64,000 nt of DNA from NCBI GenBank assembly GCA_964631835.1, contig CAZWAD010000021.1, positions 271 to 64,270 on the forward strand, read 5' to 3'. The number at the start of each line of letters is the position of its first letter. The stretch's first letter is position 1. Made by a program: the position numbers and the translations under genes. The DNA is from an uncultured Chitinophaga sp. (GTDB taxonomy: Bacteria; Bacteroidota; Bacteroidia; Chitinophagales; LD1). Of this stretch, positions 1-64,000 are shown in pieces. Under the pieces are notes generated by a model. The model had not been told where the DNA came from, ran no database searches, and was given only the letters and a program-made list of their open reading frames with translations.

Positions 1-1355
1 GGATTGGGAGAAACAACTATTGATTTATTTTCCTCTTGCTCTTTAATTCCTGTGCTTGTTGGCGGAACAACATTTACATATACCAGGGTATTGGTTGTAC
101 GCATCAGGTAATAGTTGTTGCAGAATGTATCACTGCAACCGGTTGTGTCGGCAACAATGAGGCAAATGTTGTAAAGCCCTGCTGATGCATAAGTGTGGCT
201 TGGATAAGCCGCAGTATCTGAACTGCCGTCACCCCAGTCCCAGATGTATGTAAGGGACCCCGAGCCACTTGCCATGTTTATTGCAATATAATAGTGCGGG
301 GTTGAAGTATCAGGATAAAGACTAAAATAAGCCCGGCAATTGTTTGCATAGCATTGAGAGGAATCAAGCGGCATAAAATTGACAAGCCCAAAGTTGATAT
401 TATCGTAGCCATCGTAAATTTTTGAAGAAATGATCGCGGAGTCGGTTGTGCACCAATAATTGTTGGGATATAAACCGTTACTTCCAAAAGCGACATTGTA
501 TCTCAAATTATACAAAGCATTGTTGCAAATTCTGTTACAAGTAATTTGCTCCATTACTCCTTGAATTAAAATTCCGGTCGTGTTGTTCTCGATTACGTTT
601 TGAGTTATAGTATTTTCATCACCGCTAAAATTATTATAAACAGAATCAGTTATGCCTATCATACTGTTAGTTATTGTGCAATTGGAAACATCATTTCTGG
701 TATTAAGTCTAATTCCAAGTATATTCGAATCAATTACACAATTAGTTAATGTTGCATACGCATTAGATGCTACACCGATTTGATTATTCGATATAACGCT
801 ATTAGCCATTGCAAAACCATCACCAGAATTAATTGCAACATTGTTATTCTTGAATAAACAGGAGTTAATGGTAAAGAAGATTACCGATGAGGAAATTCCC
901 GTTACATTCCGACTAAAATTCGAATTAGTAATGAAAGCAGCGGTATCTTGACCTACATTAGAGTGAATTTTAAAAGCCATATTAGCATATTGGAAGTGGC
1001 AGTAGTTAAATCGTGATTTTGTCCCTCCATTTAAATTTAGATAAATCTCGCCCCAACTTCCAGGAAGAGGTGAACCCGAATTGCTCGTAAAAGTTATGGT
1101 ATCAGTACTCGTTCCAAGTGCTACAAGTTTGGATTGCCGCATTTCCAATCTCATATCATCATCAAACTTCACCACCACCCCCGGCTCAATCGTAAGCGTA
1201 ACTCCCGGAAAAACTACAACTGTATCAGTAACAATATACGGGCTGTTAGCCTTATACCAAGTAGTGTTTGCGTATATCCCTCCGCTTACATTGGTTTGCG
1301 CTTGCAGAGCGAAGCAAAAAATCAGTAGTGCGACTGTAAGTAGTTTTGTTTTCAT
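1..1355 (-). CDS. Secreted parallel beta-helix repeat protein with PKD-like domain, probable T9SS cargo (3' end runs off the left window edge)
   Basis: Absent from the ORF track because it is edge-truncated. Hand translation from the ATG at 1355 gives MKTKLLTVALLIFCFALQAQ (signal peptide). This is followed by repeated N/I/G-rich beta-helix-like units and a PKD-like segment (YIWDWGDGSSDTAAYPSHTYASAGLYNICLIVADTTGCSDT). The frame stays open to position 1 and ends ...SIVVSPN, like the start of a T9SS sorting domain. Confidence 0.75.
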   Translation of the reverse strand, partial: MKTKLLTVALLIFCFALQAQTNVSGGIYANTTWYKANSPYIVTDTVVVFPGVTLTIEPGVVVKFDDDMRLEMRQSKLVALGTSTDTITFTSNSGSPLPGSWGEIYLNLNGGTKSRFNYCHFQYANMAFKIHSNVGQDTAAFITNSNFSRNVTGISSSVIFFTINSCLFKNNNVAINSGDGFAMANSVISNNQIGVASNAYATLTNCVIDSNILGIRLNTRNDVSNCTITNSMIGITDSVYNNFSGDENTITQNVIENNTTGILIQGVMEQITCNRICNNALYNLRYNVAFGSNGLYPNNYWCTTDSAIISSKIYDGYDNINFGLVNFMPLDSSQCYANNCRAYFSLYPDTSTPHYYIAINMASGSGSLTYIWDWGDGSSDTAAYPSHTYASAGLYNICLIVADTTGCSDTFCNNYYLMRTTNTLVYVNVVPPTSTGIKEQEENKSIVVSPN

Positions 1356-1518
1356 GGTTTGTGATTTTAGCTCCCTAAAAATAACCAACCTTTCCTAACC
1401 CTGAAAACTTTATTGCATCTGCACTGCCATAGCCTTTTCCGTAACTCCTACGCTACCGATTTTTGCTCCCGGAGTGCCTCCGCACTTTCCGTGCTTACAC
1501 TTCCCGTACTCCAACTAC

Positions 1519-1764
1519 CATTTTATAATATACAGCGGCACTTTCCGTACAGAAAGTGGCGATTTATAACGTAAAACACCACTTGGAGTACGGCAATTGT
1601 TAATCTATAACATAAAATACCGGTTTGGGTAGACAAATTCTTAATCTATAACGTAAAACAGCAGTTGCGGTAAAAAAAGTGGTATTCTATAAATTAAAAC
1701 ACCGGTTTGGGTGCCGGAACAGGCAGTATATAAAATACAAAGGCGATTGGGGAAGGTAAAGCGG
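1519..1764. repeat. Array A: 6 degenerate tandem units of exactly 41 nt (consensus about taatCTATAACGTAAAACACCGGTTTGGGTA...AAAGTGG)
   Basis: The TATAA core occurs at 1524, 1565, 1606, 1647, 1688 and 1729, a constant 41-nt spacing. The units align without indels. The array lies in the divergent intergenic region upstream of CDS 1918-2904. Confidence 0.8.
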
Positions 1765-1917
1765 CAAAAAGAATAACCGGATTGTCATGGTTTTGTCATA
1801 AAACTTAAAAAGTGTAAAAAAACGCAATATCAAATAAACCTTTTGCGTTAAGGAGTCATCAAACCGATAAAAGAAAAAAATAAATGCAGCACGGCTACTT
1901 AACCAAAACAAAGTTTT

Positions 1918-2904
1918 ATGAGTACCGAAAGTCCGTGGAGGTATCGTATCAATACCTTCGAAGTAAACACCCGCAACAGCAACATAAAAATGCTGTCGCT
2001 TTCCACCGATACGCACGCCAAGCTGAAGGCTGAAGAAAGCAGCCCGGCTATTGCCGATATTCTCCTGATTTACGAACCGGTATTTTTCGCTTACCGCGAC
2101 CTCGACCAGCAGTACAAAGTGAAATCGGGCGAGTATGCCGGTACGACCACCGGTTTTGAAGAATACATGGAGCAGATGCCTCTTAAATTACGGCAATGGG
2201 AGAGTTTAATCCGTGCCGTGTATATTGAAGATTCACCTGAAGAAAGGGAAATTTTCCCGAACAAGCGCACTCCGTTCCTGGTTGGCACCTACGAAAATCG
2301 TTTAGATGCAGTTGGTGCATTGAAACTGAAAGTAGATGCCGATGCAGCATTGGCAACTGCAGCAGCCCAAATAACCAGTTTCTATAATGCATCTTTAGGT
2401 GCGCGATTAGTGCAGCAAACCAAAGAGGGCGCGCTGGGGCAAATAGGCGACCTGCGCGAAATTCAGCGGGTTATTTTATCGGAAGAACTGATGGGCGTAT
2501 TAGGTAAGCTGCTGTTTATTCACCGGCATAGTTTGGAAGAGGTGGAGCGTTACTTCGATTTATCGCTGCTGCGCGACACCGGTGATGCAGGCACCCTGGA
2601 AGTCGAAGACGATGTGGCTTCGGCAATGATTAAAAACATTGTGCTGGGAGATATAAACCCTTCGGCTGAAACGATGGTGATGTTTGAAATAACCGGTTCT
2701 ACGCTCAGGTTTTACTTTTCGCCCAATGCAGGTGATGCACCGGGGCCTGTATTTTATGAACGCGCACCGGGCACCACTACCATTACTATTGCCGAGTTTT
2801 CAACCTTACTCGGTTTTAGCGAAGGTGTTAACACAAAGCTAAACGTGCAGAATACCGGTGGAGCAAACGGGCATTACAAGATTACGTTCACCAAACTGCT
2901 TTAA
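1918..2904 (+). CDS. Hypothetical protein (orphan, no signal peptide) downstream of array A
   Basis: 328-aa ORF followed by a strong intrinsic terminator. I recognise no family motif. The start could alternatively be the Met at 1990. Confidence 0.65.
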   Translation: MSTESPWRYRINTFEVNTRNSNIKMLSLSTDTHAKLKAEESSPAIADILLIYEPVFFAYRDLDQQYKVKSGEYAGTTTGFEEYMEQMPLKLRQWESLIRAVYIEDSPEEREIFPNKRTPFLVGTYENRLDAVGALKLKVDADAALATAAAQITSFYNASLGARLVQQTKEGALGQIGDLREIQRVILSEELMGVLGKLLFIHRHSLEEVERYFDLSLLRDTGDAGTLEVEDDVASAMIKNIVLGDINPSAETMVMFEITGSTLRFYFSPNAGDAPGPVFYERAPGTTTITIAEFSTLLGFSEGVNTKLNVQNTGGANGHYKITFTKLL

Positions 2905-2934
2905 GCAGTTTATGTCATTCACTCGTTCAGCAAA

Positions 2935-2965
2935 CCCCGCTTCGAGGAACGGAGCGGGGTTTTTT
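2935..2965 (+). terminator. Rho-independent terminator of CDS 1918-2904
   Basis: CCCCGCT...AGCGGGG stem followed by TTTTTT. Confidence 0.75.
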
Positions 2966-2972
2966 ATGAAAT

Positions 2973-3001
2973 AAAAAAAGCCCGATGAAAATTCATCGGG
3001 C
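2973..3001 (-). terminator. Rho-independent terminator of tuf
   Basis: On the minus strand, a GCCCGATGA-ATTT-TCATCGGGC hairpin followed by TTTTTTT, 35 nt after the tuf stop codon. Confidence 0.8.
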
Positions 3002-3036
3002 TTCGTATTTTAATCTTCTCCTTTAGGAGAGAAGGA

Positions 3037-4236
3037 TTACTTCAAAATTTCAGTTACCTGACCGGCACCTACGGTTCTTCCGCCCTCGCGAATCGCAAAG
3101 CGAAGACCTTTTTCCATGGCAATGGGGTAAATAAGCTTGGTGGTAAGTGTTACGTTATCACCGGGCATTACCATTTCAACGCCTGCCGGAAGAGTGATTT
3201 CACCGGTAACGTCAGTAGTGCGGAAATAGAACTGCGGGCGGTACTGGTTGAAGAAAGGAGTGTGACGTCCGCCTTCTTCTTTGTTCAATACGTAAACCTC
3301 GCATTTGAATTCAGTATGCGGAGTTACCGAGCCGGGTTTGCAAACCACCATGCCGCGCTTGATTTGCTCCTTCTCGATACCGCGCAGCAGAAGCCCTACG
3401 TTGTCGCCTGCTTCGCCACGGTCAAGAATTTTGCGGAACATTTCCACACCGGTTACAGTAGATGTTTGAGCTTTTTCGCCCTCTTTCTGCAAGCCGATAA
3501 TTTCAACCGGGTCGTTGGAGTTGATTACTCCTCTTTCAATACGTCCTGTAGCCACAGTTCCGCGGCCGGTAATAGAGAAAACATCCTCAACCGGCATCAG
3601 GAAAGGCTTGTCAACATCGCGGGGAGGAACCGGAATCCAGCTATCAACGGCATCCATCAAATCTTCAATAGCTTTTACACCGGCAGGGTCGCCATTCAAA
3701 CCGCCCAGGGCAGAACCTTTGATGATAGGAATGTTTGCGCCATCGAATTTGTAGAAAGTAAGCAGGTCGCGGATTTCCATTTCGCCCAGTTCAAGAAACT
3801 CGGGGTCGTCAACCAGGTCAACTTTATTCATGAACACCACAATTTGAGGAACACCTACCTGGCGTGCCAAAAGAATGTGCTCGCGGGTTTGCGGCATAGG
3901 ACCATCGGTAGCAGCTACCACCAGTATAGCTCCGTCCATTTGCGCGGCACCTGTAACCATGTTTTTGATATAGTCAGCGTGGCCGGGGCAGTCAACGTGG
4001 GCATAGTGGCGGTTAGCCGTAGCATATTCCACGTGAGCGGTATTAATGGTAATACCTCTTTCTTTTTCCTCGGGGGCGTTATCAATCGAAGAGTAATCGC
4101 GCACCTCGGCAAGTCCTTTCTTTGAAAGCACCGTTGTAATAGCGGCAGTCAAAGTTGTTTTACCGTGGTCAACGTGACCTATAGTTCCGATGTTTACGTG
4201 CGGCTTGTCCTTAATAAATTTTTCTTTAGTAGCCAT
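3037..4236 (-). CDS. tuf: Translation elongation factor Tu
   Basis: 399-aa ORF with [18 protein letters not shown] and NKVD G-domain motifs. The sequence is EF-Tu-like over its full length. Confidence 0.98.
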
Positions 4237-4327
4237 TGTTACTGGTTTTAATTGAGTGTTTAATGTTTATTGAATTGTTTACTGTTTACTTTTTAAAAAA
4301 TACAAATCTTAATTCCAAAATATCCTG

Positions 4328-4399
<72 letters not shown>

Positions 4400-4436
4400 T
4401 TGTTAAGAAGCGGACTCATCAACCTCTTAATTTCTG

Positions 4437-4509
4437 AGCGGGAGACGAGGCTCGAACCCGCGACCTACAGCTTGGAAGGCTGTCGCTCTACCAACTGAGC
4501 TACTCCCGC
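4437..4509 (-). tRNA. tRNA-Gly (anticodon TCC)
   Basis: Acceptor GCGGGAG/CTCCCGC, D arm GCTC-AGTTGGTA-GAGC, anticodon loop CTTCCAA, T loop TTCGAGC. Confidence 0.9.
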
Positions 4510-4552
4510 AAATTATTCTGCCTCTGTATTATTCCCACCCGAAAATTAAGTG

Positions 4553-4635
4553 TGGGGAGATCAGGATTCGAACCTGAGAACTCGTAAGAGGACAGATTTA
4601 CAGTCTGTTGTCGTTGGCCACTTGACTATCTCCCC
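4553..4635 (-). tRNA. tRNA-Tyr (anticodon GTA), long variable arm
   Basis: Acceptor GGGGAGA/TCTCCCC, anticodon arm ACAGA-CTGTAAA-TCTGT, perfect T arm TCAGG-TTCGAAT-CCTGA. Confidence 0.92.
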
Positions 4636-4726
4636 CTTTAATTTTTAAAGGCGAATCTTCAAAGAACACTTCTCATCTTCTTCCGCTTTGCCTTCAACAG
4701 GTAATAAACCGGAAGACATCTGTTTG

Positions 4727-4799
4727 AGCCCGAGGATGGATTCGAACCTCCGACCTGCTGATTACAAATCAGCTGCTCTACCAACTGAGCTACTCGGGC
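4727..4799 (-). tRNA. tRNA-Thr (anticodon TGT)
   Basis: Acceptor GCCCGAG/CTCGGGC, anticodon arm GCTGA-TTTGTAA-TCAGC, T loop TTCGAAT. The T stem has one A-A mismatch. It is the first gene of the Thr-Tyr-Gly-Thr-tuf unit. Confidence 0.88.
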
Positions 4800-4943
4800 T
4801 TATTATATCTCTTTCACCCCTGACTTTCCCGATACCATCGGAATGCTCTGCCAGTTACTCGGGCTTATTAAAAACAATCGTTTTGCAACTGCTTTTTATC
4901 TATATAAAATACAATGAACAAGCCCATTCGCAAAAACGGGACG

Positions 4944-4973
4944 CAAATCTAAACAGTTAATTTAATTTTCAAA
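4944..4973 (-). promoter_or_regulatory. Candidate Bacteroidota sigma-A promoter for the tRNA-tuf unit
   Basis: The minus strand reads TTTG-(18 nt)-TAGATTTG, which matches the -33 TTTG / -7 TAnnTTTG consensus. Confidence 0.45.
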
Positions 4974-5017
4974 AAGAAGGAAAAATAACGCGGGAACAGG
5001 ATTTAATGCGCGAAGAT

Positions 5018-5045
5018 AAAAAAAAGGCGGAAATCGTTTTCCGCC
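5018..5045 (-). terminator. Rho-independent terminator of hpf
   Basis: Minus strand: GGCGGAAA-ACGA-TTTCCGCC followed by a T8 tract. Confidence 0.8.
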
Positions 5046-5057
5046 TTTTTCTGTATT

Positions 5058-5357
5058 TCAGTAAGCCCTGAATTTTGCTTTTTGTTTTTTAAGCTGACCG
5101 GCTAATGTCTGTATTGCCAGGTCGGTGCTTTCTTCAAACGTTTTTGAGGTTTTGGCTACGAAAAGTGTTTTCCCCGGGACATGAACCTTAACTTCAACAA
5201 CCTTGTCTTTCACACTCTGCTTCGATTCCATTTTCAGAAATACCTCCGCCTCAACAATACGGTCAAAAAAGGTTTCGAGTTTGGAAAGTTTTTTGTTGAT
5301 ATAATCAACAAGCTGGGATGATGCATCAAAATGCACCGGATTAATTACAACATTCAT
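5058..5357 (-). CDS. hpf: Ribosome hibernation/ribosome-associated inhibitor factor (short HPF/RaiA family)
   Basis: The ORF 5058-5420 was trimmed to the internal ATG at 5357 (MNVVINPVHFDAS...). The length is about 100 aa and the layout is S30EA/YfiA-like. The position between the Xer-like gene and the tRNA-tuf unit fits this call. Confidence 0.8.
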   Translation of the reverse strand: MNVVINPVHFDASSQLVDYINKKLSKLETFFDRIVEAEVFLKMESKQSVKDKVVEVKVHVPGKTLFVAKTSKTFEESTDLAIQTLAGQLKKQKAKFRAY

Positions 5358-5513
5358 AAAGAACAAATTTATAGGGTTAGAAAATAATTTTCGCAGTTCT
5401 AAGTTAATCAGATATTTCAAAACTATAAAGCGGGTTACGATTTTTTTTGAAAAAAGTTTTCAGAAAAAACTTTCTCATTAAATAACGAACGGAAAAGGAA
5501 AAGATTTTTCGCC

Positions 5514-6398
5514 TTAGGCTTTTGGATGCGCCTGTTTATAGATATTTTTCAATTTATCTATGGTATTGTGAGTATAAACCTGTGTAGCTGCCAGGCTTGA
5601 ATGGCCTAAAAGCTCTTTGACTGCATTTATATCTGCCCCGTTATTCATCAGGTGGGTGGCAAAAGTATGGCGCAGGGTATGGGGGCTTTTTTTATCAACG
5701 GTAGTCACCAGATTCAGATATTTCTTAACTGTAGTGTAGGCGAATGCTGCCTGAAGTTTTTTACCCTTTTCGCTTACTAACAGAAAACTTCCTTCCTGTT
5801 CCGGTACGTTTTTTTTCTTCTCAGCAATGAATTTTTTAATTGAGTTTGTCAGCTCTGTATGAATAGGAATAATACGCTCCTTACTGCCTTTCCCCAAAAC
5901 CTTTATTTGCGAGCTATAGGAATCAAAGTCGGTTTCCTTCAGGTTGATTAGTTCGCTTCTTCGTATTCCGGTTCCGTAAAAGAGTTCAATCAGCATTTTA
6001 TCGAGCAGCCCTTCGTAACCTGCCGGAAACTCAATTTCCTTCAAAAGCCTGTCAATTCCTGTTAGCTCTACAAAAACCGGTAGCCGCTTAGATGTTTTCG
6101 GAGTTTGTACTTTTGCCAAAGGGTTCTTCTTAATGTGGCCCCTGCGCAGCGAAAATTTGTAAAAAGATTTCAACGCTGATACTTTCCGGTTTACCGAGCG
6201 GGCGGTAATTTTTTGTTCCATCATGCTCACTATCCAGTTTCGGATATCAGTGTGTGTGGCTTCGCTCAGCTGTTTTTCATAAGATTTCAGGAAAGAAGCA
6301 AACTGAGAAAGGTCGTTGCGGTACGACTCCAGTGTATGACGGGAGTATCGCCTTTCAAATTCAAGGTAATTGAAAAAGGATTGGGCTTCGGGTAACAT
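5514..6398 (-). CDS. Tyrosine-type site-specific recombinase (XerC/XerD-like)
   Basis: 294 aa with an N-terminal SAM-like core-binding domain ([23 protein letters not shown]). The C-terminal catalytic residues are in typical context ([38 protein letters not shown]). Confidence 0.88.
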
Positions 6399-6488
6399 TC
6401 TTCAAAGGTAAACGCGTAAAGGATGTTTTGATTGCACATTTCAACCCTCCGGAAGTAATATGGACATTTTCAGAAATCAAACCGGCAT

Positions 6489-6521
6489 AAAAAACAAAAC
6501 CCCCGAAGTTATTTCCGGGGG
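6489..6521 (-). terminator. Rho-independent terminator of CDS 6544-8478
   Basis: Minus strand: CCCCCGGAAATAACTTCGGGGG followed by TTTTGTTTTTT. Confidence 0.75.
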
Positions 6522-6543
6522 TTGTAAAAGCTTTAAGCAAGAA

Positions 6544-8478
6544 TTATCTGCTTATGGTGATCCTCTTTATAGCTAATTTTTCCGCGGTTTGAACTTTAAC
6601 TAAGTAAGTTCCGTTGCTCAGGTCGCTGAAGTCGAATGTTTTGGTGAATACCGAATTAACATCGCCTGCTCTGAAGGTTTTTACTTCGGAACCGATAATG
6701 TTGTATACGCGAACAGTAATGTTCCTTTCAACTCCATTTACTGTCATGGTAAAGTTACCGTTACTGGGGTTAGGCTGAAGCGTAATAGCGTTATCAAAAG
6801 AAACATCGTCTATACCACTGCCGGTGCAGAGAGCATTAGTTGCAGCCAATACGTTGACAGTACGGGAGAATGAAAACTTGCAGTTAGCGCTATCCATGGT
6901 AAGTTTTACAGTATACTGGCCAGGAGAAGCATAAGTATAGTTAGCATCGGTAGTATTTACCAAATCTCCGTTGCCCATGTCCCAAAGTGAAGTCCATGGC
7001 GAGGTTGAGTATTGTGAAGTATTGGTATAGGTTTTAGATTGATTCTGGCAAACCGGTGTGGTATAAGTAAAGTTAACCGCATTAGCTACACCGCCCGGAT
7101 AAGAAACCGGAACGCTTACTGAAGCCGAACATCCCGAGTTATTGGTAACAGTAACACTATAAGTTCCGGCTGTGTTAACATTAACAGAAAGGGTCGTACC
7201 GCCAGTACTCCAGGCGTACGTTCTGCCTGACTGGTTACCGCTGGTTTGAGCCACAAGGGTAGTTGAAGCCCCACAGTTAAGAGTAACCGGGTTAGGAGTT
7301 ACAGAAACGCCTATACCTCTGGAGGTAATGTTTATAGTAGCTGTAGTTGTTGCATTAGTAGCATCGGTAACGGTAACGGTAACTGTTGTTGATTGGTCAA
7401 CAATCAGGGAAACGTTTTGATCGGTCGTAGAACTCAAAGTTCCGCTTCCGGTACTCCACTGATAGGTAAAAGGTGTTGCAGTTGAGCCGAATCCAAATGC
7501 GTTAAGGTTGAGCACCGTACCCGGGCAACCGGTTACAGAGTCGGCAGTAATAGCGGCACTGTACTGAACATCGGCAGTAATCCAGGGATAAATCCACCAG
7601 TTTTGTGCCGTCCACTGATTGCAAAGCGGGTCGCAGTTAAACTGAATAGAGTTAATTCCGGAAATATTTTGTCCGCCTCCTGTAATAGCATTGATATAAT
7701 ATAGGCTATTAGGTAAACCATTTGGATTGTTAGCTGCAGATTCTGCTGCTACACATGCATTAGCGCAATCATCGCGGAAACCGGCTTGTAAGAAGAACTT
7801 ATTCGCTGTGTCTCCCGAAAAATCTACCCGTATTCCAAAAGTTTCGCCAAGGTTGTAGGCAATATTAGGATACAATGTAATTCCAGTCCAGGTTGGAGTT
7901 CCTCCGTTATTTACGTTTAAAGGAATTTGCGTATTAGTTACTATCAGAGTATCCCAACGGGTAGGAGTTACCAATACTGCAGTAGGCCCGCTACCTGTAA
8001 TATTGAGCTGAGACCGGTCAAAAATGGTTATCCGGATAGAGTCGGGATTGTTAGTGGTATGTGTGTGAATGAAATAAAGATCAACACTATCAACCGTTAG
8101 AGTAGTTTTAGCTCTTGGGAAAAACGTAGGCATATTACTGCCATCCAAGTAAAGGATAGAATCATAAACCTGGGCGGCATATTTATGTGTAAAGGTTGAA
8201 GAGTTCGGATAACGGTTATTAATATCCAGAGTAGGGTCGTAGTAAAAATCAGTTCCTATGGCTGTGGCATATGCATCATCCACACCGGCATAGTCAATCA
8301 TAACAGCCGAAACCGAGTTTCTGTTGCCTTGCTGAGCTTGTTTTTTAGGGAACGAAATAACTTTTTTAGGAGAGTGAGTCCTGGTGTACTCGCTTTTGTC
8401 AATACCTGCCTGTGGTTGCTGTGCATATACCACTCCAAGGGCAATCAACAAGGAGAATAAAGTAGAAACCTTTTTCAT
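6544..8478 (-). CDS. Secreted T9SS cargo protein with Ig/PKD-like repeats
   Basis: Signal peptide MKKVSTLFSLLIALGVVYAQ, a PKD-like segment (WDMGNGD...YTYASPGQYTVKLTM) and a C-terminal Por-secretion-tail-like domain (LQPNPSNGNFTMTV...GTYLVKVQT). Confidence 0.85.
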   Translation of the reverse strand: MKKVSTLFSLLIALGVVYAQQPQAGIDKSEYTRTHSPKKVISFPKKQAQQGNRNSVSAVMIDYAGVDDAYATAIGTDFYYDPTLDINNRYPNSSTFTHKYAAQVYDSILYLDGSNMPTFFPRAKTTLTVDSVDLYFIHTHTTNNPDSIRITIFDRSQLNITGSGPTAVLVTPTRWDTLIVTNTQIPLNVNNGGTPTWTGITLYPNIAYNLGETFGIRVDFSGDTANKFFLQAGFRDDCANACVAAESAANNPNGLPNSLYYINAITGGGQNISGINSIQFNCDPLCNQWTAQNWWIYPWITADVQYSAAITADSVTGCPGTVLNLNAFGFGSTATPFTYQWSTGSGTLSSTTDQNVSLIVDQSTTVTVTVTDATNATTTATINITSRGIGVSVTPNPVTLNCGASTTLVAQTSGNQSGRTYAWSTGGTTLSVNVNTAGTYSVTVTNNSGCSASVSVPVSYPGGVANAVNFTYTTPVCQNQSKTYTNTSQYSTSPWTSLWDMGNGDLVNTTDANYTYASPGQYTVKLTMDSANCKFSFSRTVNVLAATNALCTGSGIDDVSFDNAITLQPNPSNGNFTMTVNGVERNITVRVYNIIGSEVKTFRAGDVNSVFTKTFDFSDLSNGTYLVKVQTAEKLAIKRITISR

Positions 8479-8552
8479 AGAGAGCCGTTTTATTGTTTTT
8501 GTTTAATTAAATAATTGTTGAGTAAAAATAGCCGTTTTACTTATAAGGGACG

Positions 8553-8583
8553 CAAATCAAACCAAAAAAGTGGCGTTTTCAAA
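8553..8583 (-). promoter_or_regulatory. Candidate promoter of CDS 6544-8478
   Basis: The minus strand reads TTTG-(19 nt)-TTGATTTGCGTCCC. The -7 region is nearly identical to the tRNA-tuf promoter box (TAGATTTGCGTCCC). Confidence 0.35.
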
Positions 8584-8616
8584 AAAATATGACAATATTA
8601 TGACAAAAGTCCCCCT

Positions 8617-9192
8617 TTAAGCTTTCTCTCCTTTATAAAAACAGGTTCGGCATCGGGGTTCGTAGTTTTCTTTTTCGCCCAAAAGAATCTTGCTTTTCTC
8701 AGCTGAAGTACGGTACGAGAAGTGGGCAATGTCGCCACACTTTACACAAATTGCGTGTACCTTGGTAATATAATCAGCTATAGATAAAAGCTGGGGAATA
8801 GGGCCGAAAGGCTTGCCTTCAAAATCCATATCAAGTCCTGCAACTATTACCCGGATGCCTGTTTGTGCCAGCTGTTCGCAAACATTGGGCAGTTCCATGT
8901 CCATAAACTGTGCTTCGTCAATACCAACAACTTCATTCCCCTGTGCCAGTAAAAGAATATTTTCAGAATGAGTAACCGGTGTGGAGCGAATAGAGTTAGA
9001 GTCATGAGAAACTACTTTGACCACATCGTAGCGGTTGTCCACCGAGGGTTTAAAAATCTCTACTTTCTTATTGGCGATATGCGCCCGTTTCAGCCTCCTG
9101 ATAAGTTCTTCGGTTTTACCCGAAAACATAGAACCGCAAACCACTTCAATCCATCCTTTTCGCTCGTGCCCGCTTAATGGTTCAATAAACAT
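8617..9192 (-). CDS. tdk: Thymidine kinase
   Basis: [12 protein letters not shown]-loop, C-terminal zinc-binding cysteines (CVKCG...CRTC). The start was moved to the Met of [17 protein letters not shown]. Confidence 0.9.
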
Positions 9193-9295
9193 ATTAAATG
9201 GCTCTGTTTGTCGTTTATTCAATAGCGGCTGTTCAAAACTCGACAGGCGCACGTGTTAATTCCGGCTAAATTTGTTTCACGAAATAAAAATCCGA

Positions 9296-9937
9296 ATGCG
9301 CTCAAAAGTATCAGAATTGTTGGAAAAGATTAACCGGCTTGCCGGTTCTCCTGCTTTTCCGCAGGTTTCCGATTTGGAATTTGATTTACTCCTGCATCAC
9401 CTCCGAGAACTTTACAACGAATTGAATTCACTGAAAGACTCAAGCCTGGGAATAGTCCATCCGGCAGAAGTTGATAATAAAAATACTGATACAGAAGTTA
9501 CTCCACCCATAGTAGCGGAGGAAAAGAAGATATCGTTTACAGAAACCAAATTAACAAGAAAGTCAGAGGCAAATATTCCGCAAACCGGGGCAACGCCCAT
9601 TTCAAAAAAGACGATTAACGAGGTAATCCTCTCATCTGAATCGCTTCACACAAAACTTGCCGGTTCACCGTCTAAGGAAGTTCACCAGAAACTTTCATCA
9701 AAACCGCTGAAAGATTTGCTTGACCTAAATAAGCGCTTTGTAGTTATCAACGAATTGTTTAACGGAAATAAGGATGCTTTTTCCGCAGCTGTTCACCGAA
9801 TTGATTCATCGGTTGATTACGTTTCGGCCGACTTATATATCCGGGCGGAACTGATGACCGCTTATGCCTGGAACGAAACCTCGCCTGCGGTAGCTCTTTT
9901 TTTAAACCTGGTTAAGCAAAAGTTCGGGGAGGTCTGA
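9296..9937 (+). CDS. Hypothetical protein
   Basis: ORF 9272-9937; the first ATG is at 9296 (MRSKVSELLEK...). No motif recognised. Confidence 0.5.
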   Translation: MRSKVSELLEKINRLAGSPAFPQVSDLEFDLLLHHLRELYNELNSLKDSSLGIVHPAEVDNKNTDTEVTPPIVAEEKKISFTETKLTRKSEANIPQTGATPISKKTINEVILSSESLHTKLAGSPSKEVHQKLSSKPLKDLLDLNKRFVVINELFNGNKDAFSAAVHRIDSSVDYVSADLYIRAELMTAYAWNETSPAVALFLNLVKQKFGEV

Positions 9938-9940
9938 CCG

Positions 9941-12900
9941 CTATTCGCGGCATTTTAAAATCATCCCTCCTGCGTTGCCCGGCTTGGAGTGAAGCACTTT
10001 CGACATCAGGGGCTTTTTCCTTTTCAACTCATTCCGGTCGTTTGCCACATCGCCATCATAAATGTCAATGCGGAGTGTATTTAGCCCGTATTTGCCTTTG
10101 TTCCATGCTTTGGAAATAATGTAGTTTTCGCCACCTGAGTCTAAAACTAAAATCCTTTTAATCATCCCTTTTTCGGGAATGTGAATCATGTCGCGGTTTA
10201 CAATTACTTGTCCGTTGAAGATAATGGAGACCGTGTCATTATCTTCTTCCCCATCATCATAAATAAATGCGGTAACTAAACAACTGCTTATTTCTGCCTT
10301 ATGTTCGTAGCTTACTGAATCGGTTCCGAGGCTCAATGCTTCATCTATTTTTTCGGGCACTACGATTGGCTCACTGAAAACATCGTTTTTGATAATTACA
10401 CTATAGGTACACATTTGATAATTTCCCGATGGGTCAACCGCTCTGTATATAAAAGGATGAACGCCCACCTGTAGGAAGCATCCGCTCTTGGAGCCAACCA
10501 CCTGAATAAAACTGTCAATACCGCAGTTGTCGCGCACAGCCGGTTCGCGGTAATAGTAAACAATCCCTCTTCGGGTCACGGGTAAATGAATGGTGGTGTC
10601 TGCCGGGCAGTTATTGAACACCGGTGCCTCTTTATCTTTCGGGCAGGGCTTATGTGCCGATTTGTAGTTCTTCAGCGGAACGGCATCGGGCTTCATGTCT
10701 GCCGGTATGTTTTCGACCGGTATGGGAACCACCGGTGGGGGAGTTTTTTTCTTTTCCTCTTTTACCGGTTCGGGTTTCTTTTCTTTTCCGGCTGAGGGTG
10801 GAAAAAAAGGCTTCTCCGCTTCTTCCTTTTTTTCCTTGAACTCAGGGTTTTCTGCCGGTTTGTTTTCAGCGGGTTCCTTTTGCCTTGTTTCTTTTACTAC
10901 CGGTTGCTCAGGTAACTTCTTCTCCTCCGCCTTAGCTACTGCCGGCTGGACAGGTTTATCCGGCTGTTCAGTCTCCTTTACAACCGGTGGTTCTGGTGCC
11001 TTTTTCTCTTCGGTTTTTGGTCCAGCCGGTTTTCCCTTTATCTCAGGCTTTACTTCAGCGGTCTTTGTTGCAGTAACTGTTTTCTCTTCCTTTTTCATTT
11101 CAAGCGGGGGTGGCGCAGGCTTCTGAACTTCTTTTATAGCCTCTTTTACTTCCTCTTTTTTTACCACCACCGGAACCGGCTGTGCTTGTTCTTTCTCCTC
11201 TTGCTTTACTACCGGCAGCGGTTCAATTTTTTCCGGTTGTTTCGGCTTTTCTTCTTCCACAGTTATTATAAAACTGCACACACCCTTGTTGCCTGAAGCA
11301 TCTTGAGCCTCGTGCGTCACCACGGTAACGCCCACCGGAAAATCGCTACCACTCTTTAAACCTGAAACTAATTTAACGGGGAGCCCGATTCCATCGTCAT
11401 AAGCTACAGGAAGTACATAATTCAAAGGTGTTGATTTTTGTCCTGCCGGGGTTATGGCTTTAATATCAGCAGGGCAGGTGAGCACCGGTGAGGTGGTGTC
11501 GAGCACGGTAACCTTGAAGCTGCAAACGGTTTTGCCTGCAATGGAATCGTTCCATTCATATTCTATTTCAGTAACACCGATAGGAAACATGGAGCCGCTT
11601 GAAAGCCCTTTGGTGCGCGTCATGCGGATGGTTGTGCCTCTTATTTTCAAAAGCGGTTCATTGTAATTTACAGCAATATTGTATTTGCCGGGAGGAGAGT
11701 AAGCTACCTGGTCGTTGGTGCAGTGGTAAATGGTTTTGATGGTTTCTTTCAGGATTATTCTGATGCTGCATTCGGCTTTGTTGCCGGAGGCATCAGTGGC
11801 GATATACTGCACCATGGTATTGCCCACCGGAAACTCACCACCGCTCGGAGGACCAGATACCCGTTCCACCTTTACACCGGGGCAGTTATCGGTGGCAACC
11901 GGTATGGGGTAGTTTACGATGCCTGAGTTTTCGCCCTCGGGTGCACGCATGGTTACATCAGGCGGGCACTGAAACACGGGCGCCTGCTTATCGCTGATGG
12001 TTACGAAGAAACTGTCCACTACTTTTTTGCCGGTGGAGGTGGTAGCTTCGTAAGCAATTACATTTTTACCCGCATCGAACAGCGAGCCGCTGGGCAATCC
12101 TTTGATTTGTTTCAATTCGGTTTTCCCGCAGCCGGTAGTAACTGCAGGTTCGGCAAAAGCCACCACCGCAGAGCACTGTCCGGCATCGGCATTTTTCTGA
12201 ATATCATCGGGAAAGGTGATGGAAACTTGCTCACCGATCTTACCGGTTTGGTCATTGAACAGGTCTGTAATTTCGCTGAAGGACAAGCCCCTGCGGAAAA
12301 CGAATACATCGTCAAGACTGCCGCGGAAATATTTACCGGTGCTCAAATCGCGCCCTAATTCAAGCGCCAGGTTGTTTGCGGGCAGGGGCCTCATGCTTAC
12401 CCCTTGGCAAATTAACTGGTTGTTGAGGTACACGTAAACAAAGGTTCCATCGAGGGTGATGGCGAGGAAATACCACTTGTTGAACTCAATGGGGTGGGAG
12501 AGGTAAGATGGGTCCTGTACCCAAAAGTCGCTGCTCAGAAAAATATCGGCATAGCTGTTACCAAATGTTTTTTTGAGGCTGAGGCAGTATTGCGCTTTGG
12601 CACCGGTACCGGTTTCGGAGCCGGCTTTTGAAATAAGCGGAAGGGTTAAGTTGCTGCTGCCGGAGGGGTCTTTTTCGGCTTTGAACCAGGCGGCCAGGGT
12701 GATGGAGAAGGTTATGGCTTGCAGGCCGGTGGCGTTAGGCACCGAAACATAACCCGTGGTGCCATCGAAACGGAGGGCACCGCAGGCATTGCCGAAGCGG
12801 TCTTCGGCTATGGTAACTCCGCCTTTCACTACACCGTGGTTGCTACCGGTCTTATCGGCAGCGTTGCCGTTGAGCGGATAATGAGCCGCCAGCCCACCGG

Positions 12901-12985
12901 AGGGAGCCTGAGCCACCGGTTCTAATGCATGTAAAAAAAGAAAGGCCGCTGTTAAGTATCGTAACAAGTATTGCGCAGTTTTCAA
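9941..12985 (-). CDS. Large secreted LamG/HYR-domain protein with K/E/P-rich spacer
   Basis: Contains a concanavalin/LamG-like region (LSFSEITDLF context) and several HYR-like repeats (CPPDVTMRAPEGENSGIVNYPIPVATDNCPGV...). A low-complexity KEP linker of about 185 aa follows. The proposed TTG start at 12985 gives the signal peptide MKTAQYLLRYLTAAFLFLHALEPVAQA. The ATG of the ORF track (13186) adds 67 aa that look non-native. Confidence 0.8.
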   Translation of the reverse strand: MKTAQYLLRYLTAAFLFLHALEPVAQAPSGGLAAHYPLNGNAADKTGSNHGVVKGGVTIAEDRFGNACGALRFDGTTGYVSVPNATGLQAITFSITLAAWFKAEKDPSGSSNLTLPLISKAGSETGTGAKAQYCLSLKKTFGNSYADIFLSSDFWVQDPSYLSHPIEFNKWYFLAITLDGTFVYVYLNNQLICQGVSMRPLPANNLALELGRDLSTGKYFRGSLDDVFVFRRGLSFSEITDLFNDQTGKIGEQVSITFPDDIQKNADAGQCSAVVAFAEPAVTTGCGKTELKQIKGLPSGSLFDAGKNVIAYEATTSTGKKVVDSFFVTISDKQAPVFQCPPDVTMRAPEGENSGIVNYPIPVATDNCPGVKVERVSGPPSGGEFPVGNTMVQYIATDASGNKAECSIRIILKETIKTIYHCTNDQVAYSPPGKYNIAVNYNEPLLKIRGTTIRMTRTKGLSSGSMFPIGVTEIEYEWNDSIAGKTVCSFKVTVLDTTSPVLTCPADIKAITPAGQKSTPLNYVLPVAYDDGIGLPVKLVSGLKSGSDFPVGVTVVTHEAQDASGNKGVCSFIITVEEEKPKQPEKIEPLPVVKQEEKEQAQPVPVVVKKEEVKEAIKEVQKPAPPPLEMKKEEKTVTATKTAEVKPEIKGKPAGPKTEEKKAPEPPVVKETEQPDKPVQPAVAKAEEKKLPEQPVVKETRQKEPAENKPAENPEFKEKKEEAEKPFFPPSAGKEKKPEPVKEEKKKTPPPVVPIPVENIPADMKPDAVPLKNYKSAHKPCPKDKEAPVFNNCPADTTIHLPVTRRGIVYYYREPAVRDNCGIDSFIQVVGSKSGCFLQVGVHPFIYRAVDPSGNYQMCTYSVIIKNDVFSEPIVVPEKIDEALSLGTDSVSYEHKAEISSCLVTAFIYDDGEEDNDTVSIIFNGQVIVNRDMIHIPEKGMIKRILVLDSGGENYIISKAWNKGKYGLNTLRIDIYDGDVANDRNELKRKKPLMSKVLHSKPGNAGGMILKCRE

Positions 12986-13366
12986 GTGGGTAAACTTAAT
13001 ATATAACGCAGTTTTATGCCCCGGGTTTTTACTTACAATAGCCGCTTTGTATAATATGTAAGACGTTGGAGTGGAGTTTATCCTCACAAGTGCTGAGCAG
13101 GAGGACGCTGTCACCCTAAGCCTGCGGGAGCGTGAATGCAAGATGCTTCTTCTCCGTTCAGCAAAAAAGGAAAGGCACTGGCACATTGAACTTGTCGAAA
13201 TGTTATAATGGATGAATATAAGATGCTTTGGCTACGCTTTGCTCCGCTTAACTTGGCATGGGGCAAAAAATGAAGATTGCTGCAAGAACAAGAGCATACA
13301 TCTGCTAAAAAAACTTTTAGCATTCAACCCGCCATAGTGGGTTTATTATAAAAGAAAAGGGAGCGG

Positions 13367-13399
13367 AAAATAAAAAAGCGAGCCTTTCCGGGATTCGCT
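13367..13399 (-). terminator. Rho-independent terminator of CDS 13426-14031
   Basis: Minus strand: AGCGA...TCGCT hairpin followed by TTTTTTATTTT. Confidence 0.65.
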
Positions 13400-13425
13400 T
13401 TTTATAAGTGAACAGGTTACCCTGC

Positions 13426-14031
13426 TTATCTTAAAACAACAGTTGCGGTTTCTATGTCCGATTCCAGAACCGGGGTATGGTTAACAGCCGTTTGGGTTTC
13501 AATTAAGTTTCCGGTAAAAACTTTGGTGCTGCTTCCGAACTGTGAAGCGGGCGAAGCATTCATTACGTTGTTGATAAAGTAAATTCCGTTGGCTCCGGCA
13601 GCGTTGCCGCCAAAGTTGTTGAAGTTATTGCCGGTAACCACCTGGTTGTTGTTGTCAATAGTTCCTTTGTTGTCAATATCCATTACCGCTTCCAGGCTCA
13701 GGTTATTGCTGATGGTTCCTTCATTAATAATACGCTTCATTACGGTGTTGCCAAAGTTTACAAACTTGCCGGTTTTGGCAACTACCAAGTCTTTCATGCC
13801 AATCATTCCTGCGCCTTTTTCAACCTGCAGGGTTCCTTCCACCACAATTGAAGTATTCATGGTTATATTGCCGGTGATGATAACCACATCATCAGCCTTA
13901 ATAACCGAACCGATATACTGCCCGCCCCAAACCGAAGCATCGCTCCATTTGCCTGAGCCTACTACATAAGTTTTAGCATTTGCAGCGGTGAAGATGGCGA
14001 GGGTTGCGATAAGTGTGTAAAGTTTTTTCAT
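13426..14031 (-). CDS. Small secreted hypothetical protein (N/G-rich, beta-solenoid-like)
   Basis: 201 aa with signal peptide MKKLYTLIATLAIFTAANA. No family recognised. Confidence 0.65.
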   Translation of the reverse strand: MKKLYTLIATLAIFTAANAKTYVVGSGKWSDASVWGGQYIGSVIKADDVVIITGNITMNTSIVVEGTLQVEKGAGMIGMKDLVVAKTGKFVNFGNTVMKRIINEGTISNNLSLEAVMDIDNKGTIDNNNQVVTGNNFNNFGGNAAGANGIYFINNVMNASPASQFGSSTKVFTGNLIETQTAVNHTPVLESDIETATVVLR

Positions 14032-14300
14032 ACAGTGTTTTTATAGAAATATGGAATGGTTTACGCCTTCCACGTTGGGAAGTTGCAGGGTAAGGAGAAG
14101 TGTTTTACAGAGTAAAGAATGAGGAATACAAAGAGCCCTTTTTACGGTTGTTTCAGGTATCCTTCTGTTTATTTTTTTTACCCCTCTGTTCGGAGAGCAT
14201 CGCTTTTTGTTAATAATACATACCGCTTCCGAAAAAATAATTTCATCATTGCACAATAATTTATTAGCCCTGCGTTTAAGTTCAGTTACCACATAAAACC

Positions 14301-15350
14301 GTGAAAGAGATTACCGCGAAGGAATTAGCCGCTTTGCTGGATGCAAGGCTTGAAGGAGACCCCGAAACAAAAGTTTCCAAACTCGCCAAAATTGAAGAAG
14401 CTGACAAGGAATCGTTCTGTTTTCTCGGTAACCCCAGGTACTTTCATTACGCGCAAACAGCAAGTGCAGGTATTCTTCTATGTGATGAAACCTTAGACTA
14501 CAACCGGGCGAATATTTCAGCGGCCCTTCGGGTAAGGGAACCCTACCAGGCTTTTCAGAAATTGATGGAACTTTACGCCTCCATGAATGGCAGGGAAAAA
14601 ACATCGCAGATTGAAGAGTATTCGCACATAGGAAAAAACACTGTCTACGGCAGCAACTTCCATTTGGGGGCGTTCAGCTATGTGGGGGATAACGTAAAGA
14701 TTGGGAACAATGTAACCATTTACCCCAACTGCTATGTGGGCGATAATGCCGAAATAGGAGATGACACTATTCTTTATGCTAACGTATCGGTTTATTACGA
14801 TTGCAAAATTGGCAGCCGCAGTATTCTTCACTCAGGCGCGGTAGTTGGTTCCGATGGGTTCGGATTTGCCCCTCAGGCGGACGGGAGCTACAAAAAGATA
14901 CCTCAAACCGGCAACGTAGTTATCGGAAATGATGTGGAAATTGGCTCTAACACTTGTATAGACCGCGCAGTGATGGGTTCCACTCACATTCGCGATGGAG
15001 TAAAGCTCGATAACCTCATTCAGGTGGCTCACAATGTTGACATTGGCGAAAACACGGTGATTGCAGCGCAGGCGGGTATTTCGGGCTCCACCAAATTTGG
15101 CAAAAACGTGATGATAGGAGGGCAGGCCGGAATCACCGGTCACCTAAACATTGCCGATGGAGTAAAAATTCAGGCTCAGTCAGCTGTTATCCGCGATGTA
15201 ACCGAAAAAGGGAAAGGAATTTCAGGCGCACCGGCTACTGATGCGCGCGAACACTACCGCATACTTGCTTCCATGAAAATTCTTCCGCAGTTAATCCAGC
15301 GGGTAAAAGAACTGGAAAAGAAAATAGAAGAATGGAAAAACCAGTTGTAA
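14301..15350 (+). CDS. lpxD: UDP-3-O-(3-hydroxyacyl)glucosamine N-acyltransferase
   Basis: GTG start. Has the LpxD N-terminal domain followed by left-handed beta-helix hexapeptide repeats. Lies in an lpx gene cluster. Confidence 0.92.
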   Translation: MKEITAKELAALLDARLEGDPETKVSKLAKIEEADKESFCFLGNPRYFHYAQTASAGILLCDETLDYNRANISAALRVREPYQAFQKLMELYASMNGREKTSQIEEYSHIGKNTVYGSNFHLGAFSYVGDNVKIGNNVTIYPNCYVGDNAEIGDDTILYANVSVYYDCKIGSRSILHSGAVVGSDGFGFAPQADGSYKKIPQTGNVVIGNDVEIGSNTCIDRAVMGSTHIRDGVKLDNLIQVAHNVDIGENTVIAAQAGISGSTKFGKNVMIGGQAGITGHLNIADGVKIQAQSAVIRDVTEKGKGISGAPATDAREHYRILASMKILPQLIQRVKELEKKIEEWKNQL

Positions 15351-15353
15351 GGG

Positions 15354-16418
15354 ATGAAGAGAAAAATTACCCCCCTTCTGTTTAATATTTTTCTTGTTGC
15401 TTTTCTTCTCGAAATATCTCTTCGTTTCGTTCCTTTCTTAAAAACTTCTTCCGAAAAAAACGAAGGGAGGTATGTAAGCTACTACGGGGCGGTGAAAAAC
15501 TCGTGGTATCATACCTGGGTACCGAATTCAGATAACATCATCAGTGGAGGTAAAGAATTTTCTTATCCGTTTAAAGCCAACTCGCTTGGCTTAAGAGAAA
15601 AGGAGTTTACCCTGGAAAAACCCGATTCCGTTTTCCGAATTATAGTTCTGGGCGATTCGTATGCCGAAGGAGTAGGCACAGCATATGACAGCGCCTGGCC
15701 GCGGTTTCTGGAAAGACTAATCCAAAGTAAATACGGAAAAAACTTTGAGGTTATCAATGCCGGAGTATCCGGCAGCGACCCGTTTTATTCTTATACCTTA
15801 CTTCGCGATAAACTCATTCATTACTATCCCGATGCGGTTTTAGTGTCGATAAACACTTCCGATATCTACGATTTTATTTACCGGGGAGGTAAGGACAGAT
15901 TTCAACCCGATGGGACAACACATTACAGGAAAGGCCCCTGGTTTGAGCCCCTTTATCATTATAGTTATTTCGCCCGCGCTTCGTTGTATTTACTTGGATA
16001 CGGAAGAGGCCTGGTAAAAAGTTCGTCTATAAACCATTGGAACAGGGTCGCCACTGATTCTATTGCTTTAGTACTTTCAGACATAAAAAAAATTTGCGAT
16101 ACCAAAGGTATTTCCTTTGCTACTGTAATTCATTCTAACGGAGGCTTTTTAAAAACAGATTTTTTCAGCAGCATTCGGAAGTTTTTAGGTAATTCTATTC
16201 CCGACATTCAGATATTGGATAAGAAAGTAAGTTATGCAAACAACTTTGATATTACTCCCGAAATGCTTGATGTGATAAACGAAAAGAACAGTGATGAATA
16301 CATTTGGCATTCGAATTATCACTTTACCGGAAAAGGTTACGAACTGTTTTCCAATATTTTGTTTGAAAAAATCATTCAAACCGATTCGTTGTTTTTCCTG
16401 AAGAGAAATTCTGACTAA
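15354..16418 (+). CDS. SGNH/GDSL-family hydrolase, membrane-anchored
   Basis: N-terminal TM helix, block I IIVLGDSYAEGVG, and a later GVSGSDP block. Confidence 0.7.
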   Translation: MKRKITPLLFNIFLVAFLLEISLRFVPFLKTSSEKNEGRYVSYYGAVKNSWYHTWVPNSDNIISGGKEFSYPFKANSLGLREKEFTLEKPDSVFRIIVLGDSYAEGVGTAYDSAWPRFLERLIQSKYGKNFEVINAGVSGSDPFYSYTLLRDKLIHYYPDAVLVSINTSDIYDFIYRGGKDRFQPDGTTHYRKGPWFEPLYHYSYFARASLYLLGYGRGLVKSSSINHWNRVATDSIALVLSDIKKICDTKGISFATVIHSNGGFLKTDFFSSIRKFLGNSIPDIQILDKKVSYANNFDITPEMLDVINEKNSDEYIWHSNYHFTGKGYELFSNILFEKIIQTDSLFFLKRNSD

Positions 16419-16455
16419 CCCCAATTACCCGAGCATGAAAGATGTCTTAAAATTT

Positions 16456-16463
16456 TACATTTG
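16456..16463 (+). promoter_or_regulatory. Candidate -7 promoter box (TACATTTG) for lpxC/fabZ
   Basis: Exact TAnnTTTG match 22 nt upstream of the ATG at 16485. No clear -33 TTTG was seen. Confidence 0.35.
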
Positions 16464-16484
16464 TCGCCCTTTAAAAAATTGTAA

Positions 16485-17888
16485 ATGAATCATTCTTTAC
16501 AACAAACTATCAAGCGGGAGGTTGAACTCACCGGAGTAGGTTTACATACAGGAGAAAGCGTTACGGTAAAGTTCGTTCCGGCACCTCCCAATCATGGTAT
16601 CCGTTTTCAGCGGGTTGATTTGAACGATAAACCGGTTATACCTGCCGATTGCGACCTGGTAACCACCGTACAACGCGGTACTACCCTGGAAAAAGGACTT
16701 GCTTCTGTATCCACTGTAGAGCATGTAATGAGTTCTCTCATTGGTTTGCAAATAGATAACTGCTTAGTACAGGTAGATGGAATTGAAATACCTATCATGG
16801 ATGGCAGCGCCCGGTATTTTGTTGAAGCCCTGGAGAAAGCAGGTATCCAGGAACAGGGAGAGGAGCGCGATATATTTGAGCTAAGGCAGAATATTCATTA
16901 TGCCGACAAAGAAAGCGGGGTGGAGTATCTTGCCATGCCATCAAACCGGTATAAAGTTACCGCCCTCATTGATTACAAAAGCGAAGTGCTTGGGCAGCAG
17001 CACGCTACATTGGATAAAGTACATGATTTCAAAAGAGAAATCGCTCCGTCACGAACATTTTGCTTTTTACATGAGTTAGAAATGCTGTACGAAGCCGGCC
17101 TGATACGTGGAGGTGACTTGAATAATGCCATAATCGTAGTGGATAAGCCGGTAACTGAAGACGAGCGTGCCAAACTGGCTTCCCTTTTCAACAAACCTGA
17201 TATAAAAGTAGTTGAAGAAGGAATTCTTAATAATGTCGAACTACATCATCACAACGAACCGGCCCGCCATAAACTGCTGGATGTAATTGGTGATTTAGGA
17301 TTAATCGGTACACCGGTTAACGCTAACATTATTGCCACCAAACCCGGTCACAAACACAATGTAGAGTTCGCCAGAATTCTTAAAGCACATATCAGGCAGG
17401 AGAAAATGAAAGAGCCGGCTCCTGATTACAATCCCAATACCCCACCGGTATATGATTCCATGGGTATTGAAAAGATTCTTCCGCACCGCTATCCCTTTTT
17501 GTTGATTGATAAAATCATTTATTTGAACGATACCGAAGTGGTTGGAGTGAAAAATGTAACCTTTAACGAAGAATTTTTCCGCGGGCATTTTCCCGGTAAT
17601 CCTGTTATGCCCGGTGTTCTTCAGCTGGAAGCTATGGCTCAAACCGGTGGAATTTTAGTCCTTCACAAATTACCGGACCCGCAGAATTACGACACCTACT
17701 TTATCAAAATTGACAAGGTAAAATTCAAAAACAAAGTAGTGCCCGGTGATACGGTTCTGTTTAAAATGGAACTTCTTTCGCCTATGCGCAGGGGAATAAT
17801 TGAAATGCGCGGTACGGCTTATGTGGGAAATAAGTTAGTGAGCGAGGCCGAAATGATGGCCAAGATTCAGCGCAAAGAAGGGAAATAA
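16485..17888 (+). CDS. lpxC: Bifunctional UDP-3-O-acyl-GlcNAc deacetylase / 3-hydroxyacyl-ACP dehydratase (LpxC-FabZ fusion)
   Basis: 467 aa. The N-terminal two thirds are LpxC-like (TVEHVMSSL, HKLLDVIGDL). The C-terminal part is FabZ hot-dog-like (LPHRYPFLLIDKI, FFRGHFPGNPVMPGVL). This fusion is typical of Bacteroidota. Confidence 0.93.
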   Translation: MNHSLQQTIKREVELTGVGLHTGESVTVKFVPAPPNHGIRFQRVDLNDKPVIPADCDLVTTVQRGTTLEKGLASVSTVEHVMSSLIGLQIDNCLVQVDGIEIPIMDGSARYFVEALEKAGIQEQGEERDIFELRQNIHYADKESGVEYLAMPSNRYKVTALIDYKSEVLGQQHATLDKVHDFKREIAPSRTFCFLHELEMLYEAGLIRGGDLNNAIIVVDKPVTEDERAKLASLFNKPDIKVVEEGILNNVELHHHNEPARHKLLDVIGDLGLIGTPVNANIIATKPGHKHNVEFARILKAHIRQEKMKEPAPDYNPNTPPVYDSMGIEKILPHRYPFLLIDKIIYLNDTEVVGVKNVTFNEEFFRGHFPGNPVMPGVLQLEAMAQTGGILVLHKLPDPQNYDTYFIKIDKVKFKNKVVPGDTVLFKMELLSPMRRGIIEMRGTAYVGNKLVSEAEMMAKIQRKEGK

Positions 17889-18679
17889 TGAATCAACCCT
17901 ATTCGTACATCCATCCCCAAGCCGAAGTTGCCGATAACGTAGTTGTTGAGCCATTTGTTACCATTTCAAAAGATGTCTGCATAGGTGAGGGAACATGGAT
18001 TGGCCCTCACGTAACCATTATGGAAGGTGCGCGCATTGGAAAAAACTGCCGCATATTTCCGGGTGCGGTTATTTCCGCTATTCCTCAAGATTTAAAATAC
18101 AAGGGTGAAAAGAGTACCGTTGAAATTGGCAATAACGTTACTATACGCGAGTACGTTACAGTAAACAAGGGAACTGAAGTAGCTATGAAAACGGTTATCG
18201 GTAACAATACACTGTTGATGGCTTACGTTCATATAGCTCATGATTGTTTAATAGGCTCCAACTGTGTACTTGCTAACAATGCTAACCTCGCAGGGCATGT
18301 AGAAGTGGGCGACTTTACTATTCTCGGTGGCAGCACCAACTTTCAGCAGTTTGTAAAAATAGGAAGGCATGTGATTGTTTCGGGTGGATGTTTGGTGAAT
18401 AAAGATATTCCTCCATTTGTACGTGCCGCTCGCCATCCGACTACTTATGCGGGTGTGAATTCTATTGGCTTGCGCAGAAGAGGCTATACTACACAGCAGA
18501 TAAATCAGATTCTTGAAGTTTACCGCATACTTTACATCCGGGGCTATAATACCTCCACTGCCCTTAAATTGATTGAAGCCGATATTGAATCTTCGGCTGA
18601 AAAGGATGAGATAGTAACCTTTACCCGCGAAAGTGTTCGGGGAATAATGAAAGGCTTCAAAAGCTCAAGCGAAGAATAG
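17888..18679 (+). CDS. lpxA: Acyl-ACP--UDP-N-acetylglucosamine O-acyltransferase
   Basis: 263 aa with hexapeptide repeats and an LpxA C-terminal helical domain. Its start is directly adjacent to the lpxC/fabZ stop codon. Confidence 0.93.
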   Translation: MNQPYSYIHPQAEVADNVVVEPFVTISKDVCIGEGTWIGPHVTIMEGARIGKNCRIFPGAVISAIPQDLKYKGEKSTVEIGNNVTIREYVTVNKGTEVAMKTVIGNNTLLMAYVHIAHDCLIGSNCVLANNANLAGHVEVGDFTILGGSTNFQQFVKIGRHVIVSGGCLVNKDIPPFVRAARHPTTYAGVNSIGLRRRGYTTQQINQILEVYRILYIRGYNTSTALKLIEADIESSAEKDEIVTFTRESVRGIMKGFKSSSEE

Positions 18680-18733
18680 AACAGAAGTTCATCTCATTTT
18701 GTTTTGATTCCGGTGGAGTTAATTTAGCCCGAA

Positions 18734-20152
18734 ATGAAAAGCCTTTCTTCTGAACTTGTTCATCCGGTTTTTGAAATTGTTTCTGATGTAGCAGCCGAGT
18801 TAGATTACGAAACTTATGTTGTGGGAGGTTATGTGCGCGACTTGCTGCTTAAAAGAGACTGCAAAGACCTGGATTTTGTTTGTGTTGGTAGCGGAACGGA
18901 ACTTGCGGCAAGAGTTGCGGCAAAAATCGGAGGCAATATACATGTAAACTATTTTAAAAACTTCGGCACTGCCCAGTTTAAGTGGAACGAACTGGATTTG
19001 GAATTTGTGGGAGCCCGGAAGGAATCATATCAACGTCATTCACGAAAACCGGTTGTTGAAGACGGCACTTTGGAAGACGACCAAAACCGGAGGGATTTTA
19101 CTATCAACGCGCTTGCAGTCTCTCTCAACAAAAAATCGTTTGGCAGGTTAGTTGACCCGTTTAACGGGGTAAAAGATTTAGCTGACAAAATCATACGCAC
19201 GCCACAAAAGCCCGATATCACCTTCAGCGATGACCCTTTAAGGATGATGAGGGCTATCCGCTTTGCCACTCAACTTAACTTTCAGATTTTACCTGAAACA
19301 TTTGAGGCAATTAAAAACAATAAAGAGAGAATTAAAATTATTTCACAAGAGAGAATCACTGATGAACTGAACAAAATAATTCTGAGCCCTAAACCGAGCA
19401 CCGGGTTTATCCTTTTGGAACAATCCGGATTACTTGGAATTATTTTTCCTGAATTTCAGAAACTGAAAGGAGTTGAAAATTATGAAGGCAAGGGACACAA
19501 GGACAATTTCTATCATACACTTCAAGTTTTAGATAACCTGACCAAAACATCCAATGATTTATGGTTGCGATGGGCTGCTGTGCTTCATGATATTGCCAAG
19601 CCACCGACAAAAAAATTTGTTGAAGGACAAGGCTGGACTTTTCACGGACACGAAGTGCTGGGAAGCAAATGGGTGCCGAAAATATTTGCACGAATGAAAT
19701 TGCCAATGGGCAGCGAAATGAAGTTTGTGCGCAAAATGGTGTTCCTTCATTTGCGTCCCATCGCATTAACCAAAGAAGAAATAACCGATTCGGCTTTGCG
19801 CAGGCTGCTATTTGAAGCAGGTGATGATATTGAAAACCTGTTGATGTTGTGTGAAGCCGATATTACCTCAAAAAACAGGGAGAAAGTAAAACGCTACCTC
19901 GCCAAATTTGAGTTGGTACGCGAAAAACTTAAAGAGGTGGAAGAAAAAGACCGTATTCGCAACTTTCAGCCACCGGTTACCGGTGAGTTGATTATGCAAA
20001 CCTTTGGCATTGGTCCTTCACGTGAAATAGGTATCATCAAAGAGGAAATCAAAGAAGCTATCCTCGAAGGTAAAATCAGGAATGATTATGACGAAGCTTT
20101 TCAGATGATGCTGCGTTTGGGTGAGAAGTTGGGATTGAAAAAGGAGGTTTGA
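18734..20152 (+). CDS. CCA-adding tRNA nucleotidyltransferase / poly(A) polymerase-family protein with HD domain
   Basis: VVGGYVRDLLL...DLDFV nucleotidyltransferase head, RDFTINA motif and an HD region (LHDIAKP). Confidence 0.82.
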   Translation: MKSLSSELVHPVFEIVSDVAAELDYETYVVGGYVRDLLLKRDCKDLDFVCVGSGTELAARVAAKIGGNIHVNYFKNFGTAQFKWNELDLEFVGARKESYQRHSRKPVVEDGTLEDDQNRRDFTINALAVSLNKKSFGRLVDPFNGVKDLADKIIRTPQKPDITFSDDPLRMMRAIRFATQLNFQILPETFEAIKNNKERIKIISQERITDELNKIILSPKPSTGFILLEQSGLLGIIFPEFQKLKGVENYEGKGHKDNFYHTLQVLDNLTKTSNDLWLRWAAVLHDIAKPPTKKFVEGQGWTFHGHEVLGSKWVPKIFARMKLPMGSEMKFVRKMVFLHLRPIALTKEEITDSALRRLLFEAGDDIENLLMLCEADITSKNREKVKRYLAKFELVREKLKEVEEKDRIRNFQPPVTGELIMQTFGIGPSREIGIIKEEIKEAILEGKIRNDYDEAFQMMLRLGEKLGLKKEV

Positions 20153-21093
20153 TGAGTTTTAATCCTAAATTCCTGGTCGTCATTTGCGGGCCGACCGCAG
20201 TCGGCAAGACTTCACTTGCAATTGAGGCGGCTAAAAAATTTGAAGCAGAAATCATATCTGCTGATTCCAGACAGTTTTATAAAGAGCTCAATATCGGAAC
20301 GGCTAAACCCGATAAAAAGCAATTGAAAGAAGTAAAGCATCACTTCATCAGCAATATCTCCATTCACACTAAAAATTACAGCGCAGGGAAGTATGAAGCC
20401 GAAGTGCTTGAATTCCTGGAGAAGTATTTCAGGAAGAAAAATGTTGCAGTTCTTGTGGGCGGCTCAGGGTTGTTTATCAATGCAGTTTGCAGCGGCTTTG
20501 ATAAGTTTGAAAAAACAGACGATAACCAGCTCTACATCACCCGGAAATTTCTGAACGAAAAAAACATCAATTGGCTACAAGATGAATTGGGGCGATTAGA
20601 CCCTGAGTATTTTGCAGAAGTTGACAAAAACAATCCGGTTCGCCTGAAGCGGGCTCTTGAAATTATTTACACCACCGGTAAAAAATATTCCGAGCAGCGG
20701 ATTGGAAAAAAAACGGAGAGGCCATTCCACATCATCAAAATCGGATTGAGCCTGCCGCGCGAAATACTTTACGAGCGTATCAATCACCGGGTTGATGAAA
20801 TGATGAAAACCGGTTTGCTTGAAGAAGCTAAACAGCTTTACCTCCACAAAAAACTTCCAGCCCTTAACACCGTGGGTTACACCGAGCTATTTGATTTTAT
20901 AGAAGACAAGATTTCTCTGAAAGACGCTATTGCCCTCATAAAACAAAACACCCGCAACTATGCCAAACGGCAAATGACATGGTTTAAAAAAGATGGAGGC
21001 ATTAAATGGTTTGAACCTTCTCAACAGAAGGAAGTCCTGAATTACATTAGGTCACAGATTTTTGTGCAGGTAAAAGAGAATGATTTGGATTAA
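20149..21093 (+). CDS. miaA: tRNA dimethylallyltransferase
   Basis: GPTAVGKTSLAIE P-loop, ISADSRQFYKELNIGTAKP and NYAKRQMTWFKK motifs. Confidence 0.93.
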   Translation: MMSFNPKFLVVICGPTAVGKTSLAIEAAKKFEAEIISADSRQFYKELNIGTAKPDKKQLKEVKHHFISNISIHTKNYSAGKYEAEVLEFLEKYFRKKNVAVLVGGSGLFINAVCSGFDKFEKTDDNQLYITRKFLNEKNINWLQDELGRLDPEYFAEVDKNNPVRLKRALEIIYTTGKKYSEQRIGKKTERPFHIIKIGLSLPREILYERINHRVDEMMKTGLLEEAKQLYLHKKLPALNTVGYTELFDFIEDKISLKDAIALIKQNTRNYAKRQMTWFKKDGGIKWFEPSQQKEVLNYIRSQIFVQVKENDLD

Positions 21094-21252
21094 TCTGAAG
21101 CCTGTTCAAAAGTCAATATTCTATTCTTTACAGGTAACAGATACGTGCAAACATCCCCTATATAACGCGCATTTGTTGCGTAAAAGTTGAACATCAGATA
21201 CCAATTATCAAATAAATCGGTCTGCATCCATTAACGTCTGACTTCTTTCAGG

Positions 21253-21279
21253 CAATTGCCAAAAAATCTGTTTTTACGC
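21253..21279. repeat. Left copy of a 27/28-nt direct repeat flanking array D (CAATTGCCAAAAAATCTGTTTTTACGC)
   Basis: Matches 21846-21873 with one substitution and one single-base indel. Confidence 0.85.
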
Positions 21280-21375
21280 TTCTTTTCGCAAAACTAAGGA
21301 TAAATAAACCACAAGTTCCCGCATCCGCTAAAAGCGCAAGAGAGAACTCGAAGCACTTTAAACACAAATTTTTGC

Positions 21376-21711
21376 GAAATGTCTACGATACGAAGAAAAC
21401 AGTCTATGTTACCATCTATCGAGTCTATGTTACATGCTGAAATGCCTTGAACAGCATCTGTCATGGACATGTTCGATGCTATCATGTCTATTACAGATTG
21501 AATCGTGTCTATTTCATTTCGAAAGCAAGGCTCGATAGCAAGTGTTTTGTCTGTGTCAGATTCTATCGTGTCTGTTTCACTTCGAATCATGTCTACTCCA
21601 CTTCGTAACATGCCTGTGTTTGATGGTAACATGCCTATGATTCTTCGTGATGTGGACTCGTTTCGTGCTGGAATAGACATGTTGGAGAAAAGTGTGTTAA
21701 AGTTGCTGAAA
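21376..21711. repeat. Array D: 15-16 degenerate tandem units of exactly 21 nt (consensus about ATCRTGTCTRTTTCAYTTCGA)
   Basis: The core G(T/C)CT recurs at 21381 + 21k for k = 0..14 with no indels, as listed in the findings. Confidence 0.85.
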
Positions 21712-21841
21712 AGTGAGCACAAATGAGGTTTTCGGCTAATCACCCCCAAATGTTTTGAGGTAATATTCGAATGCATGCAGTCTTTTTGCCCCGCTTTTGT
21801 GGTAATCAGATAACCTGAGGTATCGTTTCTTAAATCACCGG

Positions 21842-21873
21842 TTTACAATTGCTCAAAAAATCTATTTTTACGC
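21842..21873 (+). promoter_or_regulatory. Right copy of the direct repeat, which is also the candidate promoter of the DUF2723 gene
   Basis: TTTA-(17 nt)-TATTTTTA approximates the -33/-7 consensus. The -7 box ends 20 nt before the ATG at 21890. Confidence 0.4.
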
Positions 21874-21889
21874 ACCTCAAAATCGCGCA

Positions 21890-24800
21890 ATGCAGAAATA
21901 TAAATTGCTCAACAACATCTTCGGATGGCTCTCCTTTGTTTTCGCTGCAATAGTTTATACCATGACCATGGAAAGCAGCGGAAGTTTCTGGGACTGTGGC
22001 GAGTTTGTTTCGGGGTGTCTTAAACTTCAGGTAGTTCACCCACCGGGCGCGCCATTTTTCCTGATGCTCGGTAGAATATTTACTCTCTTTTCCGGCTGGG
22101 ATCCCATGGTAAACGGAAGTGGTGCTCATGTGGCGCAAACGGTCAACTTTATGAGCGGTCTTGCTACTGCCGGGGCTGTGCTTTTTACTTTCTGGACAAC
22201 TACGGCTCTCGCCCGTAAATTTGTTTTCAGCGATGGCAATTATACCAATGGAAAAATTGTTACCGTTATCGGTGCAGGTTTACTCGCAGCAGGCGCATGC
22301 ACTTTCCTGGATTCACTTTGGTTCAGTGCTGTTGAAGGGGAAGTATATGCCTTATCTCAATTCTTCCTTTCACTGATTGTTTGGGCAATTTTGAAATGGG
22401 AAGCCGATGAAAGCAAATATGCCGACCATTGGCTGGTGTTCATTGCGTATATGACCGGTCTTTCCATTGGGGTTCACTTGCTCAGTTTGCTTGCGCTTCC
22501 GGCAATTGCGCTTATGTATTATTTCAAAAGATTTAAGAATACTACTCATACGGGATGGTTTTTGGCGGTAATGGCGGGTTTTGCAGCGCTGGGAATTTAT
22601 ATGAAATATATTATATCCTTCACCCAGTCGTACCTGGCGGGAATGGATTTGTATTTTGTAAACACCCTGCACTTTGGCTTTAACTCCGGAATTGTATTTG
22701 CGGTTATTACACTTATTGCATTGCTGGTTTCTATTTTGTGGTACACCCATACCGGCAAAGACCGCGACTTTTATATTGCCCTGGGAGTTGCTGTATTTTA
22801 TGTGGTGATAGATGTAATTATAACCGATAGCTGGACAGCGCGCTTTATCCGTCTTTTTTTTATTGCCGGATTATTCATGGCTCGGGAATACGGATACGAA
22901 GCAAGGCGTCTGCTGAATGTGACAATCCTTGCGCTTGCATTTTCTTATATCGGCTACCTTTCTTATGTTATGGTTCCCATTCGGGCAATTGCCAACCCGC
23001 CCATTAACATGAACCGCCCCGATGACCCGCTGAAAATAAAATCGTATGTTGACCGCGAGCAATATGGCGACCGTCCTTTGCTCAAAGGTCCGGATTATAC
23101 GGTTACTTCTTACGACATTGAAGATTACATTAAAACCAAACGCTGGGTAAAAGATGAGAAAGCCGGTCGCTATGTGGATGGTGGCGATAAGATTGATTAC
23201 AAGTTCCGCGATAATGTGCCTATGATGTGGTTTCCTCGTTTAGGTTTCTGGCAGGAAGAGGAAAAACATCCGGGTTACCGGGCGTGGTTGAATCCTGACC
23301 ATTATATTATTGACCGGGCAAATAATAATTCTATTGAAAGAACATTCCCTGCAGGTACGCTGGATGAAGCAAGAAAATATGTTGCTGAACTAAACCGGAA
23401 TCAGCCTAACCGGTACTATGTAAAAGATGCTATTACATTTAAAGACAACCTGCGCTATTTTTTCAAATACCAGGTAGGTTATATGTACTTCCGATATTTC
23501 ATGTGGAACTTTGCCGGCAGGCAAAATGACATTCAGGGAACATACGGTAATGATGACGGAAGATGGATTTGCGGGATTCCTTTTATTGACAATATGCATG
23601 CTTTCTTCACTCCCGACTGGCCGCAGGAAAACCTTCCGAAAAGCGCATTGGAAAACAAAGCGCGAAATAAGTTTTACCTGATTCCGCTCATCCTGGGACT
23701 CATCGGGCTCATTTATACTTTGTTTAAGGACGAAAAGACTTTCTTTTTTGTTCTGGTACTTTTTGGCACTACAGGGTTGTTGCAGATTGTTTATCAAAAC
23801 GAACCTCCAATTGAACCACGGGAGCGTGATTATGCACAGGCGGGTTCTTTTGTTGCATTTACCATCTGGCTTGGTTTTTCTTTAGTGGCCATTGTTGATT
23901 TGCTGAAGAATAAACTCCGCCTGCCCGAGTTTCCTGCGGCAGCGGGAGCGTTAATTCTTTGCCTGTCAGCTCCTGTATTAATGGGAACTCAAGGCTGGAA
24001 CGACCACACCCGCCATAATCGCTATACCGCACGCGATTTTGCAATAAGCTATCTGGAATCATGCGCCCCCAACGCTGTGATATTTACTCAGGGCGATAAT
24101 GATACTTATCCCCTTTGGTACGCGCAGGAAGTTGAAGGAGTGCGAACCGATATTCGAATCATTAATTTGTCGCTTCTTGGTGTGGATTGGTACATTGACC
24201 AGTTGCGTTATAAAATGAATGATGCTCCCGCACTCAAACTAACTTTTAGCCCCGAACAACTAAGAGGAGAAAGGCGCAATGCTGTTCGTTTTAAAAACGA
24301 CCCCCGTATTCCCCAAGGTGAATTCAGGAATCTGAAAGACATCATGCATTTTGTGGCGAGTGAAGACGACCGCGATAAAACCATTCTTTATCAGGGAGGA
24401 GAATTGGAGAACTACATTCCTACGCGCAATTTTTCAATTGAACTGGATGTAAATAAAGTGCGGGAGATGAACATGGTTTCGAAAGAAGAAGATTCGCTGA
24501 TTATCCCCAAAATGGAGTGGACACTTAACCGGGGCGTTCTGCTGAAAAATGATTTAGTGTCGTTGGATATTGTGGCGAACAACATCATGGAGCGCCCAAT
24601 TTACTTTGCTGTTTCGGTTGGTCCCGAAGCCTATCTCGGCATGGAGAAATTTTTCCAGCTTGAAGGATTAACCTACCGTATTGTTCCGAAAATAAATCCG
24701 GGTGGTTCACCCTACAGCGCTCCTCCGCGAACTGATGTTATGTTTGATAACATGCTGAAGAAATTCCGTTTTGGCGGCATCGCAGAGAATCCGAAAATTT

Positions 24801-25300
24801 ATCTGGATGAAAATGTTTTGCGCATGACAGTGAATATTCGCGGGAACTTTGGAAGGCTGGCACTTGAACTTCTCAAAAAAGGAGAGAAAGAAAAAGCTGC
24901 AGAAGTAATTGACTATGCGCTGAAGGTATTACCGCCTTCGCAGGTTCCCCATTCAGTATTTAATTATTCGTATCCCAAAGTTTATTACGAGGCAGGGCAA
25001 ATAGAAAAAGCGCGTAAGCTTTTGAACGAAATGCTCGCCAAATCAAAAAACGAGCTTGACTATTATAAAACGGTTTACAATTACACCTTAGCCCAGGCAA
25101 GAGATGCCGGTGACCGGGCTTATGCAGCTCAATTGGAACAAGGTGCTTTTACCGAGCGCAGAGATGTGCAGGAGGAACTTTACATTATGCAGGAACTTAC
25201 TCTGGCTTCGAAGCAGTTTGACGACTCTACATTTGCAGCAGGTGTAGAAAAGACATTTATGGATTACCGGATGTCGTTTGTTCAAATGCCGAAACAATAA
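21890..25300 (+). CDS. DUF2723-family polytopic membrane protein (GT-C-like, putative glycosyltransferase) with C-terminal helical-repeat domain
   Basis: 1136 aa. The N-terminus WDCGEFVSGCLKLQVVHPPGAPFFLMLGRIF is characteristic of DUF2723/TMEM260-like proteins. There are many TM helices and a soluble C-terminal domain. Confidence 0.82.
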   Translation: MQKYKLLNNIFGWLSFVFAAIVYTMTMESSGSFWDCGEFVSGCLKLQVVHPPGAPFFLMLGRIFTLFSGWDPMVNGSGAHVAQTVNFMSGLATAGAVLFTFWTTTALARKFVFSDGNYTNGKIVTVIGAGLLAAGACTFLDSLWFSAVEGEVYALSQFFLSLIVWAILKWEADESKYADHWLVFIAYMTGLSIGVHLLSLLALPAIALMYYFKRFKNTTHTGWFLAVMAGFAALGIYMKYIISFTQSYLAGMDLYFVNTLHFGFNSGIVFAVITLIALLVSILWYTHTGKDRDFYIALGVAVFYVVIDVIITDSWTARFIRLFFIAGLFMAREYGYEARRLLNVTILALAFSYIGYLSYVMVPIRAIANPPINMNRPDDPLKIKSYVDREQYGDRPLLKGPDYTVTSYDIEDYIKTKRWVKDEKAGRYVDGGDKIDYKFRDNVPMMWFPRLGFWQEEEKHPGYRAWLNPDHYIIDRANNNSIERTFPAGTLDEARKYVAELNRNQPNRYYVKDAITFKDNLRYFFKYQVGYMYFRYFMWNFAGRQNDIQGTYGNDDGRWICGIPFIDNMHAFFTPDWPQENLPKSALENKARNKFYLIPLILGLIGLIYTLFKDEKTFFFVLVLFGTTGLLQIVYQNEPPIEPRERDYAQAGSFVAFTIWLGFSLVAIVDLLKNKLRLPEFPAAAGALILCLSAPVLMGTQGWNDHTRHNRYTARDFAISYLESCAPNAVIFTQGDNDTYPLWYAQEVEGVRTDIRIINLSLLGVDWYIDQLRYKMNDAPALKLTFSPEQLRGERRNAVRFKNDPRIPQGEFRNLKDIMHFVASEDDRDKTILYQGGELENYIPTRNFSIELDVNKVREMNMVSKEEDSLIIPKMEWTLNRGVLLKNDLVSLDIVANNIMERPIYFAVSVGPEAYLGMEKFFQLEGLTYRIVPKINPGGSPYSAPPRTDVMFDNMLKKFRFGGIAENPKIYLDENVLRMTVNIRGNFGRLALELLKKGEKEKAAEVIDYALKVLPPSQVPHSVFNYSYPKVYYEAGQIEKARKLLNEMLAKSKNELDYYKTVYNYTLAQARDAGDRAYAAQLEQGAFTERRDVQEELYIMQELTLASKQFDDSTFAAGVEKTFMDYRMSFVQMPKQ

Positions 25301-25310
25301 TTTACCAGGG

Positions 25311-25345
25311 AGCGGAGCGGAATTTAATTGACGCTCCGCTTTTTC
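25311..25345 (+). terminator. Rho-independent terminator of CDS 21890-25300
   Basis: AGCGGAGCG...CGCTCCGCT 9-bp stem followed by TTTTT. Confidence 0.75.
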
Positions 25346-25347
25346 TC

Positions 25348-26121
25348 ATGAACAATACAAAACAGCACTTCTGCATCTTTGGCCGTATTCCGGTTATTGA
25401 AGCGCTTAAAGCCGGTAAGCGATTCGATAAAATCCTTCTGCAGAAGAATATCCTGAGCACAGAAATTAAGGAAATTCAAAACCTCGCTAAACAATCGGAA
25501 ACACCCGTTCAAAATGTTCCCAAAGAGAAACTCGAAACAGTAGCAAGGAAATATTCACGGTATAAAGAGCCCAACCATCAGGGCATTATCGGTTTTCTTT
25601 CCCTCATTGATTACTACGCCATAGATGATGTACTCCATAGCATTTATTCCAAAGGAGAAACACCTCTTCTGCTGGTGCTTGACGGAATAACCGATGTGGG
25701 AAATTTCGGAGCTATTGCCCGCTCAGCTGAATGCTTGGGCGCACACGCGCTTGTTATTCCTGCTCAGGGTTCGGCTCAAATAAATGCTGAAGCGATGAAA
25801 GCCAGCGCAGGTGCGTTGAATAAAATCTTTGTTTGCCGGGAAAAAAGTTTGGTAACCGCTATCAAGTTTCTGAAGGTAAACGGCATCCGGATTTTCGGAG
25901 CTGAAATGACAGATTCCTCTGAAATTTCGACAGCGGATTTTGCGGTGCCCTGTGCCATAGTGCTTGGTTCAGAAGGTGATGGAATTTCAAACGAAGTTTT
26001 AAAACTCTGTGATGAAAAAATCAGGATTCCCATGAGCGGGAATACCGAATCGCTGAATGTATCGGTGAGTGCAGGAATAATTTTATACGAAATCAACCGA
26101 AGGCGAAGTCAGCATGAGTAA
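25348..26121 (+). CDS. rlmB: SpoU/TrmH-family 23S rRNA 2'-O-ribose methyltransferase (RlmB-like)
   Basis: N-terminal substrate-binding domain plus SPOUT motifs (LDGITDVGNFGAIARSA, VLGSEGDGIS, IPMSGNTESLNVSVSAGIILYE). Confidence 0.8.
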   Translation: MNNTKQHFCIFGRIPVIEALKAGKRFDKILLQKNILSTEIKEIQNLAKQSETPVQNVPKEKLETVARKYSRYKEPNHQGIIGFLSLIDYYAIDDVLHSIYSKGETPLLLVLDGITDVGNFGAIARSAECLGAHALVIPAQGSAQINAEAMKASAGALNKIFVCREKSLVTAIKFLKVNGIRIFGAEMTDSSEISTADFAVPCAIVLGSEGDGISNEVLKLCDEKIRIPMSGNTESLNVSVSAGIILYEINRRRSQHE

Positions 26122-27550
26122 GGTTGCTGTTCAGAAACAAAACAACCAAAGAGCTTATGATGCGCTGCTTTTTGTTTTGCTCATTGTTTTTATAGCTATA
26201 AAGTTCAACGATTTATTTCTACCCTACTTTTGGGACGAACTTGGGGTTTATGCTCAGGCTGCGGTTTACCAATACAAATATGGATTAAGCCTTCTCCCTG
26301 CTTCACTTCCTCCGGATCTTTCCCGCGGGCATCCGCTTTTATTTTTTTTCCTGAATGGTGTGGCTCTGAAATTTTTTGGCAACAGTGTGGTTGTGGCTCA
26401 TAGCATCAATTTGTTTGTCGCTGTTGTTTTACTCGTAGCTATTTATGCTTTTACGGTTAAGTATTACAATCGGCTTACAGCTTTTGTAAGTACGGTGTTA
26501 CTTGCAACACAGCCTGTATTTTTAGCACAATCAGCACTGGTACTTCCCGAAATAATGCTTTCGCTGTTTGCGTTTTTAGCTTTAGTATTCTATTTCGAAA
26601 AAAAATATCTCGCATTTGCGTTTTTTGCTTCGCTGGCGATTCTCACTAAGGAAAGTGCCGTTATTTTGCCTTGTGTTGTTTTTGCTTATTCAGTATTCAG
26701 GCGAATTATTTTTAAGGAAAACAATAATGCTTTTCGGCCTTTTAATTTGCTCCTGACAGTTTTTCCGTATTTGGTTTTCGGAGGCTTTCTTTTACTTCAG
26801 AAAGCTCAAAACGGCTGGTATTTTTTCCCGTACCATATCAATCATGTGAGTTTAGATGTGGAAAATGCTTTCACGCAGTTTTCTGATTTTTTCGATGCTG
26901 TTTTTTGGCAACAGGGGCGTTACTGGTGGAAAAATTGCATGCTGCTCGCCTTGCCTTTCGCTTTTGTTACAAACAAATTCAGCCGTGAAAATGCCCGTAA
27001 AAGTATTTTGGTTTTGTTCGGCATTTTCATTCTCGCCTTTCTTGCATTCAGCTCGCTGAGTTTCTATATGGACCGGTATGTAACGGCTCTGATTATTCCT
27101 GCTTCCATTTTAACAGGAGTTTCAGTTGTCGCAATTTTCAGAAACAAAATTTTGGTTTTACCGGTGACTCTTTTATTGGGTTTTGTTGCATTTCAGCATT
27201 TTGAAACCAATACCTTTTCTTACGATTTTGACATGGGTTACAGGCGGCAGATAAATGTTCTCCGGCAAGCCATTGATTATTGCTATGAAATATCAGGAAC
27301 CCGAAGACCGGTTGACGGAAACTTTCCGGCCTACTTTGCAGTAAATTTTAATGAAGGAGGTTATTTGAAAAATGGCGATAAAGGAAAATTCAGAAGGGGC
27401 ACTCCCGAAGAACCGGGTTATTATATTTTATGCAATCCGGGTGATTTGTCAAATTACAATCATAACTTGTACGAAGGCAAATTGCTCAAAATTTGCAAAG
27501 ATGGATTTGCCGAGGCTGTAGTTTATGAATTGAAACCCCGAGACCAATAA
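26114..27550 (+). CDS. GT-C-fold membrane glycosyltransferase (family 39 / ArnT-like)
   Basis: 478 aa with about 11 TM helices, an FWDELGVY first-loop acidic motif and an LTKESAV motif. Confidence 0.72.
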   Translation: MSKVAVQKQNNQRAYDALLFVLLIVFIAIKFNDLFLPYFWDELGVYAQAAVYQYKYGLSLLPASLPPDLSRGHPLLFFFLNGVALKFFGNSVVVAHSINLFVAVVLLVAIYAFTVKYYNRLTAFVSTVLLATQPVFLAQSALVLPEIMLSLFAFLALVFYFEKKYLAFAFFASLAILTKESAVILPCVVFAYSVFRRIIFKENNNAFRPFNLLLTVFPYLVFGGFLLLQKAQNGWYFFPYHINHVSLDVENAFTQFSDFFDAVFWQQGRYWWKNCMLLALPFAFVTNKFSRENARKSILVLFGIFILAFLAFSSLSFYMDRYVTALIIPASILTGVSVVAIFRNKILVLPVTLLLGFVAFQHFETNTFSYDFDMGYRRQINVLRQAIDYCYEISGTRRPVDGNFPAYFAVNFNEGGYLKNGDKGKFRRGTPEEPGYYILCNPGDLSNYNHNLYEGKLLKICKDGFAEAVVYELKPRDQ

Positions 27551-27568
27551 ACCGGTTACAACGCCAGT

Positions 27569-28492
27569 TCATTTTTTCCGTAGCCACATACACAGTTCCA
27601 TACCTGAATCAGTTTTAAGCATAAAGGTTTTGAGCATCGGCTCAATGAGGCGGGGCATTGGAATATCGCCAGCATAATACTGATGGAAAGCTATCTCATA
27701 GCTGTGTTTTTTGCTATGTTCTATGAAAGATTTGGGAGTAAACTCGTACAAATGAAAAGGAGAATGCATGGGGCTTATGTTGCCTACAAAACTGCTGCAC
27801 TTTAAAAAATAATAAAGATTAATCAACCGGTTAATCAGCCAATCGGATGACGGAACTTCAACCTGCATAATCCCTCCGGGCTTTAACCATTTCATGGCTT
27901 TAACCACCGAAACCGATGGGTCGTAAATATGTTCCAGAACAGATTTGAAAGTGATGTAATCGAAAAAATTTTCCGGAAAGTCAGCTTCTTCAACCGATGC
28001 ACATTTCAGTTTCTCAGGTGAAACTTTCATTCGCTCCACTGCCATGCGGTAAAACGGTTCCGAAGGTTCAAGCCCGTAAGCATCAAACCCCCCTCGTGAA
28101 TACGCAATCATGCCTTTGCCAATACCGGCACCGATGTCGAGTGACTTGGCACCGGCTTCATACTTCATCAACTTGTTCAGCACTTTTACTTCGCCACGAA
28201 AGAACTTATCGTTTACAAAAAAGTAGTCTTCCTTCCAGTAACCTTCGGGCGAAATTCCATAATGGTCTTGAATGTCAGCGGGCACAGGCTGCGGGTTGGA
28301 ATAGACTAACCCGCAATTTGTGCAGCGGACAACTGCAACAGAAATTCCGGTTTTTCTATCCGGATTTATTCCTTGCGATTGATTCAGCCTTCTGCCAAGA
28401 ATTTTATGCGTACCAGACAGAGAACCGCACATATTACACTGCTCAATCTGCCGGAAAGTGTATTTTATTTCTTTTTGTACGCTTTCGCCCAT
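27569..28492 (-). CDS. Class I SAM-dependent methyltransferase with N-terminal zinc ribbon
   Basis: CNMCGS...CTNCG cysteine pairs. SLDIGAGIGKG is the SAM-binding motif I. Confidence 0.8.
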   Translation of the reverse strand: MGESVQKEIKYTFRQIEQCNMCGSLSGTHKILGRRLNQSQGINPDRKTGISVAVVRCTNCGLVYSNPQPVPADIQDHYGISPEGYWKEDYFFVNDKFFRGEVKVLNKLMKYEAGAKSLDIGAGIGKGMIAYSRGGFDAYGLEPSEPFYRMAVERMKVSPEKLKCASVEEADFPENFFDYITFKSVLEHIYDPSVSVVKAMKWLKPGGIMQVEVPSSDWLINRLINLYYFLKCSSFVGNISPMHSPFHLYEFTPKSFIEHSKKHSYEIAFHQYYAGDIPMPRLIEPMLKTFMLKTDSGMELCMWLRKK

Positions 28493-28580
28493 AACACAAA
28501 TATACTTTCCTGGCTAAATCTCCCTAACCGGTGCATTAAAATGAAGCTGCTTTGGTATAGATTTGCAGAAATAAAAAGAC

Positions 28581-28937
28581 ATGAAAAACATTTTTGTGGT
28601 GCATGTTATGTTATTTATTAGCCAAAACATGTTTGCCAACCGGAACATAAAGGCAACTATAGAAGCTGATAAAACCACCGGAAATCTTCCGCTAACTGTG
28701 AAATTCAATAGTGCTCAGAAGGGTTCGAATGTTTCCTGCAGATGGGATTTCGGCAATGGAAATACTTCGGTACTGAAAAACCCTACTGCTACATTTGTAA
28801 ATCCCGGCAACTATAAAGTGAAGCTGGTGGTTAGTAGCGGAACGGAAACAGATTCTGCGTTTATTTCAATTAAAGTTCTCCCTAATCCAAGTATGCTCGA
28901 TGACTTTCTGAAGTCACGGGCTACAACCGGAAAATAG
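28581..28937 (+). CDS. Small secreted PKD-domain protein
   Basis: LPLTVKFNS...WDFGNGNTS...NPGNYKVKLVVS is a canonical PKD signature. The N-terminus is hydrophobic. Confidence 0.7.
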   Translation: MKNIFVVHVMLFISQNMFANRNIKATIEADKTTGNLPLTVKFNSAQKGSNVSCRWDFGNGNTSVLKNPTATFVNPGNYKVKLVVSSGTETDSAFISIKVLPNPSMLDDFLKSRATTGK

Positions 28938-28962
28938 TCACCTTCCATTGTGACTTTAACGT

Positions 28963-28996
28963 AATGCGTTAGTAAAATTACATTAACGCATTTTTC
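28963..28996 (+). terminator. Rho-independent terminator of CDS 28581-28937
   Basis: AATGCGTTA...TAACGCATT 9-bp stem followed by TTTT. Confidence 0.65.
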
Positions 28997-29024
28997 TATT
29001 TTCGTCCTCCGTCAATCCACATTC

Positions 29025-31526
29025 ATGCAAAAAAGAATCTTGCCTCATGCAGTTGCGCTTTTGATTTTTGCGCTTGTTACAATTATTTATTTCATGCCTC
29101 TATATAAAGGCATGACACTTGGCTCGCACGATATAACCCAGTGGAAGGCTATGTCAAAAGAAATTATGGACTGGCGTGAAAAAACGGGTGAACAGGCCTT
29201 GTGGACTAACAGCATGTTCGGAGGGATGCCCACCTTTCAGATTTCTGTTCTCTATCCCGGCAATTGGGTTAATTACATTCCCAAATTTTTCCAGATTTTT
29301 TTCCCCGATGTTTCCGCGTGGTTTTTTTTGATGTTAGCAGGCTTTTATGTGCTGATGCTTTGTCTTGGAGTAAATAGCTGGCTGGCATTAGCTGGTTCAT
29401 TAGCTTACGGTCTAGCTTCGTTCACACTTATTAGTATAGAAGCGGGACATAACACCAAAGTATTAGCCATGGCACTTATGGCCCCTGCCATTGGCGGAAT
29501 GATTTTAGCATATCGCGGAAAGATTTTGTTAGGAGGTGCGCTCACTGCTTTATTCCTTTCTCTTGGTGTTAACGCCAACCATTTTCAGATTACTTACTAC
29601 CTGCTTCTTACCATGGGTTTTTTCGGAATTTATTTTTTGGCGGAAAGCATCTTACAAAAAAAGCTGCCCGATTTTACCAAAGCGAGTTTTGTATTGCTGG
29701 TTGCTGCAGGCCTTTCTGTTATACCCAACATTGCCAACCTGTGGAGTACTTACGAATACGGCAAGCAAACCATGCGCGGTGGCGGAAGCCAGTTAACTGA
29801 AAAGAAAAATAAATCGGGAGGAGGACTTGATTTTGAATATGCAACCCGGTGGAGTGAAGGAGCAGACGATTTTGAATTTCTATCCATCCTTATTCCTAAT
29901 ATTAAAGGTGGTGCATCGGGCAGCGAACTTTCAACAAGTTCCGCTTCCTATAAAGTGCTAAACGAAAGAGGAATTCAGTCAGCGGAGCAGATTATCAAAC
30001 AGATGCCAACTTACTGGGGAGACCAGCCGGGAACTTCCGGTCCGGTTTATTATGGTGCGGCTGTGTTCTTTCTTTTTGTGTTGGCGCTGTTTATTGTACG
30101 CTCACCTATCAAATGGGCGCTCCTCGGTATTTCTGTTTTCTTTTTATTGTTGTCGTTTGGCCATAACACCCCATTCTTTCGATTCTTCTTTGAGAACCTT
30201 CCGATGTTCAACAAATTTCGGACACCGGCAATGGCGCTCGCCATTCCGCAATTGTGCTTTCCCATTCTTGCTTTGCTGGCATTGAATGAAATTTTCACTG
30301 GAAAAATTAATGCTGATGAGTTAAAGAAGAAGTTATACATAGCTGGAGGAATAACCGGTGGCATCATTCTCGTGTTCGGGTTGCTTGGAGTGGGTGCAAA
30401 TTTTACAGGCAAAGGAGATGCAGAAATAGCCAAGCAATTTCCCGACTGGCTGATGAGCGCGCTTAAAGAAGATCGCGCATCAATGCTTCATAAAGATGCG
30501 TTACGCTCCTTAGTATTTACCGGTGCCGCATTCGCTGTCATTTGGCTGTTCATAAGTAAAACAATCCCGGCAAGTATCTTCAAAGCAGCTCTCGGAGTTG
30601 TTTTCCTACTTGACGGATGGATGGTTGCGAATCGTTATCTCAACTCGGATGATTTTCAGGAAGAATCTACTTACACGCAAAACTTTCAGCCATCGCCCGT
30701 TGACCTGCAAATTTTAGAAGACAAGGATATTTACTATCGCGTATTCGACCGAACTGTTGACCCGTTCAATAACGCTTCACCTGCATACTTCCACAAATTA
30801 GTTGGTGGATACAGCCCGGCAAAGCTCCAGATTTACCAGGATATGATTGAACGCCATATTTCGCAAGGCAACATGAAAGTTTATGACATGCTCAATACAA
30901 AATATTTCAAGGTGGCAGATGATAAAGGAAATGAGAGAGTAATACCGAACCCTTCGGCATTGGGTAATGCGTGGTTTGTGCAAAATATTATCCATGTGAA
31001 AAATGCTGACGAGGAAATTGATACACTCGGTTCGGCAGTATTCATTCCGGGAAGTGTTGCAGTAATTCATACTGACTTCGACAAAATTGTTTCTGAAAAA
31101 TCACTTGGCTACGATTCGCTGGCTTCCATCAAATTGGAAACATACTCGCCAAACAAGCTGACTTACGCATACAACTCTTCGGCTCCACAGGTGGCTGTGT
31201 TTTCCGATATTTATTATGCCGGCAAGCATGGATGGAAAGCGTATTTAGATGGAAAGGAGGAGCCTTATTTCCGTTGTAATTATATTTTGCGCGGTATGGC
31301 ATTACCTGCCGGCAAACATTCAGTTGAGTTCCGTTTTGAGCCGGAGTCATATTACACCGGAAATAAAATTGCCTATGCTGGTTCGTTTATTCTTTTTGTT
31401 TTTGTTTTGGGAACACTCGGCTTTGCAGGAAGGAAAAAACTAAAAGAGATAGAAGCTGAACCCAAACCAACACCTGAAGTAAAAAAGAATCCTGCGCCTG
31501 CTCCTAAACATGGAAAGAAAAGGTAA
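29025..31526 (+). CDS. YfhO-family polytopic membrane protein (GT-C-like glycosyltransferase)
   Basis: 833 aa. The N-terminal pattern HDITQWKAMSKEI...WTNSMFGGMPTFQIS is typical of Bacteroidota YfhO proteins. There are many TM helices and a basic C-terminal tail. Confidence 0.78.
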   Translation: MQKRILPHAVALLIFALVTIIYFMPLYKGMTLGSHDITQWKAMSKEIMDWREKTGEQALWTNSMFGGMPTFQISVLYPGNWVNYIPKFFQIFFPDVSAWFFLMLAGFYVLMLCLGVNSWLALAGSLAYGLASFTLISIEAGHNTKVLAMALMAPAIGGMILAYRGKILLGGALTALFLSLGVNANHFQITYYLLLTMGFFGIYFLAESILQKKLPDFTKASFVLLVAAGLSVIPNIANLWSTYEYGKQTMRGGGSQLTEKKNKSGGGLDFEYATRWSEGADDFEFLSILIPNIKGGASGSELSTSSASYKVLNERGIQSAEQIIKQMPTYWGDQPGTSGPVYYGAAVFFLFVLALFIVRSPIKWALLGISVFFLLLSFGHNTPFFRFFFENLPMFNKFRTPAMALAIPQLCFPILALLALNEIFTGKINADELKKKLYIAGGITGGIILVFGLLGVGANFTGKGDAEIAKQFPDWLMSALKEDRASMLHKDALRSLVFTGAAFAVIWLFISKTIPASIFKAALGVVFLLDGWMVANRYLNSDDFQEESTYTQNFQPSPVDLQILEDKDIYYRVFDRTVDPFNNASPAYFHKLVGGYSPAKLQIYQDMIERHISQGNMKVYDMLNTKYFKVADDKGNERVIPNPSALGNAWFVQNIIHVKNADEEIDTLGSAVFIPGSVAVIHTDFDKIVSEKSLGYDSLASIKLETYSPNKLTYAYNSSAPQVAVFSDIYYAGKHGWKAYLDGKEEPYFRCNYILRGMALPAGKHSVEFRFEPESYYTGNKIAYAGSFILFVFVLGTLGFAGRKKLKEIEAEPKPTPEVKKNPAPAPKHGKKR

Positions 31527-32816
31527 ATGAAGAAAGTCCTCATCTTCACCTATTACTGGCCTCCTGCCGGTGGAGTGGCGGTGCAGCGCTGGCTTAAGTT
31601 TGCAAAATATCTTCCTGAATTCAGCTGGGAACCGGTTATCGTGACAGTTGATAATGGCAGCTATCCTTATTACGATGAATCGCTTCTAAAGGAAGTTTCC
31701 CCTTCGCTTCGTGTTTACCGAACAAAAACATTTGAACCGTTTGAGATCTACAATTTGCTCAGAGGGAAGAAAGGGAAATCGCTTCCGGTTGTTTCTGTTG
31801 GCAATAAAAGCAACAAATCTTTCTTCCAGAAAACATCGGAATATGTCCGCGCTAATTTTTTTATTCCCGATGCGCGGAAAGGCTGGGTGAAGTATGCTGT
31901 AAGGCAGGGAGAAGAACTTCTGAATAATGAAAAGTTTGATGTAATTATTACCACCGGCCCTCCCCATTCTGCGCACCTGATTGGATTAAAGCTCAAAGAA
32001 AGATTCGGAGTGAAATGGCTGGCTGATTTCCGCGACCCGTGGACGGGAATTTTTTATAATAACATTTTACCACGAACACAATCAACTGCTCAACGGGACA
32101 GGGCGCTTGAAACAAAAGTTTTGCAAACTGCCGACTTCACAACAGTGATAAGTCCGGGATTGAAAAAGGAGTTTGAAGACCGGACAAGGAAAATTGAAGT
32201 GGTGTTTAACGGTTATGATGAAGATGACTTTGGGAAATCAGAAGGCAGAGAGCAGAAATCAAAAACTTTCACAATTAGGTATATCGGCAATATGATGTCG
32301 AGCCAGAATGTGGAAGTGTTTTGGAAAACTATTGGAGAAATCAGAAATCGGAAAACGGAAATCAGAATAGAATTTATCGGCAGGGTGGATGATGAAGTGA
32401 AACAGGCTATTGCCTTAAGCGGGTTGAATGACTGTGTAAGTTATCTTGATTTTGTTGACCACAGGAGTGCCATCAGCTTAATGCAAACTGCTGATTTGCT
32501 ATTGTTTGTTATTCCTGATGTTAAGGACAATGAACTTATACTGACCGGTAAACTGTTTGAATATCTTGCTTCGCAAACAGAAATTATTTCGCTTGGTCCG
32601 GTGAGTGGCGATGCTGCACAAATCCTGAATCAATGCGGGAGAAAAAGAATGATTGATTATTCGGATAAGACTGAAGTTGAAATGCAGCTGAAAGCCACAA
32701 TAGGTGTTTTTGGGAAAGGAGCAGGTTCTCTCAAATATTCCGGCAATACTCATCAGCTCTTTTCAAGAAAGGAGCAGACTAAGAAAATGTCAGTCTGTCT
32801 TAACTCAATGAGCTGA
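31527..32816 (+). CDS. Glycosyltransferase (GT-B fold, GT4-like)
   Basis: MKKVLIFTYYWPPAGGVAVQR N-terminus. The start is adjacent to the YfhO stop codon. Confidence 0.78.
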   Translation: MKKVLIFTYYWPPAGGVAVQRWLKFAKYLPEFSWEPVIVTVDNGSYPYYDESLLKEVSPSLRVYRTKTFEPFEIYNLLRGKKGKSLPVVSVGNKSNKSFFQKTSEYVRANFFIPDARKGWVKYAVRQGEELLNNEKFDVIITTGPPHSAHLIGLKLKERFGVKWLADFRDPWTGIFYNNILPRTQSTAQRDRALETKVLQTADFTTVISPGLKKEFEDRTRKIEVVFNGYDEDDFGKSEGREQKSKTFTIRYIGNMMSSQNVEVFWKTIGEIRNRKTEIRIEFIGRVDDEVKQAIALSGLNDCVSYLDFVDHRSAISLMQTADLLLFVIPDVKDNELILTGKLFEYLASQTEIISLGPVSGDAAQILNQCGRKRMIDYSDKTEVEMQLKATIGVFGKGAGSLKYSGNTHQLFSRKEQTKKMSVCLNSMS

Positions 32817-32825
32817 GTGGTTTCT

Positions 32826-34658
32826 CTACAGAAACTTTTTCATCCAGTAATGTGTAGCGGCAATTCTCCAAACCATAGCTGCATTGCTTGTGTCACCCGA
32901 TTTGTATTTTTCAATTTCCCTTCTGGCAACATCTGTATTCATAAAGCTGAGCAGAGAATAATCTATATCCAGCAAGAATTTCAGCGGGCCGTTTAGCCAG
33001 AGAATTTCACCCGGAGTAACAAATCCCTTTTTGTCTTTTCGCTCATAAACTGCTTTCGGAAGCACAGTCTTTAATGATTCACGAAGAATGTATTTGGTTT
33101 CCGCCTTTGAATTAATCCGGTCATCGGCAGAAAGTGAAAAAGCAAACTCCGCCAGTTTGTGATTCAGGAAAGGCACGCGCGATTCAAGCGAAAAAGCCAT
33201 GGAGTTGCGGTCTTCAAAATGCAGCAGCGTAGGAAGTGTAGTGTTCAGCAAAAGGTGATAAAGGAAGTTATTGAACCGGTCTTTGGTTTTTGTTTCAAAC
33301 AATGCCCGCGAAGGCTGATGGAAATATTTATTGCCTCTGCTCAACTCCAGATTGTAAATCCGGTTTTCATCGGAGAATACAGAAACAAAACTTTTTGCAG
33401 CCACACTCAGAGATTTTCCCAAACTATAGCTCTCCCGGTTAATTAACGAACTGAATGTACTGAACGCGTTCCCAAACTGAAACGAAGCAGCCTGCGAAGC
33501 GAGTAACCGGTAAAAGGAATGAAGGTAACCTCCGAGATACTCATCGGAGCCCTGGCCGTCAATAACCACTGTAACTCCTTCGCTCTTTGCCAGCTTCATC
33601 AGAAAATACTGCGACAAATATGACGAACCGAAAAACGGAACATCGGCATGGTAAGCTGCTGTGTGAAAATGCTCAGCAATGTCATTTGCTGATGGAGAAA
33701 AATAGTACGGCTGTATGTTCTGATACTTTTTCACCACCTCATTTACAAACGGCCTTTCATCCACACCGGTTGCACCCTCGTAGTAAATTGAAAAGGATTT
33801 GATTTTGGAGTTTGGTAAAAGCGTGGAATACATACTGGCTATTGCTGAACTGTCGAGCCCGCCACTCAGGCAAATTCCGTTTTGCACATCGCTGCGCGAA
33901 TGCAGTTGAATGCTTTCCTTAAAGAGTTGAAAGAAGGTTTCTTTCTTTTCTTCAAAACTTAACTGTGTCAAGCTGAGCTTGTCGAAGCTTACATCCCAAT
34001 ACTTATCGATTCGCAGCTTGCCGTTTTGCCAAATGAGGTTGTGCGCAGGTTGCAAACTCTTCACCTCTTTGTGAAACGTCTCTTGCTTATATACCGCCCA
34101 GCCCATCACAACTCCGCGCTGAAGTTGCTCCACATTAGGCTCGCTGTTGAAACCCTGAACCTGTTTCAGCGCTTTCATTTCTGAAGCGAAATAGAAACCA
34201 CCGCTCTTTTCGAACCAGTAAAATGGTTTAATGCCAAACCGGTCGCGGCTGCAAAACAGTTTTTGCTTTTCGGTATCCCACAGCGCCAAAGCCCACATAC
34301 CGATGAACTTTGTCACGCACTGTTCGCCCCACTCTTTGTAAGCCGCACATACAACCTCGGTATCGCTGCTGGTGCGGAACCGGTAACCTTTCTGCTCCAG
34401 TTCCTTTCTAAGTTCTATGTAGTTGTAAACCTCTCCGTTGAAAATTAGTATGACCCCGTCATACTTAAATGGCTGGTTGGCTTCATCAGACAGGTCAATA
34501 ATTTTTAAACGGTTGTGGCCGAGGCTGTAACCGTCTTTTACATGCACCGAACTGTTCTCCGGCCCGCGGTGAGTAATAGCCCGCAGCATTTTGAAGGTAA
34601 CATCCTTCTTTTCATCATCGGTAAGATTTTGATTAACAAGCCCTGCAATACCGCACAT
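32826..34658 (-). CDS. asnB: Asparagine synthase (glutamine-hydrolysing) family amidotransferase
   Basis: MCGIAG Ntn nucleophile and an SGGLDSS PP-loop, 610 aa. The context suggests a glycan-modifying paralogue. Confidence 0.85.
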   Translation of the reverse strand: MCGIAGLVNQNLTDDEKKDVTFKMLRAITHRGPENSSVHVKDGYSLGHNRLKIIDLSDEANQPFKYDGVILIFNGEVYNYIELRKELEQKGYRFRTSSDTEVVCAAYKEWGEQCVTKFIGMWALALWDTEKQKLFCSRDRFGIKPFYWFEKSGGFYFASEMKALKQVQGFNSEPNVEQLQRGVVMGWAVYKQETFHKEVKSLQPAHNLIWQNGKLRIDKYWDVSFDKLSLTQLSFEEKKETFFQLFKESIQLHSRSDVQNGICLSGGLDSSAIASMYSTLLPNSKIKSFSIYYEGATGVDERPFVNEVVKKYQNIQPYYFSPSANDIAEHFHTAAYHADVPFFGSSYLSQYFLMKLAKSEGVTVVIDGQGSDEYLGGYLHSFYRLLASQAASFQFGNAFSTFSSLINRESYSLGKSLSVAAKSFVSVFSDENRIYNLELSRGNKYFHQPSRALFETKTKDRFNNFLYHLLLNTTLPTLLHFEDRNSMAFSLESRVPFLNHKLAEFAFSLSADDRINSKAETKYILRESLKTVLPKAVYERKDKKGFVTPGEILWLNGPLKFLLDIDYSLLSFMNTDVARREIEKYKSGDTSNAAMVWRIAATHYWMKKFL

Positions 34659-34693
34659 AAGAGGGGGCGAAGTTGCGGTTTTTGAGGGAATAA

Positions 34694-35398
34694 TTACGGC
34701 AAATCCTCAATCCGCCACAAAGCCATTGCTTTATCCCAAAGCACTTTTGTTTTCGAATCAGGGACATACAAGAGAGCTTTGGGAAAATTAAAAGGAGATA
34801 CTTCGAGGTTAATGGGGCGCCAATCACCGGTAATAATTTTTTTGTTGGAAGTTCTGCTGGTGTGAGTTGTAGTAAGAAGATACTTGCTGCCGCTCTTCTT
34901 GATATTCGTAATAGCGGCAAATACTTTGTCCTCGCTTAGGTGAATCAGGCAGTCACGGCAAAATATCAAATCAACTTTCGGCAGAGGGTCATTAATAAGG
35001 TCCAGTTTCCTGAACTCTACATTTTGTTTTTGGTACTTACCTGCTGTTTCATTTACAAGTTCCTGTACAATATCAGCCCCTGTATATTTTACATCACCTA
35101 AATTCACATGTTGCATCCAGTAAAAATCTCCGCAGGGAATATCCAGCATGGTTGCTATCTTGTAGTCAACCAGTATTACAGGAAGATTTTTTGAAATATT
35201 TTCGGTTTCGCTTTTACTGGAACCCACACCGGATATAGATTCCTCATCGCCCCAGTATTTTACCTTATAAATTTCATTGAAAACCTCATCAGTAGTCTTG
35301 TTCTCAAAACGTTCTACCCTTGATTTAAAATACTTCCAGTGCAAGGCTTTGATAAATTGAGGAAGAAACTTCCTTATCCTCTTTCTAAGAGTACTCAT
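34694..35398 (-). CDS. Class I SAM-dependent methyltransferase
   Basis: MLDIPCGDFYWM motif I-like sequence and DLIFCRDCLIHL motif. Lies in the glycan cluster. Confidence 0.7.
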   Translation of the reverse strand: MSTLRKRIRKFLPQFIKALHWKYFKSRVERFENKTTDEVFNEIYKVKYWGDEESISGVGSSKSETENISKNLPVILVDYKIATMLDIPCGDFYWMQHVNLGDVKYTGADIVQELVNETAGKYQKQNVEFRKLDLINDPLPKVDLIFCRDCLIHLSEDKVFAAITNIKKSGSKYLLTTTHTSRTSNKKIITGDWRPINLEVSPFNFPKALLYVPDSKTKVLWDKAMALWRIEDLP

Positions 35399-35434
35399 AC
35401 TACAATCTAATAAGCGGTGAACATAAAAAAAACT

Positions 35435-36601
35435 TTAAGCGGAAGTATAAGCATATAACTGCCTCATTCCTTCACTCACTTCGCGAGGGCTGTACTTAGA
35501 TAAAATACTTTTTGCAATATTTTGCCTGCTATATTTCGGATATTGCTCAACCATTGTTACCAAAGCTTTTGCCAGTTCCTTTGTATTTTTTATCTCCACC
35601 AGAATACCATTAGCAGAGTTCACAAATTCTTCAGGTCCTCCGCATTTAGTAACCACTACCGGCAACCCGTTCATCAGGGCTTCGGCTGTGGCAATGCTGA
35701 ATGTTTCAAAGTTGCTGTTAAGAGCAAAAAAATGATGCGCCCGGTACAGCCCATTTACCTCATCATTTGGAATACTGCCGGTAAAAAACACCTGCTTGTT
35801 CAGCAAGCCGAGTTTTTCAGCTTGCTTTTCAAGCGGATTTCGGTCGGGGCCGCTTCCTACAATGGTTATTCGGAAGTCAGGTTGTTGTATGACCACCGTT
35901 TCAACAGCGGCAATCAATCCGGAAATATTCTTCTGATTATCGTCAAGATTGCAAATGCACAGGGCTTTTACACCGTTTGAAGCATCGGATGGCAAACCGG
36001 ATACCGACTCAACCGGGTTTAAAACGTTGGGGGTAATAACTGTTGGCTTATTTATTAGTAGTTTTTTTTCAGCCAAAACATTTTTCAAAAAGTTTGAAAC
36101 AACGGATACCGCTCTTGCCCGCCTGAAAGCGGAGCGGATAATAAAATGATGAACAAACGACAGGTTCTCATATCTTCCGTCTTCGTTTGCATAACCTGTC
36201 CAGTGTTCGGTAATCAGTAAAGGAATGCGATAGATGACACTCAGGAAAAGCGCAAAGAAACCCGCAGGAAAAACCACATGGTTATGAATGACAAAAGGCA
36301 AACCTGATTTTGTCTTTATATGATTGAACCCTCTCCAAAGGGAAAGCAGCAACAAGACTTGATTTAGAGCTTTACCTGACGACTGCCGATAGTACACCAC
36401 TGTTTCGGTAAAGTTTTCTCTTTTATAGTCCTTTATGACAAATCTTCCTTTTTGCGGGAAGACTGCCGGTGCGGCATAAAGCACCTTCGCGTTTACCATT
36501 TGCGCAATAACTCTTACATGCTTGAGAATGAAAATGCCGCTGACGGGTGTATGTTCTGTTGGATACCAACTTGGAATGATGAGCGAATAACTTGGCGGCA
36601 T
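35435..36601 (-). CDS. Glycosyltransferase family 4 (GT-B)
   Basis: 388 aa with the C-terminal EX7E-region pattern (ETFSIATAEALMNGLPVVVTKCGGPEEFV). Confidence 0.85.
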   Translation of the reverse strand: MPPSYSLIIPSWYPTEHTPVSGIFILKHVRVIAQMVNAKVLYAAPAVFPQKGRFVIKDYKRENFTETVVYYRQSSGKALNQVLLLLSLWRGFNHIKTKSGLPFVIHNHVVFPAGFFALFLSVIYRIPLLITEHWTGYANEDGRYENLSFVHHFIIRSAFRRARAVSVVSNFLKNVLAEKKLLINKPTVITPNVLNPVESVSGLPSDASNGVKALCICNLDDNQKNISGLIAAVETVVIQQPDFRITIVGSGPDRNPLEKQAEKLGLLNKQVFFTGSIPNDEVNGLYRAHHFFALNSNFETFSIATAEALMNGLPVVVTKCGGPEEFVNSANGILVEIKNTKELAKALVTMVEQYPKYSRQNIAKSILSKYSPREVSEGMRQLYAYTSA

Positions 36602-36654
36602 CTTTGATATTGCATAGCGAATATGATTATTTGCATAGCAATCTGAAATATCAC

Positions 36655-38121
36655 ATGGGCGTCATCCAGCGGCAGGGCATTAAAAATACCGTCAGTTCTT
36701 ATATAGGAATCCTGCTTGGCTTCGTTTCGCTGATTATTATTCAGCCGCAATTTCTGAAACCTGAAGAAATAGGGCTGGCGCGGGTGCTCTTTGCTTTCAG
36801 CACTATCATCAGCACCATCATTCCGCTGGGAATTACCAACGTTACCATCAAATATTTTCCTGCATTCAAAAACAACGAAAAAGGGCACCACGGGTTTCTC
36901 GGTCTTATTCTTGTGGTATTTGTCATCGGGTTTATTGTTTCGGCTGTGGGGCTGGTAGTGTTCCGCGAGTTTATTATTGCCCAGTACCGCAGGCAGTCGC
37001 CATTGGTGATTTACTATTACAACTTCATTTTTCCTTTCAGCTTTTTCCTCGGGCTGGTGAGTGTGCTCACCAATTACCTGATTGCGCTTTATAAGTCAAC
37101 GGTGCCATCGTACCTGAGCGATGTGGGTGTGCGGCTGGCTTATATCGCCATTATTTTTATTTACTTTTTCAAGTACATTACGCTGCAGCAGTTTATCGGT
37201 GCGTATGTTGCTATTTATGCTTTGCAGTCGCTGGCGCTGGTTATTTATCTTACCCGCCACGACCGCCCCGCACTGCTTATTGACTGGCAATTTCTGAAAC
37301 AGCAGGACTACCGCCAAATGTTTGGCTTCGGGCTTCTCCTTTCCACAACCGCCATGGCAGCAATAGGTCTGAAAATGCTCGATGTTATTTTTCTTGCCAA
37401 ATTCAAGGCGCTGAATTTTGCCGGTATTTATACCATTGCCGCATTTATTCCCACCATTATAGAAGCTCCGCTCAATGCGCTTGACCGGATTGTGACCGGT
37501 GCGGTGGCTCACCAACATGCCAGCGGCAACCGCGATGAGCTGCGCAGGGTTTACTATCAGTCGGTAAAATATCTTTCAGTAATTGGCGGGCTTTTGTTTG
37601 TGGGGGTATCCATAAACATCGAGTTTCTGTTGAATTTAATCGGCAAGGACTATCCGGCAGGGCTCGGGGTGGTTTACATTATTTCGCTGGGTTCGCTGGT
37701 AACCATGTTTGGCGGCAGCAGCAACGCCCTGCTTATTTATACCTCCAAAGCATGGCAGGGCGCATTGATGCTCATTGCATTGGTAGCTGTTACCATCGGG
37801 CTGAACATGCTGCTTATACCGGTGCTGGGTATGAATGGCGCGGCATGGAGCACCGCCATTTCGGTTACTTTGTTTACAGCCGGCAAGCTGTTGCTCAATT
37901 ACAGTCGGCTGGGTTTTCAACCCTATAACTTCAACACGCTCAAAGTGGTGCTCATTATTTTGCTGTGCCTCGGCATTAATTGGTTGCTTCCGGTAGCGGA
38001 GAGCAATGTGCTCAACATCATCATACGCAGTGTGGTCATTGGCGGAGTTTATCTGCTGCTCGTTTATCTTTTAAAGTTAGTACAAGAGTTTCACCAATAC
38101 CTTCCCTGGGAGAAAAGATAA
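36655..38121 (+). CDS. Polysaccharide/oligosaccharide flippase (MOP superfamily, Wzx-like)
   Basis: About 12-14 TM helices. The N-terminus MGVIQRQGIKNTVSSYIGILLGF is typical of Wzx-like proteins. The start was moved from 36592 to the ATG at 36655, which removes the overlap with the divergent GT4 gene. Confidence 0.8.
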   Translation: MGVIQRQGIKNTVSSYIGILLGFVSLIIIQPQFLKPEEIGLARVLFAFSTIISTIIPLGITNVTIKYFPAFKNNEKGHHGFLGLILVVFVIGFIVSAVGLVVFREFIIAQYRRQSPLVIYYYNFIFPFSFFLGLVSVLTNYLIALYKSTVPSYLSDVGVRLAYIAIIFIYFFKYITLQQFIGAYVAIYALQSLALVIYLTRHDRPALLIDWQFLKQQDYRQMFGFGLLLSTTAMAAIGLKMLDVIFLAKFKALNFAGIYTIAAFIPTIIEAPLNALDRIVTGAVAHQHASGNRDELRRVYYQSVKYLSVIGGLLFVGVSINIEFLLNLIGKDYPAGLGVVYIISLGSLVTMFGGSSNALLIYTSKAWQGALMLIALVAVTIGLNMLLIPVLGMNGAAWSTAISVTLFTAGKLLLNYSRLGFQPYNFNTLKVVLIILLCLGINWLLPVAESNVLNIIIRSVVIGGVYLLLVYLLKLVQEFHQYLPWEKR

Positions 38122-38165
38122 GCCACCGCAACTTTTAGTACGGCTTCAGTTTTTGCTCTGCTCTT

Positions 38166-38390
38166 TTAGTTCTGTTTTGGGGGAACTATACGCAGCTTAC
38201 CGTTGAAACCGTTGGCAAGCTTGAGCAATTTAGGCAGTTTTGGAGTTTTAACTCCTTTTTCAATATTGCAAATATCTGAGCGGTCAACGCCCGATGCAGC
38301 TTCCAGGTCGCCTAACGACATATGGAAGCTTTCCCTTAATTCTTTAAGGTGGAGGCAAAACTCGCTGTGTAGAACCTGTTCTTTTTTCAT
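38166..38390 (-). CDS. XRE-family helix-turn-helix transcriptional regulator (74 aa)
   Basis: LKELRESFHMSLGDLEAASGVDRSDICNIEKG matches the Cro/C1 HTH pattern. Confidence 0.8.
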   Translation of the reverse strand: MKKEQVLHSEFCLHLKELRESFHMSLGDLEAASGVDRSDICNIEKGVKTPKLPKLLKLANGFNGKLRIVPPKQN

Positions 38391-38425
38391 GACTAAGAAT
38401 TTTCAGCCAAGTTCATGAATGTTAA

Positions 38426-38463
38426 AATCCGTACTGTTGGCGTTCCCGCCAACAGTACGGATT
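38426..38463. promoter_or_regulatory. Perfect 17-bp inverted repeat with 4-nt spacer (candidate operator or hairpin)
   Basis: AATCCGTACTGTTGGCG-TTCC-CGCCAACAGTACGGATT. Located 36 nt upstream of the HTH gene start and 99 nt before array B. Confidence 0.6.
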
Positions 38464-38561
38464 ACATCTGCCTTCATTTTTGCAGCGTAATCAATACCAA
38501 ACCCAACATGCAATCAACCCGCTTCAGTTCTACCGGTACACAAATGAGCAGAGGCTCTGCT

Positions 38562-38813
38562 GAACTCCCGAGGGCTTCTGCAACACGTAACAAACCACAA
38601 CCGGAACTCCCGAGGGCTTCTGCAACGTGTAACAAACCTCAACCGGAACTCCCGAGGGCTTCTGCAACGCGTAACAAACCTCAACCGGAACTCCCGAGGG
38701 CTTCTGCAACGCGTAACAAACCCCAACCGGAACTTCCGAGGGCTTCTGCAACACGTAACAACCCCCAACCGGAACAGCGGAGGGCTTCTGTAACAGGTAA
38801 CAAACCAATTTTT
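38562..38813. repeat. Array B: 6 tandem units of exactly 42 nt (GAACTCCCGAGGGCTTCTGCAACGCGTAACAAACCTCAACCG)
   Basis: Units start at 38562, 38604, 38646, 38688, 38730 and 38772. Units 1-5 are about 90% or more identical and unit 6 is degenerate. The array ends 22 nt before the ATG at 38836. Confidence 0.92.
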
Positions 38814-38835
38814 AAACTATAAAACCCAATTTACC

Positions 38836-40038
38836 ATGCCAAAACGTAAACTACCCCGTACCGATGAAGAGCGCGACACCGCACTTCGCACAGCCAAGAA
38901 CCGCAAAGATGCAGTTCCGCCTCCGCTCATTATTCCTTATACCGGAGCTACCATCACGCGGCTCGACACTTTTCAGCCCGCATACCGCACCAAGTACCTG
39001 GCGGTAGCTTCAGCCAAGAACGCCCAAACCGCGCTAACGGAACAAGTGTTAGAAGCCAAGCAGCAAGCCACTTATTATATTCTTGATTTTATAGATGCGC
39101 TCAACCGCGCCATACGCAGAAAACAGTTTTTGCCTTCGGTTCGCGCCTTGTATAATATTGATGTGAATGACGACCGCGCACCTGAAATAGATAATGAAGC
39201 CGATGTAACCACCTGGGGCGAAAACATTGATGCCGGTGAAACCACCCGCATTGCTGCCGGTGGAGCGCCCATTACTTTTCCATCGCTGGCGCAGGTAAAT
39301 ACCGCAGTAGGCAATTTCAATACGCTGAACGCCCAGCAAAGCAACGCGAAAGAAGCCTATGACATAGCCCAGGAAGCACTGGCTGCCGATAACCCCGAAG
39401 CCGATAAACTAATTCTGAAGCTGTGGAACGAAACCGAAACTGCTTTTGACGAAGGCAACAAGAGCAGTATGAGGCGCAAAGCCCGCGAATGGGGGGTGGT
39501 TTATACCATTGCTTCGGGCGAAGTGCTCAGCCCCGAAGAGTTTTCGATTACCGGTAAAATATCCCTGTCGGTTCCGGGCGCACCAGTACCGGTTGCCGAT
39601 GCGGTGATTACTGTGCTGGAAACAGGCGAGTCGGTACTCAGCCAAAGCAATGGCAACTACTTTATTACCGTGCTGCCTGCCGGAACCTACACACTGGTAG
39701 TGGATAAGGTGGGGTACACCTCTCAAACCATCAATAATGTAGCAGTTGTTGAAGGAGAGATAACTACGGTTAACGTTCAATTAGTAACAGCCGCCAGCAA
39801 CGGAAGCATAGTAGGCACGGTTACCCTGGGCGGCAATCCGGCATCGGCTACGGTAAGCATTGACGGCACCACATTCAGCACCAACACCGCCTTTACGGGC
39901 GTTTATACCATCGAAAATATACCGGCAGGAAACATAACGGTGCGCGCAACCATTATTGCCGACCCGGTAAATTTTCAAACACAAAATGTAACCGTGGTTG
40001 CCGGTGTGGCCACCGAAGTAAATTTCAGCTTCCCGTAA
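38836..40038 (+). CDS. Hypothetical protein (orphan N-terminal region plus two CarboxypepD_reg-like beta-sandwich domains), no signal peptide
   Basis: 400 aa with a basic N-terminus (MPKRKLPRTDEERD). The C-terminal segments GNYFITVLPAGTYTLVVDKVGYTSQT and GVYTIENIPAGNITVRA resemble carboxypeptidase-regulatory-like domains. Confidence 0.72.
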   Translation: MPKRKLPRTDEERDTALRTAKNRKDAVPPPLIIPYTGATITRLDTFQPAYRTKYLAVASAKNAQTALTEQVLEAKQQATYYILDFIDALNRAIRRKQFLPSVRALYNIDVNDDRAPEIDNEADVTTWGENIDAGETTRIAAGGAPITFPSLAQVNTAVGNFNTLNAQQSNAKEAYDIAQEALAADNPEADKLILKLWNETETAFDEGNKSSMRRKAREWGVVYTIASGEVLSPEEFSITGKISLSVPGAPVPVADAVITVLETGESVLSQSNGNYFITVLPAGTYTLVVDKVGYTSQTINNVAVVEGEITTVNVQLVTAASNGSIVGTVTLGGNPASATVSIDGTTFSTNTAFTGVYTIENIPAGNITVRATIIADPVNFQTQNVTVVAGVATEVNFSFP

Positions 40039-40105
40039 CCCTGTCATCCTCCGGAGTAGGTGTCCCGCTGCTCAGAGCGGAACCGAGAAGGTAAATAAAG
40101 GAAAA

Positions 40106-40124
40106 GCCCCAAACGGGGCTTTTT
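40106..40124 (+). terminator. Rho-independent terminator of CDS 38836-40038
   Basis: GCCCC-AAAC-GGGGC followed by TTTTT. Confidence 0.7.
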
Positions 40125-40210
40125 GCTTTAACCGAACTATAGGTTTTCAAATAAAAAAACTTGGTTATTTAAAATGAATAGTTACTTTTAGTCAAACAAA
40201 AACACACATT

Positions 40211-42247
40211 ATGAAAAAAAATCTACAAGCTTTTGGTTTTTTCCTACTGTTGTCAGTAAGCGCATTAGCGCAAACACCCATAGCGTCCTACCCGCTTGAT
40301 GGTAATGCTGTTGACGGCTCCGGCAATGGATTTAACGGGACCATTAATGGTAATCCAGTTGCTACATCAAACAGATTCAGCCAGACAAGTAGTGCTATGA
40401 ATTTCGATGGTAATGGAGATTATGTCTTGCTTCCGCTTTCGGCTGATTTTCCAAGCAGAACAGTAATAGCGTGGGTTAACCCGGCAGTAATAGGCACCGG
40501 TGATGGTATTAATGTGATTTATGCCTGCGACTATGCAGCTATTCAAAACGGAGTTACCGTTTTGGCAACCATTGATGACAATATACAAGGTCCGATTTTC
40601 AAGATACAAGCTGACCAGATTTTCTATGAGACACCCGCTTTGACCAATCGCTGGTATCAGTTAGCGGTTACCCGTACCCCGTCTGAGGTAAAAATTTATA
40701 TGGATGGCGCTCTCGTCCATTCCGGCACTAATCCGAATGGTTTGCACTCTGGGAATGGTATTTCGCAAGCGGTAATTGGCGATAGCCGTAATTTTGATGA
40801 GGGGTTTATCGGCAAAATTGATGATGTACTCATTTACAACACCGCTCTTTCCGATAGCGCTATTCTTTTGAACTACCAGGCCTGGCGCGATTCTATTGTT
40901 GAAATTACCGGCAAGGTGTATTTCGACAACAACCAGAATAATGTTTTTGATTCTACTGATCAGCCCATCCGCAACGTTACTGTAAACATAGGCAACAGCG
41001 TTACAGCCATTACCAATGCCAATGGCGATTACACGGCTGTTACGCTTTCCGGAAACTATACCATTACTCCGGTTCTGCCTAATAATATTTCAGCTTTCCC
41101 CGTAAGCCCTGATAGCATTGTTCTTGCTGCCGACACCCTCGGGCGAACCTATTCGGGCAACGATTTTGGCGTTCAGGCGCCCGCCAATTATTGCGATGGC
41201 AGTCTGGCTGTGGTTGCGGTGAACTTCCCGCCCCGCCCCGGATTTACCAACCGGATAAATGTGCGCTATGTAAACGATGTTTCGGTAACGCCAATCAACC
41301 AAACCATAGAGTTTCATTATCCCTCGCAGCAGAGCTATGTTTCAGCAACACCGGCACCTACTGCCGTAGATACCAATCAGCGCACCATTAGCTGGGATAT
41401 TAACGCACTCCCCAGCGGAACGCTGTGGCAGGCTATGGTAACTCTTTATACTCCGCCAACGGTGGCCATGAGTTCGATATTAAGCATGACAGCGGTGGTT
41501 ACCACATCTACCTGTGCGACACTTGACCTCCCTCTTGAAGATAATGCCCAGGTGATAGTGGTCGGCTCTTTCGACCCGAACGACAAGGCGGTATCACCGG
41601 TAGGCGAAGCACCGGGCGGAAGAATTGTGCCGTCAACACCTCAGTTGGATTACACCATCCGCTTTCAGAACACCGGAACTTTTCTGGCTGAAAACGTAAA
41701 CATTGTTGACACCATTTCCCCGCATTTGAATATTTCCACACTGAAGGTGACAGCCGCCTCCCACAATTACCAGGTGTTGCTGGACGGGCGCACAGTTACC
41801 TTCCGCTTCCTGAATATTATGCTGCCCGACAGTAACAGCAACGAACCGCTGAGCCATGGCTTTGTTAAATATACCATAGAGCCTGCCGCCAGTTTTGTTC
41901 AGGGCACGGTTATACAAAACTTTGCCGACATCTATTTCGATTTCAACACACCGGTGCGCACCAACACGGTGCAGAACATGGCTGACATCACCATTGGAAT
42001 TGTAAAGGCAGAGAGCAGCAATCTTACTTTTGATATTTTCCCCAACCCGCTTTCCACCGGCAGCTGGCAGTTGGTTGCTGATGAAACGGCTGTGGGAAAA
42101 GAAATCAGGATGTTTGACGCCACGGGAAGACAAGTTTATACTTCACGCATAACTAACCAGAGGACAGAAATAGACGGAACCTGGTTGCAACAGGGAGTTT
42201 ACTTAGTCAGGATAGAGGGTTCGGTGGTTAGGGTGGTTAAGTTGTAA
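40211..42247 (+). CDS. Secreted LamG-domain protein, T9SS cargo
   Basis: Signal peptide, then a LamG/Laminin_G_3-like N-terminus (YPLDGNAVDGSGNGFNGT...IDDVLIYNTALS), an SFDPNDK motif region and a C-terminal sorting domain (FDIFPNPLSTGSWQL...GVYLVRIE). Confidence 0.85.
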   Translation: MKKNLQAFGFFLLLSVSALAQTPIASYPLDGNAVDGSGNGFNGTINGNPVATSNRFSQTSSAMNFDGNGDYVLLPLSADFPSRTVIAWVNPAVIGTGDGINVIYACDYAAIQNGVTVLATIDDNIQGPIFKIQADQIFYETPALTNRWYQLAVTRTPSEVKIYMDGALVHSGTNPNGLHSGNGISQAVIGDSRNFDEGFIGKIDDVLIYNTALSDSAILLNYQAWRDSIVEITGKVYFDNNQNNVFDSTDQPIRNVTVNIGNSVTAITNANGDYTAVTLSGNYTITPVLPNNISAFPVSPDSIVLAADTLGRTYSGNDFGVQAPANYCDGSLAVVAVNFPPRPGFTNRINVRYVNDVSVTPINQTIEFHYPSQQSYVSATPAPTAVDTNQRTISWDINALPSGTLWQAMVTLYTPPTVAMSSILSMTAVVTTSTCATLDLPLEDNAQVIVVGSFDPNDKAVSPVGEAPGGRIVPSTPQLDYTIRFQNTGTFLAENVNIVDTISPHLNISTLKVTAASHNYQVLLDGRTVTFRFLNIMLPDSNSNEPLSHGFVKYTIEPAASFVQGTVIQNFADIYFDFNTPVRTNTVQNMADITIGIVKAESSNLTFDIFPNPLSTGSWQLVADETAVGKEIRMFDATGRQVYTSRITNQRTEIDGTWLQQGVYLVRIEGSVVRVVKL

Positions 42248-42274
42248 TCTTATTCAATAACTCCATGAGAAAAA

Positions 42275-42300
42275 AGCTCCGCCCGTGCGGGGCTTTTTTT
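42275..42300 (+). terminator. Rho-independent terminator of CDS 40211-42247
   Basis: GC-rich hairpin (GCTCCGCCCGTGCGGGGC) followed by T7. Confidence 0.7.
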
Positions 42301-42326
42301 ATATTTACGATACACGCTTTACCTGC

Positions 42327-44996
42327 ATGAGAAAACTTTTACTTGCTATTCTACTTCTTGTTTGTTTCTCACAAAGCCGGGCGCAGCTTGCCTATACCAA
42401 CCGGTGGTACTTCGGGCAAAATGCGGGGCTTGATTTCAGCGGAGGAGCACCTGTGGCTATTACCGGCAACACGAGTGTAGATGAAGGCACTGCCACCATT
42501 TGCGATGCCACCGGCAATGTGGTTTTTTATACAGACGGAACAAAAATCTGGAACCGGAATAGCCAAATCATGCCTAACGGTAATGGTATTATGGGCGGTT
42601 CCGGTTCATCGCAACAGTCGCCCTTGATTATCAAAAGCCTGAGTTCGCCCACGCAGTATTATGTGTTTACCATTGGCGACCATATTGCTCACATCAACCA
42701 GTTCAGGTACTCGGTGGTTGACATGTGTTTGGACGGAGGTTTGGGTGATGTGGTAACTGCACAGAAAAACATTTTAATCGGAACCGGTTACACCGAATGC
42801 TTAGTGGCTGTCCGCAAACCCAACAATACCGACCTGTGGCTCATTACCACCAAAATGAATTCCAACACCTGGAATGTTTTCACCTTCAATGCCTCAGGGC
42901 TGAATATGACACCGCTGGTAAGCAATGTGGGTCCGCAGTGCGGTAATGAGATTGGCTGGCTGCGGATTAACCATGCAGGAAACAAACTGGCACACTGCAC
43001 CACTTTCAATCCCTGCCGTGCACTCATCCTTTTTGATTTTGACCGGGCCACCGGAATTATCTCCAATCCGGTAACTCTGAATGCGGCTAACGATTTTTAC
43101 GGGGCTGAGTTTTCTCCGAATGACAGCATTCTGTATGTCACCGATGTGTGGTACGACAATTTTATTTTCCAGTATAACGTTTATACCGGTGCGATGGATA
43201 CGGTGGACTATCAGCCTACTTCATTTGCCGGGTACTATCAGTATGGGGCTTTGCAGCTTGGCCCGGATGGAAAAATATATGTGGCGAATTTCGATTCCAC
43301 ATTTGTTTCCTGCATCAACAATCCCAATGTGTGGGGGGCAGGATGCGGCTTTGTGAAACATGCAGTTAATCTTTTGCCAGGTACACGCTCGAAGTTCGGA
43401 TTGAACATTGCGTATCAGAATTATGTTATTGACCCCGATTCGGTGACTGATAATTTTTCTATTACTCTTTCGTGTAATCTGGCTTCGTTCTCAGCTCAAC
43501 TTACCAGCACATACGATTCCATAAAATGGAATTTCGATGAACCTTCTTCCGGAAATAACAACACGGCAAGCGGAAATTCAGTTTCTCATGCTTATGCTTC
43601 TCTCGGCACCTATAATGTGGCGATGTATTTGTTCTCATCATGCAAAACGGATACGATTATCAGACCGGTGAACATCAGCAGTTTGGCTGGAATAACTCCC
43701 ATTCAGCTTGGAAGTGATACCAACTACTGCGGAAGTTTTTCTGTTACTCTTTCTGCCAGCGATGCCGGCACTATTTGGAGCACAGGAGCAACTGCCGCTC
43801 AAATCAATGTAAACACCGGGGGCACTTACTGGGCAAGCTTTACCAACAGTTGCGGAACGGTAAGTGATACTATAGTAATTAATCAAAGTAGTTTGCCAAT
43901 AGTGGGTCTTGGAAATGACACCACACTTTGCAACGGGCAATCGCTGATGCTCAACGCGGCAAATACAGGTTCCACTTACTTGTGGCAGGATAATTCTGTA
44001 ACAGCTACCCTTCCTGTTTCGACAACAGGTGTGTACAGTGTGACAGTGACCAATTCTGCCGGATGCGCGAAGGCTGATACCATTTCCGTAAGCAGTTCCA
44101 ATTTGTTTTTGGCGGTTTCTACCACCAACACCAGTTGTGGTATGAGCAACGGGGCTGTATTGGTGAATGTGCTCACCGGCTCTGCTCCGTTCACCTTTGT
44201 GTGGAACAATGGGGGAACTAATGATACACTCAGCAATCTTACTTCCGGAATCTATTCGGTCACTGTTCATGATGCCACCGGTTGTTCCTCAACTGCGGGT
44301 GCGCTGGTAAATTCTTCCGGTGCAGGCAGTGTAACTGTTTCATCCGATAAAAGTGTGATGTGCTCGGGCGACAGCGCTCATATATGCGCCTCCGGCAGCT
44401 TCGCCAGCTACTTGTGGAACAACGGGCAAACCGGTCAGTGTATTTACACTAAGCTGGCAGGAAATTATTATGTGACCGCCACCGATGCCGGAAACTGTAC
44501 GGCATCTTCCACCGCGCTTCCGCTTGCGGTTTATCCGCTGCCACCGGTTTCCATCAGCGTAAATGGCGACACGCTCACCGGTTACAATGCTGTAACTTAT
44601 CAATGGTATCTCGATGGCTCTCCGATAAGTGGAGCAACATCACCGGTATATATCGCCCAGCAATCGGGCGATTATACTTTACTGGTTACAGACAGCAATG
44701 GTTGCCGGGCTGTTTCAACAATCGTTGCCATCGTTATCGGAGTGAATGATTTACAATTTGAGGAGGGTGTAAATATTTTCCCGAATCCAAATGAAAATGG
44801 TGAGTGGCAATTGGCAGTTGGCAAAGAGTGGCTGGGTGGTTTTGCAGAGGTGTTTGATGTGGCCGGAAGGGTGGTGTACAAATCTGCAATCCGAAATCTG
44901 CAATCCGAAATAACTTTGGACGTTTCGCGGGGAGTTTACCTGTTGCGGATATCCTCGGTACAAAAAATTTATACAGTTAAGCTGTTTAACCTTTAA
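42327..44996 (+). CDS. Large secreted T9SS cargo protein with PKD- and Ig-like repeats
   Basis: The start was moved to the ATG at 42327 (MRKLLLAILLLVCFSQSRAQ); the ORF-track start lies inside the upstream terminator. Contains a PKD-like segment (WNFDEPSSGNN...HAYASLGTYNVAMY), cysteine-paired Ig-like repeats and a C-terminal sorting domain (NIFPNPNENGEWQL...GVYLLRIS). Confidence 0.85.
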   Translation: MRKLLLAILLLVCFSQSRAQLAYTNRWYFGQNAGLDFSGGAPVAITGNTSVDEGTATICDATGNVVFYTDGTKIWNRNSQIMPNGNGIMGGSGSSQQSPLIIKSLSSPTQYYVFTIGDHIAHINQFRYSVVDMCLDGGLGDVVTAQKNILIGTGYTECLVAVRKPNNTDLWLITTKMNSNTWNVFTFNASGLNMTPLVSNVGPQCGNEIGWLRINHAGNKLAHCTTFNPCRALILFDFDRATGIISNPVTLNAANDFYGAEFSPNDSILYVTDVWYDNFIFQYNVYTGAMDTVDYQPTSFAGYYQYGALQLGPDGKIYVANFDSTFVSCINNPNVWGAGCGFVKHAVNLLPGTRSKFGLNIAYQNYVIDPDSVTDNFSITLSCNLASFSAQLTSTYDSIKWNFDEPSSGNNNTASGNSVSHAYASLGTYNVAMYLFSSCKTDTIIRPVNISSLAGITPIQLGSDTNYCGSFSVTLSASDAGTIWSTGATAAQINVNTGGTYWASFTNSCGTVSDTIVINQSSLPIVGLGNDTTLCNGQSLMLNAANTGSTYLWQDNSVTATLPVSTTGVYSVTVTNSAGCAKADTISVSSSNLFLAVSTTNTSCGMSNGAVLVNVLTGSAPFTFVWNNGGTNDTLSNLTSGIYSVTVHDATGCSSTAGALVNSSGAGSVTVSSDKSVMCSGDSAHICASGSFASYLWNNGQTGQCIYTKLAGNYYVTATDAGNCTASSTALPLAVYPLPPVSISVNGDTLTGYNAVTYQWYLDGSPISGATSPVYIAQQSGDYTLLVTDSNGCRAVSTIVAIVIGVNDLQFEEGVNIFPNPNENGEWQLAVGKEWLGGFAEVFDVAGRVVYKSAIRNLQSEITLDVSRGVYLLRISSVQKIYTVKLFNL

Positions 44997-45032
44997 AGGA
45001 AAGTAACTTTTATATTACCAAAACAAGCAGCC

Positions 45033-46742
45033 ATGAGAACTATTACATGCTTATTCGTTTTTCTCTTACTTGTTTCTTCCTGCAATCAGAAATCTTCAGA
45101 CACTGTCAATGCTTTAACCGGTCCTTATTCGGGTACCGTGTGCGGTGGCGAACAGCCGGTGGATACAGCCTGGTATTCATCAGGCAAAAAAGCGCCATTG
45201 TTTAAAGGGTTGGAAGGAATTCATTTTCCCGTGACTACGAAAAATGAAGAAGCACAAAAGTATTTCGACCAGGGACTGATGCTTTCGTTTGGCTTTAACC
45301 ATGCCGAAGCAGCCCGCTCGTTTTACGAAGCCGCACGACTTGACTCCACTTGCGGTATGTGTTGGTGGGGATATGCTTATGTGCTTGGACCTAACTACAA
45401 CGCGGGCATGGAACCTGACAATTATACGCGCGCATACAAGGCTTCGCAACGCGCATTGCAAAATTCATCTTCCGCTACATCTTTGGAGAAAGATTTAATA
45501 AGCGCTCTTTCTTTTCGCTACTCTAATGACACCGCATTAACACGACCCGTTCTCGACTCCGCCTATAGTGCACGGATGAAAAAGGTGTATGAGAAATATA
45601 AAAGTAATGCTACGGTCACCGCACTCTATGCTGAATCGTTGATGGATTTGCACCCCTGGGATTTGTGGCTGAAGAGCGGAGAAGCAAGGCCCTGGACCGG
45701 TGAAATACTCGCAGTACTCGAAACCGGTTTGAAGCTTGACCCAAAACATCCCGGGCTGAACCATTTTTATATCCATGCCTGCGAAGCATCGCAACATGCG
45801 GAAAGAGCTATGGCAAGCGCGGATTTATTGCGGACACTCGTGCCCGGTTCCGGTCATTTAACTCACATGCCGTCACATATTTACATACGCACCGGTCGCT
45901 ATCATGAGGGCACACTCGCCAATCTCCGTGCTGTACAGGTTGACAGCAATTATGTAGAGCAATGCCATGCACAGGGCGCTTACCCGCTGGCTTACTACCC
46001 ACACAACTATCATTTTATTGCTGCTACCGCAACTCTCGAAGGCGATAGAGAGAATGCGTTGATGGCAGCAACGAAGGTGAAAGAGTTGGCACACAAACAG
46101 TTGATGAAAGACCCTGCCTGGTCAACGCTGCAACACTATTATACTATTCCGTGGTTTGTGAAAGTGAAATTCCAAATGTGGAATGAAATACTTGCTGAAC
46201 CGCTGGACAGCACCGGGTTGAAATATCCTTTAGCAGTTCAGCATTACGCAAGAGGAATGGCCTACGTTGGCAAGGATGATGTTTCGAAAGCGAAAGAAGA
46301 ACTGCAAAAACTTACTCAGCTTGCTGCTGATTCATCTGTTGTTCCTCTAACCATTTGGGGGCTGAATAAGATGACGGATATACTGGAGATAGCAAAAAAT
46401 GTGTTGAGTGGTGAAATTTCAGGAAAGGAAAAAAATTATGCGGCTGCGATTGCTGCTCTTAAAAAAGCTGTAACTATTGAAGACCAACTTAATTACGATG
46501 AACCACCCGACTGGTTCTTTTCTGTAAGACATCATTTAGGGATAATGCAATGGTACGCAGGGGAAAAGGATGAGGCAATAAAAACTTATGAGGATGATTT
46601 AAAAATATTCCCTGAAAACATTTGGTCCTTACGCGAACTGTTTACTATGTATAAACAAAACCAAAGAGGGGAAAAAGCCGATGACATGATGAAACGACTA
46701 ATGATTGTCTCGAAAAGTCAAGATGAAGTGATTAAAAGGTAA
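45033..46742 (+). CDS. Helical-repeat (TPR-like) lipoprotein, possibly TTC38-like family
   Basis: Lipoprotein signal (LLLVSSC). All-alpha repeat composition with an HFYIHACE motif. The family assignment is from memory only. Confidence 0.6.
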   Translation: MRTITCLFVFLLLVSSCNQKSSDTVNALTGPYSGTVCGGEQPVDTAWYSSGKKAPLFKGLEGIHFPVTTKNEEAQKYFDQGLMLSFGFNHAEAARSFYEAARLDSTCGMCWWGYAYVLGPNYNAGMEPDNYTRAYKASQRALQNSSSATSLEKDLISALSFRYSNDTALTRPVLDSAYSARMKKVYEKYKSNATVTALYAESLMDLHPWDLWLKSGEARPWTGEILAVLETGLKLDPKHPGLNHFYIHACEASQHAERAMASADLLRTLVPGSGHLTHMPSHIYIRTGRYHEGTLANLRAVQVDSNYVEQCHAQGAYPLAYYPHNYHFIAATATLEGDRENALMAATKVKELAHKQLMKDPAWSTLQHYYTIPWFVKVKFQMWNEILAEPLDSTGLKYPLAVQHYARGMAYVGKDDVSKAKEELQKLTQLAADSSVVPLTIWGLNKMTDILEIAKNVLSGEISGKEKNYAAAIAALKKAVTIEDQLNYDEPPDWFFSVRHHLGIMQWYAGEKDEAIKTYEDDLKIFPENIWSLRELFTMYKQNQRGEKADDMMKRLMIVSKSQDEVIKR

Positions 46743-46769
46743 ACAGCTAGGAATGCCTAAAACGTTTAC

Positions 46770-48302
46770 TCAAATCTCAAACTTAATACCCTGCGCTAAA
46801 GGAAGCTTGGTTCCGTAGTTAATCGTATTGGTTTGCCTACGCATGTAGTTCTTCCAGGCATCGCTGCCGCTTTCGCGTCCCCCACCGGTTTCTTTTTCGC
46901 CACCGAATGCACCGCCAATTTCAGCACCACTTGTACCTATGTTCACGTTTGCAATTCCGCAATCGCTTCCACTTGCAGAAAGAAACTGCTCGGCTTCGCG
47001 AAGATTGGTGGACATAATAGACGAGGAAAGGCCCTGCACAACGCCATTCTGCAACTCAATCGCTTCGTTCAGTGTTTTGTATTTCAGCAAATAGAGAATA
47101 GGGGCAAAAGTTTCATGTTGAACAATTGCCATTTCATTCCGCGCTTCTATAATGCACGGTTTTACGTAGCATCCGCTTTCATATCCTTTTCCTTTCAACA
47201 CTCCTCCTTTTACTAAAACTTTTGCTCCTTCTTTTTTTGCCTTTGAAATGGCTTCTTCATACATCTTCACCGCTTGTTTATCAATCAGCGGACCCACATG
47301 ATTCTTTTCCTCCAGCGGGTTCCCGATTTTGAGTTGCGAATACGCTTTCACTAATCTTTTCTTCACTTCCTCATATTTCGATTCGTGGATTATCAAACGC
47401 CTGGTGGTGGTGCAACGTTGTCCGGCAGTTCCCACGGCTCCGAAAACAACCGCCACCATGGCCATATCAAGGTCGGCATCTTTTGAAATGATGATTGCAT
47501 TATTGCCCCCCAGTTCAAGCAAACTTTTACCAAGACGCGCTGCGACATTTTGTGCCACGGCTTTACCCATTCTTGTCGAGCCGGTGGCCGAAACCAGCGC
47601 AATATTTGAATCCTTTGCCAGCCAATCGCCTACTTTCCAATCGCCCATGATTAAGCAACTGACTCCTTCAGGTAGATTATTTTTCCGAAAAACTTTTGCA
47701 ACGATGTTCTGGCATGCAATTCCGCACAGCGGAGTTTTTTCGGATGGCTTCCAAATACAAACATCACCACACACCCAGGCAAGCATGCTATTCCAACTCC
47801 AAACAGCCACCGGAAAATTAAAAGCGGAAATAATTCCTACAACTCCAAGCGGATGCCATTGCTCATACATCCGGTGCTGTGCTCGCTCGCTGTGCATGGT
47901 AAGTCCATGAAGCTGACGCGAAAGCCCAACAGCAAAATCGCAGATGTCAATCATTTCCTGCACTTCGCCCAATCCTTCCTGCAAACTTTTTCCCATTTCG
48001 TATGAAACCAGTTTGCCGAGTGGTTGTTTGTACAGGCGCAGTTCTTCACCAATTTGACGAACAATTTCACCGCGCTTAGGTGCAGGAATATTTCGCCATT
48101 GCTTGAATGCTTCTTTTGCGGCTGTAATTACTTCGCGGTAATCTTTTTCCGATGTTGCAGCAACTGTTCCAATCAACTTTCCATCCACCGGTGAATAGCT
48201 TTCAATCGTCTCACCTTTTGTTTTCAGCCATTTTGTTCCGGTTGAAGTTCCTGAGTTGGAGGAATTAATGCCGAGTTGTTTGAGAATATCTTTCATAGTC
48301 AC
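46770..48302 (-). CDS. NAD-dependent aldehyde dehydrogenase (ALDH7/aminoadipate-semialdehyde dehydrogenase-like)
   Basis: 510 aa with catalytic motifs LELGGNNA and GTAGQRCT, and an FEI C-terminus typical of the ALDH7 group. Confidence 0.88.
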
Positions 48303-48306
48303 AAAT

Positions 48307-51300
48307 TTATAGTCCCGACACTTGCCGGATAAGGTCAGCCGTTTTTTGCATTTGCCATTTCAAAGTAAAAGTAAAACGCTGATACCATTTAGTAATGCCA
48401 AGAATCTTCTGATTGTCAGTAATATTCTTTGTGGTAATAATGGGTAAATGAATTTCAATCATATCGCGGGCAATGATTGCGCTTAAGCCAAACTCGGCTG
48501 CGAACTCCGGCTTTTTCAAATCGTTCAGAACAAAAGCTGCATTCACAAACGGATTGATTGGGAAGAAACGATGTGTGGAAGTAGTGAGATTCACCGAACT
48601 CAGAAATTTATTGGTAGAACCGAAAGTGGTAATGGAGCGGAAAGCTCCATCCGTTTTTGCGATTTGTCTGGCAAGGTATTGATTGCGCCCGTTTCGGTCA
48701 ATGAAATTTTCATCGAACATATAATCCTGCTGAAGCCAGTAAGCGAAATTGTTGTATGTTACCGTACTCAGATAAAAACGGGGGTTAGGTGAAGAAATAT
48801 CGGAAGGAGATTTAAAATTCACCAGGAAGCCACCGGCAAAAACCCGTATTCTGAATCCTTCACCTTTACGTTTATAGCTGATAAGAAAATTCCCTTCAGC
48901 AGATAGGTTGGCGAACGAATTTCCCTCGCGTAGTGTTACCTGCACATTCAGCGGATTTAAAGTTGTTTTTCTTTCGAACCGGTATTTTACTTCGTTTACA
49001 AAATAACGCTGTGTTTCTTTTTTGTCGTTGTCGTAGCGGAGCCAGTCAAGCCACATGATTACGCTGCGCATGTTGAGCGAATGGGTAATCTTGCTGCGTG
49101 CGTTTTTCTTTTTGAATTCAATATTTATGTAAGGTTCCAGCTTGTTGAACATGAGGTTTTCAGGATGTAACAGATACGAAAACCTTTTCCCGTTTACTCC
49201 AACCGTAAACCGCTGAATACTTTCAGGATAGAAGTTATAGTTAAGTTTGATAAAACCGATGAATTGCTTTGAGCCGGTACCGATAGCCGGAATAAACAAA
49301 TAATTGAATTTACGGGATGGAACAAAAGGACTGTAAACAGCCAAACCCACCTGCACTTTATCGTAATTGTTTCCCGCTATATAAGGTGCCCAGAAAACCT
49401 GTGTGCGGTTTTGATTTTCAATCGAACCGAGAAACTGAAAGCGGAGTTTTTCGAAGCGATGGGCAGACTTTTTAAAATTGTAAGTGTTGTTTCTTCGATT
49501 GGCTTCTGGGATTTGAAGTTGCGCGTCAATCTGAATTTTATCGCCAGCAAGAGCAGTTCCAATTCCAAATTCCTTATCTCCCGTAAATCCATCCATCCAA
49601 AGCGTGCCTAAAATAGAATCTCCTTTTATTGCCGAAATTGAAACAGGGCTTTTCACCTCACCGGCATTTTTTAAAGTAAACCCATGGATGATAAATGGTA
49701 GGCTATCCTGTTGTAAAACTGAAGCCCGTTTCAGTTTATAATCAATTTTCTTCTTCGTCTTAATTAAATCATCGAAAAACCAACTCAGATTTTTAGTGGT
49801 TTCAGTTTCAAAAACTTTCCTAATGTCTTCGGGTTGCGGATGTTTGTATTTCCAGTCCGTAAAATACTTCTGCATCACTGAATCAAACTTCGCTGTACCT
49901 AGATACGCTTCCAGATAATCGAAAATTAGCATGGTTTTTCCGTAAACCATTATGCCATAATTAATATCAAGAAATTTTTCGGATGAAGTTTCAATTGGCT
50001 CATCCAAATTTTCGCGCGCCATAAACTGGTAACCCAAGTCCATAAGGTATTTGTGTTTGTATTGGCTTACATCAAAGACCTTAGCAATTCCATGCGGCAA
50101 ACTTCCCAGCATTTTTCTGTCAGGATATTTCGTTTTGATATACCGCTCTTCGTAATAAGTGTTTATTCCTTCATCCATCCAGGCGTGTTCACGCTCGTTG
50201 GTGCCCAGCATTCCGTAAAACCAGTTGTGCCCCACTTCGTGAGTAATCACGTTATCAAGCGAGAAAGCGCTGCCTACTTCACCAATCACTGTTACGTTCG
50301 GATATTCCATTCCTCCACCGGCACTCAACGCACCATCAACAGCAGTCACCTGTTCGTACGGATATTCCCCAATCCATTTACTGTAATAAAAAACTGCATC
50401 ACGCAAATACTCAGGTGCCTTACTCCAAAGGGAAGGTTGGTTGTTGGTGAACAGACTCCAAGTGGTTACTTTTTGTTTGGAGTAGGGTAGTTGCACTTCT
50501 CCTTTCAGAACATGAAAGCGTTTATCTGCAAACCAGGCAAAGTCATGAACGTTTGTTTGTTTGTAATTCAGAGTTTTAGTTTCTGTTGATGAAGGCGGGA
50601 ATTTCATGTCATCGCTGAACGTGTCAATTTTCTTCGTGACCTCCGAAAGCGAATCGAGCCATTTTTTTTCTTCTTCGTTTTGCAAATCACCTGTAGCGCC
50701 TACAATGTAATTCTTCGGCAAAGCAATGCTGACATCAAACGAGCCGAACTCGCTGTAAAATTCACCCTGGTCTAAATACGGCATCGGATGCCAGCCGTAT
50801 TTATCAAACACCGCAGGCTTCGGGTACCATTGAGAAACCTGGTAGCTTTGTCCTACATGGCCAATGCGTGAAAATGTATAAGGAAGTTTTACCCGAAACG
50901 GAGTTGAAATCTGAATACTTTCTCCGCTGTTTAGTGGTTTGTTCAGATTCACTTTTGCAATTTCAAGCGAAGCGGAATCATAATCCCATTTGCAAACCTC
51001 AGCGTTCACTTTAAAATCAATGTGGTCAATAAACCCATGCTGCGATTCTTTGCTGAAGTGAAATTTTGTGTTTCCGTTTTCCAACTGCTGTTTAGCATAA
51101 GGCGTTGTATGGTCGCGGAATGCATTTACCCACAGATGGAAATAAATAAAATTAAGAGTTAGCGGAGAATTGTTCTTATAATCAATTGTTATAAAGCCAT
51201 CGAGAGAATGCGCTGTATCGTTGAGAGTAACTTCAATTTTATAGTCAACTTGCTGTTGCCAGTATTGCTGGGAATAAGAAACCGCAGAGAGGAGAAAAAA

Positions 51301-51324
51301 GAAAGCAGAAATAAAGTATTTCAC
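48307..51324 (-). CDS. Secreted M1-family zinc metallopeptidase (aminopeptidase N-like) with large C-terminal extension
   Basis: Signal peptide, GGMEYPN exopeptidase-like motif, and HEVGHNWF...WMDEG (the HExxH-E18 gluzincin signature). Confidence 0.85.
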
Positions 51325-51374
51325 GTGTGAAATGTAAAAGAAAATGGCTGACCATGTGCGTTAACCATTTCTAA

Positions 51375-51932
51375 TTAGCCTTGAGCTGGCTGAGGAACCT
51401 CTTCGGCTGTTATCTGCCGGAATGAAAACTTATAGCCCTCATAGATTGCAATTCCGTAAAACAAAACGTCCATAGGCTGAAAGCTTTCAACAAGGGCGTC
51501 AATAGCTGTGCCGAAATCTACTGTAGTAAGTACCTGAAAGAAACCGAGGTCGGCTTGCTTCGATGCGAAGGCAATAATGGTAAAATAATTCCCCAGCACA
51601 CAACTAAGGAGGGCTGAGACAGCACCAATAATTCCGTAAATCTGGTCAATACCTTTACCCGCGAACCGGTTGGAAAAACCAACGAGTAAGCCGATAGCGA
51701 TTGCCATGTAGCCAATCTGGTATTCAGTAGCATACGAAACAGTTGCCCAAAACACTGCTCCGATAAGGCAAGCGATGATTGAGCCAAAAATGGCGAAGGG
51801 TAAATTCTGCTCTCCCCGTAGGGCTTGCAGGTGCTCATAGGCAAGTCGTTGTTGTTCGGCAGGGTCAGCAGTAACCGTTGTAGTTACAACAGGAGTTTCT
51901 TCTGTGTTTGGAGCAGGTGTAGTTTCTTCCAT
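51375..51932 (-). CDS. Hypothetical integral membrane protein
   Basis: 185 aa with an acidic/T-rich N-terminus and about 4 TM helices. Confidence 0.6.
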   Translation of the reverse strand: MEETTPAPNTEETPVVTTTVTADPAEQQRLAYEHLQALRGEQNLPFAIFGSIIACLIGAVFWATVSYATEYQIGYMAIAIGLLVGFSNRFAGKGIDQIYGIIGAVSALLSCVLGNYFTIIAFASKQADLGFFQVLTTVDFGTAIDALVESFQPMDVLFYGIAIYEGYKFSFRQITAEEVPQPAQG

Positions 51933-52189
51933 AAAGGTGATTTTTTACAATTAAAAATAACCTTTTATCTATAGCGGCAAATTTCTGTTGAATAATTTTT
52001 CCAGAGGTTTGTTCTTGTAATTTCCCCAAAACCGTCTTAGTTTAGTTTCGGTTTTATACAATTGGAGATAGTATTGTTGAAAAAGAACTTGATATTATTG
52101 CAGGGCAAAATTATTTTCGGATTGTATCACAATAAAATCGTTCTTTACCAGTTGTGTTCAAATAGTATTCTTTCACATAACTAACCCCT

Positions 52190-53605
52190 ATGGAAGAAAA
52201 TGAATTTATGGAGCCTTCTTTTGGCGAAATCGCGGATTTAATCAGGCATTATGAAGAAGCAGAAAAATCGAAGCGACAAGTTTTTTTAGATGAAGATAAT
52301 TATGAGCAAATAATAAGTTTTTATCAGGAAGAGAGGGAATACAAAAAGGCATTAAAAGTTATTGACACGGCTCTCGAGCAATACTCGTTTTCCTCATTTT
52401 TCTATACCAAGAAAGCGGAAATACTGGCTAACCAGAAGCATTTTGATAAGGCGCTGTCTTTGCTTGAAGACGCTGAAAAGTTAGATCCGCAGGATGTGAA
52501 TATTTTCTTAATCCGCTCAGATATTTTTTTGTGGAAAGGAAGACATGGGGAAGCAATGCAGGAAGTAAACCGGGCACTTAGAATAGCAACAGAACCCATT
52601 GACAAATGCGAATTATACCTGGAACAAGCGGATATTTTTGAAGACCAGGAAAAATTTGTAGAAACAATTGATGCACTGAAAGACGCATTACGCTGCAACC
52701 CTGAAAGTGAAGAAGCATTAAACAGAATTTGGCTTTGTTTCGAACTTCTTGAGAAATATAAGGAGAGTGCGGAATTCCATGAGAAACTAGTGGAAGAAAG
52801 GCCTTATTCGTACCTTGCTTGGTTTAATCTCGGTCACGCTTATGTCGCATTGGAGCAGTTTGACAATTCTATTGAAGCATTCGAATATGCAATAGCTATT
52901 AACGAGAAATTCGACCCGGCTTATATTTGTTGCGGTGATGTAAAGTATAATATGGGCGAATATGAAGACGCACTTAACTATTATATCCATGCTATCAAAC
53001 TTTCAAAGCCCAATAAAGAGTTGTACCTTAAAACTGCGGAAACGCATGAGCAGCTTGCAGACTTTTCTAAAGCCCGGTCTTATTTACGCAAGGCAATAGC
53101 GGTTGATCCTTACTATGATGAGGCTTTTTTCAAAATCGGTGAAACCTACTGCAGCGAAGAAAAATGGTTGAAAGCTATTACCTTTTTCGAACGTGCTGTT
53201 AAAATAAATAAAGAGAATCCCGAGTATCTGGCTTCTTTAGGCGATGCCTACATGAGCATTGATGAAGGAGATAAGGCGGTGGAAATATTTGAGCGACTTT
53301 TTCAAGTTGACCCACAGTTTAAACCAAACTGGGTTGCTCTTGCTGCCGCCTATTTTAATGTAGGAAATTACCACAAAACGTTTCAAGTGCTTCAGGAGGC
53401 GGAGCAAAAGTATGATAATAATGCTGACATCTTTTATATTAAATCAGTCTTTTACTTCCAAATAGGCAACCGGCACGAGGCACTGTTGAGTTTAGAGCGA
53501 GGCTTAATTACGGATTTTGATTTGCACCCCATGATTTTTGAAATAGAAGATTCACTGCTTGATGATCCGGCCGTACTGCAGGTAATTGAGCAATACAGAA
53601 ACTGA
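52190..53605 (+). CDS. Tetratricopeptide-repeat protein
   Basis: 471 aa with multiple 34-aa TPR units (A..Y..A....P....A pattern throughout). Confidence 0.8.
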   Translation: MEENEFMEPSFGEIADLIRHYEEAEKSKRQVFLDEDNYEQIISFYQEEREYKKALKVIDTALEQYSFSSFFYTKKAEILANQKHFDKALSLLEDAEKLDPQDVNIFLIRSDIFLWKGRHGEAMQEVNRALRIATEPIDKCELYLEQADIFEDQEKFVETIDALKDALRCNPESEEALNRIWLCFELLEKYKESAEFHEKLVEERPYSYLAWFNLGHAYVALEQFDNSIEAFEYAIAINEKFDPAYICCGDVKYNMGEYEDALNYYIHAIKLSKPNKELYLKTAETHEQLADFSKARSYLRKAIAVDPYYDEAFFKIGETYCSEEKWLKAITFFERAVKINKENPEYLASLGDAYMSIDEGDKAVEIFERLFQVDPQFKPNWVALAAAYFNVGNYHKTFQVLQEAEQKYDNNADIFYIKSVFYFQIGNRHEALLSLERGLITDFDLHPMIFEIEDSLLDDPAVLQVIEQYRN

Positions 53606-53641
53606 TTTCTCTCTCACCATTTCTTTTACATTTGCCGCCCT

Positions 53642-54301
53642 ATGGAGCAACTGTTCGATTTAGCTTTTGAGTTTATTAAAAACATTCGCAACCCCGAATA
53701 TATTTACCAACTTATATCGCAGTATAACACTGTTTTTTACGCGGTATTCTTTCTGATAATTTTTGTAGAAACCGGATTGGTGGTTATGCCTTTACTGCCC
53801 GGAGACTCGCTTTTGTTTCTCGTAGGTGCCGCTATTGCTGCTACCGGAGCGCTGAAACTCGAAATAACCATTCCGCTTTTGATTGGAGCAGCCTTGCTTG
53901 GTGATAACGTGAATTATTTTGTAGGAAAGTTTTTCGGAGAGCAAATTAAAAAGCGGGAAAGAATTTTGTTTTTTAAGCGCAAATATTTGGATGAAACACA
54001 CCGTTTCTATGAAAAACATGGAGGCAAAACCGTTATTCTGGCACGTTTTATTCCTATTGTACGGACAATAACACCATTTGTTGCCGGTGCAGGAACGATG
54101 AATTATTCGCGTTACATTGTTTTTTGTATTACTGGAGCTATTCTTTGGGTAGGCGGAATTACTACCATGGGTTATTTGTTCGGTGGAATTGAGATTGTCA
54201 AGAATAATTTTGAGAAAGTTATTCTTGGAATTATTTTTGTTTCGGTATTGCCTATCGTATGGGGCATTGTGAAAGAAAAGTTTCTCACAAAACAAGCATG
54301 A
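53642..54301 (+). CDS. DedA/SNARE-associated family membrane protein
   Basis: PLLPGDSLLF and RFIPIVRTITPFVAGAGTM motifs, 219 aa. Confidence 0.85.
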   Translation: MEQLFDLAFEFIKNIRNPEYIYQLISQYNTVFYAVFFLIIFVETGLVVMPLLPGDSLLFLVGAAIAATGALKLEITIPLLIGAALLGDNVNYFVGKFFGEQIKKRERILFFKRKYLDETHRFYEKHGGKTVILARFIPIVRTITPFVAGAGTMNYSRYIVFCITGAILWVGGITTMGYLFGGIEIVKNNFEKVILGIIFVSVLPIVWGIVKEKFLTKQA

Positions 54302-55038
54302 GAAAATTCGGGCTTATAGGCTACCCGCTTACACACTCGTTTTCTAGAAAGTATTTTGAGGAGAAATTCAAACGTGAAAATATTTCAGACTGCAGCTACG
54401 ATTTATTTCCGCTCAAAAACATTGATGAGTTTCCCGGATTTTTAGAATCAAATCCTGATTTACATGGATTGAATGTTACAATTCCATATAAGGAATCTGT
54501 TACGAAGTTTTTGGATACAGTTAATGATGAAGCAGAGGAGATAGGGGCGGTGAATTGTATTCGATGGGATAATGGGGAGTTGAAAGGATATAACACAGAT
54601 TGTTATGGGTTCGAAAAATGTCTTATAGAATTTGTCGGTCATAATTTTAACGAGAATGCAGAAGGGATTTTTGTTTTAGGGACTGGTGGTTCTTCGAAAG
54701 CTGTTCAGTTTGTTTTGGAGAAATTGAAGCTGAGTTATTATTTAGTTTCGAGAGAAAGAAAACAGAATTCGGTTCTATATAATGAAGTTGAATCTTTGAT
54801 GAAGTGGAAAAACCTGTTTATCAATACAACGCCTGTGGGAATGTTTCCGAATATAGAAGAGGCTCCTCAAATTCCTTATCACCGGCTAAGTTATCGGGAT
54901 TTTCTATTCGATCTTATTTACAATCCCTCCGAAACTTTGTTCCTGAAAAGGGGGAAAGAAAAAGGAGCTAAAACAAAAAACGGCATTAAAATGCTTGAGT
55001 TACAGGCTGAAAAGAGTTGGGAGATTTGGAATTTGTGA
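54298..55038 (+). CDS. aroE: Shikimate 5-dehydrogenase
   Basis: The start was moved to the ATG at 54298 (MRKFGLIGYPLTHSFS), giving an ATGA overlap with the dedA stop codon. Has LNVTIPYK and NTD motifs and a GTGGSSKA nucleotide-binding loop. Confidence 0.85.
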   Translation: MRKFGLIGYPLTHSFSRKYFEEKFKRENISDCSYDLFPLKNIDEFPGFLESNPDLHGLNVTIPYKESVTKFLDTVNDEAEEIGAVNCIRWDNGELKGYNTDCYGFEKCLIEFVGHNFNENAEGIFVLGTGGSSKAVQFVLEKLKLSYYLVSRERKQNSVLYNEVESLMKWKNLFINTTPVGMFPNIEEAPQIPYHRLSYRDFLFDLIYNPSETLFLKRGKEKGAKTKNGIKMLELQAEKSWEIWNL

Positions 55039-55046
55039 GGCGAATC

Positions 55047-55601
55047 TTATTTCCTTAGGCCCCACCAAATTATAATCGCATTGAAAACCGTTACAAGAAA
55101 TGCGAGTCCGCATTTCATCAAACCTGTACTGTGAAAGTCAGGAATATCAATTTCTGAAACGGCCGCTTTCATTACCATGCCCTGCCATACAATATATTTT
55201 TCAGAGATCCAGAATGAATCCAGAACTACAGTAAGTGTATAGAAAATGAATGTGAGCAGGTAAGTAATAAGTGAAATCTTTTTCTGTGCCTGTGAATAAA
55301 GATTCGATAAAACCATAAGCACGAGAAAGAAGAAATTGAGTGAAAAAAATAATACCTGTCTTGCATTGTGAAATTCTACTTTGCCCATTTCCAGAACCGG
55401 AGATGAATTGAGTACATGCAATGTCCAACCTGAAAGGCCTATTGTAACAACAACAGCTCCTGCAAAGGCAGACAAAAATATTTTACAGAGTTTTCGCGGT
55501 TCCGGATTGAAAAGCCTGGAAGTGGTATATGCTTGCTTGTAAAGAAAGGCCATCATAAAACCTATAGCGGTAATCAGCAGGTATATTATGAGGGAAAACA
55601 T
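55047..55601 (-). CDS. Hypothetical integral membrane protein
   Basis: 184 aa with 5-6 TM helices. Confidence 0.55.
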   Translation of the reverse strand: MFSLIIYLLITAIGFMMAFLYKQAYTTSRLFNPEPRKLCKIFLSAFAGAVVVTIGLSGWTLHVLNSSPVLEMGKVEFHNARQVLFFSLNFFFLVLMVLSNLYSQAQKKISLITYLLTFIFYTLTVVLDSFWISEKYIVWQGMVMKAAVSEIDIPDFHSTGLMKCGLAFLVTVFNAIIIWWGLRK

Positions 55602-55603
55602 AA

Positions 55604-56917
55604 TTATTCCGATGCTCTGTCAATAAGTATTTGAGATAATTGTTTGGTAGTTTTTGCTCCGAGTTCTTTCATTTTTTCTGCCCGCCTTACAAGGTTGCCG
55701 CTGCCTTCGTGCAGTTTTTTCATAGCGTCTTCGTAATCGATTTGAGTTTTCTTGATGCCGTTGCCAACTTTTATCAGGTCTTCCACAAACGCAACAAATT
55801 TGTCGTAAAGTTTACCTCCTTCATCAGCAATTTCAATTGCATTTCGGGTTTGTCTTTCCTGTTTCCAGATAGATGCAATGGTTCTTAAAGTTGCCAGCAG
55901 AGTTGATGGACTGACAATTACAATTTTTTTATCCCAGGCGTAATTAAACAATTCTGTATCACCCTGAACTGCTAAGCTGAACGAAGACTCAATCGGAACA
56001 AACAGTAGAACAAAATCAGGAGTTTCCAACCCGGTTGTTGTTTGATAATTCTTATCGCTCAATAATTTCACATGATTGCGCAACGACTCAATATGGGCTT
56101 TCAGAAATTTCATCCGTTCTTCTTCTGTAGAGGCATTTATACAGGCGTTATAAGCCACGAGAGAAACTTTTGAGTCAACAATTACATGCTTGTTGTCAGG
56201 AAGGAATATGACGACATCTGGTTTTATGCGTTCACCCGCATTGTTGGTGGAAGTAAATTGACTTTTATATTCTGTTCCTTCAGTCAGTCCGCTTCGCTCA
56301 AGAATTTTTTCGAGTACAAACTCACCCCAATTGCCTTGCTGTTTATTGTCATTTTTTAATGCAGCAGCTAACTGATTTGCTTCTTCACTTAGCTGTTTAT
56401 TCAGCTCCAGGAGGTTTTTGATTTCGGTTTTAAGTGTAATCCTTTCAGCCGATTCTGCTTTATAAGTTTGGTCTACCTTCTGCTCAAACTCCTTGATTCG
56501 CTCTTTTAGAGGGTTGAGAATCACATCGAGGTTAGTTTTATTTTGCTCGGTAAACTTTTTGCTTTTCTCGTCCAGAATCTTGTTGGCAAGGTTTTCAAAC
56601 TCTTTGGTGAAACGTTGGTTTAATTCTTCCAGTTCGTGTTTTTGTTCTTCCAGTTTTTGTTTCAGGTTATCATTATCCGTTTTTGCAGATGCCAATGACA
56701 CACCAAGCAACTCTGACTTTTTTCTTTCATCACTGAGTTTAGTTTCCTGGTTTTCCTTCAGTAGCTTTATCTCGTTTTTTAACTCAATAATGTTCGCTTC
56801 CTGTAACCTTGCCTTTTCGTTAGCAGCAGCCAATTCACCCCCGCTTTTGCTTTTGAGAGATAAAAACGCCAAGGCAAATCCCGCAGCTAATCCCATTCCG
56901 AGAAAAACAAATTCCAT
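55604..56917 (-). CDS. rmuC: DNA recombination protein RmuC
   Basis: N-terminal TM helix, a long coiled coil, and a C-terminal RmuC nuclease-like domain (PDVVIFLPDNKHVIVDSKVSL). The start was moved to MEFVFLGMG. Confidence 0.86.
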   Translation of the reverse strand: MEFVFLGMGLAAGFALAFLSLKSKSGGELAAANEKARLQEANIIELKNEIKLLKENQETKLSDERKKSELLGVSLASAKTDNDNLKQKLEEQKHELEELNQRFTKEFENLANKILDEKSKKFTEQNKTNLDVILNPLKERIKEFEQKVDQTYKAESAERITLKTEIKNLLELNKQLSEEANQLAAALKNDNKQQGNWGEFVLEKILERSGLTEGTEYKSQFTSTNNAGERIKPDVVIFLPDNKHVIVDSKVSLVAYNACINASTEEERMKFLKAHIESLRNHVKLLSDKNYQTTTGLETPDFVLLFVPIESSFSLAVQGDTELFNYAWDKKIVIVSPSTLLATLRTIASIWKQERQTRNAIEIADEGGKLYDKFVAFVEDLIKVGNGIKKTQIDYEDAMKKLHEGSGNLVRRAEKMKELGAKTTKQLSQILIDRASE

Positions 56918-56995
56918 TCTTATTGGTTTGAGTTTTAAAAATAGCAATCCTCAGAAGAACGAAAATTATTTTCAATTTCGTCCCCGGATTTTAAA

Positions 56996-58174
56996 ATGAA
57001 AATAACGCCCGCTCTATTTGAAGACACACAAACCGCTTTTGCCGGTAAAAGCAATGCCGATTTGCTAAAAGCAAAAGCTCTTTTTCAATTAATAAATAAA
57101 AGTATGCTGGTGAATTTGGGCAGTTCATTAGCAACATTTGCTTTGTCGTTTCGTCTTCCGGTTTCGTCTTTGTTTAAGTGGACGGTTTACGACCAGTTTT
57201 GTGGCGGTGAGACTTTCGATGAGTGCAAACGCACTATTCAGCTTTTAGAAAAGCGCGGTGCAGGTGTGTTGCTGAACTACGGTGTGGAATTAAAGGAGAG
57301 GGAAGAGGATTTCGATAAGACGTTAGAGCAAAACGTGGAAGCGCTTGAGTTTGGCGGTGAGAACAAGTCGGTGAAAGGGCTATGCATTAAGCTGAGCGGA
57401 TTAGGCCGATTTGAGTTGCTTGAGAAAATACAATCCGGTGACAGAGTTTCAATTAAAGAGAAGAAAGAGCTGGTTCGTTTTAAAAAACGCTTTGAAAAAA
57501 TTTGTCGCAGCGCATTATTAAATGACGTACCGGTGTATGTGGATGCGGAGGAAAGCTGGATTCAGAACCCGCTTGATGAAATGACGGAGGAGATGATGCG
57601 GAAGTACAACCGGGGGAAGTGTGTATTGTTCAACACGTTTCAGATGTACCGGTGGGACAGGCTCAATTATCTAACCTCACAAATTGAAAAAGCGAAAAAG
57701 GGAGGCTACCTGCTCGGTGCAAAAATTGTCCGCGGAGCCTACATGGAAAAAGAACGGGAACGGGCTGCAGAAAAAAACTATCCTTCACCTATTCATAAAA
57801 ACAAAGAAGAAGTTGACCGCGATTTTGATGAAGCCGTGAACCTGTGCCTGGCGAATCTGGAGCATGTTTTTGTTTGTGTGGCTTCGCAAAGCGAGGAAAG
57901 TAATTTGCTAGCGGTGCAGCACGTTGAGGAGAGAGGCTTACCTCGTCAATCCGAGCGGATTATTTTTTCGCAACTCTATGGCATGGGTGATAACATCACA
58001 TTCAACCTGGCACATCAGGGCTTCAATGCCACCAAGTATTTGCCTTACGGACCTGTGAAAGATGTGATTCCTTACCTCATACGCAGGGCCCAGGAAAACA
58101 CTTCGGTAGGCGGGCAGACAGGAAGCGAATTGGCGTTGATTAAAAAAGAAATTGCGCGAAGAAATCAGAAATGA
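56996..58174 (+). CDS. Proline dehydrogenase (monofunctional PRODH)
   Basis: VYVDAEESW, FNTFQMYR, KIVRGAYMEKER and FSQLYGM motifs of the PutA PRODH barrel. Confidence 0.82.
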   Translation: MKITPALFEDTQTAFAGKSNADLLKAKALFQLINKSMLVNLGSSLATFALSFRLPVSSLFKWTVYDQFCGGETFDECKRTIQLLEKRGAGVLLNYGVELKEREEDFDKTLEQNVEALEFGGENKSVKGLCIKLSGLGRFELLEKIQSGDRVSIKEKKELVRFKKRFEKICRSALLNDVPVYVDAEESWIQNPLDEMTEEMMRKYNRGKCVLFNTFQMYRWDRLNYLTSQIEKAKKGGYLLGAKIVRGAYMEKERERAAEKNYPSPIHKNKEEVDRDFDEAVNLCLANLEHVFVCVASQSEESNLLAVQHVEERGLPRQSERIIFSQLYGMGDNITFNLAHQGFNATKYLPYGPVKDVIPYLIRRAQENTSVGGQTGSELALIKKEIARRNQK

Positions 58175-59211
58175 ATTTCACTCAGGCGAATACTGTGTGA
58201 AATCTGTTCTCCTCCTGCCTCATTAAAAGCTTTGAAAAATATTTTAGGGTCATTTTGGTTCCAATCAATTTCAATCATTCCGAAATTGCGGTAAATGTAA
58301 TTAGTGCCAACCCGATTTGTATTTGGATAAGTTTCTCCATCTATCTGGGTTAATCCGCTGGATGTCATATCATAAACCGGGTATACTCCGGCAAGATTTA
58401 TCAGTGAAAGCTCGGCAATGTGTACATCTCCAGAAATAAATACAACTCCGTTGGCGGTTGTTTCTTTAATGGCTTGAAACATTTTAGCTTGTTCCAACGG
58501 AAAATTTGCCCATGCTTCGTAACCGTTATGTGAACGTGCAAACTGGGTGCTGCTTCCGATAATACGCAATCTCGCGGGGTTTCTTAACTCATTTTTCAGC
58601 CAGTTCCACTGTGCTTCTCCAAGCATGGTTGCTAATGAATCAAAATTGGCGACATAATCACCGTTTGCATCTTCAATGAGTTGTGAGCGAAACGTTCTGC
58701 AGTCCAGGAGAATGATTTGAACGCGATGCGCTGAATCTCCATAGTAATAGGAGGTATAAATACCCGGATGAATTCTTCTTTCTGAAACAGGCGGTTCATT
58801 CCAGAAATCGAGGAAAATACTTTTTGATTCTTCTTTCTTCGGATACTCTGAACCCGCATCATTATCTCCATAATCATGGTCGTCCCATGTGGCGATTACT
58901 TTGCATGAACCAAGAAGATTTTGAAACTCGGACTTGCAGCTCAGGTGGCCATACTTGGTGAGCAGCAGATTCATATCTTCTGTATCACCGTATATGTTAT
59001 CACCGAGGTAAACGAATATATCGGGCTGTTTTGAAACAACAGAATTGAGAATTGGTTGTTCTTTTGTTTCCTTCGAGCAGGAACCGAATGCGATTTTTGA
59101 AATGATTCCTGTTGGCTCACTGTGCAAAGGTCGGGAACAAAGAATAACGGGGTCAGTTTTGCAGGAAGAAAGAAGCACCAAAGTAAAGCACGAAAGTAAA
59201 CTGCGCAGCAC
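58165..59211 (-). CDS. PhoD-like alkaline phosphatase/metallophosphoesterase lipoprotein
   Basis: Lipobox LLSSC plus [17 protein letters not shown] and GDVH metallophosphatase motifs. Confidence 0.8.
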
Positions 59212-59262
59212 TGTTTGAAAATTGATTGGCTGAAAATAGCAATTGATTACATTCGCTTTACC

Positions 59263-60294
59263 ATGAATAAAAACCTTCAGTCAGAAAAAGCTGATTTGTC
59301 AACCGAAGAACAGGAGGTCGAAAAATCCCTCCGGCCGAAGGTGATTGATGATTTCATGGGTCAGCCGAAGGTGGTTGATAATCTTTATGTATTTATTGAA
59401 GCCGCTAAGCAACGCAGCGAATCGCTGGACCATGTGTTGCTTCACGGACCACCGGGTTTAGGCAAGACCACCCTGAGTTATATTGTTGCCAGTGAGATGA
59501 ATGTGGGCATTAAGATTACATCGGGGCCGGTGCTGGAAAAGCCCGGAGACCTTGCAGGACTGCTTACGAATCTTCAGCCGAATGATGTGTTGTTTATTGA
59601 TGAAATTCACCGGCTGTCACCGGTTGTGGAGGAATACCTCTATAGTGCTATGGAAGATTTCAAGATTGATATTATGATTGACAGCGGACCCAATGCGCGC
59701 TCAGTTCAAATCGGCCTCAATCCATTTACACTTGTTGGCGCAACCACACGCTCCGGGTTACTTACAGCACCGCTGCGCTCGCGTTTCGGCATTACTTTCC
59801 GCATGGAATATTATGATGCTGAAATTCTTAAGAATATTATCAAGCGCTCAGCAAGAATTTTAAAGGCAGAAATTAATGACGATGCGGCTTATGAAATTGC
59901 ACGGAGGAGCAGAGGAACACCGCGGATTGCGAACCTTCTTCTTCGCAGGGTGCGAGACTTTGCACAGGTAAAGGGTGACGGAACCATCAACCTGAAAATA
60001 ACCAAACACGCGCTCGAGGCGCTGAATGTTGACCTGCACGGGCTGGATGAAATGGACAACCGTATTCTTGCAGCAATTATCAATAAGTTTAAGGGAGGGC
60101 CTGTGGGTATTACGACTATTGCCACGGCAGTAGGGGAGGAAACAGGAACTTTAGAAGAGGTTTATGAGCCTTTTTTGATTAAAGAAGGGTTTATCAAGCG
60201 CACCCCGCGCGGAAGAGAGGTGACTGAACTTGCTTATAAGCACCTCGGCAAGACTCCGCCAGCAGTTGGCGGTAGTTTGTTCCAGAATGATTGA
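59263..60294 (+). CDS. ruvB: Holliday junction branch-migration helicase RuvB
   Basis: [10 protein letters not shown] Walker A and LFIDEIHRL Walker B motifs, [16 protein letters not shown]-like segment. The start was moved to the ATG at 59263. Confidence 0.95.
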
Positions 60295-60360
60295 GATTGT
60301 GGTTTTGTAAGACCTGATTCGGATGGAGCAGCTGTTTATCTGCCCCGTACAGGCTTAAAT

Positions 60361-60633
60361 TCTTGTCTGTAACTATTGATTTGTTGACTGTAACTATTAG
60401 TTTGTTGTCTGTTAGGTATGATTTGTTGTCTGTAAGCATTAAGTTGTTGTCCGGCAGATGTAAATTGTTATCTGTTAGATATGAATTGTTGTTCGTTAGA
60501 TACGTTTTGTTGTCTGTTATTATCTAATTGTTGCTCGTTAGATATAATTTGTTGGCTGTAAGTATTGATTTGTTGTCTGTAAGATGTAAGTTGTTGTCTG
60601 TAAGATTTAAATTGTTTGGTTTCAGGGTTAGTT
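60361..60633. repeat. Array C: 13 tandem units of exactly 21 nt (consensus TGTTGTCTGTAAGATNTAAKT)
   Basis: Units start at 60361 + 21k for k = 0..12 with no indels, and 11 of 13 begin TGTT. The array lies in the convergent intergenic region between ruvB and the FemAB-like gene. Confidence 0.9.
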
Positions 60634-60765
60634 TTTTTGGTTGTTTTGTAAGTTTTACTCCATAAAATGGCAGTTTTTGTGGTAAAAGCATTCATTTTTG
60701 ATAAAAAGAGGGTAAAAGCTGGACTCTATGTACCAGATTCGTGTAAAAGGGATGGGATAAATAAG

Positions 60766-60789
60766 GGGTATGTCGCAACTACCCTTTTT
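60766..60789 (+). terminator. Candidate intrinsic terminator downstream of array C
   Basis: GGGTA-(9 nt)-TACCC followed by TTTTT on the plus strand. The stem is short, and it could also serve the convergent minus-strand operon. Confidence 0.4.
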
Positions 60790-60838
60790 GGGGTTTGTAA
60801 AAATTATTGCAGAGAGAGTGGTTTTGGAATAGGCGGTT

Positions 60839-61837
60839 TTAGTTTGCCCAGCGGTAATTCATGCCAGTGGTGTTCTGTTGAACGCCTTTCAGCCGGAGAT
60901 AAATATTGAGAAGGGTTTTATAGAGTTTGTAGCGCCAGGTGATTTCGGAATAGAAATGGAAGCCTTTTTCAACGGTTGCGCCAAAGCGGATTTTAAACTT
61001 TTGGATGCCTTCATATTTGGTTCCGCTTACATCGCCTAATCGGAAGCCGCCCATGCAGTAACGCTTAATACCCTTTTGTTTCAGCAGTTTCATTACTTCA
61101 AGTTGCAAGAGTTTATTCGCACCGGGGTAGGGGCAGTCATCTACCCCGCCCGACTGATAGTAGTAAGCTTCCTGTGCGTTCCACAGCACTAAAGCTGCGC
61201 CATATACTTCGTTATCCTTTTCCACTACTGCAACCAAACAGTTCTTTTCACCAAGACTGGCTGCCATGCTACTGACTTCCCTCTCGGGGTCAAAGTAGAT
61301 ATTTTGTTTCTGGTGGGTGTGCTTATATAATTCATAAAAGACAGGGAACCGGTTGTTGCTGAAAACCACTTTCACCCCAGCGGCTAGGGCTTTTCGTATT
61401 TCATTGCGGTAGTTATCGCTGAAGGCTTTAAAAATTTCTTCTTCGCTTTTACTAAGGTCAACGGTTATAATTCCCATTTCGGTAAAGAGGCTTCCCGAAG
61501 GGACCGCCTGAAAAACAGAATAGTGAAGCGGGGGCATAATGAAGTCGCAAATGTTTTGTTGTTTACAGAATGCGAGCATTTTTTCGAGGAAAATATTTTC
61601 TTCTTCGGGGGAAAGGCGCAAGCCGTTCATAACCGGAGGGTATAAATACTGCGCCTGCTTAACCAGTTTTGCCTGCCGGGTTTTAAGGGGAATGATTGCT
61701 CCGGCTTCGTCAGCAATCAAAACCAGATTCCAGCCTTTGCTTTGCTCAAATGCTGCATAGTTTTGCTGAAAATACAAGGGGTATTTTTCTACTGCTTCGA
61801 TTTGATGGAAAGAAACAATCTTCATAGGGCAAATCAA
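60839..61837 (-). CDS. FemAB-family / GNAT-fold aminoacyl- or acyl-transferase
   Basis: 332 aa with a duplicated GNAT-like layout. EAYYYQSGG...GANKLLQLEVMKLLKQKGIKRYCMGG resembles the FemAB/lipid II peptide-bridge transferase family. Confidence 0.7.
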   Translation of the reverse strand: MICPMKIVSFHQIEAVEKYPLYFQQNYAAFEQSKGWNLVLIADEAGAIIPLKTRQAKLVKQAQYLYPPVMNGLRLSPEEENIFLEKMLAFCKQQNICDFIMPPLHYSVFQAVPSGSLFTEMGIITVDLSKSEEEIFKAFSDNYRNEIRKALAAGVKVVFSNNRFPVFYELYKHTHQKQNIYFDPEREVSSMAASLGEKNCLVAVVEKDNEVYGAALVLWNAQEAYYYQSGGVDDCPYPGANKLLQLEVMKLLKQKGIKRYCMGGFRLGDVSGTKYEGIQKFKIRFGATVEKGFHFYSEITWRYKLYKTLLNIYLRLKGVQQNTTGMNYRWAN

Positions 61838-62895
61838 CGGAAAGAACTTAATAATTGGGCTATGCGTTCTATTTCAGTATTAGGTACAGATGCTTCGGTA
61901 GAAATCTCGAAGAAGTTTTTTTGGTACTGATTGAACACCGGGAGGCTGCCTGTAGGATATACAGGGGGCTGTTCGAACAAGCTGAAATACGGGACTGAGT
62001 TATCTTTCAGATATGCGGCAAAGTTTCGGGGTTTATTATTTACATGAATCATGAATTTGAAATACATGCCTTTTCCATCGTCATATGCCAATGCCAGGTA
62101 AGGATGATTTTTAATTGCTTCGGATAAAAGATGATGGCGTTTCTTTCTTTCAGGGTTTGCCTTTGGTAATTCTGCAATAGCCATGTTGGCCGCTTTGAGC
62201 TGGAAGGAAGTCATGGTGCAGATGGTATTGTGAGCGGTAAATAACCGGTTCAGTTTTGCTGTTAACCGGTGGTAAATCTTTTCAGATACGGAGAACCGGT
62301 AACCGTAAATACGCGATTTGAAGAATAAGCGTGCGGCCTGGTCAGCAAGAAAATATCTGAATAATGAAGGAGTGTCAATATTTTGGTTGTAAAAAGTTTC
62401 ATCTATCCGGGTTATCCATCCGCCCAGAGCAGAGGTTGTTGATTTGCCGGGACCAAAAGAGTAAACGGTTCCGTCACCGGATGAAAAATCATCTGCTCCG
62501 TAACATTGGGCAGCATCATGAATAAGCCGGATATTTTTTTCAGCACAAAAGCGCACCACTGAAGCGGTATCGGGGTGAACAAAGCCATAGAGATGAACCA
62601 AAATAACCGCCCGGCATTTTTCTTCTTCAATTTTTTGGAAGTTATAATTGCTCCAGTACGTGCCGTCATTTTTGAGGTCGAGATAAACCGGTGTGAGGTT
62701 TTCGGCTATAAGGGCTTTGGGAACCAAATCGCAGACAAAAGCAGGAATGGCAACAGGTGTTTGTTCAGGCAAATGAAAACTGCGCAGCAGCAGGCGCAAA
62801 GCATTTTCACCGGAATTGGTTGTGAAGCCCTGCAGTTCTGAAACTGCTTGTGGAATTATGGGTGAGGTGAAAAAAGACGGGAAAAAATAATTCAC
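61834..62895 (-). CDS. DegT/DnrJ/EryC1/StrS-family PLP-dependent sugar aminotransferase
   Basis: SGENALRLLL, IHDAAQCYG and YSFGPGKSTTS (candidate PLP lysine) segments, 353 aa. Confidence 0.72.
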   Translation of the reverse strand: MNYFFPSFFTSPIIPQAVSELQGFTTNSGENALRLLLRSFHLPEQTPVAIPAFVCDLVPKALIAENLTPVYLDLKNDGTYWSNYNFQKIEEEKCRAVILVHLYGFVHPDTASVVRFCAEKNIRLIHDAAQCYGADDFSSGDGTVYSFGPGKSTTSALGGWITRIDETFYNQNIDTPSLFRYFLADQAARLFFKSRIYGYRFSVSEKIYHRLTAKLNRLFTAHNTICTMTSFQLKAANMAIAELPKANPERKKRHHLLSEAIKNHPYLALAYDDGKGMYFKFMIHVNNKPRNFAAYLKDNSVPYFSLFEQPPVYPTGSLPVFNQYQKNFFEISTEASVPNTEIERIAQLLSSFR

Positions 62896-62909
62896 GTAAT
62901 AGCATGTAT

Positions 62910-63716
62910 TTACTGCTCAACCAATATTCTGGCAAGCATGGAGTTTTCGCCTGCCGGATTTATCTCAAAACTGAATTTATGCGAGGCTTGCAGTGTTTTT
63001 AACAGACTCTTCAACGGATGAACGTAGCCCACATCGAACCTGCGAACTTCTTTGGCTTCGGTAAATTGCTGTGCCTCGTCAAAATCAATTTTCCGCAACG
63101 AGTTTACAATCATAATTTCTTTATTAGTAATGGTCAGCACATGCTTTAATACATCTTCGAAAACAGCAGGAGGGATATAGTCAGTTGAGCCCATAAGCGT
63201 AACGAGGTCGAACTTTTCATTCACCTGCCGGACATCCAAGCAAAAAAACTTTGCTTTTGAATCGGGGTAAATATTTTTAGGGGCAGCGACAATGTCTTCG
63301 CTGATGTCAATACCCCAGACTTTATTTACAGAAGGAATTCCGGCAGCCATAGCAGCAAGCCCGCCCCATCCGCAGCCGACATCAAGCAAAGAAGTGTAAT
63401 TACGCGCTTTCATTTCCGCCACCACCATCTGGAAATATTTGTTTTCCGAAGGCGGATTCCAGAAATACCAGCCGTAGCCGAGGTCGCTTTCCCAAAAACT
63501 TTTCTGATAGTCTTTACCGTTGGAAAGGGATATGAACTCATCCTGGTAATGTTTGTTGCCGGTCATAGTTTGGTTGATGTTGCGCACTAACACCATCCCC
63601 GTTCTGGAGTCCCTGAGCTTTTTATCAAGAGCAAGCTGAAAAACTTTTTTCCGGTATGCCGAAGATTTCAGGCGAATTCGGAAATAGCTATCTAAAATAT
63701 CGCTGACGAGAAACAT
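62910..63716 (-). CDS. Class I SAM-dependent methyltransferase
   Basis: LLDVGCGWGGLAAMAA is SAM-binding motif I, 268 aa. Confidence 0.8.
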   Translation of the reverse strand: MFLVSDILDSYFRIRLKSSAYRKKVFQLALDKKLRDSRTGMVLVRNINQTMTGNKHYQDEFISLSNGKDYQKSFWESDLGYGWYFWNPPSENKYFQMVVAEMKARNYTSLLDVGCGWGGLAAMAAGIPSVNKVWGIDISEDIVAAPKNIYPDSKAKFFCLDVRQVNEKFDLVTLMGSTDYIPPAVFEDVLKHVLTITNKEIMIVNSLRKIDFDEAQQFTEAKEVRRFDVGYVHPLKSLLKTLQASHKFSFEINPAGENSMLARILVEQ

Positions 63717-63873
63717 ATTGCTTTTGTATTTCGTGCAAATTAAAAAAATCAGATTACTATGCAGATGACAAGGAAGCCGGGGGGCTTATACAATTTTTTT
63801 CCTGTTTCAATGTTACGGAGCAATATTTGCGATATTAGTCGTGAAAATTGAAATCCTAAAAACTTGTTTTGGC

Positions 63874-64000
63874 ATGAGCACAACCTATTATGCGGTGATT
63901 TTTACCACTATCCGAACCGAAGGCGATAACGGCTATTCTGAAATGGCGAAGAGGATGGAAGAACTTGCCGCGCAGCAACCGGGTTATCTGGGAATAGAAT
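63874..64000 (+). CDS. Antibiotic-biosynthesis-monooxygenase (ABM/Dabb-fold) family protein, 5' fragment running off the right edge
   Basis: Absent from the ORF track (edge-truncated). Hand translation gives MSTTYYAVIFTTIRTEGDNGYSEMAKRMEELAAQQPGYLGIE, the typical N-terminus of small ABM-domain proteins. Confidence 0.6.
   Translation, partial: MSTTYYAVIFTTIRTEGDNGYSEMAKRMEELAAQQPGYLGIE

What the first reader, a model, noticed from the sequence alone, without database searches (positions are those of the whole stretch)
38562..38813. Array B: six near-identical 42-nt units ending 22 nt before an orphan gene
The units start at 38562, 38604, 38646, 38688, 38730 and 38772. A truncated unit-like fragment (GAGCAGAGGCTCTGCT, 38546-38561) precedes the first one. 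The array occupies the position where the promoter or 5'UTR of CDS 38836-40038 should be. Either the promoter lies inside or upstream of the repeats and the mRNA carries a roughly 250-nt repetitive leader, or the repeats are upstream binding sites. All of units 1-5 are highly similar, which suggests recent expansion or homogenisation. That would make the array a candidate copy-number-variable switch. Three reading frames are open across it only because the unit lacks stop codons.
Basis: partly seen in the sequence, partly recalled or inferred. Interest (0 to 1): 0.7.

Follow-up and report, generated by a model that had tools for sequence, protein, structure and literature searches.

The report
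Conserved 42-bp repeat array–gene module
The six 42-base repeats are real, and more than 80 similar arrays (always 41-43 bases per unit, but unrelated in sequence) sit in front of relatives of the same uncharacterised gene across several bacterial phyla, so this looks like an undescribed array-plus-gene system rather than a local oddity.

Summary
In detail: 38562-38807/38813 holds 5.9 copies of a 42-nt unit at 92% identity.

The downstream gene 38836-40038 is not an orphan. It belongs to a family I call FAM, with about 92 protein clusters, 55 genome loci and 146 metagenome loci. FAM has a novel 231-232-aa helical N-domain and one or two CarboxypepD_reg domains.

FAM homologues are preceded by a tandem array in at least 31 of 50 genome loci and 47 of 70 metagenome loci. 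The period is 42 in 63 arrays, 41 in 3 and 43 in 3. Unit sequences are otherwise unrelated. None of 252 control upstream regions has such an array.

- Units usually carry an inverted repeat: arms of at least 6 bp in 28 of 51 arrays, against 4 expected.
- Arrays show higher-order repeats of 84 or 126 nt.
- Two pairs of otherwise identical loci differ by exactly one unit.
- No neighbouring gene is conserved, the XRE gene included.
- The arrays are not coding, and they are not CRISPR, TIGR-Tas or any Rfam family.

Most likely (about 0.4) it is a helically phased dsDNA array of cognate binding sites that controls FAM expression. 42 bp is four helical turns. The main rival (about 0.3) is a sense-strand repeat RNA bound by FAM. 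The mechanism is inferred; the conserved module is shown.

The parts
38546..38561 (.). Array-proximal pseudo-unit. It is a perfect palindrome, AGCAGAG-G-CTCTGCT, related to unit positions 9-22.
   Evidence: Sequence. Terminator-like hairpin flagged.
38562..38813 (+). Tandem array of six 42-nt units; unit 6 is degenerate. Consensus: GAACTCCCGAGGGCTTCTGCAACACGTAACAAACCACAACCG. Each unit is an imperfect inverted repeat (CCGGAACTCCC-GA-GGGCTTCTG, spanning the unit junction) followed by an A/C-rich 20-nt segment.
   Evidence: Homologous arrays upstream of FAM homologues.
38809..38835 (+). A-rich spacer between the array and the start codon. It contains the motif TTTTTAAACTAT, which recurs 25-47 nt before the ATG in many related loci. 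Its function is unknown; it may be a core promoter or leader element.
   Evidence: Gibbs motif search and the upstream sequences of related loci.
38836..40038 (+). FAM gene (400 aa). It has a novel elongated helical N-domain (residues 1-232; length is invariant in the family; basic N-terminal arm MPKRKLPRTDEERD...) and two acidic CarboxypepD_reg beta-sandwich domains. There is no signal peptide.
40102..40123 (+). Intrinsic-terminator-like hairpin with a T-run after the FAM gene. The FAM gene is probably monocistronic here.
38166..38390 (-). Divergent XRE/HTH_3 gene (74 aa). It is a neighbour in this window but is not a conserved part of the module.
38426..38463 (.). Perfect 17-bp inverted repeat with a 4-nt loop, between the XRE gene and the array. 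It is unique in the window. It may be the XRE operator or an insulator, but this was not resolved.

Best explanation
The array is the cis element of a conserved two-part module: a tandem array with a 42 +/- 1 bp period, followed by the FAM gene.

I think it most likely works as double-stranded DNA. Each unit carries one inverted-repeat site, and sometimes two about 21 bp apart. Because 42 bp is four turns of B-DNA, all sites lie on one face of the helix. A sequence-specific, co-evolving protein could then bind side by side and cooperatively just upstream of, or over, the start of the FAM transcription unit and set its expression. The best candidate is the FAM product itself, through its conserved basic N-terminal arm and its rod-like N-domain of invariant length.

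Gain or loss of whole units by unequal recombination changes the number of sites without changing helical phase, which gives heritable tuning of expression.

Shown:
- the array exists and belongs to a conserved module;
- the period is fixed;
- inverted repeats are enriched in the units;
- copy number differs between otherwise identical assembled loci;
- the arrays are non-coding.

Inferred:
- the array acts as dsDNA;
- FAM is the binding protein;
- the output is regulation of expression.
For: 1. Conservation. Arrays lie upstream of FAM in at least 31 of 50 genome loci, plus degenerate arrays in L020, L021, L023 and L026. They also occur in 47 of 70 metagenome loci and in the 4 closest relatives. 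They span Bacteroidota, Ignavibacteriota, Verrucomicrobiota and Planctomycetota. None of 252 control upstream regions reaches the same score, and no other 41-43 arrays occur in about 600 kb of flanks.
2. Period. 63 arrays have period 42, 3 have 41 and 3 have 43, with nothing outside that range, while unit sequences share no common motif. A tolerance of +/-1 bp at 4 x 10.5 bp is what helical phasing predicts.
3. Inverted repeats. Arms of at least 6 bp occur in 28 of 51 non-redundant units, against 4.2 in shuffles. About half have centres of 0-2 nt, that is, operator-like palindromes of 12-20 bp such as GTGTCTAAAC|GTTTAGACAC and CTTATTTGT|ACAAATAAG.
4. No strand-specific RNA signal. Within stems, G-T mismatches (60) are not significantly more common than A-C mismatches (43). 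The window's array is not unusually structured as sense RNA (z -1.3).
5. Promoter position. In L032, L096 and L137 a conserved sigma-70-like promoter lies 70-100 nt before the ATG, about 210 nt downstream of the array, so there the array is an upstream element.
6. Neighbours. FAM is the only conserved neighbour. Paralogues in one genome have different arrays: L002, L012, L016, L018 and L019.
7. Protein length. The N-domain is 231-232 aa in all 29 aligned members, which parallels the invariant period.
8. Copy number. One-unit differences separate loci that are otherwise 100% identical.
Against: - FAM has no recognisable DNA-binding domain. It gives no significant fold match (best E 0.17) and no family match.
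- Its N-domain is near neutral and its C-terminal domains are strongly acidic (pI about 4).
- The arrays show a consistent strand asymmetry relative to the gene: C>G in 29 of 38 (p = 7e-4) and A>T in 27 of 38. Some short motifs are oriented (CCCATT 8 vs 0, AAAAAG 6 vs 0), and the 2-nt palindrome centres are purine-rich. A purely symmetric dsDNA function does not predict any of this.
- Palindrome sequences differ completely even between proteins that are 55-67% identical. The self-complementarity is kept while the sequence is not, which is more typical of hairpins.
- Arm spacing ranges from 0 to more than 12 nt, which is unusual for one protein family.
- L032 has a sense-strand terminator directly after the array.
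- The window's own unit has only an imperfect palindrome.
- No promoter was identified in the window.
Confidence: 0.4

Rival explanations
1. Sense-strand repeat RNA. The array is transcribed, either as the FAM leader or as a separate upstream transcript. Each 42-nt unit forms a short hairpin plus an A/C-rich single-stranded linker. FAM binds the units, and the protein sets the unit length. The result would be translational autoregulation, an RNA scaffold or sponge, or unit-length small RNAs loaded on FAM. The layout would be analogous to CRISPR or TIGR loci, but without spacers.
For: - Self-complementarity is conserved while sequence is not.
- Strand asymmetry is consistent relative to the gene: G-poor and A-rich on the sense strand.
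- Some motifs are oriented, and loop centres are purine-rich.
- Cognate half-units fold slightly better than chimeras: -0.27 kcal/mol, p = 0.011 on the + strand against p = 0.047 on the - strand. This test is confounded by decayed end units.
- L032 has a terminator-like hairpin directly after the array, followed by a separate promoter for FAM.
- In the window only 22 nt separate the array from the ATG, so a promoter upstream of or inside the array would put repeats in the mRNA.
- Some arrays have two constant and two variable blocks per unit, as in dual-repeat TIGR arrays: L002, L007 and L013 (PMC12045711).
Against: - A flexible single-stranded linker would not be expected to hold the period to +/-1 nt across phyla.
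- G-U is not significantly favoured over A-C in stems.
- Many palindromes are perfect through the centre.
- The window's array as sense RNA is not more stable than shuffles (z -1.3). Several arrays have almost no hairpin: L005, L012, L025, L032 and L038.
- There is no Rfam match.
- FAM is acidic overall and has no known RNA-binding fold.
- No convincing promoter was found upstream of the arrays.
Confidence: 0.3
2. Tandem promoter array. Each unit is a copy of a weak promoter element (a -7-like box TTYGCA), and multiplying it raises or diversifies transcription initiation of FAM.
For: - Array-less Bacteroidales orthologues have a single near-canonical -7 box (TATATTCGCAC or TATATTTGCAAC) about 40 nt before the ATG.
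- In L023 most units carry TAnnTTCGCA-like boxes at 42-bp spacing.
- WIN-clade units contain TTCTGCAAC, TTCCGCAAC, TTCGCAC or CTTTGCAC.
- No canonical promoter is found elsewhere.
Against: - Most units, including the window's, lack a TAnnTTTG box and a correctly spaced -33 TTTG.
- Ignavibacteriota-type loci have a separate good sigma-70 promoter downstream of the array.
- The idea does not explain the enrichment of inverted repeats or the strict period.
Confidence: 0.1
3. Neutral minisatellite. The array is a recombination- or slippage-prone repeat that hitch-hikes upstream of FAM and has no function.
For: Higher-order repeats of 84 and 126 nt and one-unit copy differences show satellite-like turnover. 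Sequence divergence is fast.
Against: - The array persists upstream of one gene family across at least four phyla, and none is seen at 252 control sites.
- The period stays at 42 +/- 1 although the sequences have diverged to saturation.
- Inverted repeats are about 7-fold enriched.
Confidence: 0.08
4. Guide-RNA array of a TIGR-Tas-like or CRISPR-like system.
For: The unit size (36-42 nt) and the pattern of two conserved plus two variable blocks in some arrays resemble dual-repeat TIGR arrays. The array sits next to its associated gene, and one locus has a terminator after the array (PMC12045711).
Against: - FAM has no Nop domain by Pfam or by fold. Nop56/58 (2nnw) ranks 47th at E = 1.3.
- Units in most arrays are near-identical, so there are no diverse spacers.
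- No cas genes are nearby.
- There is no PADLOC hit.
- The module is absent from viral contigs.
Confidence: 0.05
5. Coding repeat. The array encodes a 14-aa tandem-repeat peptide (ORF 38415-38822, repeat ELPRASATRNKPQP).
For: 42 is 14 codons. In the window, frame +0 is open and 6 of 8 unit differences are synonymous. Gene callers call such ORFs in L056 and L059.
Against: - Arrays in L013, L036 and L038 have stops in all six frames.
- L037 has stops in all three sense frames, and L032 in all three too.
- Periods of 41 and 43 exist.
- Synonymous changes are not generally enriched in the open frames.
- A stop-free 42-nt unit is expected by chance in about half of frames.
- The ORF has no Pfam match.
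Confidence: 0.02

Closest known systems
sopC centromere of the F plasmid (12 tandem 43-bp repeats, each with an inverted repeat bound by SopB). This comparison is from my own knowledge and was not tested here.
   Same: Both are tandem direct repeats of 42-43 bp. Each unit contains a short inverted repeat. The repeats are cis-linked to the gene of the (proposed) binding protein, and the unit length is close to four helical turns.
   Different: There is no ParA/ParB-type partner. The arrays are chromosomal, with up to five different modules per genome. They lie upstream rather than downstream of the gene. The FAM protein is unrelated and has no known DNA-binding fold.
TIGR arrays of TIGR-Tas systems (PMC12045711; bioRxiv 10.64898/2026.09.09.750476)
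   Same: Both are short fixed-length tandem units next to the associated gene. Some arrays alternate two conserved blocks of about 12 nt with two variable blocks of 8-10 nt. There are palindromic or stem-loop variants. Sequence is poorly conserved between loci.
   Different: The protein has no Nop domain. Most arrays have near-identical units and so no spacer diversity. The period is 42 rather than 36. The arrays are always upstream and co-oriented. The module is not found in phages.
Phase-variable or copy-number-variable promoter-proximal repeats, for example the nadA TAAA tract in Neisseria and the uspA2 AGAT tract in Moraxella. This comparison is from my own knowledge.
   Same: The repeat lies between upstream sequences and the start codon. 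Copy number varies between strains and could tune expression.
   Different: The units here are 42 bp, not 1-7 bp. They carry inverted repeats. The array is conserved as a class across phyla with a fixed period.
Iterons and operator arrays of autoregulated plasmid proteins (Rep iterons, omega and ParR sites). This comparison is from my own knowledge.
   Same: Both are phased tandem sites bound cooperatively by the product of the adjacent gene, and site and protein co-evolve.
   Different: Iteron periods are about 7-22 bp, and the proteins have known winged-helix or ribbon-helix-helix folds. There is no replication or partition context here.

Membership tests
TIGR-Tas | The associated protein contains a Nop domain. 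| tested here: not met
   Pfam finds only CarboxypepD_reg-type domains. The AlphaFold2 N-domain model (pLDDT 93.6) has no significant PDB match. The best hit has E = 0.17, and Nop56/58 (2nnw) ranks 47th at E = 1.3.
TIGR-Tas | Units carry two variable 8-12-nt spacers flanked by box C/D motifs. | tested here: not met
   Units 1-5 in the window differ at only about 3-5 positions. Many related arrays are 90-96% homogeneous. No common CCA...UG framing motif was found.
CRISPR-Cas | Direct repeats are separated by unique spacers of similar length, with cas genes nearby. | tested here: not met
   The units are head-to-tail with no spacers. Neighbouring genes are glycosyltransferase, asparagine synthase, XRE and T9SS cargo genes. 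There is no PADLOC hit.
sopC/ParB-type centromere | A ParA ATPase and a ParB-like binding protein are encoded alongside, in a plasmid or partition context. | tested here: not met
   No conserved neighbour other than FAM exists. The window is chromosomal, with tuf and a tRNA cluster. One genome can hold several modules.
sopC/ParB-type centromere | Tandem repeats of about 43 bp each carry an inverted repeat. | tested here: met
   The period is 42 +/- 1 in 69 arrays. Inverted repeats are enriched, in 28 of 51 units against 4.2 expected.
Known structured RNA families (Rfam 15) | A covariance-model match. | tested here: not met
   The only gathering-threshold hits in the window are 4 tRNAs. In E-value mode on 38350-38900 there are only chance-level hits outside the array.
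Tandem-repeat protein-coding sequence | An open frame is maintained across arrays and substitutions are biased towards synonymous changes. | tested here: not met
   L013, L036 and L038 have stops in all frames. Periods of 41 and 43 exist. There is no general excess of synonymous changes.
Copy-number-variable (contingency-type) promoter repeat | Unit number differs between closely related strains. | tested here: inconclusive
   L066 has 7 units and L068 has 8; L079 has 5 and L080 has 4. In both pairs the genes and flanks are 100% identical. These are short-read metagenome assemblies that can miscount repeats. No close relative of the window's own array was found.
Copy-number-variable (contingency-type) promoter repeat | Unit number changes expression of the downstream gene. 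| not testable with these tools
   This needs reporter fusions or transcriptomics.
Helically phased protein-binding array (working model) | Sequence-specific protein binding to the units as dsDNA. | not testable with these tools
   Only indirect evidence exists: a period of 4 x 10.5 bp with +/-1 tolerance and palindromes with 0-2-nt centres.

The most novel reading that the evidence does not exclude
The 42-nt arrays and the FAM proteins form a previously unrecognised, widespread class of repeat-array/effector system. The locus layout is comparable to CRISPR or TIGR: an array of fixed-length, hairpin-bearing units next to a co-evolving protein, with several orthogonal copies per genome. It would be built on an unrelated rod-shaped protein with a new fold that measures out 42-nt units of nucleic acid (RNA or DNA). 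In Bacteroidota the modules often sit in front of T9SS-secreted surface-protein genes, so they may control or assemble surface structures.
Probability: 0.3. Interest if true: 0.9.

Novelty: categorically new. Interest (0 to 1): 0.8.

Why it matters
A strictly conserved repeat length combined with free sequence, specific to one gene family and spread over at least four phyla, points to a molecular ruler. CRISPR and TIGR arrays first drew attention for this kind of pattern.

If the array is a phased DNA site array for a rod-like protein with a new fold, it defines a new DNA-binding architecture and a simple, evolvable dial for gene dosage through unit number. If it is an RNA, it defines a new repeat-RNA/protein system.

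Either way it:
- gives a testable function to an uncharacterised protein family that databases label only 'carboxypeptidase regulatory-like domain-containing';
- explains a recurrent source of spurious ORF calls across such arrays;
- supplies more than 80 natural array/protein pairs with different specificities for dissecting recognition.

Tried and rejected
- **Coding repeat.** Rejected: stops in all frames in several arrays, periods of 41 and 43, and no general excess of synonymous changes.
- **XRE gene as conserved partner.** Rejected: a divergent HTH gene occurs in only 3 loci.
- **TIGR-Tas or CRISPR membership.** Rejected on the protein fold and on the lack of spacers (PMC12045711).
- **Rfam families.** None match.
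- **Canonical Bacteroidota promoter (TAnnTTTG) in or near the arrays.** Essentially absent.
- **Units derived from, or antisense to, the 5' end of the gene.** Rejected: z is about 0 in 28 loci.
- **Motif common to all arrays.** None was found, only partial oriented k-mers shared by subsets.
- **Strand-specific RNA pairing signal.** G-U against A-C counts were 32 vs 34 and then 60 vs 43, not significant.
- **Cognate versus chimeric half-units.** The test gave a weak signal that is confounded by decayed end units.
- **Phage origin.** No viral contigs carry the module.
- **Close relatives of the window's own array in metagenomes.** None found.
- **Profile search of 1.84 billion proteins.** It was swamped by CarboxypepD_reg repeat proteins, because the profile kept the C-terminal columns, so it gave no new domain fusions.
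- **Literature searches for 42-bp repeats.** Only eukaryotic satellites and unrelated items came back.
- **Protein-array co-variation.** It could not be separated from shared descent.

Full report
**1. The observation**

Positions 38562-38807 hold 5.9 head-to-tail copies of a 42-nt unit, GAACTCCCGAGGGCTTCTGCAACACGTAACAAACCACAACCG. They match at 92% with no indels. Units 1-5 differ at a handful of positions. Unit 6 (38772-38813) is degenerate and runs into an A-rich 22-nt stretch before the ATG at 38836. The unit core occurs nowhere else in the 64-kb window: 6 hits, all in the array, against 0.13 expected. The preceding fragment 38546-38561 is a perfect palindrome related to part of the unit.

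**2. Context**

The window is a Bacteroidota chromosome. It carries a tuf gene with a Thr-Gly-Tyr-Thr tRNA cluster and T9SS-sorted proteins.

- Upstream, on the other strand, is a 74-aa XRE/HTH_3 gene (38166-38390).
- A perfect 17-bp inverted repeat lies at 38426-38463.
- Downstream, 38836-40038 encodes a 400-aa protein followed by a terminator-like hairpin at 40102-40123.
- Next come two Por_Secre_tail (T9SS) proteins.

**3. The gene is not an orphan**

About 92 homologous protein clusters were found (E down to 1e-137). They are full length, about 400 aa, and named at best 'carboxypeptidase regulatory-like domain-containing protein'.

- The alignment shows an N-domain that is strongly conserved and almost free of indels, plus one or two C-terminal CarboxypepD_reg domains. 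Some members have the N-domain only.
- The N-domain is 231-232 aa in all 29 aligned members. Its pI is about 5-9, while the C-terminal domains have a pI of about 4.
- AlphaFold2 models it with high confidence (pLDDT 93.6) as an elongated bundle with two helices of about 55 residues.
- Foldseek finds nothing significant in the PDB (best E 0.17) or in BFVD.
- Pfam, NCBIfam, PHROGs, PADLOC and a PDB sequence-profile search give nothing for this domain.
- There is no signal peptide. The N-terminus is a conserved basic arm with consensus MPxRRLPxSxxxRxxAL.

I call the family FAM.

**4. The key result: a conserved module**

Fetching 55 genome loci that encode FAM relatives and running TRF showed that nearly every closer relative has a tandem array just upstream, co-oriented with the gene. 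The period is 42 (occasionally 41 or 43, or super-periods of 84 or 126), and the unit sequences are entirely different. The loci come from Bacteroidota, Ignavibacteriota, Verrucomicrobiota and Planctomycetota.

- Several loci that TRF missed have degenerate arrays. In these only a motif of about 8 nt recurs every 42 nt: L020, L021, L023 and L026.
- The four closest relatives (57-67% identity) also have arrays.
- An independent set from metagenomes replicates the finding. In 47 of 70 loci with at least 200 nt of upstream sequence, the best period is 42, 43 or 84.
- Pooled, the strong arrays have period 42 (63 arrays), 41 (3) or 43 (3), and nothing else.
- As a control, none of 252 upstream regions of other genes in the same loci reaches the score threshold at any period. 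TRF found no other 41-43 arrays in about 600 kb of flanks.
- No neighbouring gene is conserved. A divergent HTH gene like the window's XRE is seen in only three loci.
- Some genomes carry up to five modules, each with a different unit.
- The module is absent from viral contigs.

**5. Anatomy of the units**

- No motif is shared by all arrays.
- Inverted repeats are strongly enriched. Arms of at least 6 bp occur in 28 of 51 non-redundant consensus units, against 4.2 in shuffles with a maximum of 9.
- About half of the best inverted repeats have a centre of 0-2 nt, giving true palindromes of 12-20 bp. The rest have loops of 4-12 nt.
- Seven units have two separate inverted repeats 17-21 nt apart.
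- Heterogeneous arrays (L002, L007, L013) alternate two conserved blocks of about 12 nt, half a period apart, with two variable blocks of about 8-10 nt.
- Arrays show higher-order repeats: A-B-A-B in L006, and A-B-C in L007 and L013. This indicates satellite-like unequal exchange.
- Two pairs of loci with 100% identical genes and flanks differ by exactly one unit: L066 vs L068 and L079 vs L080. Short-read assemblies can miscount repeats, so this needs confirmation.
- The window's unit has only an imperfect inverted repeat (CCGGAACTCCC-GA-GGGCTTCTG) plus a 20-nt A/C-rich segment. It shares sub-motifs with the arrays of relatives: ACAAACCACAACCKGAA with L056, CCGGAAC...CCGAGGG with L018, and TTCYGCAAC with L001.

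**6. What it is not**

- *Not coding.* Several arrays have stops in all frames, periods of 41 and 43 exist, and synonymous changes are not generally enriched. The window's frame +0, with 6 synonymous to 2 non-synonymous changes, is an isolated small sample. ORFs such as 38415-38822, and those called in L056 and L059, are therefore artefacts.
- *Not CRISPR.* There are no spacers and no cas genes.
- *Not TIGR-Tas.* The papers define TIGR by a Nop-domain Tas protein and dual spacers framed by box C/D motifs (PMC12045711; bioRxiv 10.64898/2026.09.09.750476). FAM has no Nop domain by sequence or fold, and most arrays have no spacer diversity.
- *Not an Rfam family*.
- *Not related to the gene's 5' end.* The unit is neither derived from it nor complementary to it.

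**7. DNA or RNA?**

For dsDNA:
- The period equals four turns of B-DNA and tolerates only +/-1 bp across phyla, even though sequences have diverged to saturation.
- Many palindromes are perfect through the centre.
- Within stems, G-T mismatches are not significantly commoner than A-C mismatches: 32 vs 34 and 60 vs 43.
- The window's array is not unusually stable as sense RNA. The z-score is -1.3, against -2.2 for the antisense strand.
- In three Ignavibacteriota-type loci a conserved sigma-70-like promoter (TTGACT/A-17-TAAAAT, TAGATT or TACTAT) lies 70-100 nt before the ATG. That is about 210 nt downstream of the array.

For a sense-strand RNA:
- The arrays are consistently G-poor and A-rich on the gene's strand. 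GC skew is negative in 29 of 38 arrays (p = 7e-4), and AT skew is positive in 27 of 38.
- Some k-mers occur only in the sense orientation.
- The 2-nt centres are purine-rich.
- Self-complementarity is conserved while the sequence is not.
- L032 has a terminator-like hairpin directly after the array.
- In the window there is no room for a promoter between the array and the ATG, and no TAnnTTTG box anywhere nearby.

A motif TTTTTAAAyCAA recurs 25-47 nt before the ATG in many Bacteroidota loci, at 38809-38820 in the window. I could not assign it a function.

**8. Mechanism**

I favour, at about 0.4, a helically phased dsDNA array of cognate binding sites that controls FAM expression. The FAM protein itself is the most plausible binder for three reasons: it is the only conserved neighbour, its N-domain length is invariant in parallel with the invariant period, and it has a conserved basic N-terminal arm. 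Unit number would act as an evolvable dial.

The main rival, at about 0.3, is a sense repeat RNA bound by FAM. Tandem promoters (0.1), a neutral minisatellite (0.08), a TIGR-like guide array (0.05) and a coding repeat (0.02) follow.

The existence of the module, its fixed period, the inverted-repeat enrichment and its non-coding nature are shown. Binding, the nature of the substrate and the regulatory output are inferred.

**9. Novelty**

Full-text searches for 42-bp or 42-nt repeats returned nothing relevant in bacteria, and no library names the N-domain. The nearest analogues are the F-plasmid sopC centromere (43-bp repeats with inverted repeats; from my own knowledge) and TIGR arrays. The defining features of both families were tested and are not met. 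I therefore rate this as a new kind of array-plus-gene module, with the caveat that its function is unproven.

**10. Verdict**

It is wrong on the 'orphan' gene and on the XRE partner. Interest is 0.8.

Noticed in passing
window 1565-1707: This is a second tandem array ('Array A'): period 41, 3.5 copies, 74% matches. Its units begin TATAACGTAAAACACC. It lies about 210 nt upstream of ORF 1918-2904, which has a weak Mfa2/fimbrillin-like Pfam hit and is not a FAM homologue (hhalign probability 0.2). The ACGTAAAAC segment resembles ACGTAACAAAC in Array B.
   Followed up: partly
window 60356-60616: This is a third array: about 12 copies of a 21-nt unit, TAATTTGTTGTCTGTAAGATA (TRF also reports periods 42 and 63). 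It lies between the convergent genes ruvB (59215-60294) and a FemAB/GNAT-like gene (60839-61837), so it is not upstream of any gene. It looks iteron-like, and its function is unknown.
   Followed up: no
window 38426-38463: A perfect 17-bp inverted repeat with a 4-nt loop (AATCCGTACTGTTGGCG TTCC CGCCAACAGTACGGATT) lies between the XRE start codon and the array. It is unique in the window. It may be the XRE operator or an insulator.
   Followed up: partly
window 38415-38822 (+); also L056 510-968 and L059 1750-2040: ORFs of 96-152 aa run through the arrays and are called as genes by automatic pipelines. They exist only because a 42-nt unit without stop codons keeps a frame open, and they should not be annotated as proteins.
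   Followed up: yes
L032 5690-5760, L096 1184-1260, L137 1190-1260: In Ignavibacteriota-type loci the array is followed by a conserved segment of about 60 nt (TGTTTTTG..CTTTTCATACCTGA..TTTTCAGACTTTTTGAC). About 150 nt further on comes a conserved sigma-70-like promoter for the FAM gene. The role of the conserved segment is unknown.
   Followed up: partly
L079 515-600 and L116 about 1115-1310: Between the 42-nt array and the FAM start codon, two unrelated loci carry further short tandem repeats. L079 has AATTTCT x3 and CCTAAAT x4. L116 has TCATTCA repeats and CCTAAAT x5. The same heptamer, CCTAAAT, recurs in both loci.
   Followed up: no
L127 and L122, between the array and the FAM gene: Inverted pairs of an element of about 35 nt (GAGTTAAGGTTTCCAACCCCTTTGGGGATTTGAAACC) are inserted between the array and the gene, twice in L127. 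They look like a MITE or another mobile palindromic repeat, and they move the array more than 500 nt away from the gene.
   Followed up: no
window 40211-44996; also L002, L005, L006, L008, L010, L012, L014-L017: In Bacteroidota the FAM gene is very often followed by large secreted proteins. These have signal peptides and either T9SS C-terminal sorting domains or tail-fibre-type C-terminal chaperone motifs. This hints at a link with cell-surface structures, although FAM itself has no signal peptide.
   Followed up: partly
L039-L055 (Bacteroidales orthologues): Short FAM orthologues (N-domain only, 235-277 aa) mostly lack a detectable array. Several instead have a single near-canonical -7 promoter box (TATATTCGCAC or TATATTTGCAAC) about 40 nt before the ATG.
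   Followed up: partly
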